Virus record (IMG/VR): IMGVR_UViG_3300020151_000971
Span: 1 to 27,548 of that record
Reading direction: 5' to 3' (one strand)
DNA from: a virus
Taxonomy: Duplodnaviria; Caudoviricetes
DNA: 27,548 nucleotides
Below, one piece after another: positions 1-27,548 of the stretch (position 1 is the first letter of the stretch; every line of letters starts with the position of its first letter). Under the pieces are notes generated by a model. It saw only the letters and a program-made list of their open reading frames with translations. It was not told where the DNA came from and searched no databases. A program made the position numbers and the translations under genes.

Positions 1-3000
1 TAATGAGATTCTTCATTTAAAGTTTCTGTAAAAGGAGTAGAACCTGATGTATAATTTATTACAGAAGGAAAAGTATAGGTATTTGCAGGATAGTTTATTG
101 TAGAACCACTCATTAGAGTAGAATAATCCCACGCTAAAGAAAGGTCAAGATCTAAAACTCCTTTTCTTATTTGAATATTATATTGTTGTGGATTTTCTTG
201 ATTACTTGCTAATGTAGGATGTTCCCAGTTTATTGTCAATGTGCCATCTGGATTTAAACCAGTTGTGCTTAATTCTGTAACAGCAACAGGAACACATTCA
301 AGATTATTACCTCCACCACCTGTGCTTCCACATGGATAGTAAGGAACACCTGAAGGATCATCAAAAAGTAGATCATCTCTCAAAGGGATATAATCTTTCT
401 TTGTAAAGTATACTAATTCATATTGAGGATCATAGACGGCCTGTACTCCAATACCTGCAACAGGGTTGTCATAAAGTGGATAATCAGGATATGCACGTAA
501 AAGTTTAGAAGGCAAGTTATCTGCAAACCAAAACTTCATACCATTTCTTGAGATTTCATTTAAACCTCCAGAGTATTGCATAATCTTACCAGACTTCTGA
601 GAAGCATAAAACAAACCATAAGGAGTGTTTACTGCAGACCTAGAAGAAATACATGAAGCATACTCAATAGTGTCATCTGCGTTTGCAAGACTTTGCATGT
701 TTTGTTGAAACAATCCTCCATCACCAATAGTAATTTTTACACCACCTTTTGTTTGCAATTGATCAACTCCAATAAATTGTGTAGGTTCTGCATTTTCAAA
801 TAAAATAACAGCTCCTGATCCATTTAAAGACTTTATTGTGCTGACTCTTCCAAGATCTTTAAAGTTAAGAGGTAGGAAGTTTCTCCAGTTGTCTCGTTTA
901 AGACCTGACTGTTGTGGCAGAGAATACACTGCGCGCTCAGGGTAGTACTCAAAACATGTTGAGTAGAGTAATGGGTTATAGTCCCGTGGTAGTAATTGTC
1001 CCCAGGTTGCAAAGTTGTTGAATAATTTTGATGTACTGAGTGATAAGTCATACTTGTTATAAATTGGTTTTGTTATTAAATCTGATCTAAACATGGTCTG
1101 CTCATCATTAAATGAATTACCATATACATCATAGAATTTTTGAAAGTCTTCCTCACCATAATCTCTAAAAGCCATGTTAAGTTCAGACTCTGTGTAAAAG
1201 TCTCTAATGCCATTGTGAAACAAGTAAGCAAAACAGTTTCTCAATGTCCATGTGCCTGTTCCACCAGCTCTATCCATTCTGTGAAAATCACTTGGCGTTG
1301 TAAAATCAAGTTGTGGCACAATCCCTAAAAATCCACCCAATGATATATCTACATCAAAATCTGTAACATCAAATTTATCAAAGTTTATCCAATATCTTGG
1401 AACTGGTCCATTAATATAATTTCTATAATCATACTCAGTTCCTGTTGGCAAATCATACATCCATGTGTTAAAAAACATAAATGGATTTTTTTCAGTATAT
1501 CTGTTTATATAAACATCACCTCCAAATACTGAAGATGTACTATATGATGTAGCTATTTGTGGTTCTGTAGTATAAATACAAGAGTCTGTGGGTAACTGAA
1601 CAATTGATGTCAATTGTCCATATTGATTTTCAAAATCAACTTTTAATGCACCATAGTAAGCAACAGTATTTGTTTGCACTGTGCTTGAAGATGGATTAGA
1701 ACGATTAACACCGCCATCTTGAACTCTATGTTTTGTATTGTCTACAGTAGACACTGGATTTGGTAAATCAGCAGTAGTCTTTATAGCAACGTATTTGTTT
1801 CTGTTTAAATTATTAATTCTATATGTTGCGTCAAAATCATGAATACCAGAACCAATGTATTTGGAACCACTGCTTGCAACTTTTCTTCTAAATGCTTGAG
1901 CATATCCACTAGGTACTGCAGAGTTAGATACATTTGAATAGCTGTCATAAAAACCATGACTGTTGTACTGAAGCATGTATTGTCTGTCTTTACCAAGTTT
2001 TCTAAATATATCTAATGCTTGATCTGTTCCTTGACCCCAGTAGTAAGCACCACTTACAATCATTAAACCAATACCTGTAATTGTTGTTGCTAATTGACCA
2101 GATCCCCAAAGACTTAAACCACTTGTTATACCATTTAATGCAAGATCTGGAATTACAGATGCAGGCCCTGCTTCTCTTGATGCTTCTGCACCACCAACAT
2201 AAGCACCAGTTCCAAGAGCAAGTGCCCATGGATCATTTTTTGAAGTATATGTAGTTTTACCTACAGATGAAACTAATGCAATTCCTAAACCAACAACACC
2301 AGCTGTTACAAATGCTCCATCTGTAATCAACACATGTTTTGGGTGCTTGTATGGATATTCAAACTTTCCTACGACCTTACCTCTTTCTTCTGTGTATATT
2401 TTTACATAGTTAGTTCCAAGATATGGTTTAACAAAATTTGTTTCAACTGCGTGAAATGAAAAGTAATTCTTTTTGTGGGTATTTAGTTTAGCTGCAGATT
2501 CTACACCATTTTGACTTCCCTTACCTTCATCAAGTACTGAGTAATCATTAGTCAAAAAACTATCTGGTCTAATGTCATTGTAAGGATAGTTTTGAAACAA
2601 GCCTTTTCTAGTGCTGCCTTGAATGTCAAATTCAAACATGTTGTTAAACAACCCCTTTGCAACAATTGATCTGTTTCCTTCTCTTGATCCTCTTAGTATT
2701 TCATAACCAATAATATCAGCAATAGGTACAAGATTTTCATCTACAGGATGCTGAATGTTTGAAAACTCAACTCCTAAGTTAATAATGCGATCCCCACCTT
2801 GATTGTGAATGTGTATTGTTTCATTTGATGGCATCTTGTGGTGTCTGATATTCTTACCACACAATTCTCCCCAAACTTCAGGATTGTCATCAGGATATCT
2901 TTCAGTAGATTCCCAGTATGCCATATCACCTTTGGCAATAATTACACCATCATCTTTAGCAATACCTGATGCTAAATATTTTGTTGACGTATCATATACC

Positions 3001-4241
3001 TGCCATGCTTGTGTTTCTGTAGGATAAACAACATCTGGTCCACTAACAGCTAATGAATCTGAAGCTGTCTGTACTCTACCAGGAATGTGAAAAGAAGCAC
3101 TTCTTGCTCCTGTCTTGTAAACCCATCTAATAAAAAATGCGTATACTTCATCACGCAAGTAACCTGTAACATTTCCAGCTCCATAGTAATAGTCAGCTGG
3201 ATATTCTGCAGCAGACCATTCTACTTTAATGTCATTTGCTTGTTTTTGATAATTAAAATAAGGCTGTGTAGTTACTGCTGTTCTAATAAGGTAGTCACCT
3301 ACAGTGTGCATTTTCTCACTAGTCTCATAAATAATAGACTTTAAAGGAATTAACGCAAGCTCTACTGTTGGTAAACTTTGATTGTATAAATCAAGGTTAA
3401 CATTTTTCTGACGAATAGAATAATATCCTATTCTTTTGGCAATAGTTTGCTGATTAATTACAGCAATAATTACCAACTCATATTCTTCAAAATCTTGGTC
3501 TAAGTTTTCAATTGTAATATCCAATGCTCCACCAATACCTGTGTGGTCCCACAATGCTTGTGGTTGACTAGGAATTGAATAGTCTGTAAGTCTAATTCCA
3601 TTTTCAGAATAAGCTACAACAGCCATGTAACTTCCATTATTTAGCTGACCTGAACCCTGTGCTTTTTTAACATTTATGCAAGGTTGTGTAACTAATGGAT
3701 GTAATCTCAGCGCATCACAATCTAGCTGATCTGTATATTCAGGAACAAAGCAATCTGGATCTTGTGATAAGTTATTACCTGTTGTTTTATAAGGAACATT
3801 ATCAAGATTTAAAACTCTATCTGGATTTAATGCATCTGCAAAGTATACAGAATTTGTACAATCATAGTTAGCTTTTACAATTGCAGAAATCAAATGTGTT
3901 TTTCTAAAACCCAAACATGGATCATTTACAGTTTCATTGTAACTGCAATCTCTTTCATCAAATACTCCAATTTCAGAAGAAACACCATTTGTTGAGAATA
4001 TTACCCAACTTGTTTCCCCCATGTGAGCGTGACCAATAATATCATATGTAGCATCTGTACAAAACTTGTTTGAGGGTTCATTGCCTATAGAACCAGTCTC
4101 ACCATAGTGCGCATTGTTAATTGCGTTCACAGCGTTTGTCCACAATCCCTCAGAAATGTAGATGTCAGTATAGTCTTTGACCATACCTTTATTGAAAGCG
4201 TTAACTTTCGCTGTGCTAGTATTTGTAAAGTTTTGGCTCAT
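1..4241 (-). CDS. Large tail protein, crAss-like tail stabilisation/muzzle-type protein (>1413 aa, C-terminus beyond window)
   Basis: Not in the ORF track. ATG at 4241-4239 overlaps the upstream stop (TAATG). Reads MSQNFTNTSTAKVNAFNKGMVKDYTDIYISEGLWTNAVNAINN...GSIGNEPSN. The frame was open in every segment I translated (1-60, 780-960, 2040-2340, 4020-4241), and its absence from the track fits no stop before the edge. The N-terminal F-x-K-G-M-x-x-D motif and the position after the ring genes match crAss-like stabilisation proteins. Confidence 0.8.
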   Translation of the reverse strand, partial: MSQNFTNTSTAKVNAFNKGMVKDYTDIYISEGLWTNAVNAINNAHYGETGSIGNEPSNKFCTDATYDIIGHAHMGETSWVIFSTNGVSSEIGVFDERDCSYNETVNDPCLGFRKTHLISAIVKANYDCTNSVYFADALNPDRVLNLDNVPYKTTGNNLSQDPDCFVPEYTDQLDCDALRLHPLVTQPCINVKKAQGSGQLNNGSYMAVVAYSENGIRLTDYSIPSQPQALWDHTGIGGALDITIENLDQDFEEYELVIIAVINQQTIAKRIGYYSIRQKNVNLDLYNQSLPTVELALIPLKSIIYETSEKMHTVGDYLIRTAVTTQPYFNYQKQANDIKVEWSAAEYPADYYYGAGNVTGYLRDEVYAFFIRWVYKTGARSASFHIPGRVQTASDSLAVSGPDVVYPTETQAWQVYDTSTKYLASGIAKDDGVIIAKGDMAYWESTERYPDDNPEVWGELCGKNIRHHKMPSNETIHIHNQGGDRIINLGVEFSNIQHPVDENLVPIADIIGYEILRGSREGNRSIVAKGLFNNMFEFDIQGSTRKGLFQNYPYNDIRPDSFLTNDYSVLDEGKGSQNGVESAAKLNTHKKNYFSFHAVETNFVKPYLGTNYVKIYTEERGKVVGKFEYPYKHPKHVLITDGAFVTAGVVGLGIALVSSVGKTTYTSKNDPWALALGTGAYVGGAEASREAGPASVIPDLALNGITSGLSLWGSGQLATTITGIGLMIVSGAYYWGQGTDQALDIFRKLGKDRQYMLQYNSHGFYDSYSNVSNSAVPSGYAQAFRRKVASSGSKYIGSGIHDFDATYRINNLNRNKYVAIKTTADLPNPVSTVDNTKHRVQDGGVNRSNPSSSTVQTNTVAYYGALKVDFENQYGQLTSIVQLPTDSCIYTTEPQIATSYSTSSVFGGDVYINRYTEKNPFMFFNTWMYDLPTGTEYDYRNYINGPVPRYWINFDKFDVTDFDVDISLGGFLGIVPQLDFTTPSDFHRMDRAGGTGTWTLRNCFAYLFHNGIRDFYTESELNMAFRDYGEEDFQKFYDVYGNSFNDEQTMFRSDLITKPIYNKYDLSLSTSKLFNNFATWGQLLPRDYNPLLYSTCFEYYPERAVYSLPQQSGLKRDNWRNFLPLNFKDLGRVSTIKSLNGSGAVILFENAEPTQFIGVDQLQTKGGVKITIGDGGLFQQNMQSLANADDTIEYASCISSRSAVNTPYGLFYASQKSGKIMQYSGGLNEISRNGMKFWFADNLPSKLLRAYPDYPLYDNPVAGIGVQAVYDPQYELVYFTKKDYIPLRDDLLFDDPSGVPYYPCGSTGGGGNNLECVPVAVTELSTTGLNPDGTLTINWEHPTLASNQENPQQYNIQIRKGVLDLDLSLAWDYSTLMSGSTINYPANTYTFPSVINYTSGSTPFTETLNEESH

Positions 4242-4600
4242 TACTCTTTAATGTTGTATTTTTTCTGACGTAAAACTCTATATATCTTTTCTGTTAGATG
4301 CCCAACCAACCATGCTGTTGATTCTTCATCTGTTATACTGATATCTGTCAATATTCTTGTAGCCAAGTGATATACCTCATGAGATATAAGATTAATGCTA
4401 AGTTTATCTTCTACATATACAATATAGTACTCCCTTTTATTTTTTTCAGTAAGATCAAATACACAACCATAACTGTCTAAAACATCAATAAGGACACCTG
4501 GTTTTTTATCCAAGTACGCTTGCATGCGCTCCATTGTGGGTACAACAAACAAGTTTATTTCTGTTTCGTAAATAGGAAGTGAAATCCTTTTCTTGAACAT
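4241..4600 (-). CDS. Small HExxH-motif protein (zincin-like, putative metallopeptidase)
   Basis: 119 aa with ISHEVYHL followed by DEESTAWLVG (possible third ligand E). Coupled to the next gene by a TAATG overlap. Confidence 0.6.
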   Translation of the reverse strand: MFKKRISLPIYETEINLFVVPTMERMQAYLDKKPGVLIDVLDSYGCVFDLTEKNKREYYIVYVEDKLSINLISHEVYHLATRILTDISITDEESTAWLVGHLTEKIYRVLRQKKYNIKE

Positions 4601-4615
4601 ATTTTTTACTTATTA

Positions 4616-5716
4616 TCAGATTCTACTTTTAAACATATTGTAATAGTTGTGATACTGTGCTTTTCTATTCAGCTCCCATGTTTTTCTCAGCTCCCTAAAA
4701 TCAGGTGTGTTGATAAATGACAATGCGTTGTTACGAGCAGCTCTAAGCTTTTGCTCAACAAGTTGTAAATAGTTAAGTACATTTTCACCACCCATGTACA
4801 GGTTCTCATAAATTCTTTGCTTTAAAGCATACTCATAGTATTCATTTACTAAAGGATGCTCCATAACAAGTAAGTTTCCTTTATCATCTTCCATAAGACT
4901 TTGATAGTTTATGTAGACAACACCTTCATCAAAATTTGTAACAAGAAATCCATTTTTAATGTAAGCAACTTTAGGATCATGACTATTTACATTAAAACAA
5001 TCAGCTGATACAGATTTACTCTTTTCAATTCTCAACGGAATCAAATGAGTGTACTCATATCTTCTACCATTAATGTTGTATGCTACTGTTTTCTTTCCAT
5101 TAGAGTCACTGATGATTTCAGCACTTGTGCCTCCGCTTGTTGTTGCAACAGTGTTACCACCCATCACAACAATTCTTACCTCTGTGATAATTTGACTTGA
5201 GTCTGAAATCAATTCAAAACTATTGTTGTCTAAATGATGAATATCAAAAGTAAGCAAGTTACCATCAACACTTAATGCTTGTACAATCACGTTGGCAGTA
5301 CCAACATTGTGCACAATAACATTTATTCCTGGCAAAATTGTTCTGATAACACTATACTGTCTTACGTTACTTCCTCCTGTTAACTTAAACATTTTTTGAG
5401 CAAGCAATACACCTTCCAGCATACCTTCAGTATAAGTCTTAGAACGTTCTTGAATTTGGTATGTATTATGACCTTCGCATACTAAAGCAAAATTTAACAC
5501 ATAAAAATCTAGTGGTAGTTTACCTTTTCCTTTATGTATTTCAATTGCCTTTGAGCGTGATGGATTTATTTTTAAACCTAGGTCATAGTTTACCTTCATT
5601 GCAACTTTGATTAGTTGCTGTGGATCTATTGAACTTTCCAGGTCATATGTGCGCATGTCTATCTTGACACTCTCAAGTAGTTCATCAAAATCTTTATATT
5701 GTACTTCTGTCAACAT
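4616..5716 (-). CDS. Putative tail ring/tubular structural protein with an inserted beta-domain
   Basis: 366 aa; 'GKGKLPLDF', 'GFLVTNFDEGVVYINY..LMEDDKGNLLV..HP...EYYEYALKQRI' resemble crAss-like tail tubular proteins. Lies just upstream of the muzzle-like gene. Confidence 0.6.
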   Translation of the reverse strand: MLTEVQYKDFDELLESVKIDMRTYDLESSIDPQQLIKVAMKVNYDLGLKINPSRSKAIEIHKGKGKLPLDFYVLNFALVCEGHNTYQIQERSKTYTEGMLEGVLLAQKMFKLTGGSNVRQYSVIRTILPGINVIVHNVGTANVIVQALSVDGNLLTFDIHHLDNNSFELISDSSQIITEVRIVVMGGNTVATTSGGTSAEIISDSNGKKTVAYNINGRRYEYTHLIPLRIEKSKSVSADCFNVNSHDPKVAYIKNGFLVTNFDEGVVYINYQSLMEDDKGNLLVMEHPLVNEYYEYALKQRIYENLYMGGENVLNYLQLVEQKLRAARNNALSFINTPDFRELRKTWELNRKAQYHNYYNMFKSRI

Positions 5717-5734
5717 AGCATTTTAAATTATAAA

Positions 5735-6406
5735 TTATCTTACAATATGTTTGAGATCCTGTGCCGTATCTTGAGGTATCTGAAGCATAATGCCTAAATC
5801 TCTCATTACAAATTGCTCAATCTCAGGGAATAAATACTCTGGGACATTGAAATTTGTATCCTGAATGTAATCACAATCATCTTCAGGGTCACAGTTATAT
5901 TTTGAAATGTCACCTTCAAACACACCTTCAAGTCTAATTGCATCCCACTCTAAGTTTGGAAAATACAAGTATCCATCCAGATACCAGTAGTATTTCTTTT
6001 TGTTATACTTAAAAGTTCTCTGTCTTTCCATTTGTTGAAAAGTAGTTGGGTATGTGCTTGTCAAGTCTTCTGACAAATCAAGTGAGGTTACTGCTCTAAT
6101 CAAAGGACCCCAGTATCCATCATATAGTTCAGGAAGTTTGTCTTTGGTTCTTTTAAAATAGCAACCAGTATCAACACCAATGCATTGAGCCTGTGCTCTG
6201 TCTACTTCTATCAATTCAACAAAATCAAGTGCTTGAAAAACTGATTGATATTTCATGATGCGATTCAAGTTGTCTTGTCTACGCATCATTAATTTTGCAT
6301 GTTTGTTTATCAAAGAGTATAAAAAACGATCAGTCAGAAAAGCATCTTGCTTGACTGACTTGACTTGGTTACGCACCCTTGATAATACTTCACCTATTGT
6401 AATCAT
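5735..6406 (-). CDS. Putative tail ring/adaptor structural protein
   Basis: 223 aa; motifs 'RT..KLP', 'YYWYLDGYLY', 'GVFE', C-terminal 'PQD..QD'. Position between the IHF-like gene and the tail genes matches crAss-like gene order. Confidence 0.6.
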   Translation of the reverse strand: MITIGEVLSRVRNQVKSVKQDAFLTDRFLYSLINKHAKLMMRRQDNLNRIMKYQSVFQALDFVELIEVDRAQAQCIGVDTGCYFKRTKDKLPELYDGYWGPLIRAVTSLDLSEDLTSTYPTTFQQMERQRTFKYNKKKYYWYLDGYLYFPNLEWDAIRLEGVFEGDISKYNCDPEDDCDYIQDTNFNVPEYLFPEIEQFVMRDLGIMLQIPQDTAQDLKHIVR

Positions 6407-6409
6407 CTT

Positions 6410-6991
6410 TTATAATTCAAATTCGTTATACAATGTTATATTCTTTTCAGCATCCTTAGCTCTATTCATTTCATATGCATTAGCTCTAAACATGCTAGAT
6501 ATTTTAATTTTAGGATCAACCTCTACATACTGTTTCCATTTTTGTGGGTATGTTTTGCCAACCATTCTTTTAAAGTCTCTTGTAGCAACAAACCCCCACA
6601 GCTCATGATTTTTAAACCTGTATTTTGTACCATACGTAGTGTAAAAAATCTTTGCCAGGTATTGGTCACTCTCCCAATTGCGATGTTGAATTACTTTCAA
6701 GTACTCAGCACTTGTTTTAAAATCAACGTTTGGTTTACGCTTTGGAGGACATGTCCCTATGAATAGATGCCCTATTTGCTCAGGTATCTCTACGCCATCT
6801 CTGTTTTCTATAGCAGCTGACCAGAGATCTCCATTAAAAGTGTGAATGATTTTTTTAATCTGTTCAGCACTAAGATCTTTGGCAGAAGGCACTTTTTGCT
6901 TTAGCAACTCAATAAAGTCTGAGTTTAAAGTTCCTTGAGCACTGCGTCTAAAACGAGGAGCATTGAGATTTGGCTTTTTTGCTTCTTTCAT
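6410..6991 (-). CDS. IHF/HU-like DNA-binding protein of crAss-like phages
   Basis: 193 aa, basic; helices followed by 'AIENRDGVEIPEQIGHLFI', similar to the HU/IHF beta-hairpin. An IHF-like gene before the tail genes is typical of the group. Confidence 0.55.
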   Translation of the reverse strand: MKEAKKPNLNAPRFRRSAQGTLNSDFIELLKQKVPSAKDLSAEQIKKIIHTFNGDLWSAAIENRDGVEIPEQIGHLFIGTCPPKRKPNVDFKTSAEYLKVIQHRNWESDQYLAKIFYTTYGTKYRFKNHELWGFVATRDFKRMVGKTYPQKWKQYVEVDPKIKISSMFRANAYEMNRAKDAEKNITLYNEFEL

Positions 6992-6998
6992 ATGTTAC

Positions 6999-7019
6999 CT
7001 ACAATAAGAATTTACTAAA
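6999..7019 (-). promoter_or_regulatory. Candidate phage late-promoter motif, copy 1
   Basis: Minus-strand TTTAGTAAATTCTTATTGTAG; 18/21 identical to the copy at 14769-14789; intergenic, ends 7 nt before the ATG at 6991. Confidence 0.55.
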
Positions 7020-7053
7020 TTTTTGCGACATTTTAAAGAACTTCTTTGATTAA

Positions 7054-8400
7054 TTAGACACTATACGTAAATTCACTGATAAGTCCCTTCTTAGAATCAT
7101 GAATATGAATCAGCGCAGAACGTGTGTTTCCAACAAATTTGTTGTGATAGTGGTAGTAATCAGAGGATGTTAAAGCAGGTATGATTCTGCTAACAAAACC
7201 ATTCTCTTCATTTTCAGTAATTATCTTGGTGGTTCTTCTTCCATGATAGTGTCCTGTGTAAAGCATTCTATATTCAGAAGATCCCCACTCTACAGGAAAT
7301 TCAATAGCATAAACCAAAGGGTTGTTCTTTGCTGTAACGTCACCATGTTCAAAACAAAGCATGTTAGTTCCATAAGTCAACACCTTTCTCTCAGCATAGT
7401 TTACGTTAAACTCAATTCCATCCCAACCTTTGAATGCTTGAGATACAGCATGAAGTAAGTGAAATGAACTCAACCTGTCATGATTACCTGGAATGAATAG
7501 AATCTCAAGGGTCTCACAAAACTGTTTAGCTGTACCAATTGCTTTACAGATTGCATCAAACGCTTTAATGTAAGCATCTGTTGCCATCTCTGAGTTCTCA
7601 ACAGGAGTTCCTTTTGTGGTAGTTCCACCAAACGTGTCCATATTAAGCGTATCTGGGCCCACTACAAAGACTATCTTCTCCAATACATAGTTCCTATGAG
7701 CTTTGTCAATTAAGTAGCTTACAGCGTCATTTAAGACCTCTCCCATGTCTTCATTGTTTACCTTACCAAAATGCAAGTCCTGCAATGAAAGAACCCCACA
7801 TACTTTTTCTTGAGAACTTGTGTTCTGCCAAAAAGCTGCAGGGTCTAGTGGAGTTATTTGTGGAATTTGGTAAGTCTCAAGAAGATCTAGAAAATTATGT
7901 TGTGTTTTTTCTTCTTGAGCTATTCTAGTAACAAGTGCTGATACCAACCACTTAGTGCCTTTCTCTTTATTCCAGTATTGAGAAAGTTTCCACTTCTTAG
8001 TGTCAATCTTTAGAAGAGCAATAATCTCTTCAGCACTGCGTGGTTCTGTAGAAGATACACCTGTAATTCTACTTGTGCCTGACTCTAAGTTTTCATGAAT
8101 CTCAATTCTTTTAGAATCTTCTTCTTTATTGTGGTATCTGTCTTTAAAGTCAATGTCTAATTCTTGCTCTAATTCAAATAAAATTTCTTCATTAGATTTT
8201 GATTTAGATTTTTTTGCTAAATTTGACTCAACCATTTGAATGATTACAGAATCTATTTTGGAACCTGCATCATTTAATACTTTAATAATTTCTTCTTTTA
8301 TTTTTTGATAATGAGCATTTGAAATACCAATTCTCAATGATTCAGCTTCTGCTGATTTCTTTCTTTTTAAACTATGATAAACTGCTTCTATAATGTTCAT
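7054..8400 (-). CDS. Calcineurin-like metallophosphoesterase with an N-terminal helical extension
   Basis: All five motifs present: DLHFG, GPDTLNMD (variant of GDxxD), IPGNHD, FEHGD, TGHYH. Confidence 0.85.
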   Translation of the reverse strand: MNIIEAVYHSLKRKKSAEAESLRIGISNAHYQKIKEEIIKVLNDAGSKIDSVIIQMVESNLAKKSKSKSNEEILFELEQELDIDFKDRYHNKEEDSKRIEIHENLESGTSRITGVSSTEPRSAEEIIALLKIDTKKWKLSQYWNKEKGTKWLVSALVTRIAQEEKTQHNFLDLLETYQIPQITPLDPAAFWQNTSSQEKVCGVLSLQDLHFGKVNNEDMGEVLNDAVSYLIDKAHRNYVLEKIVFVVGPDTLNMDTFGGTTTKGTPVENSEMATDAYIKAFDAICKAIGTAKQFCETLEILFIPGNHDRLSSFHLLHAVSQAFKGWDGIEFNVNYAERKVLTYGTNMLCFEHGDVTAKNNPLVYAIEFPVEWGSSEYRMLYTGHYHGRRTTKIITENEENGFVSRIIPALTSSDYYHYHNKFVGNTRSALIHIHDSKKGLISEFTYSV

Positions 8401-8428
8401 GTTGAAAGTTTTAATAGATAATAATTAA

Positions 8429-8436
8429 CAAATGTA
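8429..8436 (-). promoter_or_regulatory. Bacteroidota sigma70-type -7 promoter element (TAnnTTTG)
   Basis: Minus-strand TACATTTG, 28 nt upstream of the phosphoesterase ATG and downstream of a terminator. No clear -33 TTTG element. Confidence 0.45.
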
Positions 8437-8477
8437 TGAAATTATTTAAAAAATAATACTAAACAGTCTTGGTTTTT

Positions 8478-8508
8478 AAAAAGATACCCCCAGCTCTCGC
8501 CAGGGGCA
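8478..8508 (-). terminator. Intrinsic terminator ending the Cys-rich gene block
   Basis: Minus-strand TGCCCCTGGC-GAGA-GCTGGGGGTA followed by TCTTTTT; 10-bp stem with G-U pairs and a GNRA loop. Confidence 0.75.
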
Positions 8509-8519
8509 CTTCTCTAACA

Positions 8520-8543
8520 AGTAGGAAAACCAACAAACCTACT
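8520..8543 (-). other. Hairpin with a U/G-rich loop immediately upstream of the terminator (candidate 3'-UTR regulatory RNA)
   Basis: Minus-strand AGTAGG-TTTGTTGGTTTT-CCTACT, perfect 6-bp stem. Confidence 0.45.
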
Positions 8544-8553
8544 CATCAATTTT

Positions 8554-9321
8554 TTACAAAATTATATTGTCAACTGTGTTATTATGACCAACTACAGCAG
8601 CTCCACAAATGTCAGCTCCTGATGGATAGTAAGCTCCAGTTAAACAAGGATCCATTTGACCATATGTTTGACCTGCAAAAACAGTAATTCCAAAAGTTTG
8701 GGTAGATGGGGAATTACATCCTGCTCCTTTTTGTGTCCAGTATACTTCAACATCAAATGTTGTGTCAACTGTTACAGATTGAGCTAATGTCATACCTGCT
8801 CCCATATAATCATCAATTGTACCGCCCATGCAAGGTTGCATGTATCCACTAACTGATTCAACATTTACAGTTTTAGGTTCATCACAAGGACCGTTCATTG
8901 TAACTGTAACTTCACTACCTGGTACTACAGAATTTTCTTGAGCACATATTGTTGATGAATCATATCCTGAAGCTCCACCAATTGTAACTGTTTGGTCTAA
9001 ACCTTCACAATCTATATAAGATGATGTTTGGCCACTAGCGGATGATGTAGACAATGTATATGAAATACATGGTACTGGACAAGAAACTGCTTCAGCAATA
9101 ACTGCTACCTCAACACTTTCTGTTGATGAGTATATATCAGCTGGGCAAAGTGATGTTACATTAACATCATAATCAACACCACATTGAATATTCTCTGTAA
9201 TAACAACAGGAGATGATGACACTGTTATGCATGTAAATGCAACTTCAATAACTGGTTTATAACAAACTGTATAGTTTGTAATGCCAGGAATTGTTGTAAA
9301 GCTTATCGTTATTGTTGCCAT
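8554..9321 (-). CDS. Cys/Thr-rich putative fibre-tip protein with an N-terminal FN3-like domain lacking strand A
   Basis: 255 aa; N-terminus MATITISFTTIPGITNYTVCY...CGVDYDVNVTSLCP is paralogous to that of 9326..9862, followed by further small Cys-containing beta-domains. Confidence 0.65.
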   Translation of the reverse strand: MATITISFTTIPGITNYTVCYKPVIEVAFTCITVSSSPVVITENIQCGVDYDVNVTSLCPADIYSSTESVEVAVIAEAVSCPVPCISYTLSTSSASGQTSSYIDCEGLDQTVTIGGASGYDSSTICAQENSVVPGSEVTVTMNGPCDEPKTVNVESVSGYMQPCMGGTIDDYMGAGMTLAQSVTVDTTFDVEVYWTQKGAGCNSPSTQTFGITVFAGQTYGQMDPCLTGAYYPSGADICGAAVVGHNNTVDNIIL

Positions 9322-9325
9322 AATT

Positions 9326-9862
9326 TTAAATTAAAGGTGCGCAATCAGATGATGTGCCACAAGGGCCATTTGCTGTTACATTAATTTCAGGAATAAATTC
9401 AGCAACACCATCAACGCCATATCTAAATGTAGGAGTTTCTGTTGAGCATACAGCCACAGCAATTCCGCCACCTGTGTCAAAGTTTGGTATCATATTTATT
9501 GATACAAGCTGAATACCTTCAGTTGTGTTTCTATATCCAATATACAAATCTCTACCATCTCTCATAGCAGTTTCATACGGCATTTGAATTGTATAGCAAG
9601 TTCCGTCAGCAAGAGGTTCACATTCTAATGCCAAAGTTTGAACTGCAACAGGAGAACTTTCAAGTGAACCATATCCTTCGGGACAAAGCGTGGAAACAGT
9701 GACATCATATCTAATACCACAAGTAATCCCTACTGTAATAAGAACAGGTGAGCCTGTAACAGTAATACATGTTGGGGGATTTACTGAACCTGCTGGGTTA
9801 TAGCAAACTTTGTAGCTTGCTATACCCGCAACAGGAGTAAAATTTATTGATAATTCTGCCAT
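9326..9862 (-). CDS. Cys-rich putative fibre-tip protein with an N-terminal FN3-like domain lacking strand A
   Basis: 178 aa; MAELSINFTPVAGIASYKVCY...CGIRYDVTVSTLCP; clear paralogue of the downstream gene. Confidence 0.65.
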   Translation of the reverse strand: MAELSINFTPVAGIASYKVCYNPAGSVNPPTCITVTGSPVLITVGITCGIRYDVTVSTLCPEGYGSLESSPVAVQTLALECEPLADGTCYTIQMPYETAMRDGRDLYIGYRNTTEGIQLVSINMIPNFDTGGGIAVAVCSTETPTFRYGVDGVAEFIPEINVTANGPCGTSSDCAPLI

Positions 9863-9900
9863 AATGTGTTCAGATTATTTGATTTAATATTTACTTTACT

Positions 9901-10434
9901 CTATGACACATCTATTACTGATGCTGACAATCCTGTTGGTACTGGACATGTTGGAGCCTCTCCAATTGTTACTGAACCTCCACAAGGTATTGTTTCATCT
10001 CCTACAGAAATTGAAAAAGAATAGTTGTATGTTTGACCAAATTCACCATCAAATTGAACAGTAAATCCATCATTAGAAACATCATATGTACCAACTCCTT
10101 GTACTTCAACTGTTCCTGTATATGTTGCGTCTCCTGATAAACCTGGAAAGCTTAGTGTAACAAAATTTTCAGCAACTGTTTCCTCAACAGTTGGACAAAG
10201 TGGAACGCCTTTTGAAACATCTCCTGAATCAGTGGGACCACCATAGGTACAAATATTTACAATTTGATAAGTGTATAGTATGTTATTTACTGCAGTAGTA
10301 TCTGAGTAAGTAGACGCACTTGCACTTAATGAAGCAATGTCTGCAAAGGCTGAGCCTCCAGACTTTCTTTGAACCTTTTGTCCTGTGCTGTTTGCTCCAC
10401 CAGCAGGTGTCCATGATAAATTAATTGTTGCCAT
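9901..10434 (-). CDS. Two-domain FN3-like virion protein with an orphan C-terminal strand (putative fibre subunit)
   Basis: 177 aa; FN3 hallmarks INLSWTP, STYSDTT, LYTYQI; a second beta-sandwich; ends CPVPTGLSASVIDVS. Confidence 0.7.
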   Translation of the reverse strand: MATINLSWTPAGGANSTGQKVQRKSGGSAFADIASLSASASTYSDTTAVNNILYTYQIVNICTYGGPTDSGDVSKGVPLCPTVEETVAENFVTLSFPGLSGDATYTGTVEVQGVGTYDVSNDGFTVQFDGEFGQTYNYSFSISVGDETIPCGGSVTIGEAPTCPVPTGLSASVIDVS

Positions 10435-10465
10435 TTTGTTTTATTTTTTTTTAAGTTAAGTTAAG

Positions 10466-12133
10466 TTATTCTGAAATTGTTGCTATTAAATCTGTTGGTG
10501 GAGGACATGGTGGATTCTCACAGTCTCTGCTTTCGCTAAGTTCTGGACACGCAACACCTCCGCCAGAAGCTGGGGTAATCACTGTTCTAGTTCTTGTTTG
10601 AACACCTTCTACACACTCAGACCACTCAGACCAGTCTGATACAACACAATTAACTGGTGTTTCACAGTCTCTTGTTTCTATCAAATTTGGGCATGGTGTT
10701 CCACCATTAGCTGCTGGCGTAATAATTGTTCTTGTTCTAGTTTGAGTTCCTTCAAAACATGCTGACCATGCTGACCAACCAGAAACTACACAATCTGTAG
10801 GTTCAACAGGACATTCTGGTACTACATATGTATATGTTTGTTGAATCATCTCTTCGTTACATTCAATTCTTAAAGTTAAAGTAACAGATGTACCAGCAGG
10901 AACATTAACAGCATCCATTTGACCACCTCCAAACGGTGAGTTAAATGTCCAGAAAGAACTTGATGATGGTATTGTAGGACTAAATTGGTAAGTACTTTGA
11001 ATTAAAACTTCACTTGTTCCTGTTTTCTGAACATTCACAAATAAATCAGAACCTGTTGCCCATGTGGCAGATGAAGGTACTGTAATGCTATAGTTGTATC
11101 CAATTGAAGGACAATCCCAAGTTCCAAATGTTACCCATGATGGATCAATAGTACCACAGTCTGGAGGACAAGGAAGTACTGTAACACTTGTTGTTGTTTG
11201 TACATCACAGTCTATTGCGTTAAAAGATTTGTAAACTTTTATAAAGTATGTGCCTGCAGCTACTCCTGTAAATGTATGAGTATATGTTGAGCCTGTGCCT
11301 GTTACTATAAAATCGTGATATTGTAAAGGAATGGTAGGTGCAGTTGTGCTAACTAATTCTACAGTTAAACTTGTTGCTGCTCCTATAGTAGCATCATCAA
11401 ATGTTAACTCAATAGTTTCACAATCTACAGAGTCACTATAGAATTCTGTTACAGGTACACATTGTAAAACGCAAGATTCTGTTTGAATTAAAACTGGACA
11501 ACCTACTCCACCACATGATGCTGGTGTAATCACAGTCCTTGTTCTTGTTCTTGTTCCTCCATCATTGCATTCACTCCACTCACTCCATCCAGATACTACA
11601 CAATCAACAGGAGTGCAACCACATTCTCTAGTTTCAATCAATGTTGGACATGCTGTACCACCGCAAGAAGCAGGAGTTACAATTGTTCTTGTTCTTGTTT
11701 CCACACCTTCAATACAGGGTCCCCAGGCACTCCATGCAGAGACTACACAGTTTACTGGAGTACAGCATGATCTAGTTTCAATAAGAGGAGGACATGCGGT
11801 GCCACCATTTTGTGGTTGTTGTATTACAGTTCTTGTTCTAGTTTGAACACCATCAATACATGGACCCCAAGCACTCCATTCTGACACAACGCAGTTAATC
11901 ACTGGAGGTGTGCCATCACAACAATCACAAAGTCTTGCTGCAATAATTTGAATTACCTGATTAAGACTTGCTCCTGTTAAAATACCAAGACATGGAATTG
12001 CAGGACCTGTGTATCTAACACATGTGTCTAAAACTATTTCTTCGCATGGCTCACCCACACAATCTGGTGGTGGTGGAGCAGGAACACAGGGTTCTGGTTC
12101 GTTGCAAGGGTTACAATATTGATTAGGATACAT
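10466..12133 (-). CDS. Cys-rich virion fibre/decoration protein with five thrombospondin type-1 (spondin-type) repeats and Ig/FN3-like domains
   Basis: 555 aa; five copies of CVVSxWSxWxxC..G..TRTRT......GG..CP.L.[EQ]...C. N-terminal domain shared with 12149..13717. Confidence 0.85.
   Translation of the reverse strand: MYPNQYCNPCNEPEPCVPAPPPPDCVGEPCEEIVLDTCVRYTGPAIPCLGILTGASLNQVIQIIAARLCDCCDGTPPVINCVVSEWSAWGPCIDGVQTRTRTVIQQPQNGGTACPPLIETRSCCTPVNCVVSAWSAWGPCIEGVETRTRTIVTPASCGGTACPTLIETRECGCTPVDCVVSGWSEWSECNDGGTRTRTRTVITPASCGGVGCPVLIQTESCVLQCVPVTEFYSDSVDCETIELTFDDATIGAATSLTVELVSTTAPTIPLQYHDFIVTGTGSTYTHTFTGVAAGTYFIKVYKSFNAIDCDVQTTTSVTVLPCPPDCGTIDPSWVTFGTWDCPSIGYNYSITVPSSATWATGSDLFVNVQKTGTSEVLIQSTYQFSPTIPSSSSFWTFNSPFGGGQMDAVNVPAGTSVTLTLRIECNEEMIQQTYTYVVPECPVEPTDCVVSGWSAWSACFEGTQTRTRTIITPAANGGTPCPNLIETRDCETPVNCVVSDWSEWSECVEGVQTRTRTVITPASGGGVACPELSESRDCENPPCPPPTDLIATISE
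10520..10792 (-). repeat. TSP1-like repeats 4-5
   Basis: CVVSGWSAWSACFEGTQTRTRTIITPAANGGTPCPNLIETRDC and CVVSDWSEWSECVEGVQTRTRTVITPASGGGVACPELSESRDC. Confidence 0.85.
11471..11893 (-). repeat. TSP1-like repeats 1-3
   Basis: Three tandem ~47-49 aa units with WSxW and RTRT motifs; the DNA repeat 'ttcttgttc' (RTRT) recurs. Confidence 0.85.
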
Positions 12134-12148
12134 TTATATAAAATTTAT

Positions 12149-13717
12149 TTATGTTAAACATGTGATTTCTCCAGGACACGCCACAGCTCTATCGCCTGTA
12201 ATATCTTGGATGCAGTTGTAAATTTGTGTTTTTACTGTACAAGGATCTGAACCACACTTAACGTGTCTTTCAGAATAATAAATATGCTCAACTACTGAAA
12301 TACCAGTTCCAAAAGTTTTTGTAATAGTCTCTGATCCCATGGCAGCACAATCTCCTTCTACCTCATAATTTATTAAAACATTAAAAGGAGCGTAAGCATT
12401 TGCAACAGTTGCACTTGTTGAGTTATTTTTCAAAGTAAGAGTTGTTTTCCTACGTCTACTTGTATAACTATCTCCATCGCAGTTTTCTACAATGTCATCA
12501 TAACCGACATCCGTAACTTGAACACAATATACTACTCCAGTTAATGCAAGTTTTGCAATCAATGTTGCAACAGATGAATCTTCGCAACTGTACTCAGCAA
12601 TAATTTGAATACGATAATCTTTAGTAGGATCTGGAACAAGAGTTACATTATATGAATTTGTTCCAAAGGGCACATTCGCATTCAAAATTGCAGAACCTAC
12701 TATGGCACTTCCATTCCATTCAAAAGCTTGAATATTATATTGAATAGGATTTTCATTTGTGCCAACTGAAGGTGCTGTCCAATTGATTGTAGAACCTGAA
12801 ACTGATAAGTTTGTAAGTTGAATATTTGATACTGGTACTGGTACACATCCTGGTGTACTTGTTCCTGAGCAACATTCTTCAATAGCAGTTCTCATATCAC
12901 AAATTGTCAACCACATATTTGTTATGGTTTGTGATAATGTTGTTGGTGTTGCGACCCATCCAGGTAAATTAGACATTGTTTGTTCAGCATTTGAAAGCTG
13001 AGGTGCTGCATCTAAGTCTGTGCACTCTTTAGCAATTGCTGTAGATAGTGCTGCGTTAGTTCCAAGCAAACTTGTCAATTGACAAAACTTTCCTTCAAAT
13101 GCAGAAAATGCTTGACCAATTGGAACTACTGTCCCTGGTACAGGACTACTGGCACATTGAGATACAATTGAAATTGTAGTGCCTCCGCCTCCGCCACCTG
13201 TGTTATTTTCTAAAACAGTTACTCTGTTCTGTAAATTTGTAATTGATAATTTTATGCTTATAATTTCAGCTATTGCTTCACAAATTTTTGTTGCCAAATA
13301 CTGGCTATAAGCTGCTGGTAACAATGATGTAATTTCATCACCATCTTCTGTATAATACAAACATGGGGGTAATGAAATTGGTAATACTGTACCACCACCT
13401 CCAGAACCCTCATCACAACAATTATCTTCAAAATAACATTGCTTATCAATAATCAATTGCAATGCTTGAACAATTGTAGTAGGTTCAACAGCACCTGTAG
13501 GTACTAAACATTTGAAATCTAAAGTAGTAAGATCAATAACCCCAGAAGCTATCTCACATAACTTTATTGCTAACTCATAAACAACATCTGTAATTGAGTC
13601 TCCTTTGCAAAGTTCAATGCAAGGAATATCTGGACCTTGCCAGATCACACATGAAGAAGATATTTTTGAACATCCATCTTCAGGTTTTAGGTGTAAGTTG
13701 CTTCTTAATGGCTTCAT
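12149..13717 (-). CDS. Cys-rich fibre-like protein with a coiled coil, Gly linkers and a complete FN3-like domain
   Basis: 522 aa; N-terminal CVIWQGPDIPC domain; heptads IISIKLSITNLQNRVTVLEN; GSGGGG and GGGGGG linkers; FN3 'CVPVPVSNIQLTNLSVSGSTINWTAP...YRIQIIAEYSC'. Confidence 0.7.
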   Translation of the reverse strand: MKPLRSNLHLKPEDGCSKISSSCVIWQGPDIPCIELCKGDSITDVVYELAIKLCEIASGVIDLTTLDFKCLVPTGAVEPTTIVQALQLIIDKQCYFEDNCCDEGSGGGGTVLPISLPPCLYYTEDGDEITSLLPAAYSQYLATKICEAIAEIISIKLSITNLQNRVTVLENNTGGGGGGTTISIVSQCASSPVPGTVVPIGQAFSAFEGKFCQLTSLLGTNAALSTAIAKECTDLDAAPQLSNAEQTMSNLPGWVATPTTLSQTITNMWLTICDMRTAIEECCSGTSTPGCVPVPVSNIQLTNLSVSGSTINWTAPSVGTNENPIQYNIQAFEWNGSAIVGSAILNANVPFGTNSYNVTLVPDPTKDYRIQIIAEYSCEDSSVATLIAKLALTGVVYCVQVTDVGYDDIVENCDGDSYTSRRRKTTLTLKNNSTSATVANAYAPFNVLINYEVEGDCAAMGSETITKTFGTGISVVEHIYYSERHVKCGSDPCTVKTQIYNCIQDITGDRAVACPGEITCLT

Positions 13718-13944
13718 TATAATGTCTTGATTTTTTCTTCAATACTCAGTTTACTACATCTTCCGCCAAATGTCAAACCACAAGTGTTCATCTCAAAAGT
13801 TCTTTTATAAAGTTCTCTTAGATCTTGTGCAAATTCAGCATCTACTTTTGCCTTACACGTCTTAATACCATAACGCTGTACTTTATAAGAAATAAAGACA
13901 GAGTCTGCAAAAAGCTCACTAATATGTTCTAATGGTGTAGGCAT
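13717..13944 (-). CDS. Small hypothetical protein (probably structural)
   Basis: 75 aa with RYGIKTC motif; TAATG coupling to the next gene; A-rich leader. Confidence 0.65.
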   Translation of the reverse strand: MPTPLEHISELFADSVFISYKVQRYGIKTCKAKVDAEFAQDLRELYKRTFEMNTCGLTFGGRCSKLSIEEKIKTL

Positions 13945-13967
13945 CTTTTTAATATTATTTAAAGTAG

Positions 13968-14153
13968 TTATTTACCATTCTGTAAAGCAGCGTTCATTGC
14001 AGCAATCTTAAGCTGTTCTTCTGATGCTTGTTTTAATTTAACTATGTTGTTTTCATGACTAGTAACGCAAGAACTACATACTTCTTTTTTATCAGAAGCA
14101 ATTCTCTTTTGACATCCACACGATAGTGTTGCTCCACAGTTTTGACAATTCAT
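13968..14153 (-). CDS. Small Cys-rich protein (CxxC-x5-CGC-x11-CxxC), putative metal-binding or disulfide protein
   Basis: 61 aa, MNCQNCGATLSCGCQKRIASDKKEVCSSCV; fills the gap in the operon and has an A-rich leader. Confidence 0.7.
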   Translation of the reverse strand: MNCQNCGATLSCGCQKRIASDKKEVCSSCVTSHENNIVKLKQASEEQLKIAAMNAALQNGK

Positions 14154-14178
14154 CTTTTTTTAGGTTTTTGGTTTTCTA

Positions 14179-14742
14179 TTAGTGACATGTTACACAGCAA
14201 CCTGTCATATACTTTCTTAAAAGTTTATCAGCATAAGCTAACATCTCAACTCCTTGTTTTGGTGAGTGACAATACTCAGCTTTTGCTTTTGCTGCATCAA
14301 TATACATTTTAATATAACGCAGGTCATGCAACTTCTGATGTTGCTCTGGAGTTGGTTCACAAGGTTCAAGTTGTACTTTACAAAGTTCCTTGTAATAAAT
14401 ATTCATAATCCTTGTTGTTCTCAAATGATAATATTCTACAAAAACCTTATCATTTGGGGAAACACTATATTTTATTGTGTAGAGGCCATCAGGTAATGCA
14501 ATCAAATGTTCAGCTTGTGGATGCTGCAAACTAAAATCTTTTGCATTCAGATTTAATACAAAATCTGGAGCAAGAGCTGGTTCAGTTATGTACAAGGGTT
14601 CCACAAATCCAGGAAGAAATATATCTAACCTAGGACAGTCCACAGGAAGAGTCGCAGCGTAAACAGAACTATCCCATATTTTTAAGATAGTGTCACATGC
14701 TGTGTCTGGTATATCTAATGCCAGAATATGTTTTATCGCCAT
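14179..14742 (-). CDS. Putative structural protein (Ig-like N-terminus, helical C-terminus)
   Basis: 187 aa; 'LPDGLYTIKYSVSPN' beta-motif, then Cys-containing helices. First gene after a terminator and the promoter-like motif. Confidence 0.6.
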   Translation of the reverse strand: MAIKHILALDIPDTACDTILKIWDSSVYAATLPVDCPRLDIFLPGFVEPLYITEPALAPDFVLNLNAKDFSLQHPQAEHLIALPDGLYTIKYSVSPNDKVFVEYYHLRTTRIMNIYYKELCKVQLEPCEPTPEQHQKLHDLRYIKMYIDAAKAKAEYCHSPKQGVEMLAYADKLLRKYMTGCCVTCH

Positions 14743-14768
14743 TTTATTAATTTATAATTATAGAATCT

Positions 14769-14789
14769 CTACACTTAGAATTTACAAAA
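14769..14789 (-). promoter_or_regulatory. Candidate phage late-promoter motif, copy 2
   Basis: Minus-strand TTTTGTAAATTCTAAGTGTAG, directly downstream of a terminator and upstream of the Cys-rich block. Confidence 0.55.
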
Positions 14790-14799
14790 AATATCTAAC

Positions 14800-14842
14800 A
14801 AAAACAAAAAAAGGAGGGAAGAGTTGCACCCTTCTCCTCCTT
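14800..14842 (-). terminator. Intrinsic terminator after the capsid operon
   Basis: Minus-strand AAGGAGGAGAAGGGTGCAACTCTTCCCTCCTT followed by TTTTTGTTTTT. Confidence 0.8.
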
Positions 14843-14873
14843 CTTTGCAATGTATAGATGGCAAGATCAGTTA

Positions 14874-16028
14874 TTACAACTGAACTTGTAGTTGTATGTG
14901 GTTGTTAGAGCTCAACAACAAAGCATCAATGTATGCTTCAAAAGCGGCATCACGTGCATCAACAACAACTTTTACCAAGTACTGATCTGCGTCCATCATT
15001 CCAGTTGGGTTGCTCTTGCGAGGAACACTGTGTAGAATGTGGTAAACAAAGTATTTAGATGCGCGAGACAACTCAGAAAGAGTAGTGTCATCCAATACTT
15101 CACGCAAACGAGAATCTTGAGTCCAAGGCTCTTGTTGGTATCTCTTAGACAAGATCAATTCTCTTACCAAAGTTTCACCATAACCTTTTCCTTGATAAGC
15201 TTGAGTTACCTCAGCTACAAAGAAACAAGACTCAGAACAAGGATCACCAGTTGAATCAACTGCAGATGCGTAGATGTAAACAGGCTCAATTTCAAAATGA
15301 TCTTTAGGATCAAATGAACAGTTACCAAATTTAGTGTCAACATAAGCACCAGTCAATTTCAATTGTACCCACTTGTCGTCAAGAGCAATAGTAGCCCAGT
15401 TAGCAGGCTTAGTAGTAGTAACTACAGGGCTTGCACCAGAATTGTTAGTGTACAACAAAGAAGCTGAGATAAATTTGCCAATGATCAAGTCTTCAGCAAT
15501 AGCAGCAGCCCATGCTTCGTAAACAATAGCTGAATCAACTAGAGTTCCTTCAACGTCACCAGGGCAACATCCTGTGAATGCATCAACAGTTTTGTAAGCG
15601 TTGTGAGTTAAGAAACGTAGTGCAGCAGAACCTTTTACATCTACACGTAGACGATAAGTTGTGTTACATGTAATTTCACAAGGAGCAGCAGCACCTACAG
15701 TGATTACATGGTTTACAGCGTTAGCAGGTTCAGTTACGTAGAACGCACTTACATACTTAGGATTGATACCTTTAGACTTTACAGTCTCTTTGTATCCTCC
15801 GTGAAAAGGACCAATCTTGTCATTAGCGTGAAAGCTACCTTGAGCAAGATAAATCAATGGTGTAGTAGCATATACAGGTGCAACGGTTAGATCTTGGATC
15901 AAGTTATCTTGTGCAGATACTACTCCAATTTCACCAGCTACCAATGCTAATGTGTTTTGCCCGTCTTTAGTAGAGAAACCATCTGTTCCTACTAAGAGTT
16001 TTTGAAAGGCGTGTGGAAAATAAGCCAT
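14874..16028 (-). CDS. Conserved crAss-like structural protein (likely auxiliary capsid/decoration protein)
   Basis: 384 aa, beta-rich, in the capsid operon; codon usage resembles the MCP; 'G.GYG..L' motif near the C-terminus. Confidence 0.6.
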   Translation of the reverse strand: MAYFPHAFQKLLVGTDGFSTKDGQNTLALVAGEIGVVSAQDNLIQDLTVAPVYATTPLIYLAQGSFHANDKIGPFHGGYKETVKSKGINPKYVSAFYVTEPANAVNHVITVGAAAPCEITCNTTYRLRVDVKGSAALRFLTHNAYKTVDAFTGCCPGDVEGTLVDSAIVYEAWAAAIAEDLIIGKFISASLLYTNNSGASPVVTTTKPANWATIALDDKWVQLKLTGAYVDTKFGNCSFDPKDHFEIEPVYIYASAVDSTGDPCSESCFFVAEVTQAYQGKGYGETLVRELILSKRYQQEPWTQDSRLREVLDDTTLSELSRASKYFVYHILHSVPRKSNPTGMMDADQYLVKVVVDARDAAFEAYIDALLLSSNNHIQLQVQL

Positions 16029-16067
16029 AATGTTTAAAATATTAAAGGGTTAAAAAAATGTTTAAGT

Positions 16068-16523
16068 TTATTGTAAGAATAAAAGTTTATACTTTGCAGC
16101 ATTCAGTTTACTCTTAACATTGTCAAGGTCATTTACAACTTCAGAATAAGGAACTTTACCTTGTAGCTCTGTTATCATTAATGACATCTCTCGTATATAA
16201 GATACAGCTTCTTCTTTAGAATACAAACTTTTTGGTAAAATATCTGCACATTTAATAAGTTTTTCGCATGCACCTTGATATCCTTCAGCAATTGAATCAA
16301 TCAGAGCTGGTAATTCTTCATACAATTCGCCCAAAGCAACATGTACTGCATAAGAACCTTCTCCTGTAATCTTCAAGTGAAGCTTGTGAAAGGTTGTAAC
16401 TGAGTTCATTAATTCAGTTATACACTGACCCACAAGCATATCTGTCATGTCTGATTCTGATGAATCATAACTACCAGATGCCATCTTGGATTTTTTAAGC
16501 TTGTATACTTCTTCAAACTCCAT
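16068..16523 (-). CDS. Ferritin/Dps-like four-helix protein (DUF5856-like)
   Basis: 151 aa; 'FHKLHLKITGEGSYAVHVALGELYEELPALIDSIAEGYQG' resembles the Dps H-W-x3-G..F..LH...E.Y......D..AER signature; ends KYKLLFL. Confidence 0.7.
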   Translation of the reverse strand: MEFEEVYKLKKSKMASGSYDSSESDMTDMLVGQCITELMNSVTTFHKLHLKITGEGSYAVHVALGELYEELPALIDSIAEGYQGACEKLIKCADILPKSLYSKEEAVSYIREMSLMITELQGKVPYSEVVNDLDNVKSKLNAAKYKLLFLQ

Positions 16524-16525
16524 TG

Positions 16526-17224
16526 TTAGTTATTTAAAGTTGCTTGTTGTTTGTTTCTAGAATACTGATTGAACAATTCCATATCACCTGCTAAGATTGA
16601 GCATGTCTCATCAACAACCAATTCAATAATGTCGTCTTTAAGTTCACATTCAACATCTACATCAGTTGTTCCTGTAGAAGGATTTATACAACCTAAGAAT
16701 GAAATGTTTCTAGGTTTTCTATAATACACAAGTTTGGGAGCACCTAAGTCAAACTCTCCATTTGTGTAAATCCTAAATCTGTCACTTTGCACAGTTGCAA
16801 AAGTCTCACCCCATTTAGCACTAGGCTTTCTGAAATCATCTCCTAGAAGATTGTCTACGTCAGCTACCTGAGCTAGGTAAACAATAAGAGGTCTCTCAGG
16901 GCAACACTCTGTGACAGCATTTACAGAAATTCTTTTATAGAACAGATAATCAGGAGGTATGGTAGCCGTTTCATAATACAGTGGAAACTCTGTTGCCGTT
17001 ATATTATTTTCAACAATTAAGATTTGCAAATCATCAATATTCATGATTGTTTGCTCACTACCTTCCTTACCTTGATTGTGACCATGAACTTGCCTACGTA
17101 CCCATTCTAGCTGAGCTTTATTAAAAGCCTCAACTATCTGCCAACACTCAATGTTGTCATAGTCCTGAGAAGACAACTTATTCAGTCTTTCTCTAACTTT
17201 AATTTGTAGTAGGTTGTTGTTCAT
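16526..17224 (-). CDS. Conserved crAss-like structural protein (putative head-tail connector/ring protein)
   Basis: 232 aa; 'EAFNKAQ', 'IDDLQIL', 'YYRKP', 'CEL.D.I.E.VVD', typical of the second conserved gene after the MCP. Confidence 0.6.
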   Translation of the reverse strand: MNNNLLQIKVRERLNKLSSQDYDNIECWQIVEAFNKAQLEWVRRQVHGHNQGKEGSEQTIMNIDDLQILIVENNITATEFPLYYETATIPPDYLFYKRISVNAVTECCPERPLIVYLAQVADVDNLLGDDFRKPSAKWGETFATVQSDRFRIYTNGEFDLGAPKLVYYRKPRNISFLGCINPSTGTTDVDVECELKDDIIELVVDETCSILAGDMELFNQYSRNKQQATLNN

Positions 17225-18240
17225 TAGTTATTCCAGTATTTCTCTGCGTTTACAGTAATGTCCATTAATACTTCTTCGTTCAAAGGATTCTTCAAATATT
17301 CTACAATATCTGAAGCATTTTTACCCATTAAACTACTGCTCTTCATGTGATAGATAAATCCATCAGCTCTTGTTGCAATGATCTTATAGAAGTTTGCGTC
17401 TTTTACAAGGGCTCTCAATTTTAGAGTTTCCATGTCAAGTGCTGAAATTTCTAAGAAACGTTGTGCAGTTTTACGCTTGTCTTTGTCAACTGTTTCACCA
17501 TTGATATATTTATCCATGTTGTCATAGAGAATATCAAGAGGAGTTGACTTCTTGTATTGTGTTGAATTTGCATCAATCACTTTACAAACATAAAACAGCT
17601 TGTTTGTGTTTTTGTCAAATAACTTTTGTAGCTCAGACAATGCCTTGTTACGCATTTTCTTAACTTCAGTTCTAATAGAAGCAGTTTCTTCATACTTGTC
17701 TAAGTAAAACTTAGGAGGAACAGGAAGTTGTCTAGCTTCTTCTAAGCTTTTAGATACAATTGAAAAACCTCCAGCTTCAATAGCTCTAAGTTTAATCAGG
17801 TCATAAGGATCATTGGCAGGATCTAAGAAGATTGGTTCATTACCAAATCTCATTACAATCTTGCCCCAGAATGCGTCATTGTCTGGTCTTAGCAATTTAA
17901 CCTTGTTCCAAAAATCAGGATCAGCAGGATCAATTACATTAGAAGACAATTCTTTCTCAAGCTGTGCAACTGTTGCACGTATCTGCTTAATTGCTGCTTC
18001 TCTTTCATCCTCATCAAGTTGCTTTACTTCAGGAGCAAATTCATTCAATCCTGTTACATACCTTTTAAGGCCATTGTTTTCTAAACAAGCAAGTTGTTCC
18101 TCGTGGAACACTCCTTCAAAAAGTACCATTGAGTACTTCTCAAGACCCATGTTAGAGTTTAATGTGTCAATGAACGGGCGTACTGCTAGAGTACTTGACC
18201 TTTTAAAGGTCTGATGTTTTTCAATCATCGTTACTTCCAT
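17224..18240 (-). CDS. Conserved crAss-like protein directly downstream of the MCP
   Basis: 338 aa; 'FW', 'FLDP..DPYDLIK', 'YLKNPLNEEV' motifs; gene order. Confidence 0.65.
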   Translation of the reverse strand: MEVTMIEKHQTFKRSSTLAVRPFIDTLNSNMGLEKYSMVLFEGVFHEEQLACLENNGLKRYVTGLNEFAPEVKQLDEDEREAAIKQIRATVAQLEKELSSNVIDPADPDFWNKVKLLRPDNDAFWGKIVMRFGNEPIFLDPANDPYDLIKLRAIEAGGFSIVSKSLEEARQLPVPPKFYLDKYEETASIRTEVKKMRNKALSELQKLFDKNTNKLFYVCKVIDANSTQYKKSTPLDILYDNMDKYINGETVDKDKRKTAQRFLEISALDMETLKLRALVKDANFYKIIATRADGFIYHMKSSSLMGKNASDIVEYLKNPLNEEVLMDITVNAEKYWNN

Positions 18241-18285
18241 AATCTGTTTTTTTGTTGGTTAAATTTTTTCTTCTGTTTTCTTCTT

Positions 18286-18452
18286 TAGCAACTTCTAGTT
18301 TAAAGCTCCTGAACCACGTCAAGGTAGTTGCTTCTCAGGAGGAACCTGGGTTTGCACCCAGGCATGTATTGTCAAGCGTTAACCTGACGGGAGGAGGTGG
18401 AGTCTTGTTTTAAAAGCAGTGACCTGGGGCAACGAATACCCCAGGTTTGCTT
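18286..18452 (-). ncRNA. Candidate structured RNA (four hairpins with alternative pairings) between the MCP and the next gene
   Basis: GC-rich island in AT-rich DNA. Stems ACCTGGGG/CCCCAGGT, GTCAGG/CTTGAC, CCTGGGT-GCAA-ACCCAGG, and CTCCTG..AACTAC/GTGGTT-CAGGAG. The GNRA loop and G-U pairs work on the minus strand. Confidence 0.55.
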
Positions 18453-18471
18453 AAATTACCTTCTTGGATCT

Positions 18472-20121
18472 TTAGAATGATCCACCAGTGATAGGATTTC
18501 TCATAACAATCTTGAGAACTTTAGTAGGGTCTTTAACCCAGATAGAAGGCATAGTTTGAGTCATGAATACTCTATAACCATTGAAATTACCTGAAGACGC
18601 AAAACCTTGAGTTCTTCCCATGTAATCCATAGTTCCATTTTGGTAGAACCATTTCATTTCACTATCCCACTTCAATTTCAACAAGTAAATGTTGTCATTG
18701 GTGTTGTCAGTGATGTCAAACACGATGAAGTTATAAGAAGACAATGGGAAACCATCAATGATTGGGTTTTCAATGTCGTTAGTGTGAACGTTGTCAAATG
18801 CAGGGTTCAATACAAACTTAACGTTAGCCAAGAAAGGAATGGTGTAGCTAGTGAAAGCAAAACCAAAGTTCAAGTCCATTGCGTTAGTTCCAGAGATAGC
18901 ACCTACACCAGCTTTGCTCATATCAGCAAACAAAGAAGTACCAGATCCAGCAGTGCTGAATGCTTCTTTCTTAATTGCCTCATTCACCATCTTCATACCA
19001 GCCATACCAGTTTGAACAATGATTTGACGATTTGGATCTGGTCCTTTGAAGTCAACTTTACCATTGTAGAAGTTGAAGATTTCAGAACGGAACAATTCCA
19101 AGTTAAAGCTAGATTTGTTGTAGATTCTCTTGAATGAGTTATCCAACTGAGACCAAAGACCAGTTGATAGTCTGATATCATCAGGACCATCTTGCTTAAT
19201 ACGACCACCTTGTCCCCACATCAAGTAAGTTTCAATGTCATTAGCAATTTTACTCAAGTGAGCAGATTCCATTTTGGTTACAAATGAACGAGTCAATGTA
19301 CCTTTGTCATAAGCTTTCTTGATATAGTCTTTACCCATTTTTGCTACCATTGCATCAATGTTAGTCAAAGAAGGATCATTAGCGATGTTAGCGTCAAATG
19401 ACTTCCAGATTTCAGTTACAGGAACTGATCCATCAGCATTCATTCCACCTTTCATCATCATCTCAGCACGAGAAGACACAGAATAATGTACGTGAGCCTC
19501 AGCACCACCAACGTAGTTGTAGTACTCACGAAATCCTGCGCTCAATTCTCCAATGTCAGAGAAACGCTCACCATATTCCCCACGGGCAGAACCCTTTCTG
19601 AAGAACTTAGTACCTGGCTTCAGATACTTTTTGTCAAGAGCTTTAGTGTTGTCATTGTTCACCAATTGAACAGTGTACACAAAACCATCACCTGAAGGAA
19701 GAATATCCTCAGCAGTGATGTAAAGTTCAGCTCCCTTGTACTTGTCATAAGTGATAATATCACCATGTCCAAATACACGCTTGTTAATTTTGATTTTGAA
19801 GGTAGTACCATCTTGACCTAAAACTGCAACGCCTGGCTCAACATCCTCTACAACGTAAGGAAGATCCTGTACGATAGGGGTTTGCCATTTGTATTCACCT
19901 CTAGGGTTATCTACAAGAATAGTGTTTTTACCACCAAAAGATGCCATCTGATAAAGAGGCATTTCTACCTTTTGGGTCTGTGCCCACAAGTCTACAGGAC
20001 CCAAATCCATGGGGTCTGTACTCTTGAGCATGTTTACCAAATGGTAAGAGTCTACGTGTGATCCAACTTTGTAGTTGGTATCACGCAAGAACAGTCCATT
20101 GTTTAATACGGGTGTACTCAT
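18472..20121 (-). CDS. Major capsid protein (crAss-like, HK97 fold expected)
   Basis: 549 aa; follows the portal and scaffold-like genes; motifs 'EYKW', 'YTVQL', 'GEYGERFS', 'LSTGLWSQL', 'IWVKDPTK'; strong codon bias. Confidence 0.85.
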   Translation of the reverse strand: MSTPVLNNGLFLRDTNYKVGSHVDSYHLVNMLKSTDPMDLGPVDLWAQTQKVEMPLYQMASFGGKNTILVDNPRGEYKWQTPIVQDLPYVVEDVEPGVAVLGQDGTTFKIKINKRVFGHGDIITYDKYKGAELYITAEDILPSGDGFVYTVQLVNNDNTKALDKKYLKPGTKFFRKGSARGEYGERFSDIGELSAGFREYYNYVGGAEAHVHYSVSSRAEMMMKGGMNADGSVPVTEIWKSFDANIANDPSLTNIDAMVAKMGKDYIKKAYDKGTLTRSFVTKMESAHLSKIANDIETYLMWGQGGRIKQDGPDDIRLSTGLWSQLDNSFKRIYNKSSFNLELFRSEIFNFYNGKVDFKGPDPNRQIIVQTGMAGMKMVNEAIKKEAFSTAGSGTSLFADMSKAGVGAISGTNAMDLNFGFAFTSYTIPFLANVKFVLNPAFDNVHTNDIENPIIDGFPLSSYNFIVFDITDNTNDNIYLLKLKWDSEMKWFYQNGTMDYMGRTQGFASSGNFNGYRVFMTQTMPSIWVKDPTKVLKIVMRNPITGGSF

Positions 20122-20157
20122 TTTGTTTAAATTAAAGTTTAAAAGTTGTTGTTAAAA

Positions 20158-21429
20158 TTATTGTCGTTTAAAAATATTAGTTGCTTGGCGAGGTATTTTT
20201 CTACTAGTAGGTTTGTCTTCTTCCTCATCTTTTACTGTTGATGCAATTTTACGTGCCTCTTCAGTTTTGAGTTTTCTAACAGTGTCCTGAGTTACCTCAT
20301 TCTTTGCTTGCTTTCTGATGTTCTCCTTGTAATCATCAGGGTCAGATAGCAACCAAAGTGTTTCTGCAATCAAGTCGTAGCGTGGAGTTTTTCCAAACTG
20401 GTGGTCCTCTAGCAACTTACCTAGTAAGTTTGTTGGACGTCCAGTCATGCTTTCATACTTGACAGTTGTCAATTCATCCCATAAGAACTTCTGACGTTTT
20501 CCATCAATCTTTACACCATTCAGCTCTGAAGGTTTAAGGGTATTATAGATGTTCTCCATATACTCCTCTTTCTTCTTTTGTTGCTGAGCACGGAATTCCT
20601 CCTGCTGTGCAAGTTTTGATTGAACTACTTCTTCTTGCATTTGATCCAACTTTGGTTTGAATTGTTGTGCTTTCTTGGCAATTGTGCCAGCCTCAATCCA
20701 TTCTTGCAATTGGTCTTCAATAATCTCATTGTCACCATTACCAAAGTTTGTAGCTTGTAGGTACTGACGAGCAATAAGTTCTTGATGCTCATCATTTCTT
20801 GGATCTAATGATCTTACTTCCTCCGTTTGAGAAAGTGCGCGAAATAATCCTTTCATGTCAGTTCCGCCTTTTGCAACATATTCTGCTGCATATTGCAGTT
20901 CTTGTGGAAGTGATTCAAAGAACTCTTTTGGAGTTTGCTCTCTTATAGCTTTTTCCTTCTCGTCAAAGTTTGCTTGGATAAGATCCTTCCAATCTTTAAC
21001 AGAGTAGTCCTCCAGTGATTTATCATCTTCAAAAGGGACAATTAAACCTTCCTCAATTAATTTTGAGAATGTTTCAACCATTCCACTTTTGTCAATCTTT
21101 TTGCGTCCTGGTTTCTTGTCTGATGAATCATCTGAATCATCACCTTCCAGGTCTGCATCTAACTCAGCAAACGCAGAATTTGTGTCTGCTGGAGTTGTTT
21201 TCTTTTTCTTGTCAGAATCATCATCTGAATCTTCATCTGAATCATCTTCTTCTTTTTCAAGAAAAGACATATCTGTTTGTCTTGGTTTTGAAAAGATTGT
21301 TAACTTGTCATCTTCCTCATCTGCAGTTACGATGCTTTCAGCACCTGGCATTGGAAGAAAGTCATCAATACTTTCAATACTTACATTTGACACAGAACTT
21401 TGTTGGTTGTTTTCTGCTGTTGAACTCAT
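20158..21429 (-). CDS. Acidic scaffold-like protein preceding the MCP
   Basis: 423 aa with a D/E/S-rich disordered N-terminus and coiled coil; position between portal and MCP. Confidence 0.65.
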   Translation of the reverse strand: MSSTAENNQQSSVSNVSIESIDDFLPMPGAESIVTADEEDDKLTIFSKPRQTDMSFLEKEEDDSDEDSDDDSDKKKKTTPADTNSAFAELDADLEGDDSDDSSDKKPGRKKIDKSGMVETFSKLIEEGLIVPFEDDKSLEDYSVKDWKDLIQANFDEKEKAIREQTPKEFFESLPQELQYAAEYVAKGGTDMKGLFRALSQTEEVRSLDPRNDEHQELIARQYLQATNFGNGDNEIIEDQLQEWIEAGTIAKKAQQFKPKLDQMQEEVVQSKLAQQEEFRAQQQKKKEEYMENIYNTLKPSELNGVKIDGKRQKFLWDELTTVKYESMTGRPTNLLGKLLEDHQFGKTPRYDLIAETLWLLSDPDDYKENIRKQAKNEVTQDTVRKLKTEEARKIASTVKDEEEDKPTSRKIPRQATNIFKRQ

Positions 21430-21467
21430 ACTTTGTTTTGTTTAGTTGGTACTTTTTTCTTCTTCTT

Positions 21468-21488
21468 CTTCATATATAATCTACAAAT
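21468..21488 (-). promoter_or_regulatory. Candidate phage late-promoter motif, copy 3 (divergent)
   Basis: Minus-strand ATTTGTAGATTATATATGAAG aligns without gaps to the other two copies; upstream of the scaffold/MCP operon. Confidence 0.4.
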
Positions 21489-21559
21489 AAACTTTGAAGA
21501 TTTACACCCTAAGAGTGTATTTGTTTAACATTTTTTGTACTATATAGCTATGACGCATT

Positions 21560-24286
21560 TTACTTGTCATATTTGTTTTTATTTGTCCTTGCAATATCTA
21601 ATTCTTTCTGCGCAATTCTCTCTTTTGAGTTAAGTTCTTGACGTTTTATCTCAAGTTTAGACTGTTCAGTTGCTTGTTTTGACAAATCTCTTTGTCTGGC
21701 AATTGACTGATCAGCTTCTTTTGCATTCTTTTTGTCAAGATACTCAAGAGTGTCAATGTAGTCATTCTGACTATTAGCATCGCGGTCTTGCATTGCAGTG
21801 TAACCTGCAGAACGAATTTCAGCGACTCTTTCATCAGACTCTCTGTCAAGAGCTTTCTGCTCAGCATCAAATTTAAGTTTAGCCTCAAGACGTTTGCCCT
21901 CACCTTCTTGTCTCATCTTTTCAGTTTCCTGCATTGCTTGCATTTCTTGTTGCTTAGCACCTGTAGTCTTCTCTTCAATTCCTTTCATTACATGAGTAAT
22001 TTCAGCCATTGAGTCTGCTTTGATAATGTTACCAAGATCATAAATAGATGCTCCTGAAGTGTTATTAGAAACAGCTAAAGAACGTATTTGCTCAATAACT
22101 TGTCTCTGATTCACCTTTGTTGAAATAAAAATATTCAAGTCTCTAGCCAATAATTCAGTTCCATTGATTTCAAAGTTAACCTTTTCATCCATAGTAGTCA
22201 AATATTGTAGCCTTAAACTTGGTTTTGTTGAATGATAATATTGAGAAAGGTCTGTACGCATCTGATGTACACGTGGCATTAAGTACTCTGAATGCTGTGT
22301 AAAATAAGGCTCTGTCTGAGAATAACTCATGTTAATTGCCTGTTCTATGCCCTGTGCAGTTTCTTGTGCATTTACAGCACCCATACGCTGAGCAGATAGT
22401 CCAATAGCCTCAAAACACTGATTCTTAAAGTAGTTAGAAAGCTGGATACGTGACATCAAACGATTACTCTGCTCAAGATTCAACACCTGATAGTGTTGGA
22501 AGTTAAGAGCATTTTCTGTGTTTGTAATTGAAGTATCCAATGGCAACATCTGGAAATTCTTCATAGCCACATATGCTTTGGAGAAATTGTCTTTGCCCCA
22601 GTCTTCACCCATTGAGTGACGCGGTAAAGCATTCTGGTCAAGCATAATTACAGTTCCTAATTCATCTACTAGGATGTCAGCAATCTGGTTATTAACCAGG
22701 TTGTAGCCAATTTGATAAGGCTTCATCTTGTCTACTAGAGACATTGATTTTGTGTTTCTGTCAGAGAACACAGCACCTTCAACAGGAAGCTTACAACCAT
22801 AAAGTGTAAAGTCTCCTTTGAATTGAAAACGTATAGGTTTTACCTTTAGATAAATTGGAGCAAATCCAAAAATATCATGATTGCCATAGAAAGCTGGTCT
22901 ATTAGGACCAATCTTGACACCTCCCCAAGTTTCATTAATCCAGATCCAATCAATGTGTTCTCCATATATAAGAGTCTCCCTGTTTTTATTTTTTATAACT
23001 GTTGTGTCATAAACTGGTTTATCTGTAACCTTATATGTTTCATCAACAATAAGATCCATAAGAATACCAGTCTGATCAATTTTAGACAAGTGTCCTACCA
23101 TTCTTTGAGACTTCCAATACACAGTTGTTGCACGCAACATTCCCATGTCTTTAAACTCTTGTAAGTCTTCAGATTCGTTTAGTATTTGATAAATAATATC
23201 ATCTCCTGTGTTCATGTGAGTTTCACTAGCACTCAAGAATTGACGCATTCCCAAAGAAGGACCATTTGTGTTCCAATCATATGACTTTGTACCATCATAA
23301 AAAGAACCATCATTTTGCATCCCTTGGATATTATACGCTGCAGATTTTACAGGGTAAATAGCCTCAAGGCTTTCAAGCTGGTCTTCATTCATCATGTAAC
23401 CATACTTGTCAATGACATCTGCTAGTGTAAGTAAGTCTACTCTTCCAACCCAGTTAGATTGTGAAATATATCTAGCTTCAGGAGACTTGTGATAGAAAGT
23501 AAGCAATGGGTTCCATAGCTCTACTTCATAATCATCCTCATTCATTTTAAAGTGCCAGAACTCTCTGTCTGTGATCAACATGTCTTTAAATGCCATGTTC
23601 TCCAACTCTTTCATAGAGAATCTTTCTTCATCTACGTTATGCTGGTGTGTGGCCCATTCCTCTACAAGAGAGCGATAGTCTTTTTTAAAGAACTCTTCAA
23701 TTTCAGGTAATGATTTAAGTGCTTCAGGAGAAGTCATTTGTTGTGCTTGTGCAGCCTGTTCTTCATCCTCAAGATTGAGACCCATCTTTTCAATAGTCTC
23801 CATCATCTTTTTCTCTGCTCTTGATACAAGAACATCTTCAACCATTCCACGCTTAGCTTCCATCATCTCATTAAAAGACTGATCATCTACAGCGCGATAT
23901 GTTATCTTGTCATTTCTTTTAGCAAACTCACCTGTCAGAACATTGATTACGTTTGGTACAATTGGAAAAAACTTAAGTTCAAAAGCACTTTGATCTTCTT
24001 TAGTCAAAATGTCTATAAGCTCTGCAGCTTCGTTATCTTCCTCTACAATGTAGTCACTCTTGTCAATGATACCGTTTGCAAGTTTGTAGTTTTTCAACAA
24101 TCTTCTTGCGTTTCTGCGTATCTGTTTGAGTCCTTGCATTTCGTACCAATCAAGATTCCAAGCACCCCATGCTTCATCTTTTTCTTTTCTAAGCAAAAAC
24201 TGAACAGGTTGAGTTAGAGTACCCATTTTATTGTTCTCTATCTTAGCCCCATTTTTGATTTGCATTGCATTTACTACTCTAGGCAT
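21560..24286 (-). CDS. Portal protein
   Basis: 908 aa directly after the terminase; 'NYKLANG', 'FPIVPNVINVLTGE', 'SLVDKMKPYQ..YN', 'QRMG'; C-terminal coiled coil. The start may be the second Met. Confidence 0.85.
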   Translation of the reverse strand: MPRVVNAMQIKNGAKIENNKMGTLTQPVQFLLRKEKDEAWGAWNLDWYEMQGLKQIRRNARRLLKNYKLANGIIDKSDYIVEEDNEAAELIDILTKEDQSAFELKFFPIVPNVINVLTGEFAKRNDKITYRAVDDQSFNEMMEAKRGMVEDVLVSRAEKKMMETIEKMGLNLEDEEQAAQAQQMTSPEALKSLPEIEEFFKKDYRSLVEEWATHQHNVDEERFSMKELENMAFKDMLITDREFWHFKMNEDDYEVELWNPLLTFYHKSPEARYISQSNWVGRVDLLTLADVIDKYGYMMNEDQLESLEAIYPVKSAAYNIQGMQNDGSFYDGTKSYDWNTNGPSLGMRQFLSASETHMNTGDDIIYQILNESEDLQEFKDMGMLRATTVYWKSQRMVGHLSKIDQTGILMDLIVDETYKVTDKPVYDTTVIKNKNRETLIYGEHIDWIWINETWGGVKIGPNRPAFYGNHDIFGFAPIYLKVKPIRFQFKGDFTLYGCKLPVEGAVFSDRNTKSMSLVDKMKPYQIGYNLVNNQIADILVDELGTVIMLDQNALPRHSMGEDWGKDNFSKAYVAMKNFQMLPLDTSITNTENALNFQHYQVLNLEQSNRLMSRIQLSNYFKNQCFEAIGLSAQRMGAVNAQETAQGIEQAINMSYSQTEPYFTQHSEYLMPRVHQMRTDLSQYYHSTKPSLRLQYLTTMDEKVNFEINGTELLARDLNIFISTKVNQRQVIEQIRSLAVSNNTSGASIYDLGNIIKADSMAEITHVMKGIEEKTTGAKQQEMQAMQETEKMRQEGEGKRLEAKLKFDAEQKALDRESDERVAEIRSAGYTAMQDRDANSQNDYIDTLEYLDKKNAKEADQSIARQRDLSKQATEQSKLEIKRQELNSKERIAQKELDIARTNKNKYDK

Positions 24287-24310
24287 AATCTTGCGTATTT
24301 ACTTTTATTA

Positions 24311-26509
24311 TTATCTCATGTTTTTGAAAGGGTTCCTTGGCTTTCTTAACGCTGATGTTGATGAGTTTTCATTACCAAAATGGCGGAAAGGACTCACTCT
24401 TAATTTAGCATTTTTATTTGATTTATCCAAATTTCCCTCTTCGCGTTCAACTCGTTTTGAATATCCTCTGTTTGATTCTTGAACTTTGGCAAAAGCCACT
24501 AAAGCACAAAAAGCAACAAGTCTATCCACGTTTAATCCTTCTCTATAAGCTGCCATTTCTCTTAGCAGCATTATGTCTGGAATTCTTTCTATTCCAAATG
24601 ATGTTTTTACAATTGTGCCATCAGCCATGGTCTCAACATCCATCTCCTCCTCTAGAAACTGTATGGCGTATGATATCAAGTTTGTTTTGAAAAGAGTACC
24701 CACGTTTCTCCAACCATACTCTTGGTAAACGTTTGTGTTACTAGACAGTTCTTTGAGAAATAAGATCTGGTTTTTTGGAACCAAGTATCTCTGTTTTCTT
24801 CTTGAAATCATGTACTGTATAAACAAACTAATGTTGTTCTCCACAATTGTCCAGGCGTTATACCATTCTATGATCATTTCAAGACGTTCATGAGTTTTGT
24901 TTAGGTCATCATAACGTCCACACCAAGCTGCTACAATTTTGTCTCTTTCAATGTGTTGTTCTATTGAACCATCAGCCTTGTGTTTTGTAACCTCCTGGGC
25001 TGTCTTGTAAACAAAGATAGAACATAATGAATCAGATGTGGTAGTCTTACCTTCAGATACGGGGTCAATTGACGCATAATACGTGCCAAATGCGGGATCT
25101 TTACTTGGTCTTTCATAAACAACCACCACTCCTTCCTTATCTACTGTTTTAGGAGATATTGGAAAGTCTGATATAGGGAGCTTGCGTGATTCTTTTGCAA
25201 CAATCTTACCTGACTCATCCCTGTTTAAATCTACAAACTCTCTAAAGTAATCACCATCTTCAATGCGTCTTATTTGTTTTGTTAAAAGATGCAGAGGAAA
25301 TTTAGATACTTTTCTATAAGCAAATGCTTCTTCAATGTTGATAGGTTTCTGAGAAATACGTAACTGATAGTCTTCTGGTTTTAGATTCTTTTTCCATTCA
25401 AGTCTTTCTTCCAAGATCATTTCTAAAGCTCTCTCTACCTGAGAGTTACCATACTGATCAATACAAGGAAGCATTGACCACTGCTCAGGAATAAACAAAC
25501 CACAATCTGCAATTTGTCCTTCTGCATTTATAAGGTTTGTTTCAACAGCAAGTACGTCTTTGGCAATAGGGTTCATGATCATCTCTTTCAAAGGTTCACA
25601 TTGTTCCAAATCACCCACAGAACCTGCAGCTACAAACATACCTGTATAAGTCATACCAGACTTCATTGCTGGTAGTAAGTATTCCACAGTCATGTTCATC
25701 TTAGGAGCAATACCTGCTTCCTCATGATAGAACAAAGTGCATGGTCCACCTACACCATTTGTTGGATCTTTTTCAAGAGCAAGTCCAAATATTACAGACT
25801 TCAATCCAACGTCACGTTTTTTACCACCTTGGTTTACTTCAATTCTTTGCTCCCAGTTCAACACTTTGTCTGGGTTACAAGGTCTATACCAAGCTGTGTG
25901 TGTATTCAAAAAGTTTCTGTATTCTTCTAGAAAACGCCATGTTCCTTTTTCATTGATATAATCCTTAAGAGATCCTGCCATTTTACTAACAGAACCCTCT
26001 TCAAAGTAGAACATGTTAATCATCTTTCCTGCGTGAAAGTATGAAGATGCTATCTGACGTTTCTTTAGAATAGCAGCATGCTTATAAGATTGCTTGGCAA
26101 TTTCTTCATACAATGCCATGTGATATTGAGCATCTCTAATATCAGCAAACGTAAACCTTGCAACTTCTTTGTTGTAGATTGGTAAAAAGTTAACCCACAT
26201 GTAGTAATCTCTTGCTAAAAACCATGTGTTCTTTCGTCCTTTAAAAATTACTCCTTTTCTGCACTTTTCTTTTTGATCATCCCAGTACGCTATGTAATCT
26301 TTTGATCTGTATGGTGCAGTTGTAAATACTTTGTACTTGTTAAACAATCTAGCCTCTTTATTAAACAACAAAGAGGTTTCATCAAATTCATACTTGCCAG
26401 GTTCTTTAAATATTGACCAAAGAAACTCAACATAAAGCTCTCTTGTTTCAAACTGGGTTTGACTCCATTCTTCTTTGACAACGTCATATGTTGGTATCTC
26501 TATGTACAT
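24311..26509 (-). CDS. terL: Terminase large subunit
   Basis: 732 aa; Walker A-like LKKRQIASS, Walker B FYHEEAG, nuclease motifs ASIDPV, VENN and NVDRL. Confidence 0.9.
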   Translation of the reverse strand: MYIEIPTYDVVKEEWSQTQFETRELYVEFLWSIFKEPGKYEFDETSLLFNKEARLFNKYKVFTTAPYRSKDYIAYWDDQKEKCRKGVIFKGRKNTWFLARDYYMWVNFLPIYNKEVARFTFADIRDAQYHMALYEEIAKQSYKHAAILKKRQIASSYFHAGKMINMFYFEEGSVSKMAGSLKDYINEKGTWRFLEEYRNFLNTHTAWYRPCNPDKVLNWEQRIEVNQGGKKRDVGLKSVIFGLALEKDPTNGVGGPCTLFYHEEAGIAPKMNMTVEYLLPAMKSGMTYTGMFVAAGSVGDLEQCEPLKEMIMNPIAKDVLAVETNLINAEGQIADCGLFIPEQWSMLPCIDQYGNSQVERALEMILEERLEWKKNLKPEDYQLRISQKPINIEEAFAYRKVSKFPLHLLTKQIRRIEDGDYFREFVDLNRDESGKIVAKESRKLPISDFPISPKTVDKEGVVVVYERPSKDPAFGTYYASIDPVSEGKTTTSDSLCSIFVYKTAQEVTKHKADGSIEQHIERDKIVAAWCGRYDDLNKTHERLEMIIEWYNAWTIVENNISLFIQYMISRRKQRYLVPKNQILFLKELSSNTNVYQEYGWRNVGTLFKTNLISYAIQFLEEEMDVETMADGTIVKTSFGIERIPDIMLLREMAAYREGLNVDRLVAFCALVAFAKVQESNRGYSKRVEREEGNLDKSNKNAKLRVSPFRHFGNENSSTSALRKPRNPFKNMR

Positions 26510-26511
26510 AA

Positions 26512-26733
26512 TTATTCTTTAGGGTCTTCAACCATTACAGTAACAGTCCTGGCGTCACTAAAATTCCAAATAACTAACTTGACAACATATGTGTCTTCTC
26601 CTAAAACAATCCATTCACCTTTTCTAGGGACATTGGCCATCACTCTTGTGATAACAAAGCCATCAGAAACATGAATCACATTCACTATGTGATTATAAAT
26701 TTCTCTTTTTTCCAACTCTTTGTGTAAGCTCAT
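26512..26733 (-). CDS. Small hypothetical beta-rich protein
   Basis: 73 aa, 'VPRKGEWIVL...YVVKLVIW'; abuts terL. Confidence 0.65.
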   Translation of the reverse strand: MSLHKELEKREIYNHIVNVIHVSDGFVITRVMANVPRKGEWIVLGEDTYVVKLVIWNFSDARTVTVMVEDPKE

Positions 26734-26926
26734 TTAGTTTTGTTTTATCACCTTTGGTTTTTATAATAATTTCTTGAATAGTTTTAATATCTTTTGCTTT
26801 TAGTATGGCATATTTTGGTTCTTCACCATTCCAATAAGCATGATAGTCTTCTCTATTAAAAGCACTCCACACATTGTTGTATGTGTTGTAGTGAAATATC
26901 CAGTTGTAAAGTTCGTCATTCATCAT
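26693..26926 (-). CDS. Small aromatic-rich hypothetical protein (77 aa)
   Basis: C-terminal part of the 197-aa track ORF, re-started at ATG 26926 (MMNDELYNWIFHYNTYNNVWSAFNREDY...), 10 nt after the upstream stop. Confidence 0.65.
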   Translation of the reverse strand: MMNDELYNWIFHYNTYNNVWSAFNREDYHAYWNGEEPKYAILKAKDIKTIQEIIIKTKGDKTKLNELTQRVGKKRNL

Positions 26927-26936
26927 AATTCTCTGT

Positions 26937-27452
26937 TTAGCTCTGATCATACGCAAGGTGTTGGCCTCCTCGTACCTGACTCTTCTGCTCTTCCATGAGA
27001 TCTTTGTACGCCCCTTTGAATGATAAACGTATCTGCTCAAACTTTGACGCAGCATTAACCAAAGAATTAATGTTGCCGTCCCTGCCGTGCTCAATGGTCG
27101 TTGTTTCCATATACTTTGCCAAGCGGTCAAGCATGTGCTTGATACCCATAAAAGCCCTGTATGTAGGCGTTTCATAAAGCTTCTTGCATAACTCAAGAGC
27201 TGCAAGGATTGCGTCATCTTCTGTTGAAAAGTTGACTTTAAGTTGCGAAATAATAAGTTCTTCTTTTTCATGTTCAGGGGTATCAAAAAATGGGTTCATG
27301 TCAGGATTAGGACATGACATGTAAAACAAGAATGCATACACATTCATATAGTCTTCTGGATATTCATCCATTATTCTTTTTAAAAAATTTAAAGTGTAAC
27401 AATGTTCTGTTGGAACAATTACACCTGCTTGTAAGTCAAATAGTTTTACCAT
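26937..27452 (-). CDS. Conserved crAss-like protein upstream of terL (possible small terminase)
   Basis: 171 aa, helical, C-terminal 'VRGG'; TAATG-coupled to the upstream gene. The TerS role is inferred from position only. Confidence 0.55.
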   Translation of the reverse strand: MVKLFDLQAGVIVPTEHCYTLNFLKRIMDEYPEDYMNVYAFLFYMSCPNPDMNPFFDTPEHEKEELIISQLKVNFSTEDDAILAALELCKKLYETPTYRAFMGIKHMLDRLAKYMETTTIEHGRDGNINSLVNAASKFEQIRLSFKGAYKDLMEEQKSQVRGGQHLAYDQS

Positions 27453-27548
27453 TAGTTTTTCTTTTTAAAAAATTTAGAAGGATTCTCTTTGTAATATGTC
27501 ATTACTGAAAGCACCTCATCTTTTAAATATGGCATTTCATATGGAATA
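27452..27548 (-). CDS. 3' end of an upstream gene (partial)
   Basis: Reads ...IPYEMPYLKDEVLSVMTYYKENPSKFFKKKN*, with stop TAA at 27454-27452 overlapping the next ATG. Too short to assign a function. Confidence 0.6.
   Translation of the reverse strand, partial: IPYEMPYLKDEVLSVMTYYKENPSKFFKKKN

What the first reader, a model, noticed from the sequence alone, without database searches (positions are those of the whole stretch)
8554..10507. Split FN3 domains across four genes: candidate pilus-like phage fibre built by donor-strand complementation and locked by disulfides
Seen: the 555-aa protein ends CPPPTDLIATISE (10507-10469) and the 177-aa protein ends CPVPTGLSASVIDVS (9948-9904). Both look like isolated FN3 A-strands (C-P-x-P-T-x-L). 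The 177, 178 and 255-aa proteins start directly at an FN3 B-strand (MATINLSWTP, MAELSINFTP, MATITISFTT) and carry a Cys at the end of strand F (YQIVNIC, YDVTVSTLC, YDVNVTSLC). The intact FN3 in the 522-aa protein has both parts in cis (CVPVPVSNIQL..STINWTAP..YRIQIIAEYSC). The 177-aa protein has four Cys: two bracket its complete second domain, leaving one in the acceptor domain and one in the donor tail. Known: strand complementation builds chaperone-usher and type V pili. Inference: 555 aa is a donor-only anchor, 177 aa an acceptor+donor subunit able to self-polymerise, and 178/255 aa are alternative acceptor-only caps, with each joint closed by an inter-subunit disulfide. I know of no description of such a phage appendage.
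Basis: partly seen in the sequence, partly recalled or inferred. Interest (0 to 1): 0.88.

Follow-up and report, generated by a model that had tools for sequence, protein, structure and literature searches.

The report
Split-FN3 chain-link phage fibre
In this uncultured crAss-like phage, four neighbouring fibre genes are cut between the first and second strands of a small fibronectin-type domain, so the 12-residue tail of one protein most likely slots into the head of another and a cysteine pair likely locks the joint, which would build an anchor-linker-tip appendage from separate proteins, although neither binding nor fibre length has been measured.

Summary
Observation confirmed. The window is a Crassvirales-like phage. 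AlphaFold2 gives the 177-aa protein a six-stranded first FN3 domain without strand A, a complete second domain and an unpaired tail (pLDDT 95.5). Among 35 distinct related loci, 14 have both tail donors and strand-A-less acceptors, 21 have neither, and none has only one kind. Relatives carry the same joint as an intact FN3, with both cysteines, inside one chain. Caps tend to an odd cysteine count (36 of 47) and linkers to an even one (19 of 21). Junctions fall in all three frames, so readthrough does not join them. Trans strand complementation with a disulfide is therefore likely (about 0.88). Self-polymerisation into a pilus is open (about 0.3): the linker is optional, some relatives use up to three distinct linkers in series, and 9 of 14 loci balance donors with acceptors. 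A partial phage precedent exists (Tuc2009 BppU-BppA). This scan noted the same system earlier in other genomes.

The parts
10466..12133 (-). 555-aa anchor/stalk: Cys-rich N-terminal domain shared with the 522-aa protein, five TSP1 repeats, two internal beta-rich modules (FN3/Ig-like by pattern, not folded here), C-terminal donor strand
   Evidence: N-terminal domain homologous to three Lbo-JY46 proteins, one annotated tail fiber protein
10469..10507 (-). Donor tail 1 (FN3 strand A with Cys543): CPPPTDLIATISE
   Evidence: sequence; register against tandem FN3 arrays; the orthologous tail is present in loci that have acceptors and absent in those without
9901..10434 (-). 177-aa linker: acceptor FN3 lacking strand A (residues 1-77, Cys62), complete FN3 (80-157, Cys80 and Cys151), donor tail
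   Evidence: AF2 model pLDDT 95.5; Foldseek top hits are tandem FN3; conservation
9904..9948 (-). Donor tail 2 (strand A with Cys163): CPVPTGLSASVIDVS
   Evidence: C163 and P161 invariant; no strand pairing in the monomer model
9326..9862 (-). 178-aa cap: acceptor FN3 lacking strand A (Cys60) plus one distal module; 9 Cys (odd)
   Evidence: distal module fused to the anchor in L051 (42% over residues 82-178); acceptor homologous to intact FN3 domains inside the L107 and L088 anchors
8554..9321 (-). 255-aa cap: acceptor FN3 lacking strand A (Cys59) plus two distal beta-rich modules; 13 Cys (odd)
   Evidence: AF2 model with six strands in the first domain, pLDDT 82; alignment; no significant structural match
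12149..13717 (-). 522-aa paralogous fibre: Cys-rich N-terminus with a coiled-coil-like segment, intact FN3 with both Cys in cis (C291, C378), no donor tail here; orthologues in other clades end in a donor tail
8484..8509 (-). Terminator-like hairpin just after the last cap gene (pattern match only)

Best explanation
These four genes encode pieces of what is most likely a virion fibre whose FN3 domains are split between strand A and strand B, so the 12-13-residue C-terminal tail of one protein is predicted to complete the strand-A-less first domain of another, and the tail Cys would likely form a disulfide with the Cys at the end of the acceptor's strand F. Shown from sequence and models: the split point, the missing strand, the free tail, the cysteine positions and the strict co-occurrence of donors and acceptors. 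Inferred: the 555-aa protein docks on the virion by its N-terminus and offers a tail; the 177-aa linker takes that tail and offers a new one about two domains further out; the 178- or 255-aa protein ends the chain and presents a variable distal module, probably for adhesion. Because acceptors outnumber donors, tips would be mixed on one virion, and an anchor may also take a cap directly. The disulfides would form on oxidation after lysis. The chain is most likely short (none, one or a few linkers) and arose by fission of multi-FN3 fibre genes at the A-B loop. Odds: trans joint about 0.88; short chain rather than long polymer about 2 to 1.
For: AF2: 177-aa domain 1 has six strands starting at residue 2, domain 2 has seven, and the tail 157-177 forms no strand; the 255-aa domain 1 has six strands. 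Pfam fn3 hits on 4 of 15 related acceptors tested begin at model position 15-16 of 84 at residue 3-4. The linker profile matches long tandem FN3 arrays over nearly its whole length in the register B-G, A-G, A (27 stretches printed). Co-occurrence in 35 loci below 80% anchor identity: 14 both, 21 neither, 0 mixed. 80 of 97 distinct donor-ended gene pairs are followed directly by an acceptor, and 14 more have one after a single intervening gene. Fused counterparts: the L107 and L088 anchors hold the cap-type FN3 intact with both Cys, L051 fuses anchor and cap modules and has no donor or acceptor, and the L006 407+222 pair corresponds to the L023 581-aa protein. 16 of 21 internal FN3 hits carry both Cys patterns (loose regex). 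Cys parity: caps odd 36 of 47 against background 255 of 487 (p 0.002); linkers even 19 of 21. For a short chain: linker absent in L052-L054, L101, L106 and L124; three different linkers in series in L015/L108; donors equal acceptors in 9 of 14 loci. Inter-subunit disulfides are established in crAss001 virions (PMC10172136, passages).
Against: No binding, disulfide or virion location has been measured or modelled. Loci are related, so the counts are not independent, and the donor and acceptor definitions were tuned after seeing data: the first strict regex gave only 21 of 31 adjacencies on the second locus set. 11 of 47 caps have an even Cys count. No homology was found between the anchor N-termini and the crAss001 fibre or hub proteins, so the docking site is unknown. 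Tails that precede linkers and tails that precede caps show no clear class signature, so nothing obvious stops the linker from binding itself.
Confidence: 0.58

Rival explanations
1. Same joint, but the 177-aa linker self-polymerises into a long pilus-like filament that starts on the anchor and is ended by whichever cap binds.
For: The linker has both halves in head-to-tail geometry. Anchor-type tails precede linker acceptors in some genomes and cap acceptors in others, so the joints look interchangeable. Anchor and linker tails of one genome are more alike than shuffled pairs (2.31 against 1.80, p 0.002, 9 representatives; p 0.08 before two mis-called tails were corrected; shared ancestry confounds both). 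The four-Cys linker architecture is kept in distant clades (L109, L128).
Against: The linker is dispensable; paralogous linkers in series and a DFNY-type extension on donors that precede one cap class (L006, L015) suggest ordered, specific joints. No chaperone, protease site or self-complemented storage form is evident that would control polymerisation in the cytoplasm (inference).
Confidence: 0.3
2. The 177-aa tail folds back into its own first domain (circular permutation or a closed dimer); only anchor and caps pair in trans.
For: Anchor-to-cap pairs without a linker exist, so the linker is not needed for that joint.
Against: The AF2 monomer leaves the tail unpaired (best model). Only about 7 residues separate the end of domain 2 from Cys163, while Cys62 would lie about two domains away (geometry inferred from FN3 topology, not measured on coordinates). 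The linker gene sits between a donor gene and an acceptor gene in the minimal cassettes.
Confidence: 0.05
3. The genes are translated into one chain by readthrough or frameshifting, so the domains are whole in cis.
For: 21 of 57 distinct junction sequences are in frame, a few with 3-6-nt spacers.
Against: 36 of 57 are out of frame, 14 of the 21 in-frame spacers hold a second stop, spacers range from -1 to 85 nt and 51 of 57 stops are TAA. Both window junctions are out of frame.
Confidence: 0.02
4. The split is a harmless relic of gene decay, or the complex is not a virion part.
For: No cultured phage carries it (no match in 50,697 records); no proteomics exist.
Against: Invariant tail Cys and fixed tail length (42 of 57 are 12-13 residues); the splits recur on two different anchor families (27 and 18 distinct ORFs); the cassette lies among capsid and tail-ring genes.
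Confidence: 0.05

Closest known systems
Lactococcus phage Tuc2009 baseplate tripod, BppU-BppA (PMC4742702, passages read)
   Same: A C-terminal extension of one virion protein completes a beta-sheet of a titin-like beta-sandwich in a separately encoded accessory adhesin.
   Different: There the donor is a 25-residue hairpin, the acceptor domain is C-terminal, it is one joint with no linker subunit, and the passages read mention no disulfide lock. Here the donor is a single strand A, the acceptor is N-terminal, joints are chained and carry a conserved Cys pair.
Type V pili of Bacteroidia, FimA and Mfa1-5 (PMC13655056, abstract and Introduction read)
   Same: C-terminal donor strand; anchor, stalk and tip roles; tip subunits lack a donor.
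   Different: Type V pilins are lipoproteins with two transthyretin-like domains that polymerise by protease-triggered exchange from a self-complemented state. These phage proteins are FN3-fold, show no signal or lipidation sequence by inspection, and polymerisation is unproven.
Chaperone-usher pili and the CPR Pam pilus (PMC13278184, passages read; CU details partly recalled)
   Same: A truncated Ig-like domain is completed by a neighbour's strand; a donor-less tip subunit.
   Different: They need chaperones and export; the disulfides named in the passages are intramolecular. No chaperone gene is evident in this cassette.
crAss001 head and tail fibres (PMC10172136, passages read)
   Same: Same phage order; disulfide-stabilised virion; multi-gene tail fibres whose distal assembly was not resolved.
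   Different: No sequence match between these proteins and gp21-gp26, gp29, gp38 or gp39.

Membership tests
Crassvirales-like phage | crAss-type major capsid, ring proteins, portal and terminase | tested here: met
   PF23898, PF24228, PF25702; portal and terminase PHROGs
FN3 domain | Seven-stranded A-B-C-C'-E-F-G sandwich | tested here: met
   Domain 2 of the 177-aa protein has seven strands; domain 1 has six and lacks A; Foldseek top hits are fibronectin FN3 pairs, E 1e-4
Donor-strand complementation (principle) | Acceptor domain lacks one strand | tested here: met
Donor-strand complementation (principle) | A separate subunit carries the missing strand as a free terminal extension | tested here: met
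Donor-strand complementation (principle) | The strand inserts in trans | tested here: inconclusive
Pilus (type V or chaperone-usher) | Major subunit homopolymerises into a long filament | not testable with these tools
   Indirect evidence is mixed
Type V pili | Lipoprotein signal and lipidated N-terminal Cys | tested here: not met
   The proteins start directly at strand B with no N-terminal signal or Cys (by inspection, no signal-peptide predictor run)
Type V pili | Two transthyretin-like domains | tested here: not met
   The fold is tandem FN3
Type V pili | Protease-triggered strand exchange | not testable with these tools
   No self-complemented form in the model
Chaperone-usher pili | N-terminal donor extension with chaperone and usher genes | tested here: not met
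   The donor is C-terminal; no chaperone or usher family hit among 25 window proteins

The most novel reading that the evidence does not exclude
A virus builds a chaperone-free, disulfide-locked, pilus-like filament: the 177-aa protein polymerises head to tail from a virion anchor, and competing caps set both length and tip specificity, giving one virion a mixed set of adhesins on variable-length stalks.
Probability: 0.3. Interest if true: 0.9.

Novelty: new variant of a known kind. Interest (0 to 1): 0.74.

Why it matters
If the joint is real, a large family of aquatic crAss-like phages (517 viral contigs encode the anchor family; 14 of 35 sampled distinct loci use the split) mounts and swaps fibre tips through a 12-residue peptide rather than by recombination inside a fibre gene. 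That would be a new route to mixed adhesins on one virion and to fast tip exchange. It would also be a natural, genetically encoded covalent peptide-domain connector, redox-locked rather than isopeptide-locked, useful for protein engineering. The fused and split states coexist in close relatives, which makes the origin of donor-strand assembly by gene fission directly testable.

Full report
Context. The window is the structural region of a Crassvirales-like phage on the minus strand: terminase, portal, crAss-type major capsid protein, two ring proteins and a 1413-aa structural protein cut by the window edge. The four genes lie between the capsid genes and ring genes, right after the 522-aa gene. 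Close strains occur in lake and freshwater metagenomes. No cultured phage matches the 177- or 522-aa proteins; the best capsid match is Lbo-JY46 at 27%, so the host is unknown.

Observation. The 555 and 522-aa proteins share an N-terminal Cys-rich domain (hhalign probability 96.5%). It matches three Lbo-JY46 proteins, one annotated as tail fiber, and no crAss001 fibre. Fibre identity is therefore an inference from domain content, gene position and that one annotation.

The split is at the A-B loop. AlphaFold2 with 34 homologues gives the 177-aa protein mean pLDDT 95.5, six strands in domain 1 starting at residue 2, seven in domain 2, and no strand in residues 157-177. Foldseek's best hits are tandem fibronectin FN3 pairs. 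The 255-aa first domain also has six strands. Where Pfam fn3 hits the N-terminus of related acceptors, it starts at model position 15-16 of 84 at residue 3-4 (4 of 15 proteins tested; a fifth starts later and the rest had no N-terminal hit). The linker profile matches long tandem-FN3 proteins across nearly its whole length, and in the 27 stretches printed the residues before and after the match are the missing strand A and the next strand B. The linker is thus a two-repeat piece of a tandem array cut one strand out of phase.

Donors and acceptors travel together. In the first locus set all 55 distinct donor-ended gene pairs were followed by an acceptor, but that regex was written after seeing the data. 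On 80 loci selected by the 522-type anchor, the same regex gave 21 of 31. With an HMM for acceptors and a corrected donor rule, 80 of 97 pairs over all loci are adjacent and 14 more have one intervening gene. After removing 9 loci without a recognised complete anchor, 11 with short flanks and 25 redundant ones, 35 remain: 14 have both donors and orphan acceptors, 21 have neither, none has one kind only. The loci are related, so this is a pattern, not a p-value. Donors never outnumber acceptors. The smallest cassette is a 91-aa anchor with a tail, a 182-aa linker and an 81-aa lone strand-A-less FN3 (L001).

Fused forms show what the joint rebuilds. The anchors of L107 and L088 contain an intact FN3 homologous to the window's 178-aa acceptor (40% and 31%), preceded in cis by a Cys-x-x-Pro strand A and carrying the strand-F Cys. 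L051, the closest relative by the 522-type anchor, has a 586-aa protein that fuses the anchor to distal modules of both caps and has no donor or acceptor gene. The L006 407-aa donor and 222-aa cap together cover the 581-aa protein of L023 (E 4e-79 and 6e-8). Readthrough does not explain the split forms: of 57 junction sequences 36 are out of frame, and 14 of the 21 in-frame spacers hold a second stop.

The disulfide. In intact FN3 domains of these phages, 16 of 21 internal hits carry both the strand-A and strand-F Cys patterns (loose patterns). In the linker, C62 and C163 are invariant. By FN3 topology C80 and C151 lie at the same pole and can pair, leaving C62 and C163 free (inference). Caps have an odd Cys count in 36 of 47 representatives, against 255 of 487 background ORFs (p 0.002), and linkers an even count in 19 of 21, as expected if each open end keeps one free Cys. 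Inter-subunit disulfides are known in the crAss001 virion (PMC10172136, passages). The bond itself is predicted, not shown.

Chain or polymer. For a short ordered chain: the linker is missing in L052-L054, L101, L106 and L124, where the anchor pairs with a cap; L015/L108 has three different linkers in series; donors before one cap class carry an extra DFNY-type motif; 9 of 14 loci have equal numbers of donors and acceptors. For a polymer: tails show no class signature, anchor-type tails serve both acceptor classes, and tails within one genome resemble each other (p 0.002 on 9 representatives after correction, p 0.08 before; confounded by ancestry). The window itself has three acceptors for two donors, so at least one tail must fit two grooves. 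I put the short chain at about twice the odds of a long polymer.

Comparison with what is known. It works like donor-strand complementation in pili but is not a member of the type V or chaperone-usher families: the fold, the export signals and the helper genes differ (PMC13655056 abstract and Introduction; PMC13278184 passages). The nearest phage case is Tuc2009, where a 25-residue BppU hairpin completes a titin-like domain of BppA (PMC4742702 passages). I found no paper describing chained, strand-A, cysteine-locked FN3 joints in phage fibres: full-text searches returned 0, 0, 0 and 3 papers (the three unrelated by title and abstract start), and searches pairing crAss-like phages or phage metagenomes with thrombospondin or fibronectin gave nothing relevant by listing. 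The library lacks most subscription papers, and I read no supplements. Earlier unchecked notes of this scan describe the same system in other genomes; they gave me two paper leads and are not independent support.

Verdict. A real, conserved feature. A trans joint is likely (about 0.88); a pilus-like polymer is possible (about 0.3). New variant of a known assembly principle, in a setting where I found only a partial precedent. Interest 0.74.

Noticed in passing
I found no paper on TSP1 repeats in such phages.
   Followed up: partly
window 10788-11155 and 11508-11807: Close strains differ by whole modules in the anchor: a 366-nt skip (in frame by length) and 144-nt repeat changes in assembled contigs, so stalk length varies among near-identical phages.
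   Followed up: partly
window 16068-16523: Dps/ferritin-like gene (DUF5856, phrog_858) inside the structural module.
   Followed up: no
L109:10483, L097:6842, L118:10494 and relatives: One class of 142-166-aa acceptor-like proteins has an extra Cys just before strand B that might pair with its own strand-F Cys, so these may be self-closed rather than true acceptors; they inflate the acceptor excess in that clade.
   Followed up: no
L006:10001, L015:9977: In this clade the first linker has no donor gene directly upstream; the only donor-only gene is the 406/407-aa anchor downstream, so one tail would have to serve two acceptors or the linker would bind itself.
   Followed up: partly
L006:10577-10888, L015:11198-11890: Donors that precede the 335/391-aa cap class carry a (T/V)DFNY extension after strand A, a candidate specificity tag.
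   Followed up: no
L132:20800-25727 (Lbo-JY46): A cultured phage has three genes with the same Cys-rich anchor N-terminus but no acceptor-domain match among the 15 genes compared; it could show where this domain docks on the virion.
   Followed up: partly
window 7054-8400: A 448-aa exonuclease/phosphoesterase-like gene follows the cassette in most relatives.
   Followed up: no
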